A stretch of DNA of 62,721 bases, the filler included, from Collodictyon triciliatum (Eukaryota), in the NCBI GenBank assembly GCA_043381765.1. It is 7 parts of 7 records of this genome, joined end to end, with 100 filler letters (N's around TTAATTAATTAA, not from the genome) between each part and the next. Parts side by side here need not be neighbours in the genome. Positions count along the whole stretch, not along the records: positions 22,048 to 32,948 come from JBHJMP010002533.1; positions 33,049 to 43,840 come from JBHJMP010002535.1; 5 more parts are not named here. One strand, given 5' to 3'. Below the pieces are notes generated by a model. The model worked only from the letters and a program-made list of their open reading frames with translations, ran no database searches and had not been told where the DNA came from. Both the position numbers and the translations under genes were made by a program. This document shows positions 1-62,721 of the stretch, in pieces; the first letter of the stretch is position 1, and the number at the start of each line of letters is the position of its first letter.

Positions 1-148
1 AAAAAAAACCAAAAAAAACCAAAAGAAACCAAAAGAAAGCAAAAGAAACCAAAAAAAAAAACCAGAAAAACCAAAAAAACCAAAAAAAACCAAACTATGC
101 TTTCTTCTAGCTTAACAGAGTACCTTTCTTTCCCCGTCAGCCGGATTG

Positions 149-3100
149 ATGGACACCCGTTTATCTGGCGTAACCGGAGGGGACTTCATCCGTTTGATGC
201 ATTCGTTTGTCACAACAAGCGGTTTGTCTACTTTTACTATTAACTTTGTCCTTCTCTTAATACACTTCATGTTTCAATGTGTCCAGGCATAACCTCGCTG
301 CACTTTGAATCGAATAAAGGAAAAAAAATGTTTCAATGTGTCCAGTGTAGTATATGAATACCATTTGCGCTGCTGGCTGATGATTTTTTTTTATTTCAAT
401 GAGCTATTTCTTTAAGCTTTTTGATTTTTATTGCATCCTGACTTTTTTTTTTTTTAACAAAACCTATCACAATAGAGAAGGACCTAACAAACGGGTCAAT
501 CAAGTTTACCGTAAACCCAACATGTCTTTTATACCTAAATGAGCGCTACTCCTTCGAGTTGCAGATGCATACCGATTCCCATGGTAAGAATCAAATCCGA
601 CATACTTCCTTTGTCTTCAATTACTTATACTCTTAATCATTCTCGGAAATTATACCAATTTTTTTTTTTTTGCTATGTCTTCATTAATCAGATGAATTAC
701 TGTATAAACTGTATGTATCTACATATCCATCTGCCTCATGTATATTCTTGGATATGAACACGCTGTCACCCAAATTTTCATTTGATACGACTTCACCAAT
801 TATTTTTTTTTACAATATGAGTTATAAGAGGAATATATTATCTAACCTCAATTATGTGCTACTCACAGATAGACCTTTCGTATTTGAAATCGTCAAAGTC
901 ATGAATCGTGTTCCCTGTGTCAAGGTAGTGTATATCACGAGAAATTACTATCACTTTGGGCACTTTTGAAATATTGAAGGGGTGTGCATTCCCTTCTCGT
1001 CATCAGCCGCATCACTTCTTTGCATATATGTTTTGCATTTAGCCTACCATTCAATACTACCGACACAAATCAAAACGATGCCTAGGGACCCAAATAATTC
1101 ATAGAAACATGTATGCAGGTGGAACCATCAGTGCCTGGAATACCAGATGAATGGCCCTTAAATCTTGGGCTCTTTCACAATATCCGCTCCCTGGAGGTAT
1201 TCAAGGCAGTTCATATAATTTCATTTATTTCATACGACAGATTACGGATGAAATATTTCGTAGTAAAAAATCTATCTTGCTAACATCGCTGTGACAAAAT
1301 TTTTGAGGCGATGGTTTTCAACTTCTGGTTGATTTAATCTAGATATACGAGAGCAATCCCCGCCTAATCCAAGGGCTGAAGAAAACACATAACCAGATCA
1401 GAAAGGTTTGGAAATTAATCCTTCAAATCATATCACTTCTTCCAAACGCATATTAAAATATACATAAGTACTATAGCAGAAAACTTTTTTATTTTCATTA
1501 TGAATATTGCCTCAATTGCATATTCTTCAACATCCTATTGAATTCGCCTTGCTGTTATACTTGAGCAAAACATGAATTTATTTTTATTGTCAATTGTACT
1601 TCCAACCTTTTATGTGGCGCTAATATATGAACCTGACTCAGCTTGTGTGTCGAGGAGGACTGAGCTCGTTGTCGGATGTCATCATCGGTTCATTATCAGA
1701 TACGTACGATTCATCATCTCTGTCGCCAAAAACATGGTCAAAACTAATATGGCTGGACTGCTCTTGGAACCAATTAACCGGCATGGACACCAGCCTAGTT
1801 ATTTTTCGATCACATTAGTTTTCTACTCACTATATATCCATTTTTCATACGATTTTACTGCTTACATATCGTTTAGAATTTTTTTATTTTATTTCCTTTT
1901 TTCCCATAATTTTGTCCACTGATAGAATAAATTCTGCCCATTCGACGTCATAATAACACATGATTGTTACTTGGTGTAGAAGCTACTCCATTCCGTGCAA
2001 TACCTGAATTTAAGCCACAATAACCTCAGCAAAATCAGCAACGTTGATGAGTGCTATGATTTGTCTAGAATCGATCTATCATTCAACCAAATTACATCTG
2101 TCAGCGACATATTCCGGTTGATAGGCTGCATTAGTCATCTCAGCTTGAATTCGAATAGAATATCATCAACCATGGGAATTGAAAGGCTTCCCGCTCTTGT
2201 GGTAGTAGTTATGCCGATTTTTTTTTCAATACTCTAGCATTCACCAAATATTTTCTCGCACTCTATTTAACCAACCATCTGGCTCTTACATTCGTCACAT
2301 ATGTATTACTTATTTGGTGATTAATTTTTAATCGTATCAATTTGCACTTTAGAAACTGGACCTAGGGAATAATCTGATATCTGAATTTGCTGAAATCGAG
2401 CGTTTGAAGAGGCTGCCTTTGCTTGTTCATATCCGACTTGACGGAAATCCGATTTCAAAACGTCCAAATTATCGATTGAAGATACTCTCCATCTTCCTTG
2501 AAAGAATTGGGGTTTGATTTATCTTTCACTCTATTTTGTATTTTGTCTCATAATTTGGGACACTACACAGTGTGCCATCTTAAATCTGTAACCATATTCT
2601 TTTAAAAATAACACTCCGCTTATACAGTTTATCTTGGACGGACTTCCAGCAACTGATGAAGAGCTGGAAAAGATGTCCATACCTGGCCATAGGAAAAAGG
2701 TAACATCTAATGACATGCTGTGTTTACGGTAGTGATAACAGTGATGGCGTCGCTATTCTTCCTGTGTTGGTGTTACAAACTTAATCCTCTCAGGTGCCCA
2801 AAAAGAGGTTGGTCGATATAGCAGACGGCAGTATTTCGCCCACTAAAGACGAACAGTTAACATTTAATCATTCTGAAGCTGGTAGGTATTGAAGAAATAC
2901 AGCTTCATAATATCATTTGCAAGGGAGTTGTTCTTGGCCCCTCTTTTATTTATATGTCTGAGACAAACAAAACAAAACAAAACAAAACAAAACAAAACAA
3001 AACAAAACAAAACAAAACAAAACAAAACAAAACAAAACAAAACAAAACAAAACAAAACAAAACAAAACAAAACAAAAAAATGGGTTCAGTTTTCTTATTT

Positions 3101-6100
3101 ATTTATATTGTACCAATTCCTTCATGTATGTTGGACAATGCTGTAAATCAATAAATTAAAAATATTGTTAAGATTTTTATTTTGTGATACCAGCTTTGGG
3201 ACTCGCTGCTAAGCTAGAAAGAATTAAGCAAGAAGCAGGACGCAACTGGCTTCTTTTATACAACCAAACAGAAGACAATATTTCTGAAGAGCCTAAAATA
3301 AGCTTCAAAGCAGAGGATTTATCTCGAACTTTGTCCAATATGTTTGTGCATATTCCCATCGGAATGAGCATCTTTTAAATGAAAGCCTTCATGCCAAATT
3401 TTTTCCAGCTTCGTAGATAGGTTACAAATATAAAGTATGTTTAAATTTAAATCTAGACACGAGACACAGCTTGAGGATATGTGTTCTGTGAATTCAGATC
3501 ACTTACCAGGACAGGGCTCATCCTATGCAATGCCAGAGTTATTTGCATCGACTAAACCCGGACAGCTTCAATCTTATTCTCCCCCTAATGTAGTCCCTGA
3601 AAAAAGTACAAACTATAAAAACGGTGATCAACGAAGTGTAATACCAAATGAAAAGATTTATTCGCCACCTTCTCAAAGCTGTCGCGTATGGGATGTTGAT
3701 CTATCGTGAGTTTTACCAATTTCTGTCCATTTTCCACGTCTTTATATTTGTAACTGTAGGAGTAGCCCTATCAATAATAATAGCAGAAGAAATCCACATA
3801 TTTTCAAATTCACCTACTTAATATATCTTATTCCTTTGAATTTATGTGTTGTAAGTGGTTGGCCAAAGAATGCGTGCATCAACACGCACTGTTAAATAAA
3901 TGAATACTTAATTTATCAAAGACACCCACTACTCTGAATTTAATTTAATTTAATTTATTTTATTTGATTTCGGTATTATTGTAGGGATACCTTTAAGTTT
4001 AAAGTCAAGACCAAAGAAGGCAAAGTCCATTCAATAACAATATCAGACCATACACTATTGGAGACGGATTCAAACGATAGGGTTGTTTGTCGGAAAAGAG
4101 ACTTTAAAAATCTTCTCAACTCTTACAGAGATCCAGGTTCTTATTTCCGAATTGTTAATCATATTTCATCACATAATAGATTTTGTCTTGCGAATGTATC
4201 ATACTAAGAAAGCTCTTTTTTTTTTTTTTTGCAACATTCTGTTTTTTTTTTTCTTTTCCATTTGGGTATCATAGATAATCGACTTACTTATGTTATGGAG
4301 TTCGTTATGCCCGAGTTAAATTTCCCCAAAAGCGGGAGTCTCAATGTTGATATTGTTCGTTATGAGCTCGAAAATGACCAAAGCGTAGAAAGGCTTCATC
4401 AAATTATGCAAAATTGGCAAACAAGGATTGATTTCTCTAGGTTTTCATTCTGTAGAAGATATACAGCCGCGTCCTCGTTTTGTATTATTTCCTGTCCAGC
4501 TTTTTTTTCTTCACCCAATCCTTTATTTTGCTCATATTTGCAAAACAAAAACAAAATCGTAATTTAAATGCTAAAACAGGGTTATGAGCAACCGTGGAGT
4601 GAGAAAACCAACGGAATTAAAGTATAGCAACTTGTTGTCTATTTCCCTTTTGCATCTATTTCTTCAAAATTTATATATACATATACATGATATTCCTCAT
4701 GCCATACTCACGCAGCTCATTTAGTGATTATTTATTGAAATAGCACAACATTTGTCCTTGAGAACGAGTCCTGCCTCCCGCCTTTTCCCTCCCCATGCAG
4801 TCCAACACTATTTGACCTTTGCTCCCCCAGTCAGCGCATAAAAACTTCCAACCTCCCCTCCACCAAAGAGGTTGATGAAAAATCAGAGCCTCGTCCTGGT
4901 TCTGGGGATGTGCGAGACTTGGAAAGTACAAAATCTGCAAGGTTGCATCCTATTTCACCCCACACCAAAATACAGATACGAGAGCAGAATTTGCTTCAGA
5001 CCAAATTGCTTGGAAAATTATCGATATAGTAATGAACTTACCACATATTTTATTTCTTGAAGTGACAAAAGGAGTAGTCGAAGCATGAACTATACACACC
5101 TCTCCAGCGATGATTCTGACCACTCCAGTGATGCCGATGAAATTCAGGAGAAGATCCAAGAAAAAGAAACCAAAGCAGAAGTTGAATCCAGTCAAAAGAC
5201 TGAATCTTCTAACACAATCAAGGAAGCCGCCCACGAGAAAATGGACTCGAAGTTGGATGCTTTCTTTCGAATCCAAATACTGAAAGGGCGAATCGATAAG
5301 TGCAAGTTTTACATGAGTTGCTCGTACGTGAAATACGGAGAGCGGTGGAGTGATGAAAAGTATGTTTTTGAAGCTCTATAAATCGTATGGGTACTAATAA
5401 ATGCAAAATTTTCGAATATTACACAAGTTCCTGAACTAATATCATGCTTACTTGCAACATACACTTAAAACAAATACTCAGATTAGCTCATGTATGCGTA
5501 ATGGACTCAAATATCTACATAATCAAAGACAAGACATCTTCCAAAGGTTCAACATTGGCAATATCATTTACACATGCAGCCGAAATGAACAATACCAAAC
5601 TATATAATCATAAAAATTTTTTTTATTAGGCTACGAGATATGCGCCACAATTTCTAAAAGTCAAATCAAGCGTTTGGGAATAGGTGCAGCGGGCCAGAAG
5701 ATAAGGTGATGTGACTTTATCGTCTTATCCTTTTCTTTCTTCCTTTTTTTTTTTATCCTTTTCCACTTTCCTTTTTCTATTTCTTTTCTTTCTTTTCTTT
5801 CTTTTCTTTCTTTTCTTTCTTTTCTTTCTTTTCTTTCTTTTCTTTCTTTTCTTTCTTTTCTTTCTTTTCTTTCTTTTCTTTCTTTTCTTTCTATTCTTTC
5901 TTTTCTTTCTTTTCTTTCTTTTCTTTCTTTACTTTGTGATACTAATACACGCAAAGCCACCGTCACATCCTTTCCTGCCTCTTAACCATGAAATAAATCA
6001 AAGGATTTCCGCCATGAAATCATAAATATATCGGCTCACAATATCATACAAGTAATATGTGTTTCATAGGCTGGAGACAGGACCAACCGCACACATTCTT

Positions 6101-7365
6101 TTGGTAAGAGACCGATCAAAGACAGACCGTTTCATCGACTTTACCACCATGATATGGGCATCAAAGTCATCTCCAACACTTGGTTTCGACATATATTATT
6201 ATGAAATAGACACACACTCGTCCCTCAGCGAGGTAAGCATGTCAGCTAGATTTGAATCGTTCACTGTGCGTTATGGAAATGTTATTTTGCTCTAAATCGG
6301 TTAACAGCCAGAATCAGAATTCTCTATCATTATATTCGACACGATTCTTAAACATTAATTTTGCTTAGTATTCGTGTACAAATTATTCCTCAGAAGAGAT
6401 GTATCTGTATAAAATCTAATCGAATTAAAATAAACATAGTTGATCGAAAAAATCGAAGGGGATGATGCTGTTGCAAACTTCCACTTGATGGTATATCAAA
6501 TATGCGATAAGGAAAGCGACTTGACGTGCCCATGCAAACATGGTAAAATAAAAGAAATAGAATATATACCACTTTTTCACCATCCTGCACAAAACTGAAA
6601 GGAAGAATAAAAAAAAAAAAAGAATATATACCACTTTCATGCTTTTCTTCTTTGGTCTACGTCTTTCCACATCCTGTATGGTTCATCAGGTATCATATCG
6701 ACTTAAACCTTTTACAGATACTAGACCCGCCCTACCACGCTCCGTCATTATCACAGATGAACGCATTTACTTGTTGGTTGATGACTATCTCAAATGGCCT
6801 GTCCTGCCAGGAGGAAGTATTCCCAACACGCCCCAATATCGTTGTGACAAATGGAATAGAATAAGGGAAATCACTTATGTTGTGAGTGACCACACAAAGC
6901 CAACAATTTGACTCTATAATACATCTGCTGTGTCGAATTGCGCATCAAACATATCTTTATTGTGAAAAATTAGCTTGAAATAGAAATAGAAATAGAAATA
7001 GAAATAGAAATAGAAATAGAAATAGAAATAGAAATAGAAATAGAAATAGAAATAGAAATAGAAATAGAAATAGAAATAGAAATATATATAAAAAAGATAA
7101 TCAATCAAATCTCAGAATCGTCTAGAAATTAGCTTCTCCTTTATCATAATGTTCCCCTCATTCAATTTATTCATCATTCAAATACCGCCAGGAACTGTTT
7201 GCAGAAACTGGGTGCCAAGTCTTCTTTGAGTCCGATGACGACGGAGCAGAATCCTCATGGCAGATTGTGTGCGCAAGCAACTATTCCCGCCATACACTAA
7301 TCGAAAGAATGTCTGTAAAATGGAAATCTCTGTTCAAGGTTGACCTCCGTGTTGTCTATCGATAA
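149..7365 (+). CDS. STK11IP/LIP1-nischarin-like leucine-rich repeat protein, about 20 exons
   Basis: GT-AG spliced exons give MDTRLSGVTGGDFIRLMHSFV...FTVNPTCLLYL, WSKLIWLDCSWNQL, LRRs (YLNLSHNNLSKI, RIDLSFNQITSV, KLDLGNNLISEF, IRLDGNPISKRPNYR LRR cap), PRSVIITDERIYLL, and a last exon ending KWKSLFKVDLRVVYR-TAA(7363-7365). The start may be an internal exon. Confidence 0.75.
269..345 (+). mobile_element. 5'-truncated poly(A) retroposon insertion (family A) with 18-bp TSD, in intron 1
   Basis: ATGTTTCAATGTGTCCAG at 269-286 and 328-345 flanks a 41-nt insert ending TTTGAATCGAATAAAGG(A)n. The same tail recurs at 40507-40529. Confidence 0.8.
2965..3076. repeat. (AAAAC)n microsatellite, intronic
   Basis: Direct inspection. 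Confidence 0.95.
5781..5930. repeat. (TTTTCTTTC)n 9-mer repeat, intronic
   Basis: Direct inspection. Confidence 0.95.
6559..6637 (+). mobile_element. 5'-truncated LINE 3' end (family B) with 17-bp TSD, intronic
   Basis: AGAATATATACCACTTT at 6559-6575 and 6621-6637 flanks TTCACCATCCTGCACAAAACTGAAAGGAAGAATA(A)n. CACCATCCTGCACAAAA also occurs at the 3' end of the LINE fragment (minus strand, 25105-25121). Confidence 0.8.
6977..7084. repeat. (GAAATA)n microsatellite, intronic
   Basis: Direct inspection. Confidence 0.95.
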
Positions 7366-8304
7366 CGCGCGGTTGTCAAAGGGATGATACGTACGACAGC
7401 AAACGAAATATCAATAATTTATGTAAACACATTATAGAATGCGTATCTGGTTTACTCTTTTCTCTTTATTTCTCCCCCCTTTTTCATTTACCATCTTGTC
7501 AGAGCCCACCTTTACTTTGTCGACTAATTTTTTTATTCTCTGGGTGGAGATTTCACTAACCATATAAATCCATCACATTATCCAACACGTTCAACGCAGA
7601 ACCTTTTTAGTACAGAGAAAAAAAAAAACTACAACTATCCTTCCCTCAGACTTTGTAATTGGCACGGATTAGCGCCGCACCTTATCTATCTATGTAAACA
7701 TATTCACAACTGCACGAACGGTTTTATTCCCATGGTAAATCTCTCGTTGGGGATGTGGGGTAAATACAATAGAAAAATCATGATGTTTCGGTCGCAAGAG
7801 GTTGCATCATTTCCCCTATTCATACTTATGAGCAGCAAGAGGTAGTTGAAGCACTATCCGTTGAATTGCCACACTCAATTACTCATGTGAATTTAGTTTT
7901 TGAATATCTACGGTTGTAACACTCTTAAAGAGATACGGTGGCGTTGATTATAGCATTTGTGCGTCTTATAGCTACTCAACTGTTTTCTTTTCTTCTCTGG
8001 ACACACTCATTGCCCGGATGCTTTGGCCATGTAGCTCCTTTATTAAAAGATTCTTTAGCATTCGCGGACTACATTCTTTTTGCTATCGCAATAGAACTGT
8101 GATATTTCACACTCGCCAACAACTCATCTTTCCGTGGCGGTTCAACTTTTTTTTTTTTTGAAAACTGAGTTTTCATTTTTGGCAGGATATTATGTGCATG
8201 ATTCCTGTTCTAGTACTCGTGGGTGGACTATACTGTTTCCTTATAAATCTTGACTTTGTTCAAAAGCACATCGCCACTTTTGTACGCACAAACAATACTA
8301 CTTG

Positions 8305-8305
<1 letters not shown>

Positions 8306-8402
<97 letters not shown>

Positions 8403-8433
8403 TGTTGTTATTGTTATTATTATTATTATTATT
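8306..8433. repeat. (TTA)n microsatellite
   Basis: Direct inspection. Confidence 0.95.
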
Positions 8434-10849
8434 CAACTAGAAGCAATCTACTCTGACATGTTTGAGATAGCTCATAACTACACTTTATTGGTGGCGTTGT
8501 TAGACCTCACGGATGTATTCAAATTGATTTGTATATCTATTCGGATGAAAGGGGACATTCGAGGCAACTCTCTTGTTGCAACTTTTTTTTGAAGCAACCC
8601 GGCACACGCAATCATCAGCCTACCATTCGCATCCTACAACACACTGATTTATAAATATCCGTGTGAATAACAGACTTTTTACCGAATTCCCTGTCATTGT
8701 GGATTTCTGAATAGCTTCCTTGTCATAATCTCGAATTCTAATAAAATTCATTGCCCTTCAATTGAGCCGAAGAATCTTGGATTCTAATTTGTTGAATCCT
8801 AATCATCTTGAGCAGTCATCTCTCAGTGTATGAGATTTATCACCTATTATCACCATTTGTTAATGTCTCCCCAAACATTCGAAAACGATGCAAAACATCA
8901 CTATTCTTATCTATCTAAAAAAAAAAAGAAAAAAAGTAATGCTCCTGAGCGTTGCCCAGATTATCCATTTAATCATACTCTACTTAAGCAAACAAAGGTT
9001 AATAGTTTACCCCACCATCATAATTAATTCCATTAAGATAGTTTCTTTGGAGGAATCTCGTTTCACTCACCGCGTACTTTCAATTAAAAAAAAGTTGGCA
9101 TTTTAGCGTGTCAGATTAGGCCTTAAAAAAAAAAAAGAGTATCTTATTTCGTTTCATACTATCATCCCAATTTTTTTTTTATATTTCATCACGCGGGCAT
9201 CATCTTATTCAGAGTATTGCCGCATAACATGATAAAACATCATCAAGGCGAGCTATTTTTCTCAAATTTTATTTTTGGTTTCTCCACTTATCGTCGCTGT
9301 GGAACATGAATAACCGACCCAGAAAGAGATGGCATGATATTTCTTTGTTTAAATATAGACAGAAGAGAAGAACGAAAACTCAGGAGACATTAAACTTTCA
9401 TCCGTGCAGTTCGTAAATCAGTTGAAGCGCCTGCTTCCACACATGCTAGTATTGATTGTGTGTTTTTTTCTTTTTCTTTCTTCACGGTACTTTCTTTCCA
9501 CATGTCACTTAGCCAACTCGCACATATATTTTGTAAAGTTTGTTAAATCACATATGGCACTTAGGCTGCGGGGCTCTGGTTTGTTGATATCAAATATATA
9601 TTAATACTGATATATATTCGATATCATTTGTGGAAAGAGTACAGAGGGCAAGAAAAGATTGAAAACTTCAGAAAAGAAGGGAAAAGATTACAACAACTAC
9701 CTGGCGTGCGCCTTCTGTGGCTGATGTCATTACGACATTGCAGAGGAAAGAGAGGAAGCAGATCAAATTCATTCTGAATCGCACTCAGCGATTGTTTTGT
9801 TTCACTGCCACATTCATTTATTGGCACACATATTTGTTAGAGGGCGTCAGTCTGGCTGATGAGAACAAAAGCAAGTCATTTTGATACATGATTGGTGAAG
9901 GAATTCTCCATATCCAGACCCGAATCGTTTAGAATAAAAAAAAAAGAAAAAAAGATTCATCTATTCAAAAAAATGTACAAATATGAATCAAAGCCACACA
10001 TTCTGTATAGCGTTTTCTTGATAACTTTCATAATATATAAGGTAATTTTTACCCCTCAGTACCTAATTTGCATACCACATTATACAAAGTTATCAAGAAA
10101 AACAAGTAAAAAGTTTCGGTAATTAGGATTGCGTGCAAACGGGAAAATGCCGCTTTATTTTTGCCCTTTGTGGGGATAATATGTTCAAATATGCATCGAC
10201 ATATTACTGATAAATCTACATGCATGATATGAGAAAATAAAGATAAAGATAAAAAGACGACGCTCGGCAAAAACTCCACCTTGTGATGGTCTATTTGTAC
10301 ATATCCAAAATTGCATCACGAGAAGCTTCAACTCTGCATGACTGGCATATATCACTGAATACCGAACGGAGCTCCTGGTCAGCGTAGTTCACAAACGGTG
10401 CTGATGACAGCCTGAATCAAGCGTTGCACATCAGAAAAAGACAAATAAACGGCACGACAGGCGAGTCCACGACTGAAATAATTGCAGGATGCAACGCTGT
10501 GTTGAATTAGCATGTTACCAAACAATATGGTCTTGCATGAAGGCAACATAGGCTTGTGCAGACTGGTGTATGTAGATGGTTGCGTCCTTCACGAAGAGAT
10601 GCAACACACACGATAAAGATTTCATGTTAATTATGAGACGTTGTAACTTCAAACGATACATGAAATGAAGGGCCAAAAAAAAAAGAGTGAATACTTAATT
10701 AAAGATTAACCTGTGGTTTTTCTGGGACCTGGAAAAGCACAAATCCTAGGTAGTTTGCAGCTAACTGATTATCAGTCAGATAGGTCAAGTTAGTTGCTAT
10801 TACCCCCTTTTTTTTTTAAAACAAAAACAACAACAACAAAAAAAAAAAA

Positions 10850-10935
<86 letters not shown>

Positions 10936-11035
10936 NNNNNNNNNNNNNNNNNNNNNNNNNNNNNNNNNNNNNNNNNNNNTTAATTAATTAANNNNNNNNN
11001 NNNNNNNNNNNNNNNNNNNNNNNNNNNNNNNNNNN
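10936..11035. other. Artificial contig linker N-TTAATTAATTAA-N
   Basis: A six-frame-stop 12-mer embedded in Ns. Identical linkers occur at 21948-22047, 32949-33048, 43841-43940, 54838-54937 and 59130-59229. Confidence 0.97.
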
Positions 11036-12884
11036 TTCTCTTTTTCTTTCTCTTTTTCTTTCTCTTTTTCTTTCTCTTTTTCTTTCTCTTTTTCTTTCTC
11101 TTTTTCTTTCTCTTTTTCTTTATCTTTCTCTTTTTCTTTTTCTTTTTCTTTTTTCTTTACACTTACATGTTTTTATAATACCAACTCAGATTGACCCAGT
11201 AGAATTCGCCTTATTCGAGCTGAGGCTCTTGGAGAATATTCAAATATACAACCAGAGAACGAGTACTCTTTTCGGACCACTTTTCAGCTGAATCAGGCCA
11301 AGGATAGGTTTGTTCAGAATCCGAATATTTTCGTATTAGTTTGACTGAAGCGGGCTTTTAACACATCAAGTGAAACAGCAAAAGACGTGTAAATTTTCTT
11401 TCTGGAAAAGTAACCTGTTCGCAGCTAATCCATGTTTTTATCTTTCCTTTGTCGCTCTAGCAAACAAATCAGTGGCATATCAGGCCAATCAAATATAATA
11501 CAGAGGGCACCTGTGGCGTCCAGATTCAGTTAGCTTCCTACTACATCCTTCAATGTGTCTGATGGTTTTACTCTTAATGTTCCAAAGAAAAATTATCCGT
11601 GTCCTAATGTATTTATTTATTTATTTCATTACAATTTGCCCTTACGGCCAAGGTTCATCGAAAGATTCGTTGTTCGCATCGGGTTCTGAGCCACGGTCTG
11701 GCGCACCCTCAAAAGCCTTGAAAGAGAACGACTCACAACAGAAATCAGTTGAAGGTATGAATCATGCAATATATTTGATGTCTTTCTTTTTTTCGATATA
11801 TTAAGGTATGTTTCTGTCCGACTTCAGACTCCAGAACCCACGCTGCTGTTGGTGGCCTTACATCCCTCTTTGCGACCGCTCAGAAGTCAACTTCATCGCT
11901 TTTTTCAACACTGACTTCAGCAGGCAATGTCGGTGGTAACTATGTCGCTCAGCGTTGGACGACCAGCAAATAATTTTCTCCCACTCTCGCATCCTTTTCT
12001 GCTCCGCATCTTCACTCATACAGAATGAATGAAATAAAGATTAACAAAGAAATACAACGCGGTGGAGAAAAAATCCAAGTATAAAGAGCCAAAGTCAGGA
12101 AACTGGGGTGATTTTTGGCATTAACTTGTTTTATTTGGGAAAACGTGGCAATCACACTCATCATTATTGTAATAAATCACTCTTCAATCAGCTCCCTTTA
12201 TTTTTTTCCCTGATTTTCATCAGAGTGATGGGATTGCAAAATATATAGCAAAACAAATGTACTCTGCGCTTGCGGCCTAACAAACGAATCGGATTCTCCA
12301 CACAACTCATTTCGGCCCAGAGAAAACCATTTCAATGTGTTTGTGAATTTGACTGAAGTCTCTGTTTGGGAAAAAGAAGGGTTAGCGATACAGAGTCTAA
12401 AACTACTCATTCAACCACAGGCCCAGAAGCGTGTTGTGTTCGGCATCTGTCAAAAATCAAATTATTTTCTCCACTGACTTGGCTTGTCATTCATAGTCCT
12501 CTCCATTGCACCTCTATAGCCTCGCTGTGGTGATTCTTGTCAATGCTTTTTTATGTTTGCTTTGGGAGACCTTTGTCAGCGGTGTTCGATGGTATGAAAG
12601 CAAGCACATCCTTGTGCAAATGAGTAGCATTACCATTCACACAGCCAAGAAGCATCACAGTTTGCAATTCTTATCCGAAAATTCGGCGCTCAAAGAAAAC
12701 AATATAAGAAAATCAGAGTAAGAGCAAAAATAAAAATAAAAGAGAATCAGAGTAAAAATAAAAATCAAAGAAAAGAATAGAAAAGAAAGTGAACTCGAAT
12801 GCAAGGCCCGTAGAACCAAAAAAAATCAGTAGGAGCATCACAAAAAGGGATGCTAAGGGATGGGTGATATCTTCCCTGGCAGCG

Positions 12885-14429
12885 CTACTTGCTTGCTTTT
12901 CTGTTGATAAAGCACTGGAGAGCGCGAGTCCTGTACTCTAACTTCGTTGGCGTGGGAGTTTCTCTCCAAACCGCAGCGAGCTCTTTGGTCAACTTCTTTG
13001 CCGTCATGTCTGGGTTTTTCCTTTGCACTTCGCCTCTCATCTCCTTGCAGAAGAGGATGAATGGGCTAAGAGTACTGCGTTTCTTTTTTTGAACACGGGG
13101 TGTCTCCTCGATTACTAGAATTTTGGTCTTTTTTTTCTTGGGCTTCTTTCCAACAATTGTTGTCAGTGGTCGGAATGAATTGGCATAAGCCAGGGCATTG
13201 GCTTTTGCGTTGGCCTTGATTTTAGGATCGACTTTTGCTTTACCATCAGATTCAAGGCTGATGTCGCTATCAGATTCATCAAGGTCGATGCACAACGGTT
13301 CCTCTGTTCGCAAAATCGGTTCAGATTGTTCTCTCTCGTGAGCAACAGGCCCTACATCTATGAAAATATTGTTTGGATTTGATTCTGTATTAATTGGGGC
13401 TGGGGTTTCAATATCTTTTTCATATGAACTAATTCGTGCTTGACAATCATGACAGCGAGTGGCTGCGGTTGTCTTCGTCGGAGTTTCAGTAGGGGTTTGC
13501 GTAGACATATCCGTCTTCAAAGTGAGGTTTGATTTGTGGAAATAGAACATTTGTTTCTGCTGCCTCTCCTCATGGATAGAATCTAAAGATTGCTGCGACA
13601 TGGAATCAAGGGAAGCTGATTCTGGATTCTCAAGGACAAGTTGCCTCAAGTGATTTTTTAACGACGGGGTGCTGACTTTCTGGAGTCGAGAGAAGTTTTC
13701 ATCCTGTTCAGAAGGTCCCAGAGTTTGTTGAGTCCTTTGCTCATGGCAAATAGGAACTTCTTTCGCCAATGAATCCTTGCAATCTAGAGGGTGAGACACT
13801 GCATTTTGAATTTCAGCATCAGGCTTGTAAACGGGTTGCTTTTGATGATTGAGAGGGTGTAGAATGGGGGGCTCAGGTGGTGGCATCCAGATGGCGGTTG
13901 CTTGAACAACGGTAGAGTTGGTCCCTTGGTTAATCTGCCGATATTGATTGGCTGCTCGTGTAATCGATGGGTTTGGAGAGGGAGTCAGATTCCCCTGTCC
14001 CAGTTGGGTTATCACCTGCTCAAGAAAAGATGGAGATATCTGGGATGAGGCAGAAGAGATATTACCTTGGCGCTCTCCCTGGAAGTATTGAATGGGCTGA
14101 AAAGCGTACTGAATGGATGAAGCACCAGTCAAAGGACTAAGTGAGTCATAGCTGTACAACATGACGATGGTCTTCATTCCAGCGTCTTTTTGTTGAGGTT
14201 GGTTGGCCTGGGATGAAATTCTTGGATGTTGTTGTGAATTAAGAGACGAGTTGTATTGGGGATAGCCGTTCTATCCGGTTTGGTTGGCATAGAGCGACGG
14301 AGTTCCTGGGTGCGAGCGTATTATCACATTATCGAGCTCTGAAAAAGAGACTCCGTTCGGCGTCTGGCCAACGGATGCAAGAGGAGAGAAGGCCATCATT
14401 CTGGAATCGTCTGTGGGCGTGTTGTCCAT
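12885..14429 (-). CDS. HMG-box protein (C-terminal HMG box, long low-complexity N-terminus); in-frame TAG at 14271-14273
   Basis: HMG motif KRSTLSPFILFCKEMRGEVQRKNPDMTAKKLTKELAAVWRET...KLEY. The 430-aa ORF (ATG 14177) extends in frame to ATG 14429 apart from one TAG. Confidence 0.8.
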
Positions 14430-17400
14430 AATATCCCTACCAAATGTTTAAATTATATTTCTCAAAATTTTCATTATCGTAGCATGCAAATGCAAGTAAT
14501 AAAGAGGACAATTAAAGATACGGGCGACGATTAAATAAAGAAAGTGGGTAATATGTGTCCGGAAAATAGCTTTGGCTTCCATGCATGGTAATTTTTTGTA
14601 ACCTTTAATCGAAATATTGTAATGTATAAGTATAGCACAAAGAAAATTGTTGGATTTTTCTACAAAATTGTGATTCCTTGCTCCTTTTTACTATTATTAT
14701 TGTTATTGTTTTTTTGCGCAGGTATCCTCTATTACAATTATATAAAAACAACATTAACAACAATAATAATAATAACAAATAACAAAAAAAAAGGCTTTGT
14801 GGATTACACAGCGAATTAAAACTTTTCTTGTTCATCTGGTTTCCAGGTTTTAAGTTTTTGGCATTTTTTTGTGAACTTCTCTTATGTGCGGAGATTTTCG
14901 TGAATGCATATCTGAACATTTGAATAAAAAAAAAAAAAGGAAAGGAAAAATATGGGCCGCTTACTTTAAGTAATACTAGGTTCGAATGTGTTAGAAAAAG
15001 CGCAAGAAATCATTATTGCATAATTCTGCTCATAAAGTATTTTGTAATTAATAATATTCAAGGAGAATAAACATCAAGTAATCAAAAGAAAAAATAGATT
15101 TCTTCTCAATATCTTTCTTTTGGTCAAAAAAATTTAAACGCAAACTTGTATTTCAAAGTAATCGTGAACGCGACGGCTAACCCTATAATTTTTTTTTTGT
15201 TGTTCGCTCGATGGCCTTGGCGGCCACTTTTGATGCTCATCGTCTTATTTGTCAATACTCAAGCCTGGGCTTGGAAGAGAATAGGCTCTCTGCACCAGCA
15301 TCAGGCATAATAGTTAGGGAAGATAAAAGGTGATCACAATCAACAGGGCGATCAAGAGATGAAGCAAATCCAGTGTGATGTGTGATAAAAATAAATGATC
15401 GGTGATAGGCTGATTTCTTTAGCGAGAATCGGAGTTTCCTCGATTCGTTCATATATACATCGTTCTAAAATCCAATTAAAGTAATACTTAATTCATAACA
15501 AACAAACCAAAAAAAACTCTGCCAAATACAAATGAAATTGACTGAATAAAGCCTTTCAACAGGATCTCAAAGTTATAATTTTTTGGAATATCGTTCACGT
15601 CTTGGGAGAAAAATGAGGGCGAAATGAAAAAAAAACCAGCCCTTTGTGAAATCGTGTCGTGACATAGTTCGGTTGAATTTGCTTTGTCAACCGGCCATTC
15701 CGATTCTCAGGGAGGAATATGGCAAAAGATAAATCACACAAATATGTGAAGAAAAGCGCCAGCTTCACCTTGAAGTTTGGCGGTGAATGTTGTGAAATGA
15801 TGTTGCGATAGAAAAGCATAGCATCAGTAAGATACCAAATAATATTCATAGGCTGACACTGCATATTAGATATTTTAAGCGAATCATCGAAGCGGATAGA
15901 TACTGATTGGGAAATGGCATGGGATGGGATAGCAAGATGAGGTTATTACGAGTAATACAATCTGAATAGCTGTGATTGATTCGTGCATGGGTCGATTTTG
16001 GGCTCAGGCTTGCCTATCCCAAAAAATGAAGGAAAGGAAAGGAAAGGAAAGGAAAGCATTTTCCAATCAGATGGAATTTCTTTGAACAAAGCTTGCTGAT
16101 ATCTTTTCATATGGGACAAAAATATGCAAACTGAAAAATGAAGAGATGGTTGAAAAAAAAAAGATTTCATAGGAACCAGGTAAATGGTAATATGTTGATT
16201 ATTTTCGACCCGCGTTACAGTCATGACTTTGCTGAAGGGTACGTATAAGAAGAAGAAGAGAAGATGGTTTAGTTTGCAGAATATATGAATCAAATAGGCC
16301 AATAGCGATTTTTTTGGAGGAATTATATAAACCTTCACTTCTGTCTTAGGTCGCGTGAAGTAATTAACCTTTTTCAAAAAACCAAGTATAGGAAGAAGGA
16401 AAAAGGGTGCGGAAGAACAGGTGAAAAGGAATTGAGTTGGACCGCAAGACGATGCGAGACAGGTCGTTACGATCAGGTGGGTATGATGCACCGAAGCACT
16501 ACGCTATGGAGGCATTAAAGGAAGCTGCATGGAACAGATCTATTTCCCTTTGAGCTTTTGAGAGGGAGATGTGCACAAGCATCCAACTTTGCATAACGTG
16601 TGATGATTTCTTCAAAAAAACAGAATCTCAAAAGCACATGATGGAACCAGGTGATCGAAATGAATCAGCATATTTATTATAATTGTTAGAGGTGGCTGTC
16701 GGTGGTTGATGAAAGTGGTCTCACAAGAGCGGGCATCAGCCGAGGCGAGAAAACCGAGCCCGGTTCTAGATTCCATCCGGTTGATTGGACTTAATCGACT
16801 ATAAAAGATTGTTACTTTAAGCAGATCTAATCAAATAGGATGATTGGGTGATCACACGTGCGTTGATCAAGTGGTTTTCTCCAAGGTGACGAGCAAGCTA
16901 ACCAGCCAGAAAAAAACCATTATAATACAATGAAAGGATGCAAAGGGCTTGTATTATTAAGGAATATCGTCTGGCCTGGGTGTTCATGCCGAGCCGAAAT
17001 CATTCGCAGCGCCCTCAGACAAAGGCAGAGCCCAATTCGAACCAAACCTAGCCGGACCAAACAAAGTGCCATAATCATCTATTATTTTATTTGAATCTGT
17101 TTTTTTTTCTTTTTTTACATTTTTGGTTCTTGATTTTTTTTATATGATTCGAGGTTTTGGATTAAAAAAAAAAAATGAAAAGAAAGATGTGGGAGAAGTA
17201 AAGGAAGAAAGGAAAAGGAAAGGAATGCCTCAATCAATGAATCAGAAAAAGAGCGCAGACGAACTTCGAAATCGGGAATTTCATTTTGGAAAAGAATCGA
17301 GAAACTAGAATAAAAGAAGAAAAAAGGGAATAGAGGGCGGACTTGCAAAAGGATTACCGAGTTGTTAATTGACACTTTGGCCTTCCATCCCAAGTGTGGC

Positions 17401-18402
17401 GAGATTCCTCATTCGATCGACCCCTTCTGCGCCTTCGGTGCTTTGCCTTGCCTTTTGCCGTGGCGAGTCTGCCGGAGGGCGTTCTTTGGTTCTGCAGGAG
17501 CCGCACCAAATGATTGGCTGGTCCGATACCAGCAGAGCACTCTTTTTTTTTTTTTTTTTTTGCTTACGTGTGCATGTGTGTTTGGGTGTGTGAGGGAACA
17601 GAATTATGGGTTCTGATTGTCGGCCAAGTGACTTTCGCCTTGTGGTACTCGTGGCGTTTTATTTCGGGTGCATCCAGCCGCGGATGTGAGGAAAGAATAA
17701 ACAAATGATCAAATATGAAAATAAAAAAAATATAAAAGAACACAGAAAAGGACTTGGGTGGATGGTTTTGCTGCAACGAGTCCTTCAGGGGACACCGCAT
17801 CTCGTGATGAAGAGAGAATAGGGCCATGCTACCGCGATAGAAGCGTCTTGGATGCATTATGACGGGAATGTTGCTTCAACCCTCAGGATTATATGTCACT
17901 ATGGCGCCTCTACACATTAATCTCGAGACTGGCGTGGCATCTCGTTTGTTCACAACCACTTTAATACGCTGGTAACAAAAATATATATTCGAAAATATTT
18001 TCAGGTTTATCACGAACCACAACCGTAATTTTGAATTGTTGTATGTGAAAAAAACAATAAATTCCAGAAAAAGATATTCACCCTTCGTATGGGTTTGTTC
18101 TCTTAATGTCAATACTACAATTGTGGAAAATGTCGCTTCGTTTCTCATCAAATCACACCAAATCACATCCAATCACATCAAATCACATCAAATCACATCA
18201 AATCACATCAAATCAAATTGCAGCCATCCACTTTTTTCTTCTTTCAATACCATTTTCATTCTTTCCTTTCCTTTCCAAAAAAAGCGAGTGCGCGTGATCA
18301 GACATGTGCCAAATGACTCCTATTCTACTCTCTCTCTTCCCGCTTCTTCTCAAAAGAACTTTCTTCGCCTGTGTTTCTGTCTGCTTGTGAACGCCGCCTG
18401 CG

Positions 18403-21550
<3,148 letters not shown>

Positions 21551-22047
21551 GTATATGTAACAAGAGAATGAGAAAAAAAAGAAAAGAAAAGGAGTTTTAT
21601 ACAATACGTAATTAAGAAAATAAAAAAAATGTAAGAGATGAACATAATACATGGAAAATAAGGAAAGCAACACTGAGAAATTAAATATATTTTAACTGGA
21701 AGTTGCCGATAACTGCATTTCACTCATAAGATAAATAAAACAATAATACCCGACGAGGAACGAAAACAAAAACAAAACAACACTCCTCTCCGATTGAACA
21801 TCGTGATTCATAAGCTAAAACAGAAACAAAACAAAGAAAAGAACCAATTGATTACTTCCCAGCCAAACGTCTATTCATATATGAAGTTGTATATTCATGC
21901 GCATCGTGTTTCTCTCCGCCATTCATAAACGACAAAATCGCAAACATNNNNNNNNNNNNNNNNNNNNNNNNNNNNNNNNNNNNNNNNNNNNTTAATTAAT
22001 TAANNNNNNNNNNNNNNNNNNNNNNNNNNNNNNNNNNNNNNNNNNNN

Positions 22048-22625
22048 GTGTGGGCGGCCGTGGAGGTGGGTCTTTGGAACACAGACACCGATGCAGATGC
22101 ACTCATCTGGTGGGAGGACATCTGTTGGGCAGCTTTTTCGGCGATAGCAGCTTGGCGCGTTACTCTGCGAGTAGCATACATGCCAGCCTTTATCGCGGAG
22201 GTGGCTGCCTTTGTCGGCTCTGTCTGTTTGAGGGTGCTGCGAAGTGTTGTCTGTTTGCAGACATCGGAGTTGCCGCTCGCCTTCGCTTGGGTGGCGACGG
22301 GCTTTCTTTGTGTCCGCTGTGGGGAGTCGTTGGGGCGACCTGTCGGGGAGGATGCGGAGGCGGCAGGGGATGTTTGGGTCTTTGTCCGCAGTGGAAGAGG
22401 AGCCTCTTGCGGAGTCTTTGGGGTTGGCGGGGGGTTTTGTCTGGGTTGGTGTGCGCGCTGACTCTGGAATCGGCGCGAGCTGTGGTGTGGCTTCGCCTTT
22501 GTTGTGGGGTAAAGCGCTCGGCCATCTCCCTGAGGGAGTATGCAAGGCCCAGGCCGCTTGACAGGTCTTACACCAGCAGCACAACGCCCTCTGTGGCGCA
22601 CTCGCGGGTGCGGTGGACTTAGCAT
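22048..22625 (-). CDS. GC-rich, basic P/T/A-rich ORF running off the contig end (unknown gene or retroelement ORF1 5' part)
   Basis: ATG at 22625, open to the gap. Composition is far more GC-rich than the flanks. No recognisable domain. Confidence 0.3.
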
Positions 22626-22814
22626 AGCTGCTCCAACAGACGCAGGCGTGTGGCGTGCGTCAGTGTCTCAGTGTACTCGCCCACAAGGCACACCACGCAG
22701 CCGGCCGGGTAGAGTCCCTTCTCTTGCATCCCTTCTGCTCGCTCCACTGGTCGCGTCCGTTAGTGTTCGTAGGCCATATTCTCGTCGTCAAGTTGAGGCT
22801 TGGTTGCCATACGT

Positions 22815-22868
22815 GTGGTTTTTGTGCAAAACCAAAGGGAAACGTGGTTTTTGTGCAAAACCAAAGGG
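22815..22868. repeat. Tandem duplication of a 25-bp hairpin unit
   Basis: GTGGTTTTTGTGCAAAACCAAAGGG at 22815-22839 and 22844-22868. Each copy folds TGGTTTT/AAAACCA. Confidence 0.9.
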
Positions 22869-22871
22869 CTG

Positions 22872-24672
22872 CTTGAAGCTGAAGCTAAACGCACAGTAAA
22901 CACGCGCGAATGTATTCTGCATAAGTTTCCGATTGTTTCGGTCTGCAAACAATGCTGGCCCATCACTGAAATGCGCAATAAATGCGAAAGGTTAGACATG
23001 AAAAAAAACCACCAAAATACACGAATACATCGAAGTCGAGAATATCGATTACCCATCAATCAAGGAAATCCAGCTGATTGAGGAGGCGGAAAAGAAGATA
23101 GACTCAATCACCGAAATCAAGGCGATAGTCGACACGGAAATGAAAAAGGTGGCATGTTGTTTGTAATTCATAAAGCCTCACTTGATTTCTAAGAAATTGC
23201 CAAAGAGAAAAACTTCTCATTTGTATCCTATGATATTCATTGTATCTATGATTTATAGTCAAAAACGTTCAACGCAGGTCGAGACAACACTGCAGCCAGC
23301 AAGCGACCGTGTCAAGTACGCACAGCACAAAGTGGAAGCAGCAAAGAAGATTCTGCAGCACTCAATCACAATGCTAAAAGAGTCGAAAGAAGTCTACGAG
23401 CACAGCGGCATTGTAGGCAAGCTTTTCAAGAGCGCGATGCTTGCACGAACAGCCGTTCAGACGGAAGCAGAGAAGGAAGAGTTGAGATTGTGGATGTGCA
23501 GCAGCTTGTAGCAAGCATCGAGGTCGGGGCAATGCGGTGATTGGAGAAAGTGGAGCACAGACGACGAAGGAAATCCACGCAAAGTGCGGGTTGGAGTTGG
23601 AAGAGCTTCGAAGGGAAAACGCAGAGTGGCAGAGACGCATGGAGGAGAGAGAGAGAAGCAGATGAGAGAGTTGGAAGGCAAAGTGGAGGAGTACCATGTA
23701 GAGAAGGAGCGGATTGCAAAGGCGGAGGAAGAAAAGAAGGGAATGGGGGTGGACTTGTACCAGAAGGCGTGGATACACAACATCGGAGACTAAGTTTTTC
23801 AGAAGAAGGTCGGGTCACAGGGAAGCGGAAATCATCAATTTAATTGTCTGTGGGGAATTGCTGCGCATCCAAAGACAAAGCAGATATTCGTTGTTGATTT
23901 CGGTAACCATCGTGTTCAAGTGCTGAACGAGGATTTGAGCTTTTATCGCACGTTCGGCACAGATGGTTCAGGCCCCGGTCAATTCAGTTATCCAATCGGA
24001 ATCGCTATTTCACTTGATGGACGCATCGCTGTCAGTGATATCAGTGGGAATCGTTTGCAGATATTTGATGACAACTTCAATGTGATTGATACTATTGAAT
24101 CGGGCCGCAAAAGAAGCGCACAAAGCACAGCATCGAGTGACTTTGAGGGGTTCACTAATCCATATAATATGTGCTTCGACAGTAAAGGCAATCTTTATGT
24201 TGCAAACTGTGGCAAGAATCAAGTGGAGAGGTTCAACCGGGTATTTGAGTATGAACGCTCATTTGCAGAGTCAACTTTGCAAGTGAAAGGAATCGCAAAA
24301 CCCGAAGACATTTGTGTGACTTCAAAGAGCGAAGTGTGTGTGATTGTTCACAGCGGAGACAAAATCAATGTTTATGACGCTATGGGAGTATTTCTGCGCA
24401 CGGTGAAGATTAACAAAGTGTCGGACTATGTTTTGATTGCAGAAGGTCCAAACAACACAATTGTGGTGAGTGAATACGGAAATCATCACATCCGCGTATA
24501 CGACTCGACAAAAGACAACGTTGATATTCATACGTTCGGCACATCCCCACAATCATCATCAAAAGATCGACACTTTAATTATCCGATGGGAATCTGCTTT
24601 GGACCGAATCAGAAACTCTATGTTTGCGATTATATCAATCACCGTGTTCAAATGTTTGGTGGAAGCGAATGA
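22872..24672 (+). pseudogene. B-box/coiled-coil/NHL-repeat (TRIM-NHL-like) pseudogene
   Basis: B-box remnant CILH-x7-CKQC...(R)NKC...HQN/H, coiled coil spread over several frames, TGA 23538-23540 and TAA 23791-23793. Then open NHL repeats to TGA 24672 (GSGNHQFN, DFGNHRVQV, GSGPGQFSYPIGIA, FNYPMGIC, DYINHRVQMF). Confidence 0.8.
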
Positions 24673-25088
24673 GAATGTGAATAAGCAGAATTCGATAGAG
24701 AAATATCGGCAAGGAAGGAGGGGATTGTGGAGCCGGGAAAGTGTGGATGGAATAAAACAGAATCACCCAACAAACGAATATTTAAGCCTAATTTATTTGT
24801 CATTTAATCAATGAATTTAAGACATATAACTCCCAACAAAAACAAAAGAGTATTACCTAATAAATATGCAATAGTATGGAACCATTTTTTATATTAATAA
24901 TATCAGTCCATTGCATTCCAAAGATATATATTTTTCATTTCAATTGTTTTATCGTATGATGATGACTGATTAAAAATTAATCATCACAAAGTCGGAGGGT
25001 AAGCTGCACAAAATTATGAGAAGCCTTTTTTTTGTGGGTCTTCACTTATTCATTTTTAATTTAGAAAAGTATATCAATAAGTAATAGA

Positions 25089-25478
25089 TTTTTTTTCTTC
25101 CCATTTTTGTGCAGGATGGTGGGGATGTTGGTTTTGGTTCGCTGGCCATCGTTTGCATGGATGCTACTTGATTGCCGGGTAGTAGAGAACGTGCAGGTGG
25201 CGAAGTGAGCTTTTGAGGATAGAGATTTGTATGATGTCATCCAGCCTATTATCAGGAATGGGTGGCTGGTTGTTGAGTCTTGCCTTGCGTGACGATATGC
25301 GCGCTATCCACATAGTCCACAGCAAGTGCCCTCGCGTCACTGCCCAGAATGTTTTTGCATCTGGACGCAGCTTTTGCAGATGCCCAAATATCGCCTGGAT
25401 TGGGTCAACAGCCGCAGCCGTCTTGAGTGTCAGTGGAAGAATCTCACCGGCTGTTTCGCGCAGGTTTTGAGCGCACAA
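25089..25478 (-). mobile_element. 3' fragment of a non-LTR retrotransposon (L1/Tx1-like ORF2 C-terminus plus A-tail)
   Basis: The ORF contains FWAVTRGHLLWTMWIAR, the W-x-(I/M)-W-x-x-R motif that follows the zinc knuckle in L1/Tx1 ORF2. It ends in ...CACCATCCTGCACAAAAATGGGAAG(A)8, shared with the TSD-flanked insert at 6576-6620. Confidence 0.7.
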
Positions 25479-25647
25479 TCACTTCATAAATGTATATACC
25501 CCTCAAAGTAATCCAATATCGTGTCTTCAAACACTTCTTTATGTCGGCTGGTTGGATCAATCATCACAGATCAAAACAGGCGTTGATTGTCTGGAAGACA
25601 CATATCCGCAACTCCTGCTTCGTCGCTGCTGCTTTGCTGTCCGCTCG

Positions 25648-26042
25648 ATGTCCCTGCTGAGTGGGTATTCCAGTTTCGGCGTTCTCGGACGTGGGAGCGC
25701 ACTCCACTGCCTTCGCCGAAGACTCGGCCCTGTTTCTGGAGGCTCGGCTGTGAGGCACTTTGGCTTTGGCCGGCCGAACTGCTTTGTTGGTGGGTCTAAT
25801 GCGGGCGCCGATGAGCAGTCAGGCACTGCAGCCGAAAAAGGCCCGGAGGGAAGCGGCGTTGCGGCGTTGCAGCCAAAGGAGCTTGTTGCAGAGCTCGATC
25901 GGCACATAATCGGCCAGGATGAGGCGAAAAAGGCGGTGGCCATAGCGCTTCGTAAGAGTTGCTTTATTTTCCTTTTTCCTTTTTCCTCTTCTTTTACCTT
26001 CTATCTTTTTTCTTAGTACTATTATTATTATTATTATTATTA

Positions 26043-26074
<32 letters not shown>

Positions 26075-26177
26075 GTTATTGTTATTGTTATTGTTATTAT
26101 TATTATTATACTTATTATTATTATTGTTATTGTTATTATTATTATACTTATTATTATTATTATTATTATTATTATAC

Positions 26178-26239
<62 letters not shown>

Positions 26240-28514
26240 TTCATCATCATCATTTTCCTTTACCATTATTGTTATTATTGCTATTATCATTGTCATATCG
26301 TTTCTTTAGGAAACAGATGGAGACGCCAAAGAGTAGGGGCCGACATCAAAGACGAAGTTCACCCAAAGAATATTTTGATGATCGGCTCGACAGGTGTGGG
26401 GAAGACAGAGATTGCACGAAGATTAGCCAAGCTATCTAACGCGCCGTTCGTCAAGGTTCCTTCGAGCGCATTCAATCTAATTCACGTTTCAAGTCTTTTT
26501 ACGCATATGTTGACATTTTGTCGGATACTGAGCTTGTGCGCACCAGTCTTTTATCTCTTTTATCTCTTTTTTCTCTTTTTTTCTCTTTTTTTCTCTTTTT
26601 TTCTCTTTTTTTCTCTTTTTTTCTCTTTTTTTCTCTTTTTTTCTCTTTTTTCTCTTTTTTCTCTTTTTTCTCTTTTTCCAGTGTGCATGTGGGGATATGT
26701 TTAATCTGGACCTGACACAAGGTCGAGGCAACAAAGTTCACATCTGTGGGATACTACGGCCGCGATGTAGATGAGATTATTACCGATTTGGTGCACGTCG
26801 CAATCCAAGCAGCCAAGGAGCGCCATCAATCACGGGCAAAAGCTCAATGGCTTGCAAAGGCAGAGTACACGATTGCAAAGAGACTGGCGCGGTTCAAGCC
26901 TGATATGGTCCACGAAGAAATCCTTGAAAAAATTCAGAAGGGAGAATTCGATGCTGAGGTGGTAGTGAATCTATGGACTTCTTTCACTTTTGTTTAATTA
27001 TTTTATTTTGACTTCTTTTCTTAATTCCATTCACTTATCATGCATGTTTACATAATATATTGCTTTTTACGTGCATAGACAATTTATTTTAATTTTTTTT
27101 TTTTTACTTTCTGTGCCTCTTGTGCCTGTAAAGTCTAATGTAATGTGTTCACTTAAAACATGCGCTTGCGTAGCCTGTGGAAATTGATTCAGGAAGCAAG
27201 AACCCGTCTTCATCCCCCAATGCATTTGAGTTTTCTTCGATGGCTACAATATTTCCAAGAGTAGACCCTGGCTCTTTTCAGTCTGGGAGCAAGTCTGGTG
27301 GCAAGCGCATGACGGTGCAAGAAGCAAGAGAGCAACTCATCAAGGAGATGTCAAACGCCGCACCAGTTGAGCCTAAGGTTGGGCCTCTGCTTCTTTTACC
27401 TTTCTTCGTGCAGTGATTTCATTTAATCCTCTTCCTCTCTTTTCTCCCAGGTAATTCAAGACGCTATCAAGGATGTGGAAGAGAACGGGATTGTGGTGAT
27501 CGACGAGATAGACAAGATTTGCATCAAGGCCGAGAATCGCCACGGGCCGGACGTCTCATCTGAGGGCGTTCAGCGGGACCTTTTACCCTTGATTGAAGGG
27601 TGCACTGTGAACACAAAACACGGCAACGTCAAAACGGACCATATTCTCTTCATCGCCGCCGGTGCATTTCACAGTGCGTGAGACTTTTGCATATTTTACT
27701 TCTCTTTCTCCCTCTCTTGTACTTTTGTTCTCTGTTCTCACATGATGTTTGCTTCTCTGTTTAAAATAATTATAATGATAATAATAATAATAAATTTGCA
27801 GCCTGCTCTCCTTCGGACTTGCTCGCCGAACTGCAGGGCCGTTTGCCCATCCGCGTGCAGCTCAAGAGCCTGACTCAAAAGGACCTCCACCGCATTCTCA
27901 CCGAGCCAGAATCATCCCTCATCAAGCAACAGGCACAAAACATCCACACCCCAAATGCTGTTCCCTTTCTCTTCTATTCCTCTACTTACGCCTTTGTCTG
28001 ATTTGCCTATTTTTTCATGTATGTTTTTTTTTTTATTGCCTATGTTGTCTGTATTTTTCTCTTTGTCTACACCAATCAACCTTATCACGTGCAAATTCGC
28101 AATAGATTGCTCTGATGGAAACAGAGAATGTAAAGCTCGTGTTTACAGACGACGCCACCAACGAAACGGCGCGCATAGCGACTGAAATCAACACACAGGT
28201 ATTCCTCCCCTCCAACAACACATTATCCAACTTCCATCACATCACCAAAAGGATGAAGTAAAATAATAATAAAAAATAAATAAAAAACTATCCATTAAAT
28301 CCACTATAAATCTAAAATCTAAAGCCAAACACCATCGCAGATCCAAAACATCGGAGCGCGACGGCTGCACACGGTTGTGGAGCGCATCATGGAGGACATT
28401 TCGTTCGAAGCACCCGAGAAACCGGGGGAGTCTGTGGTTGTGGACGGCGATTACGTGCGGGGGCGACTGCAGCCGCTGCTGCACAAGCACGACCTGTCCA
28501 AGTTCATTCTGTAA
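25648..28514 (+). CDS. hslU: Mitochondrial HslU (ClpY) ATPase of the HslUV protease, 8 exons
   Basis: [97 protein letters not shown] and C-terminal DLSKFIL-TAA. Arg-rich N-terminal presequence. Confidence 0.96.
26020..26240. repeat. (TTA)n microsatellite in hslU intron 1
   Basis: Direct inspection. Confidence 0.95.
27933..28105 (+). other. GC-AG intron in hslU
   Basis: CAG|GCACAA...CAATAG|ATT gives LIKQQIALMETE, collinear with the HslU LIKQY.AL..TE motif. The next in-frame GT would insert 9 residues. Confidence 0.7.
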
Positions 28515-28631
28515 GGAGAGCGTCTGCGCACAACAACACCCGCCAATACAACCGCAAATGCCGAAGGAAAGCGGCTCCGTCAGGCACAGCAGCGGCGGGA
28601 TGGCCTTCGGGCGGCTGCGGAGGAGGGACCT

Positions 28632-29464
28632 TTATGGCACGGGCGGGTTGGCGGATGGGAGCGGCGCCTGCGGGAGGACGAAGAGGTGTGCGAAGCGGCC
28701 TTGGATGACAAAGTGGCACCTGCAAACAAAGCAGACGAGTCAGCACGGTGCTTCGGAGTCACAGGACACGGTTATTTGCGTGCCGGTGGGGCGGTACTTT
28801 CGGTGCGCCGTGGGCAAGTCGCCTGCCAGTCGGGAGACGTCGGCGTTCTGGTACAGGTTTGTGCTGTGGTGGGTGGGAGTCGGCCGAGTCAAGGAAGGGC
28901 GTGGATTCCTGGTAGCTCCGGAGTCATGATTATGTTTGCTCGTTTGTTTGATAAAATGCTGTTCTTTTCGTAGTGTATTTTGATATGCGGGGTTTTGTTT
29001 TGTTTTGTTTTGTTTTGTTTTGTTTTGTTTTGTTTTGTTTTGTTTTGTTTTGTTTTGTTTTGTTTTGTTTTGTTTTGTTTTGTTTTGTTTTGTTTTTGTG
29101 TGTGGAGGGATTTGGTGGTTGCAGAGTGAGGGGTTTCGGTTGTTTGGATACAAAAAGTCGACGATGACTTGGCACATTTCGGTGATTCCGTGGGTCTATT
29201 GAGTGATGGGGTTTTTTTTCCATGTCTTCGTTTAGAGTATTTTGTTTCGTCTCTCGTGTTTTGTGTTTCGTTCGCCGGTCTATTCTTGTTGTATCGCGTG
29301 ATGGATGGCGGATGATGTTATTGGGGGATAAAGTCTTACCGGTTCGATGATTTCAAAGAGCGTCGAAGGCTTTATTTTCTCAAACATGAAGAGAAGCATT
29401 TTCAGAAGCTATCCGCGTGGAAAACACGTCCGTGTGAGTATTCCAAGTAGCATGATTTCAATGA

Positions 29465-29520
<56 letters not shown>

Positions 29521-32500
29521 GAAAAAGAGAAAACTGTAATCGGTGAAAGAAACACGCAAACAAGTCTGCTGCGCTTTGATAATCCAAACCTTGATGGCAG
29601 TATCCTGGTTCTGGTGCAGAAGTTCGGCAATAAATGGAGAGACGAGCCTCACCAACAAATAAATCTGACGGAAGCGAGAAGCAGTTTACAGAAGGAAAGG
29701 AGGTATACGGGAAAAACAAGGATTGATGATGGGAAATGCTTCTCAAGTCTTATTGCAAAGCTTTAACTAGATATAATTTTTGTTGAATCCCACGAAAAAA
29801 AAAATGATGCTAGGTTCAAGTTTCTCGTTGATTATGATTATATAAGAATGATCCGATGAATCACTGATAAAAAAAAATACAAAGAAAACGAATAAATGTT
29901 GTTTGTTTTTTTAGCAGAATCGCTAATAATCAGAATGTGATGCGCATTCCCACCGACACAATGGACACACTCGTCGACGGATTCTTGAGAGCGGCATCGA
30001 GAGTCTCCAATAGGATTGAAGTGTTTGACCTTTGGATCATCGCATGCCCAACGAGAAGCATTTGCCTAGGGATAGATTATCATCCAATTTTAAGAGAGAA
30101 CAAATGACCTGCAGGATGAAGGAAATACACACAAAGAGATAACAACCATTCCATCATATCACGAGGCTTCACATGGGAGACTTTGTGTCGAGAATGAAAC
30201 AAGAGAATCGCGATGGATGAATAACCGTCGGATTAGGTGTGAAAACTCTTCTTACATCGACCGCATTTTGAGCACTCTTTCGTTGAATGTGTCTTTATTG
30301 CAGAATGTGTCATAATGCGACGTATGCTCACCCTAGCCAGTCATTAACGTGAATATACTAATACCAACATGTTAGAAAAGAAAGCACATCAACAAGTGTG
30401 AGTTAAAATATGGCCTTTTGACATTTATTTATCTTTTTATTTTGGGGAATATACATAAAAATGTAACCAAAAATAAAAAAAAAACGTGCGATTGTTTTAA
30501 GGTGTATGATAGCAGTATATGCATTCATTTTACCAAGTGGACTGTCCATTCTGTACGTGTCTCTTCGTCCACAAAACAATCGCCAATGAGCCGACACAGC
30601 GACTGCCGAAATGGAATTGTCAAAGAGGAAAAGAGGCCACCCTAACGCCACGATATAATTAAATGACCAAAACTGCAATCTCAAGCAATAATCCGATGGC
30701 ATTAATTGTTTCAGGATTACAACTTTCAGTATTACAACGGAAAAAATGAAGTGATTATGAGTCGAAGGGTTACTAGTGCGGAAAACATGGCGTATTGGTT
30801 AGCCCCAGCATAGTCTCTTGCGAGTCTCATTAGTTCTTTGATGAGAATATCTGTGCATTTGGCAAGTAAAATTAAATGATAATATTTTTTTTAATAACAT
30901 ATAAAAACACCATAAAATGGGCCTATTGTTTAGCACATTACCTTGTTGATATGGAATCAACAAAATCTCAATTATCATGTTGGATGAGTGGGCATCAAAT
31001 TGGCTGATGAATTCTGAAAAGCAGAACGACAGCCCATCGTGCTTGGGATTATCCAAAAACGGATCTCCCGAAATAAGTGCGACATATACAGTCAAGGAAA
31101 GATCAAGTTTTGGGATAATACAGCAATTTCGGATAATTTTTTCCTTCCTTTCCTTCTTTCCGATTTTTTTTTTAATGATTTGTGTGATATTAAAGTCGCA
31201 AACAAGCAAAAATTCTATTCAGAAGAAATTAGATGGATGAAAGAAAAAAAAAGAAAGAAAAAAGAGTGACTGAAATTTATATGTTAAGATTGAATCATCT
31301 TGGATATTTCTTGGGAACTGAGATATGTAACCCGTAAAATGCGTCACCATATCAGGCGAAGGATATCCTACAAACAGAAAAACGGAAAGAAAAAAAAGAA
31401 GCCAAATCAGTGCTTGAATGAAAGCCCCAAATCAACTTGAATAAGCGGGAAGATAAGAGGTGTTTGTTTAAAAAAAAAATACCATCTTGGCTACCAAGAG
31501 ACAGCGCAGCCCAGGAATATAGCTCATCACGAAGTTCGCTCTGATCTACATATGGAATGAATTTTGTTGCAGTCAGTCATGACAATAACTCTTGTAGATG
31601 GATAGGAATCTGCCAAAATGCCTACTCAGCAACTTGATAAGGTAAATTCGTGTAATTTGGATGGATGTCTCATCTCCGGGAAAGGCCATCAACAGGCTTT
31701 TGACGAAGTTAAAGGGATTATCATGGTATCCTGCAAATATATTTTGGCATTACATGCTTTTTGAGGAAAAATGGGATATCCAAATGTTATTCAAAAAGAG
31801 AAACCTATTTATGTAACAGTACAGAAACAAAGACCATTTGGAAGATGGAAAAAAAAAAACACAAGATAAAAAAAAGAAAGAGATAAATAAAAATAATTGG
31901 TTAACATTAAAAAATAATTAAACGCAGATAAGAAATATGCTTACGATAAAGTTCGCAGAAATTGTCTATGCATTCAACCTAATGTAAATGTTTTTTATTC
32001 TCTCGTTTCATTTCAAAAAAAGTCTTTTCTTTTTCACAGTAGGTGTCATATGGGTATATAATCAAATTGAGTAAGATAGGTTCCTTACAATGTTGTGGGT
32101 ATCTTCAAACATAAACAGCTTCCAGAATATCATATCCAGCACTGGAATCATCCGTAAGCAAACATTACCATAAAACTCAGGCAGACACTCTGAGCTAAAA
32201 TGATTTTATGACACCATCAGAATGGAAAAAAAAAAGTTATATTATTTTTAAATAAATTGCAAAAAAATAAATAAAATAGTAGCCTTTTTTTTTCTAGTGC
32301 AACAGTCCAATATTAAGTTGAAGGTAGTCTACTTGAGATAATTTTCCGAAGAGCGGCAGTTGAAATCAAAGTTACTGGCCAAAGGGGTATTGCTTAACCA
32401 AAACTTTGGGTTCACATTCAAGCTCAAAAACTCTGACAATTTATTGATAAGTGAGTCCTGCACAGTTTTCACTAATTTGAGGCTAAGATAAGATATAAAA

Positions 32501-32816
32501 TATTGAAATATATTACAACCTTGAGTGGCGATATGAAAGTTGGAGCGGGTTGCAATGAGCTGCATCACCAATAGCATTCCAACATCATTTTTGCTTCTTG
32601 ATAAGTTCAAAAAGGCAAGAATGATTGTTTCTGTTGGCATAGAATACTGATAAGCATGCATTTCTTTTTATTCGAATATTTACGAGAGATTATAATAAAT
32701 TTACAAATTTATTTTCTTTTTAATTGTTTTGAAAGGTAAAGATATATTCGTGAATGGAAACAACCTAGTCGCAGAAGGTGGAACTTCCATATCATGGACG
32801 AAAGTGCTGGTAAGAT
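28632..32816 (-). CDS. MED23: Mediator subunit MED23, C-terminal part (about 15 exons; 5' end lost at contig end)
   Basis: Spliced exons give LSSMIWKFHLLRLETIILAF, KLSEFLSLNVNPKFWLSN, LPEFYGNVCLRMIPVLD, LYRYHDNPF, FCFSEF...IIEILLIP, LLVGHAMI, IYLLVRLVSPF, VIVDF. These match the recalled MED23 motifs LPIYFGNVCLRFLPVFD, LYKFHDRP, WRFNEF and ICDFLYH. Stop TAA at 28634-28632. Confidence 0.9.
28873..29151 (-). other. U12-type intron in MED23 (GT donor; 3' end probably AC at 28873, alternatively AG at 28864)
   Basis: Donor GTATCCAA at 29151 and branch point CTTCCTTGAC (A at 28889). Contains a (AAAAC)n tract. Confidence 0.75.
28993..29098. repeat. (TTTTG)n microsatellite inside the MED23 U12 intron
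   Basis: Direct inspection. Confidence 0.95.
31077..31307 (-). other. U12-type AT-AC intron in MED23
   Basis: Donor ATATCCAA at 31307, branch point TTTCCTTGAC (31100-31091), acceptor GCAC ending 31077. Splicing gives in-frame SQFPR-I-ISGDPF; retention hits a stop. Confidence 0.88.
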
Positions 32817-33048
32817 CTAGTCAGGAAAAGTGATGTGTGATATGATAATGGAACTCAGCTATTCAAAAAACAATAAACGCGAAATACTTAAAAAAAAAAA
32901 AGGAAAAGAAAAAAGAATAAAAGAAAAAGGAAAAGGGAAAAAAGGAAANNNNNNNNNNNNNNNNNNNNNNNNNNNNNNNNNNNNNNNNNNNNTTAATTAA
33001 TTAANNNNNNNNNNNNNNNNNNNNNNNNNNNNNNNNNNNNNNNNNNNN

Positions 33049-33163
33049 TGTCTATTGTCTATTGTCTATTGTCTATTGTCTATTGTCTATTGTCTATTGT
33101 CTATTGTCTATTGTCTATTGTCTATTGTCTATTGTCTATTGTCTATTGTCCATTGTCTATTGT
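33049..33163. repeat. (ATTGTCT)n heptamer repeat at contig end
   Basis: Direct inspection. Confidence 0.95.
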
Positions 33164-33278
33164 ACTCCTGTTAGTTTTATAAACATCTATAATTTTATTC
33201 TGGTTTCTATCTCTATTTCTGTTTCTTGCGCAGGAATTCACATATTTTATTATCCTCAACCATCTTTCTTTTTTGCAG

Positions 33279-36200
33279 GTCAAACTGGGTAACCTGAAAA
33301 CGAACAAGGCAACTACACTCTACTCTGCTGATGCTGCGCCCGTGTCTGTATCTCCCAATATCGAGGGAACCGCGGTTGTGGTTGGGCATTTAGATGGTTC
33401 TATAATTAGATTCAATCTGGAAGAAGGTGGAACTGGACCTGCCCAGGTTATTCCTACATATATGCCTTAATCATCGAAATGCCATCCAATTAAGCGTGTT
33501 CAGATTGCACGAATTTCAAATCATACCCGAGTTTATCATACGAGAATTCCATCAAATAATCATTCATTTAGACAGTCCAAAACTAACATGAACCATACTT
33601 GATAGTTCTATACGCACTAAGCGTTATTTGGTTTTATTTTGTTCTACTTGTTCTTTCTATCATTTAATTCATACCGATACTGCATAGACCAAGCTTGTAG
33701 TCCACCAGACTGTTCCTTATGCTTTGTCATGGGGACTAAGTATATGTGCAGCGGGCAACGACCAGGTTGGTCTCTCACATAATCACTTTCGATATTCACC
33801 CATAACTCATTTCTTCAATATCATTACGTATGGACATAGGCCATTTTTTTTTCAGATACATGTCCATAAAATCGATCTATTCAATAATTTCCCATCATCG
33901 CAGTGTGTCGTATTTTATGACAAAGATGGACGGAGGATTCAAGACTTTGATTACAGCAGTGATGAATTTGAAAAAGAGTTTTGTAGTTCTGTATCGAACC
34001 CTACAGGCGATTGCATTCTTGTCGGAAGTTTCAATCGGTACCTTTTCCTTCTTATGTAGCATCAGATTGGTGCTACCTATCAATGAACCATTCATACTCT
34101 TCATATATAATTTTTTTTAATGTTTCTTTATTCAATTTACCATAATTTTATTTAACATGAGTGTAGCGGGGCATTCATAGCGTTTTTTTATTTTATTACC
34201 AAAATTTTATTATTATTATTATTATTATATTACTATACAAGTTTCCAACTAATCATATTGGGTTATTGGAAACGTCTCAATAGATTCCGAATTTTCAAAA
34301 TCAACGCCAAGAAGACTGCATGGGAAGAAGACAGCGCAAAAATCATCGATAATTTCTATACAGTCAGTGCTATGTCTTGGAGACCAGACGGGTCTCGTGT
34401 CTGTGTTGGGTCTCTCTGCGGGGCTGTAGAAATGTATGACGCATGCATCCGTCGCTATCAGTACAAGGGAACATTCGAGTTTACGTACATCAGCTCAAGT
34501 CAAGTGGTTGTGAAGCGCTTGTCCTCTGGTATCCGCTCATTCATTCATGCCTGACTTACAATCGAACTACAAAATATCGCCTTTTTTACTTACTATTTTT
34601 CTGCTTTTCTGCTTCTGCTACAATAACGACATATGGCACGCCTTCAATATTACTTTGATCTATTTTGTCTATTGACCCTCACTGACTTTGATTCATCCCT
34701 TTTTCTTTTTCAGGTGCTGGAATCATACTGAAATCCTACTTCGGATTCGAAATCGCAAAGACAAATGTATTTCAGGACCGCTTTATCGTCGGACACACTC
34801 CCGAGTCCCTTCTGGTTGGCGATATGGAGACAGCCAAGCTGAGCGAGGTTCGAAACTAGGAAACGATATTAAAAAGGAATTGATATATCACATTTACCAA
34901 TTTTCTAAAAATATAGTGCTTCCCTCACTAGAACAAAGCAATATCAAATATCAAATATCAAATATCAAATATCAAATATCAAATATCAAATATCAAATAT
35001 CAAATATCAAATATCAAATATCAAATATCAAATATCAAATATCAAATATCAAATATCAAATATCAAATATCAAATATCAAATATCAAATATCAAANNNNN
35101 NNNNNNNNNNNNNNNNNNNNNNNNNNNNNNNNNNNNNNNNNNNNNNNNNNNNNNNNNNNNNNNNNNNNNNNNNNNNNNNNNNNNNNNNNNNNNNNNNNNN
35201 NNNNNNNNNNNNNNNNNNNNNNNNNNNNNNNNNNNNNNNNNNNNNNNNNNNNNNNNNNNNNNNNNNNNNNNNNNNNNNNNNNNNNNNNNNNNNNNNNNNN
35301 NNNNNNNNAAATAACAAATAACAAATAACAAATAACAAATAACAAATAACAAATAACAAATAACAAATAACAAATAACAAATAACAAATAACAAATAACA
35401 AATAACAAATATGCGTCCAATCGAGTAGGTCACGTGGAGATCAGGAGGGAAGGAAAAGTTCGACTTCAATTACCCTAATGTGTGTCTTGTATATAACGAC
35501 GGAGAATTGTCCATCATTGAGTATGGAAAGAACGAGATTCTTTCCTCATGCCGAACTGAGTACATGAGTTCCCATCTCATCAGCGTTCGCATCAATGAAG
35601 TTAAAGGAGTGACAGACAACAAAAAAATTGCCTACCTCATCGATTTGCAGACAATATGCATATTTGATCTGTTCAACTCTGTTACATTGGCAACAATAGA
35701 CCATGATTCCAAAGTGGATTGGTTAGAGGTACCACAGTTTTTTTTTCTAATGAGCGGTTCCCGATTTTATCGATCTTATAGTCATGTGTAAATGAAATAA
35801 TTTGAGAAAAAAGTGTATTATTTTCCGCTTTGTCAACACCCAATTACCATCCAGCCAGATAATTCTCTTTGAATCGAATGAAGGAAAAAAATCTAGCCAG
35901 TTAATTCTATGCTCTTTTCCAGCTGAATACTAGCGGAAGCATCTTACTCTTTCGAGATAAGCGCAGACAACTCCATCTGTACGATTTGGTGAAGAGAACT
36001 CGAATGTCGCTTCTCAACTACTGCACATATGTCCAGTGGGTTCCTGAGTCGGATGTCGTCGTTGCTCAAAATCGCACGACACTCTCAGTGTGGTATTCCA
36101 TAAACAATCCCGAAAACATCACCACATTCCCCATCAAAGGAGATGTTCAAGACATTCAGAAAATTGAAGGTCGAACAATTGTTGTTGTTGACGAAGGTAT

Positions 36201-39200
36201 ATTGTCTTGGAATTTACCTGAATTCTTTTGTTTACTTTTTTAAATGTGAAAAGATATGTAATTATTTTTTTTAAAAAGAACTTTAATACTCTGAAAGTTG
36301 TGAAATTTTTTTTATTTAATTTATGTATGAAATGAATCACCTCATGTATATATTCTAAACTGGTCTTCTCACTCTCATTTGCAGGGGTACAAACGGTACA
36401 CATAGGGCTGGACGAAACCCTGATTCAATTCGGCTCTGCGTTAGAAATACACGATTATGAAAAGTGCAAACTTCATTCAAGATAATTCATACGAATCCAT
36501 ACTACATATATCTAGGCTTACTCGTTCCCCTTTCTCTACTATGCATATACCCTGTTAATAGGCTTTCTACGCATCTAATCCGATCTTCCCTTTCCTCTTT
36601 CTTTTTCTTCTCTTTCACTCAAAAAAATATCAGAGCTGTCGATATTCTGGAAAAGCTTCCACTAACCCCTGAAACAGAAGCCATGTGGCAAAATTTGTAC
36701 AAAGTTTCAGTTGATAATTCTAAACTCATCATCGCTGAAAGGTAGTTTAGTTTGTAAAATCAACTCGTTTTTTGCTTTCTTTTTATAGGCATGATTATGA
36801 AAATCTCGACCAGTCAATACATATTCTTGTTCAACTCATATATATTTTCCTTGGCCAAACAAGATGCTCTGCTGCCCTTGGTAACGTTTGCCGCACTCGC
36901 TTCTTGCACAAAGTCAATAAAATCGCAGCAGGCCATGCAGAGGAACTTGGGACTGATGGGACAAACTACTTTCGAGTTCGTGCTCGCATGGAGATGCTCA
37001 ATAAGCAACTCCGAGCAGCTGAGATTCTTCTCCTGGACCATGTAATAAGTTCCACATTGTTAAATTTGGTGGATGTGTATTTTTGCATCTAATATTCAAG
37101 TTGTATGAATGAATGGTTATGTTCTGAGACCGCCCTTTGATTTCAATTTCAATTTCTATTTCAATATCCAGTAAGAGCTGTAATTTTTTTTTAATATCCA
37201 TGCCGCAGTTCGTCAAATGCCAATTATTCACTTATATCTGCATACTTCTGTTCATTTTGTTATTACAGAATTCTGTGGACGAAGTAATCGATATGTATGT
37301 GGAGCTACATCGATGGGACGAAGCCATCGCAATCGCAGAGAAGTTCAACCACCCCGAAGTTGAAAACATGCGCCGCTCATACTTCGACTGGTTGTTAAAT
37401 AGCCACCAAAAGGACAAAGCAGGTTTATACTCGCTTTATCAACAATTGAAGAGCACCATACTTGTAATCACAAAAATCATAATGGGGAAGCATACATCCT
37501 TGTAAATAGCATCGCACACCAAATTCCCTCTTAACCATTCCATTGAATTCGTTCAATATCATACACAGGAATGTTGCGAGAACGAGACGGCCAGTACGTA
37601 GAAGCAGCCAAACTTTACTTGGAATGTAACATGCCCGCAAAGGCTGCCAATCTAGTCAACAAGGTTTGATGCTAATTAACTTATATTCATTTGATGGGTT
37701 AACCCCAAGAATGCGTCAACGAAACATTCTTGGCGAAGCAGATCAACAACCATCCCAATCCTGCGCATTCTTTCATTTGTCTATGTGTACTAAACAACTA
37801 CAATCCTTTTTGAAAATCCAGCACGGTCTCAACTATCACACCGACCTTGTTCAAAAAATATCCGAAAGCCTTGTTCGGGCGGGGATGTATGAAAAGGTTT
37901 TTATTTTATTTTATTTTATTTTATTTATTTATTCTCATGAGTGGTTCCACACAAAATAAAATAAAAGTGAAATGTCAAACAAAATGAGGAGACCATTATT
38001 CATCATTAAAAGGCAGACACGCTCAGATATTCTGTCTCGCATATATATATATTAATTCATAATTTTAATTTACCACTAGGCGGGAGACTTTTTTGAAAAT
38101 ATCCTTGGCTCACCTGACAAAGCCATGGAAATGTACAAGAAGGGACGCGTTTATCGCCGCGCTGTCGAGCTTGCGCGCCAGAATTCTCCTGGTGATGTGA
38201 TTAGACTAGAGGAAGTAAATACTCGCTTATGAAATTGAGTGTGGCATTAACGATATATAAATATATATTATCTATCAATCCATTATAATACTTAAACATA
38301 CAATCAAATATTCACTCGCTTCTCACAATTTCACTTTTTTTTTTTCAAAAGGAATGGGGCGACTGGCTTGTTTCCCAAAAGCAAATGGACGCTGCTATCA
38401 ACCACTTCATCGAAGCCAACCAATACATCAAGGCCATCGAAGCTGCAATCAAGGCTGAACAATGGTCGAAGGCTGTCAAACTGATAGAAACTCAGAACGG
38501 GTCGGCAGCGAAAGGATATTATCAGGTAATCAGAATCCCAATGCATTGGTGCTTTCAGTATGTGTTTAGTTCCACATATACTGTGATTGATGACTCAATG
38601 CACAACACATATACATCACTCTCCTCTCATTCTTGCAGAAAGTTGCACATCATTATGCCAACACGAAAAATTACGACTTGGCCGAGAGATACTACATACA
38701 GGTAGTCTTCATATATATATAATAAAGCAATAATTAAAAAGGAAAAAAAAACAATCAGTGAAAAATGGAAAAAATAAAATGAAAAAAAAAAAAAACGAAT
38801 ACTTGAGAGAGCTTATACTTTGCCTCAAGTGTAATACTTGCTGTTTCTCACCAACATACTGCGATACTCTATAGGCCGGATTGCATGTTGACGCAGTTGA
38901 GATGTACGCAAAGGCCAATAAATGGGAGGCAGCCCACAGAGTCGCCACAACGTCTGCTGTTTGAATGAACACATATCTAATCGGAATGAACACTGTTTAC
39001 CTCTAGTTCTAAGGTATACTCATCTCGTCTTGAACCGCATAGTTACATGAAAGATGAAGAAGTTCTCGCACTTTACAAGACCCAAGCAAGCAAACTCGAA
39101 GAGCAAGGAAAATACAAGGATGCAGAAAAGCTTCTTATCATGATTGGAAAACCGGACCAGGCCATCCAGGTTAGAAAAATGTTTGATAGATGCACATTCT

Positions 39201-42200
39201 ATTGGTATGAATATATGCATTATGCATGGTTTGATTCGTTAATGCATACAGCCCCTTTCCCCATATAATTATTGAGTCAAAGAACACCTAATTATATTGA
39301 TTGCTTACAGATGTACAAGAGGAACCGACATTTCGATGATATGATTCGTTTAGTCTCTCAATACCATAAAGACTACTTGTCACAAACACACGCCAGTCTC
39401 GCGGACCAATTCGAAGCTGAGGGCAATCTGAAGAAGGCCGAGCACCATCGAATTGAGGTACCATTATATTCCTTTTAAATATTATTCTAGTTCCAAAAGC
39501 GCAGTGATATATTTTGGGTTTCCTTCTACCTGACTTGATGACATGCATATTTTCTTTGTCATGATTAAAGTAATTCAAATGTGATATTAGATGAAAGAAA
39601 TAAATGAAAAAAAACATAAAAAGAATAAATAAGATGATGTTAATATCATAGGCCAATGACTGGGGCACTGCTGTTCAAATGTACAGAGAACGTGACATGT
39701 GGGATGATGCGATGCGTGTGGCTAAGTTGCATGGAGGAGAAAATGCATCAAAACAAGTTGCGTACACATGGGCAGTTTCCCTTGGTGGCGAGGCTGGATT
39801 ACAACTCCTTACGAAATTCGGGCTTGAGGAGCAGGTTAATACGCTTTTTCCTATTACCCCCCCCCAAACGCTTGATGCATTATTTTTTAAAGTATCATCA
39901 GTTTGATATGATTTTACCTTCGCGATGTGAAGCATACGCACTTGTTCCTATCATTTTTTTTTATTTTTAAAATTTAATATTTAATGTCCTCTCCTAAATG
40001 TTTCTGCAGGCTATTGACTACGCCGTGGAGCACCTGGACTTCGCTTACGCGCTAGAAACAGCTCGCAATACAATGAAGAGCAAGCTTCCTGACGTCCATC
40101 TCAAGTATGCGATGTTCCTAGAAGATGAAGGCCGCTTCAGAGAGGTTATACTCTGCTATATGTCTATTTTCCTCTCTTCTATACCTCAATTATATTAGTT
40201 TTCCTTCCCATTTCCTCATTCCGAATGCGCAGCCATGAAAGGTATGAGTCCTTTGTCATAATAGGACAAAAGCTCGGTAGATATTCATTTCGTGACAATA
40301 ACTCACCATCATATGACTTTGAATATCATAGGCTGAGGAGGAATTTATTCTAGCATCCAAGCCGCATGAGGCTATCGATATGTATATTCACACTCAAGAT
40401 TGGGTCAACGCCGAGCGTGTTGCTAATTCCTACGAGCCAGAAGCCATCAACGATATTATGGTGGCTAAAGCAAAGTAATATACATTATACTCTCTTATGC
40501 ATTCTTTGAATCGAATAAAGGAAAAAAAAACTCTCTTATGCATTCTTCTGTATTGTCTAACAAAAAATTCGAACCATATGCACACACCGAATCAAAAACA
40601 AATTCCAGAGCTGCTCTCGAAAGAAATGACTACACCTCTGCCGAGGGTTTGTTCCTCCGTGCAAAGAAGCCCGAGCTTGCTGTCAAGTCTTACAAGGTGA
40701 ACAATCCCTGAGCATTTGAAAATACACACATTCTTTTCTATAATTTTTCCTTTTGCACCATCTTTGAACTCTTGCGCAAATCTACGCGTATTATGCGTGT
40801 AGAGTCAGTTATTGACGTTCAGATCAAGCTAGATGCAAGAACCACGCGGTATAAATGCCTTTTTATTTCAAATATAGGAAAAAGGAATGTGGGCAGATGC
40901 CATTAGAATCACAAAAGAATACCTTCCCACCAAAGCAAGCTTTCTGATTTTATAGATCTGATGAACACTTTGCATTTTTTTTGATATGAAACTTTCATCC
41001 CAATATCACACGGTTTCCTCTCGAACGACATTGCAATATTTACACCATGTAACAGGTCCGAGAAATCAATGCCGAATACGCAGCATTTCTACAAAGCAAT
41101 ACTCAATCAGGGAAGGTCGATCTCATCGCGCAAGGGAAGCTACTCGAAGAGTCGAAAGAATATCCTTCATCTTCATTACTATGCGTCATCGCTTCACACA
41201 TTGATTCATTTAATTTTTTTTGAAATACAACAAGTTCTTTGGAGCAATATATTTCTATATGATATTCAATAGTGTTTCCATATTGCGTGGCATTATCCTT
41301 CACCAAAACATACATATTCTCGTGCCATCGAAGCCTATTTACGTGTCGGCAGGGGAGATGCTTCAGTAAACACGACCATATATATGCTCATTTTTCTTTG
41401 ATATACACATATTCTTTTTCAAATGTAATATCATCCTACATAATTATACTCATGCATACTTTACAATTCAGAGCACAGAGCAACTGCAGGAAGTTTGGCT
41501 TTCTGCTTTCCGGTTGGCCAATACACACATTCCTGCGAGGTCACTGGAAGTGGCAAACACAGTCACCGGTCACCTAATCGATATCCAGCGTTTTGATCTG
41601 GCTGGGCACGTCTGGGAGAGCGTAGAGAAATACAGGAACGCTGTGGATGTCTACATGCAGGTCAGCCATTCTTCAAACTCTACTATTAAATGGAGTCTTT
41701 CGAGCCTTGTGTTATGTCTTTTTTTCTTTTCTTGTGCAATGTGATACTTTATCTATTTATTTATTTAACATTTGAATTCATGAAGGAATCTATCTCATTC
41801 TTGTACCCGTACTCTATTCATTTTATGCGGTGTCTCTCAAGTATACTCTGTATGTATTGAAATTGACAGGGAGGTATATGGGATAAAGCACGGTCTATCG
41901 CCGCTACAAAAGTGCCGGATTATTCACCTGAAGTGGAGCGCGCCTTTGTCAATCACCTGAAGCAAAGTGACCAGCCCAAGAAGTTGGTGGAGCTCGGAAA
42001 CACAGCGGCTGGCCTGGAGGCTTATGCTGCAAAAGGAGAATGGGATAAGTGCCTGTCACTCGCTGAGAAGCAGGTCCCCATCATCGCCCAATTAACAATG
42101 TTTCATCAACCTGGTCCATTCACTCCCTGCATATGAAATTTACCAGGAATTTGATTTGGCTGACAATGGCCAACATCTTCCTCTCTGAAACTTACCCACT

Positions 42201-43726
42201 TTTTGCCCGTCTTCATTTCTCACATATTTCTTTGATACGGAATGCTGCGTATCGTTTTCACAAGCTATGCGCGACAATATAGGGCCCACAAGTTGTCATC
42301 AAGTTCTCGACAATGTATGCAACTCAGCTGCTCAATTCAGGCAAGTATGTGGAGGCTGTCAAAGTATTTGGCAAGTATGGGACACCCACAGACCCTTCCA
42401 ACTTTGTCATTTACAAGAATCTTTCTTCTGCCGTGATATCTCACGCTCGAGATGGAGACCATTCCAATGGGCTTGTTGAACTGCGCACAGTTTATCGAGA
42501 CTTGGTAACATAGAACAAACACCACTTCTCTGATAGATGAGAATCAAATGAAAATCAAATGAAAAACAAATGGAAAAACAAATGAAAAAACAAATGAAAA
42601 AACAAATGATAAAACAAATGATAAAACAAATGATAAAACAAATGATAAAACAAATGATAAAACAAATGATAAAACAAATGATAAAACAAATGAAAAACAA
42701 ATAAAAAACAAATAAAAAACAAATACAAAACAAATACAAAACAAATGAAAAACAAATGAAAGAAAAATAAAAACTATGGAGAAAAGCTGAACCTTTGGTA
42801 ATACACTAAAATTGTTGCGCTATTCGTAGATGACATTTTTACAAGGGAAATCAGAGCCTCGGAAGGCAGAGATGGAGAAGATGGAGCTCATTTCTCACCT
42901 TGCTCTCCTGCGCTCCTCAATCGTCGATGTTTGTATATCTTTAGCCAAAATCGATGAGAATCTTTTTCTGATATCTTTCCTTCAATTCTCATCCTGGCCA
43001 TCCAATTCACTGGTCCTCTATCCACCACATTCACTCCTGTAGAAGGGACTTCCAGATATATGGGGCAAAATCAATGTCTCGCTAGTTCGTTATTGCAAGG
43101 ACCTGCCAGCGGACAAAGTATTCTACGACGCGGGAATGGCTTGCAAGGTAGTTTGATTTCCGCTAAATACACTTGACCTTGGTGCAAATATCATGATTTT
43201 GTGGGTATACCAGCGAAGACACAGTGAGAAGTAGCACAGCTGAAGCCTTTTCTTTTTCTTTTTCAATCAATATAATATAACATAACCGTATGTAGACTCA
43301 AAAGTGGTTGAGCATGGCTTTCGTCTTTTTGAATCGATTCCTGGATTTGAGTGAACTGATGGACGAAGGGGACTCTATGACTCTGGAGAATGCTGACTTC
43401 CAAAACACGGACATCCCTTACGACTTTGCCATCCCCGAAAAGCACGCTATTTCTGAGGAGAAGAGAGAAGAGGTTACAATCCCCTACATTTGACATATAA
43501 TTCTATGAGGGTACTCTCACTCGTTTTTATGCATATAAAAAATGCTGTGTTTTCACCAACGCCGGCTCTCCAAAGGTACGCAACTGGATTCTTGCGGTGT
43601 CGATGGACCAGCAAATCGACCAGGAGCTCAGTCGCAAGCCATGCGATGGTTGCAGCACAAGTATTTACGAAGCTTCCTTATCCTGCTACAAATGCAAGCA
43701 TAATTACACACCTTGCATAATTACAG
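33279..43726 (+). CDS. IFT172: Intraflagellar transport protein 172 (partial at both ends, over 30 exons)
   Basis: VKLGNLKTNK, GHLDGSI, PYALSWG, GSLCGAVEMYDAC, RTEYMSSHLISVRINE, DHDSKVDWLELN, LLFRDKRRQLHL, YVQWVPESDVVVAQNR, DAAINHFIEA, VHLKYAMFLEDEGRF, AFVFLNRFLDL, TDIPY, WILAVSMD, and the C-terminal zinc-ribbon start. Confidence 0.97.
34941..35410. repeat. (ATATCAA)n and (AAATAAC)n heptamer repeats flanking a gap, intronic
   Basis: Direct inspection. Confidence 0.9.
40489..40547 (+). mobile_element. Ultra-short retroposon insertion (family A) with 18-bp TSD in an IFT172 intron
   Basis: ACTCTCTTATGCATTCTT at 40489-40506 and 40530-40547 flanks TGAATCGAATAAAGG(A)n, identical to the tail of the insert at 287-327. 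Confidence 0.8.
40935..41055 (+). other. GC-AG intron in IFT172
   Basis: EYLPTK ends AAA|GCAAGC. No GT occurs before the in-frame TAG. Acceptor AACAG|GTC resumes VREINAEY. Confidence 0.8.
41160..41313 (+). other. U12-type AT-AC intron in IFT172
   Basis: Donor ATATCCTT (41160), branch point TCCTTCAC (41296-41303), acceptor ATAC (41313). Splicing restores LEESKEYSRAIEAYLRV, the IFT172 E..GEYSRA...YL motif. Confidence 0.93.
42560..42760. repeat. (AAAACAAATGAT)n 12-mer minisatellite, intronic
   Basis: Direct inspection. Confidence 0.9.
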
Positions 43727-43992
43727 GTTTGTGATATCTTTGAAAACAAAAAACAAAAAACAAAAAACAAAAAACAAAAAACAAAAAACAAAAAACAAAA
43801 AACAAAAAACAAAAAACAAAAAACAAAAAACAAAAAACAANNNNNNNNNNNNNNNNNNNNNNNNNNNNNNNNNNNNNNNNNNNNTTAATTAATTAANNNN
43901 NNNNNNNNNNNNNNNNNNNNNNNNNNNNNNNNNNNNNNNNTTTTTCTCTCTCTTTTTTTTCTCTCTCTTTTTTTTCTCTCTCTTTTTTTTCT

Positions 43993-44071
<79 letters not shown>

Positions 44072-44281
44072 CTCTTTTTTTTTTTTCTCTCTTTTTTCTC
44101 TTTCTTTTTCTCTCTCTTTTTTTCTCTCTCTTTTTTTCTCTCTCTTTTTTTCTCTCTCTTTTTTTCTCTCTCTTTTTTTCTCTTTTACTTTTCTTCATTT
44201 CTTCATTTCTTCATTTCTTCATTTCTTCATTTCTTCATTTCTTCATTTATCCCTATTTGTACTCAAAAATATACGCTCTAG

Positions 44282-47200
44282 GCTCTTCGAATCTTAAAGA
44301 CACTTAATACACCCCGTGGAAATCAAGGGATTCTGGTCGAACACAGTTTACATTCGGATTCTAACGAGCATAAACCAAGAGATCATCGAATGTTTGAAAA
44401 GAACTTGACTGAGATTCAACACTTGCTTGGTCAGTTCATCAACGATATGTTTTTGAAATGATCTTTAAAATGATATTCATAAAATATAGATAATGTAATC
44501 CATCACATACTTTCTTTTTTTGTTGCACTAATAGAGGAGGTTCGTTTTAAAGAGGACGCAGAAGATGGAGACTATGAAGGAAGCAGAATGAAACGCGAAA
44601 AACGAGGTTTATTGGAACGAAACTTGAACAATAATAAATACTCTCCAAATATCACATCGTTATCACAAGCAATATAAAAGAAAAGATATTCTAGAGGACC
44701 ATATGAATTAGTTTTCTTTCCGAATAGACAAACACAATGAGAGGATTAAGGATGCAAATATAGAAAAAGCACACTATTTAAGACATACCAAAGCATCGGT
44801 AATATACTGTTCTAATAAATCATTAATGGCTCTAAACATACTGTTTTAACTGTAAAAATAATAATGGAAAATTATTGCATCCTATAAAAAAATATTATAT
44901 TTACTGCATAAGCACATATTTTATGAGACAATAACTGGCTTCATCTGAATACAGGAAACTATGACAGTGCCGCGGTTTTCTTTCCACGAATATGGTGATG
45001 TTTTTAAGAGGATAGAAAGAATACGCTCAGACCCGATTGAGAGTGCCCAGTTTAGGTCAAGAATAGGTTGGCTTTAGCTCGTGATTTCATTTCACATTTC
45101 ATTATGTGCTTTTTATGCTTTATTGACACTCATAAAAGTAGCTATATTGCCCAATTCATATGTTCCTTATGAGATTCATGGTTTGTTTGACTTTCATTTT
45201 TTTCATTCTTCCTTTCAATTTTGTGTATTTATTTGACTATTAAAATATTTGTAGGTTCAATTTTGATGGAAATGAAATCAAAAAAGACAAAGATTGTTGT
45301 TGTTGGACCGATTATTGCCTATCGAAAGAGCCTCGACCAAATGGTAACCGACGATACACAACATAGCATCCATGAAATTCCTTTCAGTTGATGTTTGATG
45401 AAACGACCTTTATCTTCTCAAAATAATATCTGATTTTACGCCTCTGTCGGTAAAATGATTTACCATATTAAAGAAACAAGCCCGTCTGAGAAGAATGAGA
45501 CAAAGGCTCTACAAGGTCCATCTAATTGTGAAAATACTTTTATGGTTTACCCTATATTTCATGAATTGATGAAGTCACCGCTAGGGTGATTTTTTTTTGC
45601 TCCAATTCAGACATCATTGTAATTAATAGGAAAGAAGAAAAAAGGAACAAGAGCATGAAAAAATTATGTTCGAAAAAAACCAGCGAAGATGGGCATGGCT
45701 TGTTGCTCTGGGCTGCCGAATCAGATTTATGAGAGACTTCATTATGGTATGTATACTCAGTTTAAAAGCATATCATCAAGAAGGAGGAGGAAGAGAGGCA
45801 ACTATTCAATCATATAAATCCAACACGATTCAACATTCCTTATTTCAAGATAGTTTTTGTTCAAAAAAATTCATAAAAAAAAACACATCTAATCTGTTGA
45901 TCGATCACCAGAGAGAAAGAACTTTTCGTGTGTTCAGAGCCATTCAAACTCGCGCTGCAATTACGATACAGCGGGCGTATCGACGTCATCGGACACTCAA
46001 AATTATCCGTGGGTTAAAGAAAAACAAAGCCATTCTTAAAAGGTCCGTTCTCATGTATTATCAGTGCTTCGCACCAATCATGCACTAATTTTTTGAATAG
46101 AGGTTTTTTATATCAAATTAAAGATAAGTGACTGCATAGGGCCATATTCATGTATGCAAAGAAAAGCAGAATAAGAAAAAAGATTAACGCAGTGAACACT
46201 ATTGGTATCGTTTTCATTTACTCGCCCAAGCGGTGCTTCACTGTTACATTTCATATCATTTTACATTTCGCTATTTTGGGTGAGTATTTGAGGAGAAAAA
46301 CCTGACTGACAAAAATTTTGTGAATATAGTTCAATTTTTAAAGGATAATGAAGATTTGAGTTCTCTGACTCGAGCTATTCGTCGGTTCCAATTCTCTGGT
46401 AATGATTCAGAAACGATGTGATATCCTAATGGAATGCAATATCCAAATATATCACCGTATGTCAGTTATTGATACCAATACACGTATAGTGATAAGTGTT
46501 CAGCGATTTTGGAGAAGAAAATATGCCGTCATCGTCGCACAGTTGGAGCTACTGTCGTTGTATTTTCTAAAAGTTGAATCGTGAGTACCCTTCACGAACA
46601 TATATTGAATAGCGATGTTCAATTAAACATATATGTGTATTGGAAGTTTGATTTTATCATAAAAAAATACATAATGATGAACGAAATGAGTGATATCCAT
46701 TTTGTATGGATTAAATAGATCTTAGCAGTACCATCAATCTATCTTATGGGCTTACTATACAATCTTACGCAATTATTTTGTAGTGCATATGTAAAACACT
46801 TTAAGTCAACCAGGAAGGAAAAGTCGAACAAGGATGGGGTACTGATTGGCTCATCCTTTTTTTTTATTGTCCTTTGCATTTCTTGAAATTCTACTCAACA
46901 TACTTTTTTTTTCACTATGAAAAAAGTCTGATAAATCATCAAAATTGAAGCGCCGTAATTCTTTAGCTTCAAATGTGTTTGGACATGTTCCACAGACACC
47001 CCCAAAGTAAGTCGGTTACTGAGATTTATCTTACATATGGGCATTCATGAATTTTGTTTCAAGACAGAAAATTTGCGAGCTGTAGAAACTATCATTCGGA
47101 AATCACTTACTATTTTCCCCCCTTTCAAATCGATAGTTACAAAGACTCATCTTTTATACCAAGGACGTCCAGGTAATAAACTCCCGCACCATCGCAGCCA

Positions 47201-48201
47201 GATTCTAAATAGGCCATTTATGAATATAACTATTATATTAATATATGTGCCACCAAAGAGATATGTTGACCGATTTGGTGCATCTTAACTATACAATTAG
47301 GAAACAACGCTATCTGGAGGTTATTATTATCATCATTATCATTATTCGATTTTTGCCCGAAATCAGATAAAATGTCTTAATCAGCAATTACCATTATAGG
47401 ACCTCTCTAAATTCTTCAAGGACATGACTATATATGCAGTAAGGAGACAGTATTCATCATAAATTAAATGCGAAATCCAAACTTATTAAATTAAAGCTAT
47501 TATTTACAAGATTGTAATCATGTGTTCCTTTTTAACATATATTGCTTGTTTTTCAAGACAAAGTACAAAGATGAAGCTGAAAAGCTACGAACATTTGGGC
47601 TAATCAACGAAGTAGACTACAAGGAAATGATATCTAGCATTGGAATGAATGTTTGTACTCACATCACGGCATATCTATAGCAGCTTACGAACATGATTGT
47701 AACCATACAGGATTATTAGATTATATTCAGTATGGAATGTGATACTGAGATGAGGGGAAAAAATGTATATATTTAGCACTCGAAGGAGATAGGTGGTCTA
47801 GTGATGCCCAAAAGACCGCGTTTTGTTGTGCTTCCACATATCCAAGATATCATTCCACTCGTGGAACGAGGTAATGCACTGTTCATCTTAAGTATAGGGA
47901 ATATAAGACTGACTAGAGAATATGTTTTGATACTTGGATTCCTCGAAGGGATGAGAGATGCGTTTCGACATGCGCAAATCAATGGCTACCCAACAAATTT
48001 TGACGAACTTGCACCTCCTAAGCTATCCGACGTTCATAGTATTTTGAAGGTTTTTTTTTATCCTTGCATGAATAGGACAGCGCAAACTATGTCTCTTCAG
48101 CTATTGTTTCATTTATTATTAATTTATTATGATCATTTATTCATATTCTCACAACAACGTGATACATGCAGCCTGGAAAGAAATCAGGAAGAAATCGCTG
48201 A
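44282..48201 (+). CDS. IQ-motif-containing basic coiled-coil protein (5' partial, about 17 exons; possibly ciliary)
   Basis: A consistent chain of GT-AG exons with IQ motifs RAAITIQRAYRRH and VISVQRFWRRKY, PKRPRFVVLP, ending GKKSGRNR-TGA (48199-48201). One internal junction (about 47010-47300) is unresolved. Confidence 0.65.
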
Positions 48202-48641
48202 GCTGCAAAATCTTGGTTAGTGACTATGCATTACTTTTTTTTTTTGTTTCCATTACAGCGTTCAACTTGGTACTTTTCTAGTGTTGTAGAAAAGTAAAAT
48301 ACAGCACATTTACATCTGCTGTTTATACATATATGGCTTCCGGGTTTTTTTTTTAACTAAACTGCTGTTAGCAGATTATTTTTTTTTTACTTGGCGTCTC
48401 CAAGCACAGTAAGACCCGAACGTAGCATCAGGAATCTCACTCTTTGTAGTTTCATCCTAGTTTAAAGAAAGAAAACACAGCAGAGGCAGAGGAGCATTTT
48501 CTATCGAAAAGCTTTCCATCTGTTGTCAATAAATCATCTACATTTTGTATTGAGACATAATAATTGATCTCCTGCGATATTTATTTTGTATGTATCTCCT
48601 TTATGATCATTTCTTGTATCTTTCTGATGGAAGTCCTGTGC

Positions 48642-50150
48642 TTACTTATCAAGATATTTTTTCATTTGACAACCCTACACATTTTATGTATGATGAATAT
48701 TGCACAATAAACCGTAATCGTGCAAGTTTGAAACGGAGAAAGGGAGGAAACCCGAGAAGCATATCCATGCACGTATTGGAACCGCCATTATCATTTGCAT
48801 GATTTTTATGTATATGCAATCGCGATTGTACTGAATATCATTTAGATATTGCGTGAGTGGGAGAATTTGTAGATAATTTTCTCTTACATGGCGAGTGAAT
48901 CCACATTTCTCATAGAATCCTTGTTTCTCATCGGAGCAATCGAGGATGACTTTGTAGCAATTTAGGCGCTTTGCAACGTCCATTAGGCGCTCCATCAAAC
49001 TGAGTGTTACATAAAGGTGGAACAAATGTTTAGAAAAAGTCATCATGAAAGAAGGCACTCAAACGATGCCCCAGACAAGGAAACACTTACATAGAGCCGA
49101 ATTTCATGTCTCTGTAATCTGTGTGTACCACAACATCTTCAATATGACCGGCCTATGAGACATGAATAATTGGCATTTAAAGTATAAAGTTTAAGTACAT
49201 GTGAGGCTGATGTGTATACTATTCAACTGAATATGGTCTTGACCGATAATTTTTTTTTTTTGTTGATTGTTCTCTTTAAGTTCTATCTTTCTTTTTTTTT
49301 CCCTTCTACCATTTTACGTATGCGAAGGAGAGGCTACGTCCGTACCCTGCTCATTCCGCGAATAAACTTTTTCTCAACAAATAGCGTTGCGCAACCGACG
49401 ATGCATTGCTTCAATGTGTCCTCCAATACGGTGATGTAGTATGTGTCAGGTACGGACTTGATATAGTTGAATTGCTCTATGTAAATCCAATAAAAAAAAA
49501 TGATAATCGGTGTCACTTTGTAGTTTTCTTAATCTGAACTTTGATTGTCAACATCACCAGAAGTAAAAACAATAGCGTGTGTGATTCATGAAAGCATGTA
49601 TTTTTTTTATTTTATTTTTTACTGTCGATGCTATTATGTATATGCGTGTGTCATCAAATAACCTTCAAACTCTTCTTTTGATGGTCTTGGGGCAGCAGTT
49701 AAGAGACTTAGCGTTTCAAAATACCCTTAATATTGAAAATTATTATGATTGTTATCACTATATATCGATGTAGATACCTTTATAAAGGGCAAGTCACAAT
49801 CTGCACATAAATAGTGAGGAGACCAAGAAATTCGATTGAATGATTATGTAAAGAATTGTTGTGTTTATATATCGAGTCATAACGCAACTTCTTATCGCCA
49901 CAGTGCCAACATAGACGCAAAGAGAAAATTGATAGAAAAGATAAGTAAGAAACATCACTCAAAAAAATGCAAGAATGTAGTATAATATATGGATTGGATG
50001 TCGCACAGAGGACTTTTGTATTAGAAAAGAAATGTACAATCATCACTAGACTCAAACAATTAGAATACCTTTGTCGATATCGCCCAACTCCAAAGGGCGA
50101 AGCAGAAACTGATTTCGAAACAAAATCCCGTCTTCTTTGATGTATTCCAT
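48642..50150 (-). CDS. GNA1: Glucosamine-6-phosphate N-acetyltransferase, 6 exons
   Basis: LRPLELGDIDKG|YFETLSLLT, IVGCATLFVEKKFIRGM, AGHIEDVVV, CYKVILDCS, FYEKCGF, GCQMKKYLDK-TAA. Confidence 0.93.
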
Positions 50151-50772
50151 TCTTTCTCTGTCCTGGGGAGCAATCAAAATATTGCAATCGTACAGCAAAG
50201 TCTTTGTTTTAGTCGACGAGTGACTCATGTTCCAACTATCTTTATTTTACGTCCTCTCTTATTTGCTGATGCTGAAAGTCGATACTGTGATACACAGATA
50301 CCCCGATGAAAGTGTTCTATTCGACTCGATGCAACAAATGGCTGTGGACGACTCTGTTGCTATGCCTAAACACCATTTAACTGATTCTGACGACAAAGTC
50401 GATGATAATATAACTATTAAAAAAAAAAAAGGGTATTGAGAAGCCACTATCCTGCGGTCATTTCTTTTCTTTTCTTTTCTTTTTAGCTCCGTGAGTAAGT
50501 ATGGGTTTCATGACAGCAGCCAAAATAGATGTGTCCATGAACAAAGCGTAGCCAAAGTTGCTTCAAGTAAGAAAGAAAAAGGACGTTTTTTCTGTCATGG
50601 TGATTTATCGGAAAGAAGAGAGCGTTCGAGAGAAAAGAGGATCCAAGGACGAAAGGCTGCCATCTTCGAGAGAATACGAAAATAAAACGTGAAAAAAAGA
50701 AGAGGAATGCCTTAAATAACCAGGTAGTGGCGTTTTCTCTTTCATTTTTTCTCTGCAGGGCTTCGTTCTTTG

Positions 50773-50874
50773 TTTTTATTTTTATTTTTATTTTTATTTT
50801 TATTTTTATTTTTATTTTTATTTTTATTTTTATTTTTATTTTTATTTTTATTTTTATTTTTATTTTTATTTTTA
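50773..50874. repeat. (TTTTTA)n microsatellite
   Basis: Direct inspection. Confidence 0.95.
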
Positions 50875-51201
50875 TGTTTCATCATGCCGAACAGCAGTAT
50901 GTCCGGGTGGAGGAAATAAAGAGCGAAAAAAAGGAGACCAGCACAAAGATGATCAGAGCGAAACGTGGCGCAACATGCCGCATATAAATGGCCAAAAACG
51001 AAGGGTTCTTTACAGGAGACGCAAAGTTAAGAATATAGAGGAACGCTATGATTCTGCCTATTTGCTTGTTCACTGATTGCGACTATTATCATTTCTGAAT
51101 CTTTATTCTTGCCCAAAAGAAGGCCAGTTACTGGAAGAAGAATGAGAGATGAGAAGACATATCGAGAAGCGGAGAGAACATGTGAGCTGGATTGCAACTT
51201 G

Positions 51202-52152
51202 TCAACACAATGCGCCCCACTCGTAGTTTCGGTTCAGCACAACGCCGCAATCATTCCCTTCATTCTTCTCAATCTCCAAATGCTGGAGTCCAACATCCTC
51301 ACTCTTTGGGTCGGCACAATCATGTGCCTTTTGGCTCTGCTCGTCCGATGGAATCATATATTTGCTAATCCACTTATCCAATGCGCTTCGGGGCAACGTG
51401 GGGAACGAACCACTGGCCCACTCGATAAGAGACTCCACAGGGTTGCTTTGTGCTGACTTGTGTGCGCCTGATGAAAGCGTGATGGTGCTCAATGGGCGCC
51501 AGCGGATGGGTGATTCCTGACAGTACATGATGATCGACCAGCTGCCCCAGGTCTGGGGAAATGGTGATGTTTGTGCTGGTGTTGATGCTCGTGATATAAT
51601 TCCTTGTCCTTGTGAAGGCGGCAGGTCTGATTCATCTCCCTGGCTAAGTGTGATGTGGAGATTGTTTTTGACTCGAAAGCAAGTCTTTGGGGCGCCACTT
51701 GAGATGTGGGATGATACGCGATTGGCGAAACGAATCAACTGCTTTTCACAGGATTTTCCAAAAACTAAAGAATGCTTGTTGGTCGCAGTGCGAACCGTAT
51801 GATGGAAATCAAGACTCGGCGAGAGGGTATCCGGATGGTCGCAAGGAAACTCTGCTTGCTCATCAGTCCAAGCGCCATGTAAGCTCCTTCGAAGGAGTGT
51901 TTCAAAGTCCTGTCGAGGGTTGCTTTCCGTCTCGCTGGACTCGCTCTGGGCAAGGACAGGGCTTTGCAGAAAGAAGCCGCTTAGCGTACAGTGAGGGAAA
52001 TACTCGTGGTTCGATTTCCAGCCAGAATGAAGCCAATCAACATACTGATTGATACTAAGCTGGTTGTGAAAGTGCCCGCGTGGCACAAGGTAGAGAACGT
52101 ATCTCGGAAAATGCTTCTCAGCAGAACTGGTAAGGTACGGTGTTGGGTTCAT
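51202..52152 (-). CDS. Stand-alone 2H phosphoesterase, UBASH3/Sts-type, intronless
   Basis: YVLYLVPRG, FPHCTLSGFF and LHITLSQ are two HxT motifs in a UBASH3-like context (EYVLYL.P.G, FPHITL..FF, LHVTLA). ATG at 52152. Confidence 0.75.
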   Translation of the reverse strand: MNPTPYLTSSAEKHFPRYVLYLVPRGHFHNQLSINQYVDWLHSGWKSNHEYFPHCTLSGFFLQSPVLAQSESSETESNPRQDFETLLRRSLHGAWTDEQAEFPCDHPDTLSPSLDFHHTVRTATNKHSLVFGKSCEKQLIRFANRVSSHISSGAPKTCFRVKNNLHITLSQGDESDLPPSQGQGIISRASTPAQTSPFPQTWGSWSIIMYCQESPIRWRPLSTITLSSGAHKSAQSNPVESLIEWASGSFPTLPRSALDKWISKYMIPSDEQSQKAHDCADPKSEDVGLQHLEIEKNEGNDCGVVLNRNYEWGALC

Positions 52153-52478
52153 AGTCACAAAGCCTTATGGCTCCTCTGGCGCACGTGACTCAGGGGCGGA
52201 AGGGAGACGCTGCGTTGGCAGAGAATGAACAGAATTGAGTCACGTGGAAGACACTTCTCAGCAAAGTCGAAACAACACGGACATGAGTGTGCTCTCGCCT
52301 GTTTGGTGGCGGCGTTTGTAGGTGTGAGAGTCCCGCTATCTTGTTTTCGATAATACACGGAACAAACCAGAAATCCAAAAACAAACGGGAGATGTTGACA
52401 GGTGAGCCAAAAATGAAAAAATAAAATCAAATATGTGTTTTTCTTATACAAATAATTTCTTCATTTTGGCAAGAAGTA

Positions 52479-52551
52479 GCCGAAATAGCTCAGTTGGAAG
52501 AGCGTAAGACTGAAGATCTTGATGTACTTGGTTCAATCCCGAGTTTCGGCA
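52479..52551 (+). tRNA. tRNA-Phe(GAA)
   Basis: GCCGAAA/TTTCGGC acceptor stem, D arm GCTC/GAGC, anticodon loop CTGAAGA, T loop TTCAATC. An oligo-T Pol III terminator lies about 12 nt downstream. Confidence 0.97.
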
Positions 52552-52751
52552 GATTCACATTATTTTTTGTTATGTGACTGGCGATTATTTTGTTTGTGAC
52601 CCGAATACGCGCCATTCCCTGCCGTACTCTGATTGACAGAGCAGCAAACATGTGACGCTGCACACCCCGAGATACGGAGCGGCACTTCTCGCCGCGCAGG
52701 CACAGAGTCGGCACGACCTCAGGCTTGATAGGGGAAAGTTGAGAGGGATGT

Positions 52752-54108
52752 TTATTGTTTGCCAGACTTGCGTCCCTTCAACTTGCGCTGGTAGAAGGCA
52801 AGCTCGTCGCCCTCGAGGATGTATCCGTCGCAGCGACCGCACTGGCCAGGGCGGGAGGAAACGCGGGCGAGAACGCGGCCGGTGGCAAACTGCTCCTCAA
52901 CAGCGGGGTCGACCGAGTGGTTCTTGCGGCGCTCAAGATGCTTGGAATGGACGGACTTGCTGACCTTCTTGACCTCGGAGCGGTCGACACCGTCGTTGGC
53001 GGCAGCCGGGGTGGCCGGGGTAGCAGGAGCAGCGGCAGCGGCAGCAGGGGCGGCAGGAGCAGCGGTGGTGGTGGCGGCGGCGGCGGTGGCAGAGCGCTTC
53101 TTCTTGCCGAGGGCGAGGCCGTAGTACTTCTCGTACCACTGGCGGAAGGGAGTGGCGTCGATGACAACAATGGCACCCTTGACCAGCGTCTTTGTGCGGA
53201 CAAGCTCGTTGTTGGAGGCGTTGTAGACCACGTCCAGGATACGGGTCTTGCGTGTGCAAACCTCGGCTCCCCACGAGAAGTTGCCTTGGTCCAGGCGCAG
53301 GGCGCGGCGCTTAATGTGGCCTCCGCGGACGCGCACGTGGTGGACGCGGCGCTCGCCCAGCTTGGTCATGGCGGGTTGACGGCCCAGCTCATACTTGCGC
53401 TTCTTGCGGATGGCAATCAGCTTGCCTCCGGTGGCACGGCGCTTGTGTGTGGAGTCACGAGAGATACCTGAGCGGCAGTTAGGCCTGTGTTAGTCGTGAC
53501 TGTGTACATGAAGGTGATGAGACTGTGGCGATCCTGTGTTGAGAGGTTGGGGTGAGTGAAGGGGTGTTCGAGGAAAGATTCGGCGTGAGGTCGTTGGAGG
53601 TGATCTGCGAACGGGCACTGTAGATTCACGAGTTCAAGTGGTGGTATTCTGAAATAAATTCCCCTGATCTAATCTGATCAAGTCAAGAGATTTTGCTTTC
53701 TGAACACAAAGAGAAATTAGGTGGCTATTTGCTCGGCGAGGAATTGTAGCTGTCCGAAATTAGGGCTAATTGAGCACGATAGAATGTATCGACGCCAGAG
53801 CGATAGTTCAGGTCGATCACAGCCCGTGGCAACAAGGCAAAGGTTCTTCCTGACTGACGATACGGATAAATGAGATAACGGCAATTCTGTAGGGATTCTG
53901 CGGCATTATTGGGTTGGGTTTTGCGTATGCTCTGCTGAAAAAACATTTTCCAGTTACAGTTGTGCATTAACCACTGACGTCAGTGTTGCAGACAGCCTGT
54001 TTCGTACTGTGCGTGGCTGTTCCCGCTGGGTCCTGAACGTGAGTAGTGGAGCAAGTTGGGGGAAGAGCGCGGGTGGGTGCTCTGGTGGTATCGATAGCGC
54101 TTACCCAT
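52752..54108 (-). CDS. RPS8: 40S ribosomal protein S8 (eS8); exon 1 = ATGG (54108-54105), intron 54104-53468
   Basis: [17 protein letters not shown]...[54 protein letters not shown]. Confidence 0.98.
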
Positions 54109-54937
54109 TCTGTGGTGCTGTGAAGACTTCGGATTGTATCCGGTGGTTGGTGGAACCTAGTGTAAAAACTGCAAGAAAGCGTGGTGCCTGCAGCAATCCC
54201 TCGAAGTGAAGTTGACTGTGAAAGAGGATTTTTGATATTAGGCCACCGGAACCCCCAACCAAAGGACAGAAAAAAAGATTGAGGGAAAAATTGAAGGAAA
54301 CTTACCAAATTTGGATACAGTTCACGGAAGAAAACATATTTCGTACCGTATGCACAGTTCAATACATATAGGTAGGTATTTTCATCACTAATATTCAGTA
54401 TTATAATTGCATAGATTAGAACTACAAATTTGTTAAACCATATCAATACTGATAGATATTATTACATTTGTATATTGTCATATTATATTTTCCAGAAATA
54501 TAAAATGGGAGCTCAGGAACGCAGTCAATCCCAAACTTAACTCCAACCGCACAGACAAAACTTTAAACAAATATGGATGATAATTCACCACATAAAGTAA
54601 ATTATCCAAGAAAAATCGAAGGTTCAATCAGGCTGCGTCACCACACATCGCAAGTAAATCTGATCCGACACAAAGCAGCCGAATGCCGATCAAAACTCGC
54701 ATCGCACTGCGCGCACAAGAAACACTCAAGTTAAGGGCGAGCGCCACGAAAGGCTTGGAGGAAGCTCAGACAAAACATGGACCCCACGAAATAAAAAAAG
54801 AGAGAAAAAAAAGAGAGAAAAAAAAGAGAGAAAAAAANNNNNNNNNNNNNNNNNNNNNNNNNNNNNNNNNNNNNNNNNNNNTTAATTAATTAANNNNNNN
54901 NNNNNNNNNNNNNNNNNNNNNNNNNNNNNNNNNNNNN

Positions 54938-55039
54938 AAAGACAAAAGACAAAAGACAAAAGACAAAAGACAAAAGACAAAAGACAAAAGACAAAAGACA
55001 AAAGACAAAAGACAAAAGACAAAAGACAAAAGACAAAAG
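54938..55039. repeat. (AAAGACA)n heptamer repeat at contig end
   Basis: Direct inspection. Confidence 0.95.
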
Positions 55040-58000
55040 AGAACAAGGACACGCCGTGCGGTTTGGTTTCGGAAGGAGTTCTTGGGTGGGTTGGATCACT
55101 TCTATTTTGTGTATGGTTGGTGTAATTCCAAACAGGTGACATTGCGCCCATGGTTAACGACCCGCGTCGAAAAAGGCAAAGGCCAATGCGAATTGTTTAG
55201 GTGTTATCGCATCGTCATTATAATCTTTATTCAGCCAATTACGATAGAATCGAATGAACTATACGGCGTTACGTGGACTTGTTCTTCTATTACTTTCCCT
55301 CCCTTTATTCGGTTCAAAGTGCAGCGAGGTTATGCCATACAAGGGGCGAGATAGGTGTGCATGGTAGAGAGCAAACACGAGTAGGGGAAGACACTACTGT
55401 GGAGAGGCTAGCACTGGAAAGAAATCAGTGATAACGAGTTGGTCAGGTGGGTGTCCCAACTGGTTGATTAGCTGCGTGGGTAGCAGGGGTTGAACATGTT
55501 GTGGAAAGTATCTCGCGACACATACCCACTTTGCTCTTGTATGTTAATTTTTTAACTTCTGTCATCATAAAGTGTCTTTATTTTGAAGATGCTGAAATTG
55601 AAATTAAAAAACCTTTCTATCAGAACGATTCATGCAGATGCAACCCATACTTGAGGATGGATATAATTTAAAAATGTATCAGTCGGTAAGACATAACAAT
55701 TTATTATTATTTCCAAAGTATATTATCGAATGTTTGTATGAAAAAAATGCAAAAAAATATGGAAAGAAACGAAGAAAAAAAAGGGATTATGATTTGTATT
55801 TTTTTCTTGTAATACTGAATTGATTGTGAAATCAAAATCGTGGTGATTAAAAAAATCTGTAATCCATTTTTATCTACTACCCTGTACTTTCATCAATTTT
55901 CCCTTCCATATCAATATTTCTTCGACGCTTATGGAAGTGATGGAATCAAGATGTTACGTCCTTCAAATTCAAATTTTGAATTTTCAAAAATCGAGAAGGG
56001 GCATGTTTCTGTTACGAAGGATGTTGCAGCCCAAGATTCAAGCATATATGAGGTTCTGTCGTCTTCGGTTGGCGGTTGAGAGACTCGTGCGTGTCTGTTA
56101 ATGGATTTGATGATTATCACAATCACTCCAACCCTGCCGAGACGACCGACGAATGAACTACAACACAATACACAAGCAACCTGCGGACGGGGCACAAACC
56201 CTCTGTAAGCATTTAATTAATCATGTTTATCATCTGTATCTACTGACCCAAATTCTTGCGCTTCATAAATCCCCCAACAAAACCAACTGGTCGAATAGAA
56301 CATCCTCTCATCTTCGACTCATTCATGCAGGCTATCCTTGCCGGGTTAAGAAGGGTAGGCAGGCGTTGAGCGCGGCGTTGTGGAGTTCATTGGATGGCTC
56401 CGGCGCTCCACGCAGCGCGTATCTTTCTTATCATGGGATGGCTGAGGTTTGTAGCACTCCACAGTTGGAACCCGTCCTCGCTGAGAACTGAACCACCAAA
56501 GGGAGTCACTACGCAAACTGGTGGGGTATTTTCCAACGGTTATACGCGGTGCCGTATCCCGACTCGGTGGGGAGCCGCCCCGTGGCTTCAGCAAGGCTCC
56601 TGACAGTAGTGTCTGCTGCGGGAAACAACGCACCCATCAGGTACGTCCCATATGCAAACTATACCCTCAAACTTCCTGTCTTTTTTGTTCTGCTCTCTTT
56701 CTGCACGTGATTCAAAGAATACAACAAAAAACAACGAAATTAACGCTTCAAACAATAGTTTTCACCAATCCAATTAATATATGCATTACTTTAATAATTT
56801 TGGCAATTACTACTATATTCCACATTAAATTTACAAATATGTCATGTCAAATCTGAGATCTTTAATCACATCGAATCTATGCATCGAATCCAATCTGACC
56901 CGATTTTTTTCCCATCCCCATCCAGGCACTACTGCTAGGCAACCCTTGCTGGGCCCACGGGTAAACTGCTCCTCATTGGGGCAACGCCTTTGTACATAAA
57001 GAGTCGGGATAAAGCTGTATGTAAACCTCGGTAACGCTAAGCCTGTGCGATCAGGGTTATCCGTTTATTCAAGTTTCGTACCCTTTTTTTTCGTTCTTTT
57101 CAAGGCTGGTGGCTTCGGCAGCCGCTCGCCTCGCATGCGCGATCCTTTTTTTTGCAGCAGCCGGCCAGTCGCCAACCAGTCTCGAGACTCGAGTCTTGAG
57201 TCTAGTCGATCAGCAAATGTCGTCTGCAATACTCAGTTACTCGCACAAGCAACGCAACGCGGACTCACTAGCACACCCGCACCCACGAGCACGCACACTC
57301 CTGCACACATGAGACCCGAAGACCGCAAAGGCACTCCACTATGCTGGAATACGACGAGGTTCGCTCCATACAGACAAGAACCGCAAAGACACTCCACCAT
57401 GCCGGAATACAACCAAGTCTGCTTCATGCGCACAAGGAAGAATACGAACTCGCTGCGGCAAAGATGAAAGGTTCACTCACTCACTATACAAGCCTCGTAA
57501 CACCCTCGCAGAATGAAAAACATAAGAAAGATAGAAATAAACATGGATATTAATGGCATGAAGAAGCAAATTAGCATCCAAGAAGGGAAAGAGGTATCAG
57601 ACTCCGTACAATTATCACCATACATTTTTCAATCTGTGGAATTTATAGCATATACTAATTTTGTGGTGCATGTCGAATACTGTGCCGCAAATTTTACGAA
57701 TTTTTGCAGCAGGAATACGCGTCGTACATCATTGGAAGATATCGCACCTGGAGCATTCGAGAGTGATCTCCCTTCCCAAACTTTGATCGAAAATCCGCCG
57801 ACTTCAGTAATCATAAGCTCAGTCCGCCCACTATATATTGAGATGGCCACATCTTCATTCGTAAGGAAGATTCGCCGGCCTTTGTGGGATATTTAACCTT
57901 CGTCCCGTCGAAATCGCTGCTGCCCTGCGCTCTTTCTTTCTCGCCGCCTTATCACATCACTCATTGGCAACGCGTGTTCTATTCTCTGTGTGCACAACCG

Positions 58001-58152
58001 CACCGTTCTCCCTCGAGCAACGCCAGTCTGTGTGACTTGTCAAGTGCAGTCGCAAAACAAATAAACACCGCTGTGCACTAACACAACCCAGTCCACCCGC
58101 CCACACAGCCCCCAGAACCCGTCCAAACCGCCCCCGCCCCACTTCTGTCGGC

Positions 58153-58994
58153 ATGGCCGACGAGGCCGCGCTTTTAGAAGAGGTTCGAGAGATCGCCGGG
58201 AAAGACGACATCGCCTATTTAAAAAGCTCCGAGAGTCTGCCGCTCGATAACAAGAATCTGACATCTGTCCCGCTTGGAGTCTTCTTGTTGACTGATCTGA
58301 AAAGATTGGGCCTTCATGGCAATCAGTTGTCGTCGCTGCCTGCACAAATATCGTGTTTGATTGGTCTGACATTGCTTAATGTTCAAAACAATCAGTTGTC
58401 ATCGCTTCCTCCACAAATATCGTGTTTGACTGGTCTTACATTTCTTAATGTTCAAAACAATCAGTTGTCATCGCTGCCTGCACAAATATCGTGTTTGGCT
58501 GGTCTTATTGGGCTTGATGTTCAAAACAATAAGCTGTCATCGTTGCCTGCACAAATATCGTGTTTGACTGGTCTTACATTTCTTAATGTTCAAAACAATC
58601 AGTTGTCATCGCTGCCTGCACAAATATCGTGTTTGACTGGTCTCACTGTTTCTTGGGTTGGTGACAATCAGTTGTCATCGCTGCCTGCACAAATATCGTG
58701 TTTGACTGGTCTTAAGTGGCTTGATGTTAAAAACAACCCGGTATGATTTTATTCATTTATTATTACTATTTTATTTATGTTGAAAAGGAAAGTGGCTGAC
58801 AACGATACGTGCAGATGGAGGAGCTTCCACCACAATTCACAGCGCTCACAAATCTGGATATGCTCTTCATCGAAGACGAAGACAGTGGAATTTACATAAA
58901 GAGAGCTCCGCGTGGCATCACAGCCCTTCCAGTGTGGAACAACACATCAAACTTAGACTACGAACACATCCGTGCGCTGCAGCTGTACGACCCC
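58153..58994 (+). CDS. Tandem-LRR protein (exons 58153-58740 and 58815-58994; 3' partial)
   Basis: 23-aa LRRs NQLSSLPAQISCLTGLxxLxVxN. Intron GTATGA...GTGCAG is in phase 0. The donor GTAAGC at 58995 leads into the contig end. Confidence 0.85.
58321..58734 (+). repeat. Six near-identical 69-bp coding tandem repeats
   Basis: Units start at 58321, 58390, 58459, 58528, 58597 and 58666. Confidence 0.95.
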
Positions 58995-60060
58995 GTAAGC
59001 ACACATATAAAGATGAATAAATAACAGAAAAGTATCCCAAAACACAAAAAAAAAAAAAAAAAAAAAAAAAAAACAGAGGCGCACAGCAAAAAGGCCACGG
59101 GTGCCCCACGCCATGCCCCACCCTCCCACNNNNNNNNNNNNNNNNNNNNNNNNNNNNNNNNNNNNNNNNNNNNTTAATTAATTAANNNNNNNNNNNNNNN
59201 NNNNNNNNNNNNNNNNNNNNNNNNNNNNNTGGTTTTTTTGGTTGTTTTTTTGGTTTTTTTTTGGTTTTTTTGGTTTTTTTGTTTTTTTGTTTTTTTTGGT
59301 TTTTTTGGTTTTTTTGGTTTTTTTGGTTTTTTTTGGTNNNNNNNNNNNNNNNNNNNNNNNNNNNNNNNNNNNNNNNNNNNNNNNNNNNNNNNNNNNNNNN
59401 NNNNNNNNNNNNNNNNNNNNNNNNNNNNNNNNNNNNNNNNNNNNNNNNNNNNNNNNNNNNNNNNNNNNNNNNNNNNNNNNNNNNNNNNNNNNNNNNNNNN
59501 NNNNNNNNNNNNNNNNNNNNNNNNNNNNNNNNNNNNNNNNNNNNNNNNNNNNNNNNNNNNNNNNNNNNNNNNNNNNNNNNNNNNNNNNNNNNNNNNNNNN
59601 NNNNNNNNNNNNNNNNNNNNNNNNNNNNNNNNNNNNNNNNNNNNNNNNNNNNNNNNNNNNNNNNNNNNNNNNNNNNNNNNNNNNNNNNNNNNNNNNNNNN
59701 NNNNNNNNNNNNNNNNNNNNNNNNNNNNNNNNNNNNNNNNNNNNNNNNNNNNNNNNNNNNNNNNNNNNNNNNNNNNNNNNNNNNNNNNNNNNNNNNNNNN
59801 NNNNNNNNNNNNNNNNNNNNNNNNNNNNNNNNNNNNNNNNNNNNNNNNNNNNNNNNNNNNNNNNNNNNNNNNNNNNNNNNNNNNNNNNNNNNNNNNNNNN
59901 NNNNNNNNNNNNNNNNNNNNNNNNNNNNNNNNNNNNNNNNNNNNNNNNNNNNNNNNNNNNNNNNNNNNNNNNNNNNNNNNNNNNNNNNNNNNNNNNNNNN
60001 NNNNNNNNNNNNNNNNNNNNNNNNNNNNNNNNNNNNNNGACACCAGAGTCATTATTAATC

Positions 60061-62617
60061 TCATGATGTGGCCATCTTCATTAATTCCATGGCCGTATGG
60101 GCGCAGTCCATTCCTTTCTCCTTTGATGCATCGAGTAGTGTCCTGATTCCTCTTTTGTCCAACTGTGATGCAAATCCATCAAAGTCTTTAAGGCTCCATA
60201 ATAAAAGGATAGTAGGATTAATTACATCTTTAACTGGGACTCTAGATGCGACAATAATAATGTTTTTGAGAGTATTGAGATCAACCAAGCCGGCAAGGAC
60301 TTCTTGTGATGGGTCATCTCTTTGTGAGGAACTCAAATTAGGTGTTGACTCTATTCTGCTCTTCAGAACACCCGCCAGTTCCAGTACAAAATAGATGAAC
60401 TCCGATATTTTTCTTTGGACACGTATGTCATGTATATTCGATAGAGTACCACATGGGCTCGATGGTGACCAATCATGGTCTGTATCACGCAAAAGACTGT
60501 AAGAAATCCCAGAAAGCCTGTAGATGAGAGATTCGCGTGTGCCTATAGAGTAAATAACAAAAGTCTTCGACCCAAGAAACAACCTCATTATTGCCCATGC
60601 TGTGTGGGATAACGCCGAGTTAACACAGCCCAAGTAAACTTCTACAGACTTTACGGTTTGGTGATGTTTTTCCATTACTGTCTCTGCATCAGAAAATTCC
60701 ACAGCACAGTATATACCTTTCAGCGCAAGATGCACGGTTGTCGAGTCCGAGCCAAATCGGACTATATTTTCTAAGGCATGCAATAACCGAGGATGTGATA
60801 GAACGAGTCCTTTTATTGCCCCTAAAAGTCGAACCAGAATAGAGAGTGAATAGTAGCTTAATATTGGTGTGGTGGTAAAGTGCAAGTTTTTTTCAGTGAA
60901 AACAAATTGCGCCCCATATTCAATGATATCAAGTAAAGTCTCAATGAAACTTATATTGTGGCATAATGATTGTGAAAACATATCAACATCAAGTTTTGAA
61001 AGCACGCCTCCCTCGAAAAGAATCTCAATTGTTCTGTTGATTAATCCCAGGGATATAACCGCCATAGGGGTTTTTTTTGCATAAAAAGTCAGTTCATTGA
61101 AAACCTCTTCTAATTGCAAAAGATTTCGAATTGATTCGATGTAACCATGATGCCTTTGGTCGTCGATTATTGCGAGGAGATTGCTTTCTTGTAATAAATT
61201 GTTGGTGTTGTTGGTGGCTACTTTGAGGTTTTCTTTATCGATTAAATCCCAGCTTTCTGTTTCTTGCTCTGAGAAGGTCGTTTTTATCAGTCCATATATA
61301 ATTCCACGATTATCAAAACTATTGACTAATGTTCGCAATATCATGGACTCTACATGTATCCCATAGTCTAAAGCGTGTATAAAGGCACCGGCCGAGTATA
61401 TAATCGACGCCAGGCCATTCCCCTCAGCAAGATGTGCCTTTCCTAGATTTGCCATTGATTCAGCATGAAAGGGTTGAATAACTAGCACATTTTGGAAGAA
61501 CTCAATAGCCGTTTTTCTTTCACCAAGCGTATTCTCACATAAACCAACCAGGCAAAGTGCATCTACAAAAATACCAGATTGCTTTGTGGATACTCGAAAA
61601 CACTCCGCCGAAGTATGGAGCAGAATTTTTCGAGCTTCTGGATGAAGCACTGCCATTTCGGGGTCAGAGTCAAGGCAGGGGTCGGTATCAGAGTCAGGCA
61701 ATGCAAAACATATTGTGGACGTGCCTCTGTCGTATATTTCATGTGGAATCAAACTTGGGAGAGCCTGAAATCCTTTGATGTCGTTCATCGATAACATTTT
61801 ATTTCCTACTTTACAACCGTCACTAAGGATAATTCCCAGGTCGTCGATTAAATCTTTCAATAGCAATTCTTTGTTTATGAAAGACATTAAATCATTTTGG
61901 TCGATGAACTTCTTTTCTGGATTTATCTCAAATTTTTTTGCTACTGAATTCATCCACAACTCTGGTGCGTTACTATCATATATATGCTTGTTGAGAAAGG
62001 TGATTATATTCTTGGATAAAGTAATAAAAGCTGCAGGAGATGCCTTTCTGAGCGCCTCCCTAGCATTTTGCTTCAACGCCCTACGCACCATTTGGTAGAC
62101 AATTTCTCCTAAATACTTTCCTCTATTCGTTTCATCTGTATTGGCAATTACATCTTGGGTAAGAATACCCAGAAACCTCAAATTAATACCCCGAAAGTGC
62201 ATTAATTGGCATATTGAGATGTTGGTTGTGTTTTTGAGTAGTAGTACAAGATAGGGTATTTCAATCTGAATCAGATGCTGCATGGCAATTATTGATAGGG
62301 AATCGTGGCTGGCAGATTCTACTTCTTTGCCTCTCAATCGTTTGCTCGATGGAAGTGAGATTGGATATCTTTTAGTAAACTCTGGTCTGAATTGGAGGCT
62401 GAAATTATGCTCCTTATGTAGATTTTGCCGGTCGCCAATCTGGTATATAGTCATTAGTTACATAGAAGGTTTGCAATCCCCGAGGGGAGGGTGTCTGAAC
62501 ACGCTTTTAACACAAAGCATCAAATAAGAAAAGGAATGAATACTAACATTCAGAATCTGAGGTTGTCTTGGCATTAAAGAGTAAAGGCCAACGGTGTAGT
62601 ACTTTCCATCACGACAT
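60061..62617 (-). CDS. Clu-domain protein with TPR and ARM/HEAT-like helical C-terminus (5' partial; exons 62617-62548 and 62439-60061)
   Basis: RDGKYYTVGLYSLMP, LQFRPEF, QLMHFRGINLRFLG and QMVRRALKQ are Clu-type motifs. TPR-like ALCLVGLC...AIEFFQNVLVIQPFHAESMANLG. Confidence 0.75.
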
Positions 62618-62620
62618 CTG

Positions 62621-62721
62621 GTTTGTTTGTTTGTTTGTTTGTTTGTTTGTTTGTTTGTTTGTTTGTTTGTTTGTTTGTTTGTTTGTTTGTTTGTTTGTTT
62701 GTTTGTTTGTTTGTTTGTTTG
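62621..62721. repeat. (GTTT)n microsatellite
   Basis: Direct inspection. Confidence 0.95.

Follow-up and report, generated by a model that had tools for sequence, protein, structure and literature searches.

U12-type signals in three introns of a MED23-like gene and the IFT172 gene in a poorly sampled flagellate lineage

The window considered here, by which we mean the whole 62.7-kb stretch of DNA that was analysed, is a chain of at least seven contigs joined by linkers of the form N44-TTAATTAATTAA-N44. The sequence comes from a freshwater flagellate that is rich in introns and belongs to a poorly sampled lineage. Two genes of the window contain the introns of interest (Table 1). The first is the 3' part of a MED23-like gene, the 5' end of which is cut off by the contig end at 32948, and the second is IFT172, which has lost its 5' end to the contig start at 33049. 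For RPS8, located on another contig of the window, the nearest sampled relative is the collodictyonid Diphylleia rotans. The number of introns in IFT172 was taken from a rough dynamic-programming (DP) gene model that leaves exons unsplit and adds spurious micro-exons. At least 46 introns were counted in the two genes; three of them (C1, C2 and C3) have U12-type signals, and the others, at least 43, are of the U2 type. These three introns had been proposed at the same positions in a first-pass annotation of the window, and their presence there is supported by cDNA for C1, by homology for C3 and by the reading frame for C2. The annotation was also right that two of the three lie in one gene, as C1 and C2 both belong to the MED23-like gene.

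Table 1. Genes, introns and U12-type splicing signals, with positions counted along the window.
Feature	Position	Strand	Description
MED23-like gene, 3' part	28740..32818	minus	16 exons, 15 introns, 485 aa + stop
C1, U12-type intron, GT-AG subtype	28864..29151	minus	288 nt, phase 2, MED23-like gene
C1 donor GTATCCAA	29144..29151	minus	RTATCC core intact; AA, not TT, at +7/+8; 6/8 to consensus
C1 branch site TTCCTTGAC	28888..28896	minus	9/9, canonical; 25 nt between branch A and 3' splice site
C2, putative U12-type AT-AC intron	31077..31307	minus	231 nt, phase 1, MED23-like gene
C2 donor ATATCCAA	31300..31307	minus	RTATCC core intact; AA at +7/+8; 6/8 to consensus
C2 branch site TTCCTTGAC	31091..31099	minus	9/9 to consensus; branch A 15 nt from terminal AC
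IFT172 gene	33234..43734	plus	~31 introns in rough model
C3, U12-type AT-AC intron	41160..41313	plus	154 nt, phase 2, IFT172
C3 donor ATATCCTT	41160..41167	plus	canonical, 8/8
C3 branch site ATCCTTCAC	41295..41303	plus	7/9 to consensus; branch A 11 nt from terminal AC

The host gene of C1 and C2 is called MED23-like on the basis of sequence similarity in one 33-aa exon. This exon (32089-32187) matched the Pfam Med23 family (PF11573) at profile positions 949-971 of 1304 with an E value of 8.3e-5 and 21 bits, which is below the 25-bit cut-off, and was identical to human MED23 (952-973) at 14 of 22 residues (E 0.1). Med23 was matched by none of the seven other exons compared with Pfam (one of eight overall), and MED23 was absent from the PDB matches of five other exons. 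A HMMER search with an 84-aa exon against 1.84 billion representatives gave no matches, a word-index search with the gene yielded no candidate and the ESM Atlas returned no usable match. Seven of the 15 introns in this part of the gene, including C1, were seen in cDNA. Contigs of RNA run X1 cover only 32535-32818 of the region, together with a 31-base repeat, and no contigs of runs X3 and X4 matched in it.

Excision of C1 was seen in RNA, in one cDNA contig from one run. This contig (run X2, record 8, depth 15.6) joins position 29152 to 28863; its match ends at 29152, and the overhang past this point has a unique match at window positions 28834-28863. The contig is therefore derived from RNA that lacks exactly 28864-29151, and the reading frame runs on across the junction. 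The intron begins with GTATCCAAAC at 29151 on the minus strand, and the cDNA junction makes its AG terminus unambiguous. Thus, the earlier suggestion that all three introns may end in AC applies to C2 and C3 but fails for C1. The 3' end of C1 is C-rich, with a longer distance between branch site and acceptor than in C2 and C3, and an (AAAAC)n repeat is present inside the intron at 28992-29096.

The evidence for C2 is the open frame, in that excision of this intron keeps the 485-aa frame open over 16 exons. C2 starts with ATATCCAAGA at 31307 (minus) and ends in AC. Among the RNA contigs matched to this region, none provides cDNA cover of C2 or lies over 30614-31800, and the exon flanking C2 had no match in the PDB. 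In C3, which starts with ATATCCTTCA and also ends in AC, the boundaries are drawn from protein homology only. The exons on either side of C3 join as ...LLEESKE and YSRAIEAYLRV..., with no gap at the junction relative to 14 of 16 IFT172 orthologues and at collinear positions. Inspection by eye revealed no GT-AG pair near C3 that preserves the joined peptide, and a metagenome scan with the adjoining exon gave 299 pattern matches, none of them to a relative.

Each of the three introns combines an RTATCC donor core with a CCTT-type branch site located 11-25 nt from the 3' end. With GT-AG termini in C1 and AT-AC termini in C2 and C3, both U12 subtypes are represented. The Physarum preprint (Larue, Elias and Roy) gives the U12 branch consensus as TTCCTT[G/A]AC, with a distance to the 3' splice site of up to ~45 nt, and the branch distances of all three introns are inside this limit. 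On both strands of the window, TTCCTTGAC occurs twice as compared with 0.58 copies expected, and the two copies are the branch sites of C1 and C2. The first-pass annotation had read RTATCCAA and TTCCTTGAC, shared by these two introns, as a lineage-specific consensus; the sharing is real, but the branch motif is the textbook U12 consensus and does not mark a lineage. Phase 0 occurs in none of the three introns, in line with the known phase bias of minor introns. A GTATCC start is absent from all 13 U2-type donors in the MED23-like gene. C1, C2 and C3 have no similarity to one another beyond the motifs, so there is no sign of transposon origin, and an introner or transposon source was rejected.

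Taken with the splice junctions, these signals make it likely that C1, C2 and C3 are three ordinary minor-spliceosome introns, one GT-AG and two AT-AC, among U2-type introns. No minor snRNA gene was found in the 62.7-kb window, in which an Rfam scan gave one tRNA only, and we therefore infer the dependence of the three introns on the minor spliceosome from their motifs. By the established mechanism, the RTATCC donor would be recognized by pairing with U11 and the TTCCTTRAC branch site by pairing with U12, the two acting as a di-snRNP, and U6atac would then take the place of U11. The short distance from the branch site to the 3' end would determine whether an AC or an AG acceptor is used. With AA at +7/+8, the donors of C1 and C2 would lose two U-A pairs in their contacts with U11 and U6atac, a loss that ~1% of mammalian minor introns tolerate.

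Donor and branch motifs by themselves are at chance frequency in the window and are meaningful only where they coincide with real splice junctions. RTATCCTT was found four times (4.25 expected), RTATCCAA ten times (5.69 expected) and relaxed donor/branch pairs 16 times (15.2 expected). The chance level of the relaxed pairs lends something to the view that at least one of the three introns is not a minor-spliceosome substrate. C1 might then belong to the U2 type, having an unusual GTATCC donor and a branch-like motif that arose by chance, in keeping with its AG end after a C-rich stretch and a branch motif 25 nt away; the intron at 34529 does combine a GTATCC donor with a clear U2-type pyrimidine tract. 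Similarly, C2, which none of the matched cDNA contigs covers, could be replaced by an in-frame GT-AG alternative read from the sequence (GTTACA...GGGAG) or could begin at a canonical ATATCCTT located 59 nt upstream of its donor, at 31366 (minus). However, the GTATCC donor, with TTT at -3 to -1, pairs poorly with U1 under established 5' splice-site rules, and the 9/9 branch motif, with 0.58 copies expected per window, lies within the last 40 nt of both RTATCC-starting introns, C1 and C2. The GT-AG alternative for C2 would have to use a GAG acceptor, and ATATCCTT at 31366 was rejected as a donor for the C2 acceptor, as the frame then meets a stop codon. That one or more of the three are not minor-spliceosome substrates is very unlikely.

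No further U12 candidate survived the window-wide scans. A match at 54318 (minus; GTATCCAAAT) was rejected, being upstream of the start of RPS8, the first intron of which is GTAAGC...CAG. Matches at 2429 (plus; ATATCCGACT) and 38099 (plus; ATATCCTT) were rejected as lying within an LRR coding exon and an IFT172 coding exon, respectively. The introns with GTATC donors at 21159, 34529 and 46205 had been put forward as possible converted U12 introns. This proposal was not sustained, as they have 3' ends of the U2 type or a branch-like motif too near the AG to function.

At its core, the first-pass annotation inferred a lineage that is rich in U12 introns and uses a modified donor, a claim about the whole genome for which 62.7 kb of sequence was available. 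Under this explanation, at least 1% of introns would be of the U12 type, with a relaxed or shifted RTATCCAA donor and perhaps matching changes in U11/U6atac. The minor type accounts for 0.28% of human introns and, at the highest, for 0.55% among the fungi cited. At these densities, three U12-type introns among ~110, a total from the earlier by-eye count, have a nominal P(>=3) of 0.004-0.02. The corresponding 95% Clopper-Pearson interval is 0.57-7.8%, for a window that was picked because it showed the cases. AA at +7/+8 in two of three donors has a P of 3e-4 at the mammalian frequency, RTATCCAA accounting for 13 of 1329 TATCC strings (~1%) in the mouse and human minor-intron table (PMC6717393 supplements). 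Further, the MED23-like gene has two minor introns as against the one AT-AC minor intron listed in the Minor Intron Database table for human and mouse MED23 (PMC6717393 supplementary files 1 and 8; chr6:131593172-131594098 for human, file 8), and IFT172 is absent from the mammalian minor-intron list (PMC6717393 supplements). A literature search, with the supplements of PMC10639083 and the Physarum preprint outside its scope, found neither a published minor-intron survey of the host lineage nor a paper linking the lineage to U12 introns. Since the intron count and the AA donors are improbable at mammalian frequencies, an ordinary density is likewise undemonstrated.

Both the density and the donor leads are weakened, however, because the window was selected for showing the three cases, because two of these share one gene and because mammalian MED23 was already known to carry a minor intron. 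The excess disappears at the gene level, where two genes of ~15 are unremarkable (P 0.10-0.34), and the scans of the window added no candidate to the three. The canonical ATATCCTT donor of C3 would conflict with a wholesale shift in U11/U6atac, and the canonical branch sites indicate that the U12 side is unchanged. Three cases cannot show unusual U12 richness or a changed signal in the lineage. Enrichment with a shifted donor is unlikely. The more specific proposal is a little more doubtful again, namely that in a collodictyonid-like (CRuMs) flagellate lineage minor introns, whether retained or acquired, amount to 1-3% of all introns, a density several-fold above those reported outside Amoebozoa, with A at +7/+8 tolerated or preferred and the classic branch site kept.

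The donor core of C1, C2 and C3, the closeness of their branch sites to the 3' end, their AT-AC or GT-AG termini and the absence of phase 0 are as in the canonical U12 introns known from animals and plants and from some fungi and protists. As with those introns, a gene has just one or two of them and otherwise many of the U2 type. C1, C2 and C3 differ from the canonical introns in having AA for TT at +7/+8 in two of three donors and, in C1, a branch site 25 nt from the acceptor. The same donor variant is known from mammalian RTATCCAA introns served by the ordinary minor spliceosome, such as that of PGM2L1 (exon end CAG, then GTATCCAAG), although it makes up ~1% of mammalian minor-intron donors as compared with two of three here. 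The minor intron of mammalian MED23 resembles C2 in its gene (MED23-like in the present case), its AT-AC termini and its phase, given as phase 1 in PMC12956336. The donors differ (ATATCCTTT in mammals, ATATCCAAG here), and the likeness is one of type and phase. Because the mammalian intron is likewise AT-AC and phase 1, C2 may be ancestral and correspond to it.

A different comparison is offered by Physarum polycephalum, likewise a protist, in which, according to the preprint by Larue, Elias and Roy, minor introns were also first spotted by eye through AT-AC termini and RTATC donors. The preprint describes more than 20,000 such introns in Physarum, with many non-canonical termini and with the classic branch motif lost in favour of TTTGA, with a co-varying U12 snRNA. 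In contrast, the branch sites in the present window are classic and the termini canonical, and only positions +7/+8 of two donors deviate. Transformed splicing signals of the Physarum kind, with an altered branch motif and non-canonical termini, are thus not seen in C1, C2 and C3.

On present evidence, C1, C2 and C3 are ordinary minor introns. The window shows a lineage that retains minor splicing, and neither an unusual density nor an altered consensus is evident from it. Minor introns are rare and have been lost many times, and every deep-branching lineage in which they persist contributes to the reconstruction of intron content in early eukaryotes. Judging from the sequence, a poorly sampled flagellate lineage appears to carry working-looking minor introns of both subtypes. 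C2, if it matches the mammalian MED23 minor intron, would be very old. Should the density and the AA donors hold true genome-wide, the lineage would serve as a useful natural experiment on the limits to which U11/U6atac pairing at +7/+8 may be relaxed. Similarly, if the reading of 1-3% were true, the lineage would represent a second, independent and less transformed enrichment of minor introns beside that of Physarum.

Among the three introns read as U12-type in the first-pass annotation, C1, in a MED23-like gene, is directly observed in RNA. Contigs from X2, one of two RNA runs (X1 and X2) with contigs placed on this gene, omit five of its GT-AG introns and carry one loose end that resembles a template-switch adaptor; X2 is therefore cDNA. 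One X2 contig of 257 bases spans 29152-29195, 29340-29408 and 29590-29665, with a 68-base overhang before 29152, and the 30 overhang bases compared have a single match in the window, at 28834-28863. The RNA thus lacks exactly 28864-29151, at an unambiguous junction that cannot slide. C1 is real, a phase-2 GT-AG intron of 288 nt, and the suggestion that all three introns may end in AC fails for it. Microsatellites of considerable length, (AAAAC)n and (CTTT)n among them, occur window-wide in introns and intergenic sequence (28992-29096, 29453-29534, 34950-35095 and many more); the first of these, an (AAAAC)n tract, occupies a third of C1. Another X2 contig (29636-29938, minus strand) keeps part of intron 29953-29665 and has an adaptor-like tail at its end, which points to intron retention or pre-mRNA; a second X2 contig has this intron spliced out.

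The host gene of C1 and C2 can be called MED23-like with fair confidence. Its exon 32089-32187 matches positions 949-971 of the 1304 in the Pfam Med23 profile (E 8.3e-5, 21 bits against a cut-off of 25) and aligns with human MED23 residues 952-973 (LPEFYGNVCLRMIPVLDMIFWK against LPIYFGNVCLRFLPVFDIVIHR); the length left from it to the stop is consistent with a 1368-residue protein, and the other exons tried gave no MED23 match. The most upstream exon in the window is 32818-32765 (minus strand). An X1 cDNA contig extends 49 bases past 32818; these bases have no match in the window, which places the next upstream MED23 exon past the point where this contig of the window stops. The 3' part of the gene, assembled from six cDNA joints and GT-AG sites picked by frame, comprises 16 exons and 15 introns that give a single open frame of 485 residues followed by a stop. 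A predicted 44-nt GT-AG intron (GTTATT...TGTAG; 31546-31589, minus strand), the sole frame-keeping option found, is far below the remaining introns (91-289 nt) in length.

No cDNA contig covers 30614-31800, C2 included. C2 fits the 485-residue frame as a phase-1 AT-AC intron, a probable reading, not a proven one; a GT-AG intron with donor GTTACA and acceptor GGGAG is likewise in frame, but that acceptor is poor. Upstream of C2 read as AT-AC, a canonical U12 donor string, ATATCCTT, lies at 31366-31359 (minus strand), one base into the preceding 60-nt exon and 59 nt before the in-frame donor ATATCCAAG. Joined to the C2 acceptor, it shifts the frame to a premature stop codon; the string may have arisen by chance, may act as a decoy or may be a regulatory site that binds U11.

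C3 is, by homology, an AT-AC intron of 154 nt in phase 2. Its removal joins exons 41056-41159 and 41314-41362 of IFT172 into the peptide ...GKLLEESKEYSRAIEAYLRVGRGDA. In blastp against 16 fetched IFT172 proteins of >1400 aa, 14 align collinearly (~1230-1325) right across the junction and are free of gaps around it (for example, KMLEQQKEYAKAVDMYLKI), while P0004 and P0019 gave no junction-spanning alignment.

Features of the window (a slash marks a splice junction)
Feature	Position	Strand	Details
C1	29151..28864	minus	...CGACTTTTT/GTATCCAAAC...CCCTTCCTTGACTCGGCCGACTCCCACCCACCACAG/CACAAACC; branch site 9/9 consensus, branch A 25 nt from 3' end
C2 (probable)	31307..31077	minus	...CCAAGAA/ATATCCAAGA...TCTTTCCTTGACTGTATATGTCGCAC/TTATTTCGG; branch site 9/9 consensus, branch A 15 nt from 3' end
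C3	41160..41313	plus	...TCGAAAGA/ATATCCTTCA...TTATCCTTCACCAAAACATAC/ATATTCTCG; branch site 7/9 consensus, branch A 11 nt from 3' end
GTATC intron, 73 nt	21159-21231	plus	aminotransferase-like gene; starts GTATCTTAGC, ends TTCCTTGATAG
GTATC intron	34529		donor GTATCCGCTC; CTCACTGAC and long pyrimidine tract ahead of CAG
GTATC intron	46205		GTATCGTTTT; unlike U12
MED23-like gene	28740..32818	minus	
IFT172 gene	33.2-43.7 kb	plus	
RPS8 gene	52755-54113	minus	
CLU/eIF3_p135-like ORF, 798 aa	60064-62457	minus	CLU/eIF3_p135 domain E 3.7e-8
Clp/HslU-like AAA ATPase gene			
NHL-repeat, HMG-box and LRR protein genes			recognised in the window
Joints	10936-11035, 21948-22047, 32949-33048, 43841-43940, 54838-54937, 59130-59229		each N44-TTAATTAATTAA-N44

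A Physarum preprint gives the U12 consensus as donor [G/A]TATCCTT and branch TTCCTT[G/A]AC, at most ~45 nt from the 3' end. The donor matches this at 8/8 positions in C3 and at 6/8 in C1 and C2, where the RTATCC core is intact. The shared TTCCTTGAC, earlier taken as a mark of the lineage, is the textbook U12 branch motif; its 2 copies in the whole window (0.58 expected) are the C1 and C2 branch sites. RTATCCTT occurs 4 times (4.25 expected), RTATCCAA 10 times (5.69 expected), and relaxed donor/branch pairing returns 16 donors (15.2 expected from 100 shuffles). On their own, U12 motifs are at chance level, and their evidential weight lies in coincidence with real junctions. In the MED23-like gene the 13 other donors all begin with something other than GTATCC, and none of C1-C3 is in phase 0. 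We conclude that C1-C3 are probably minor introns of the usual kind; their dependence on the minor spliceosome is inferred from motifs. The U12-type assignment was largely right, with U12 signals at the splice junctions and C2 only probable; the proposed lineage-specific consensus is mostly unsupported.

In C1 and C2 the donor has AA for TT at +7/+8. Among the minor introns of mouse and human in PMC6717393 supplementary file 1, TATCC is counted 1329 times, TATCCTT 1039, TATCCA 65 and TATCCAA 13, and the PGM2L1 donor is GTATCCAAG in both species; RTATCCAA is therefore used by the ordinary minor spliceosome, at ~1%. The chance of AA in two of three introns is P = 3e-4, for a pattern spotted post hoc, with both cases in one gene and C3 canonical. 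As for the GTATC introns, floated as converted U12 introns, the acceptor of intron 21159 was set by protein reading (11 residues); an 8/9 U12 branch motif abuts its AG, and as the branch-like A is just 3 nt away, it is too near to act as a U12 branch site. The 3' end of intron 34529 is U2-type.

The joints divide the 62,721-base window into seven stretches, show it to be separate contigs strung together (~10.9 kb or shorter) rather than a single locus, and truncate genes (MED23-like at 32948, IFT172 at 33049). Its G+C is ~36%, with GC-rich islands. An Rfam scan of the window, in which an snRNA gene was sought, found none; its single match was one tRNA. The HslU name of the AAA ATPase is presumptive, based on motifs. 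The CLU/eIF3_p135-like ORF is apparently without introns, and the remaining contigs are very intron-dense. RPS8, far richer in G+C (~53% versus 35% around it), carries the start codon in a very short exon 1 (ATGG) followed by a ~640-nt intron (GTAAGC...CTCAG); its top match is a Diphylleia rotans transcript (73% identity; next best 65%, among 120 matches listed, the majority unnamed). For the contig bearing RPS8, the host is thus probably a flagellate of collodictyonid-like (CRuMs) affinity. Small shares of sampled words from the IFT172 stretch are present in two freshwater metatranscriptomes, from neither of which was a contig placed on the MED23 stretch examined; X2 contains both the MED23 and the IFT172 contig of the window.

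Intron counts are 15 in the MED23-like part and ~31 in IFT172, the latter from a rough homology-weighted model that leaves certain introns unsplit and includes spurious micro-exons. At ~3-3.7 introns per kb of gene, the ~110 introns claimed for the window are plausible by extrapolation from these two genes. Minor-intron densities given in PMC10639083 are 0.276% (human), 0.272% (Rhizophagus) and 0.554% (Basidiobolus); at 0.272-0.554%, P(at least 3 of 110) = 0.004-0.024. The 95% interval for 3/110 is 0.57-7.8%, and at the gene level (2 of ~15 genes) P = 0.10-0.34. Elevated U12 density is a lead, not a result, because the choice of window was itself based on this feature. Among the 20 top-ranked papers of a broad literature search, none links Diphylleia, Collodictyon or CRuMs to minor splicing, and a second search found no paper with both 'Diphylleia rotans' and 'U12'.

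IFT172 is absent from the mammalian minor-intron table of the PMC6717393 supplements. For MED23 of mouse and human, these supplements list one AT-AC minor intron (in human, donor ATA/ATATCCTTT, chr6:131593172-131594098), and in a 2026 paper (PMC12956336) Med23 is listed as one of the genes whose minor intron is in phase 1. C2 is likewise AT-AC and phase 1, and may therefore be the same ancient intron as in mammalian MED23.
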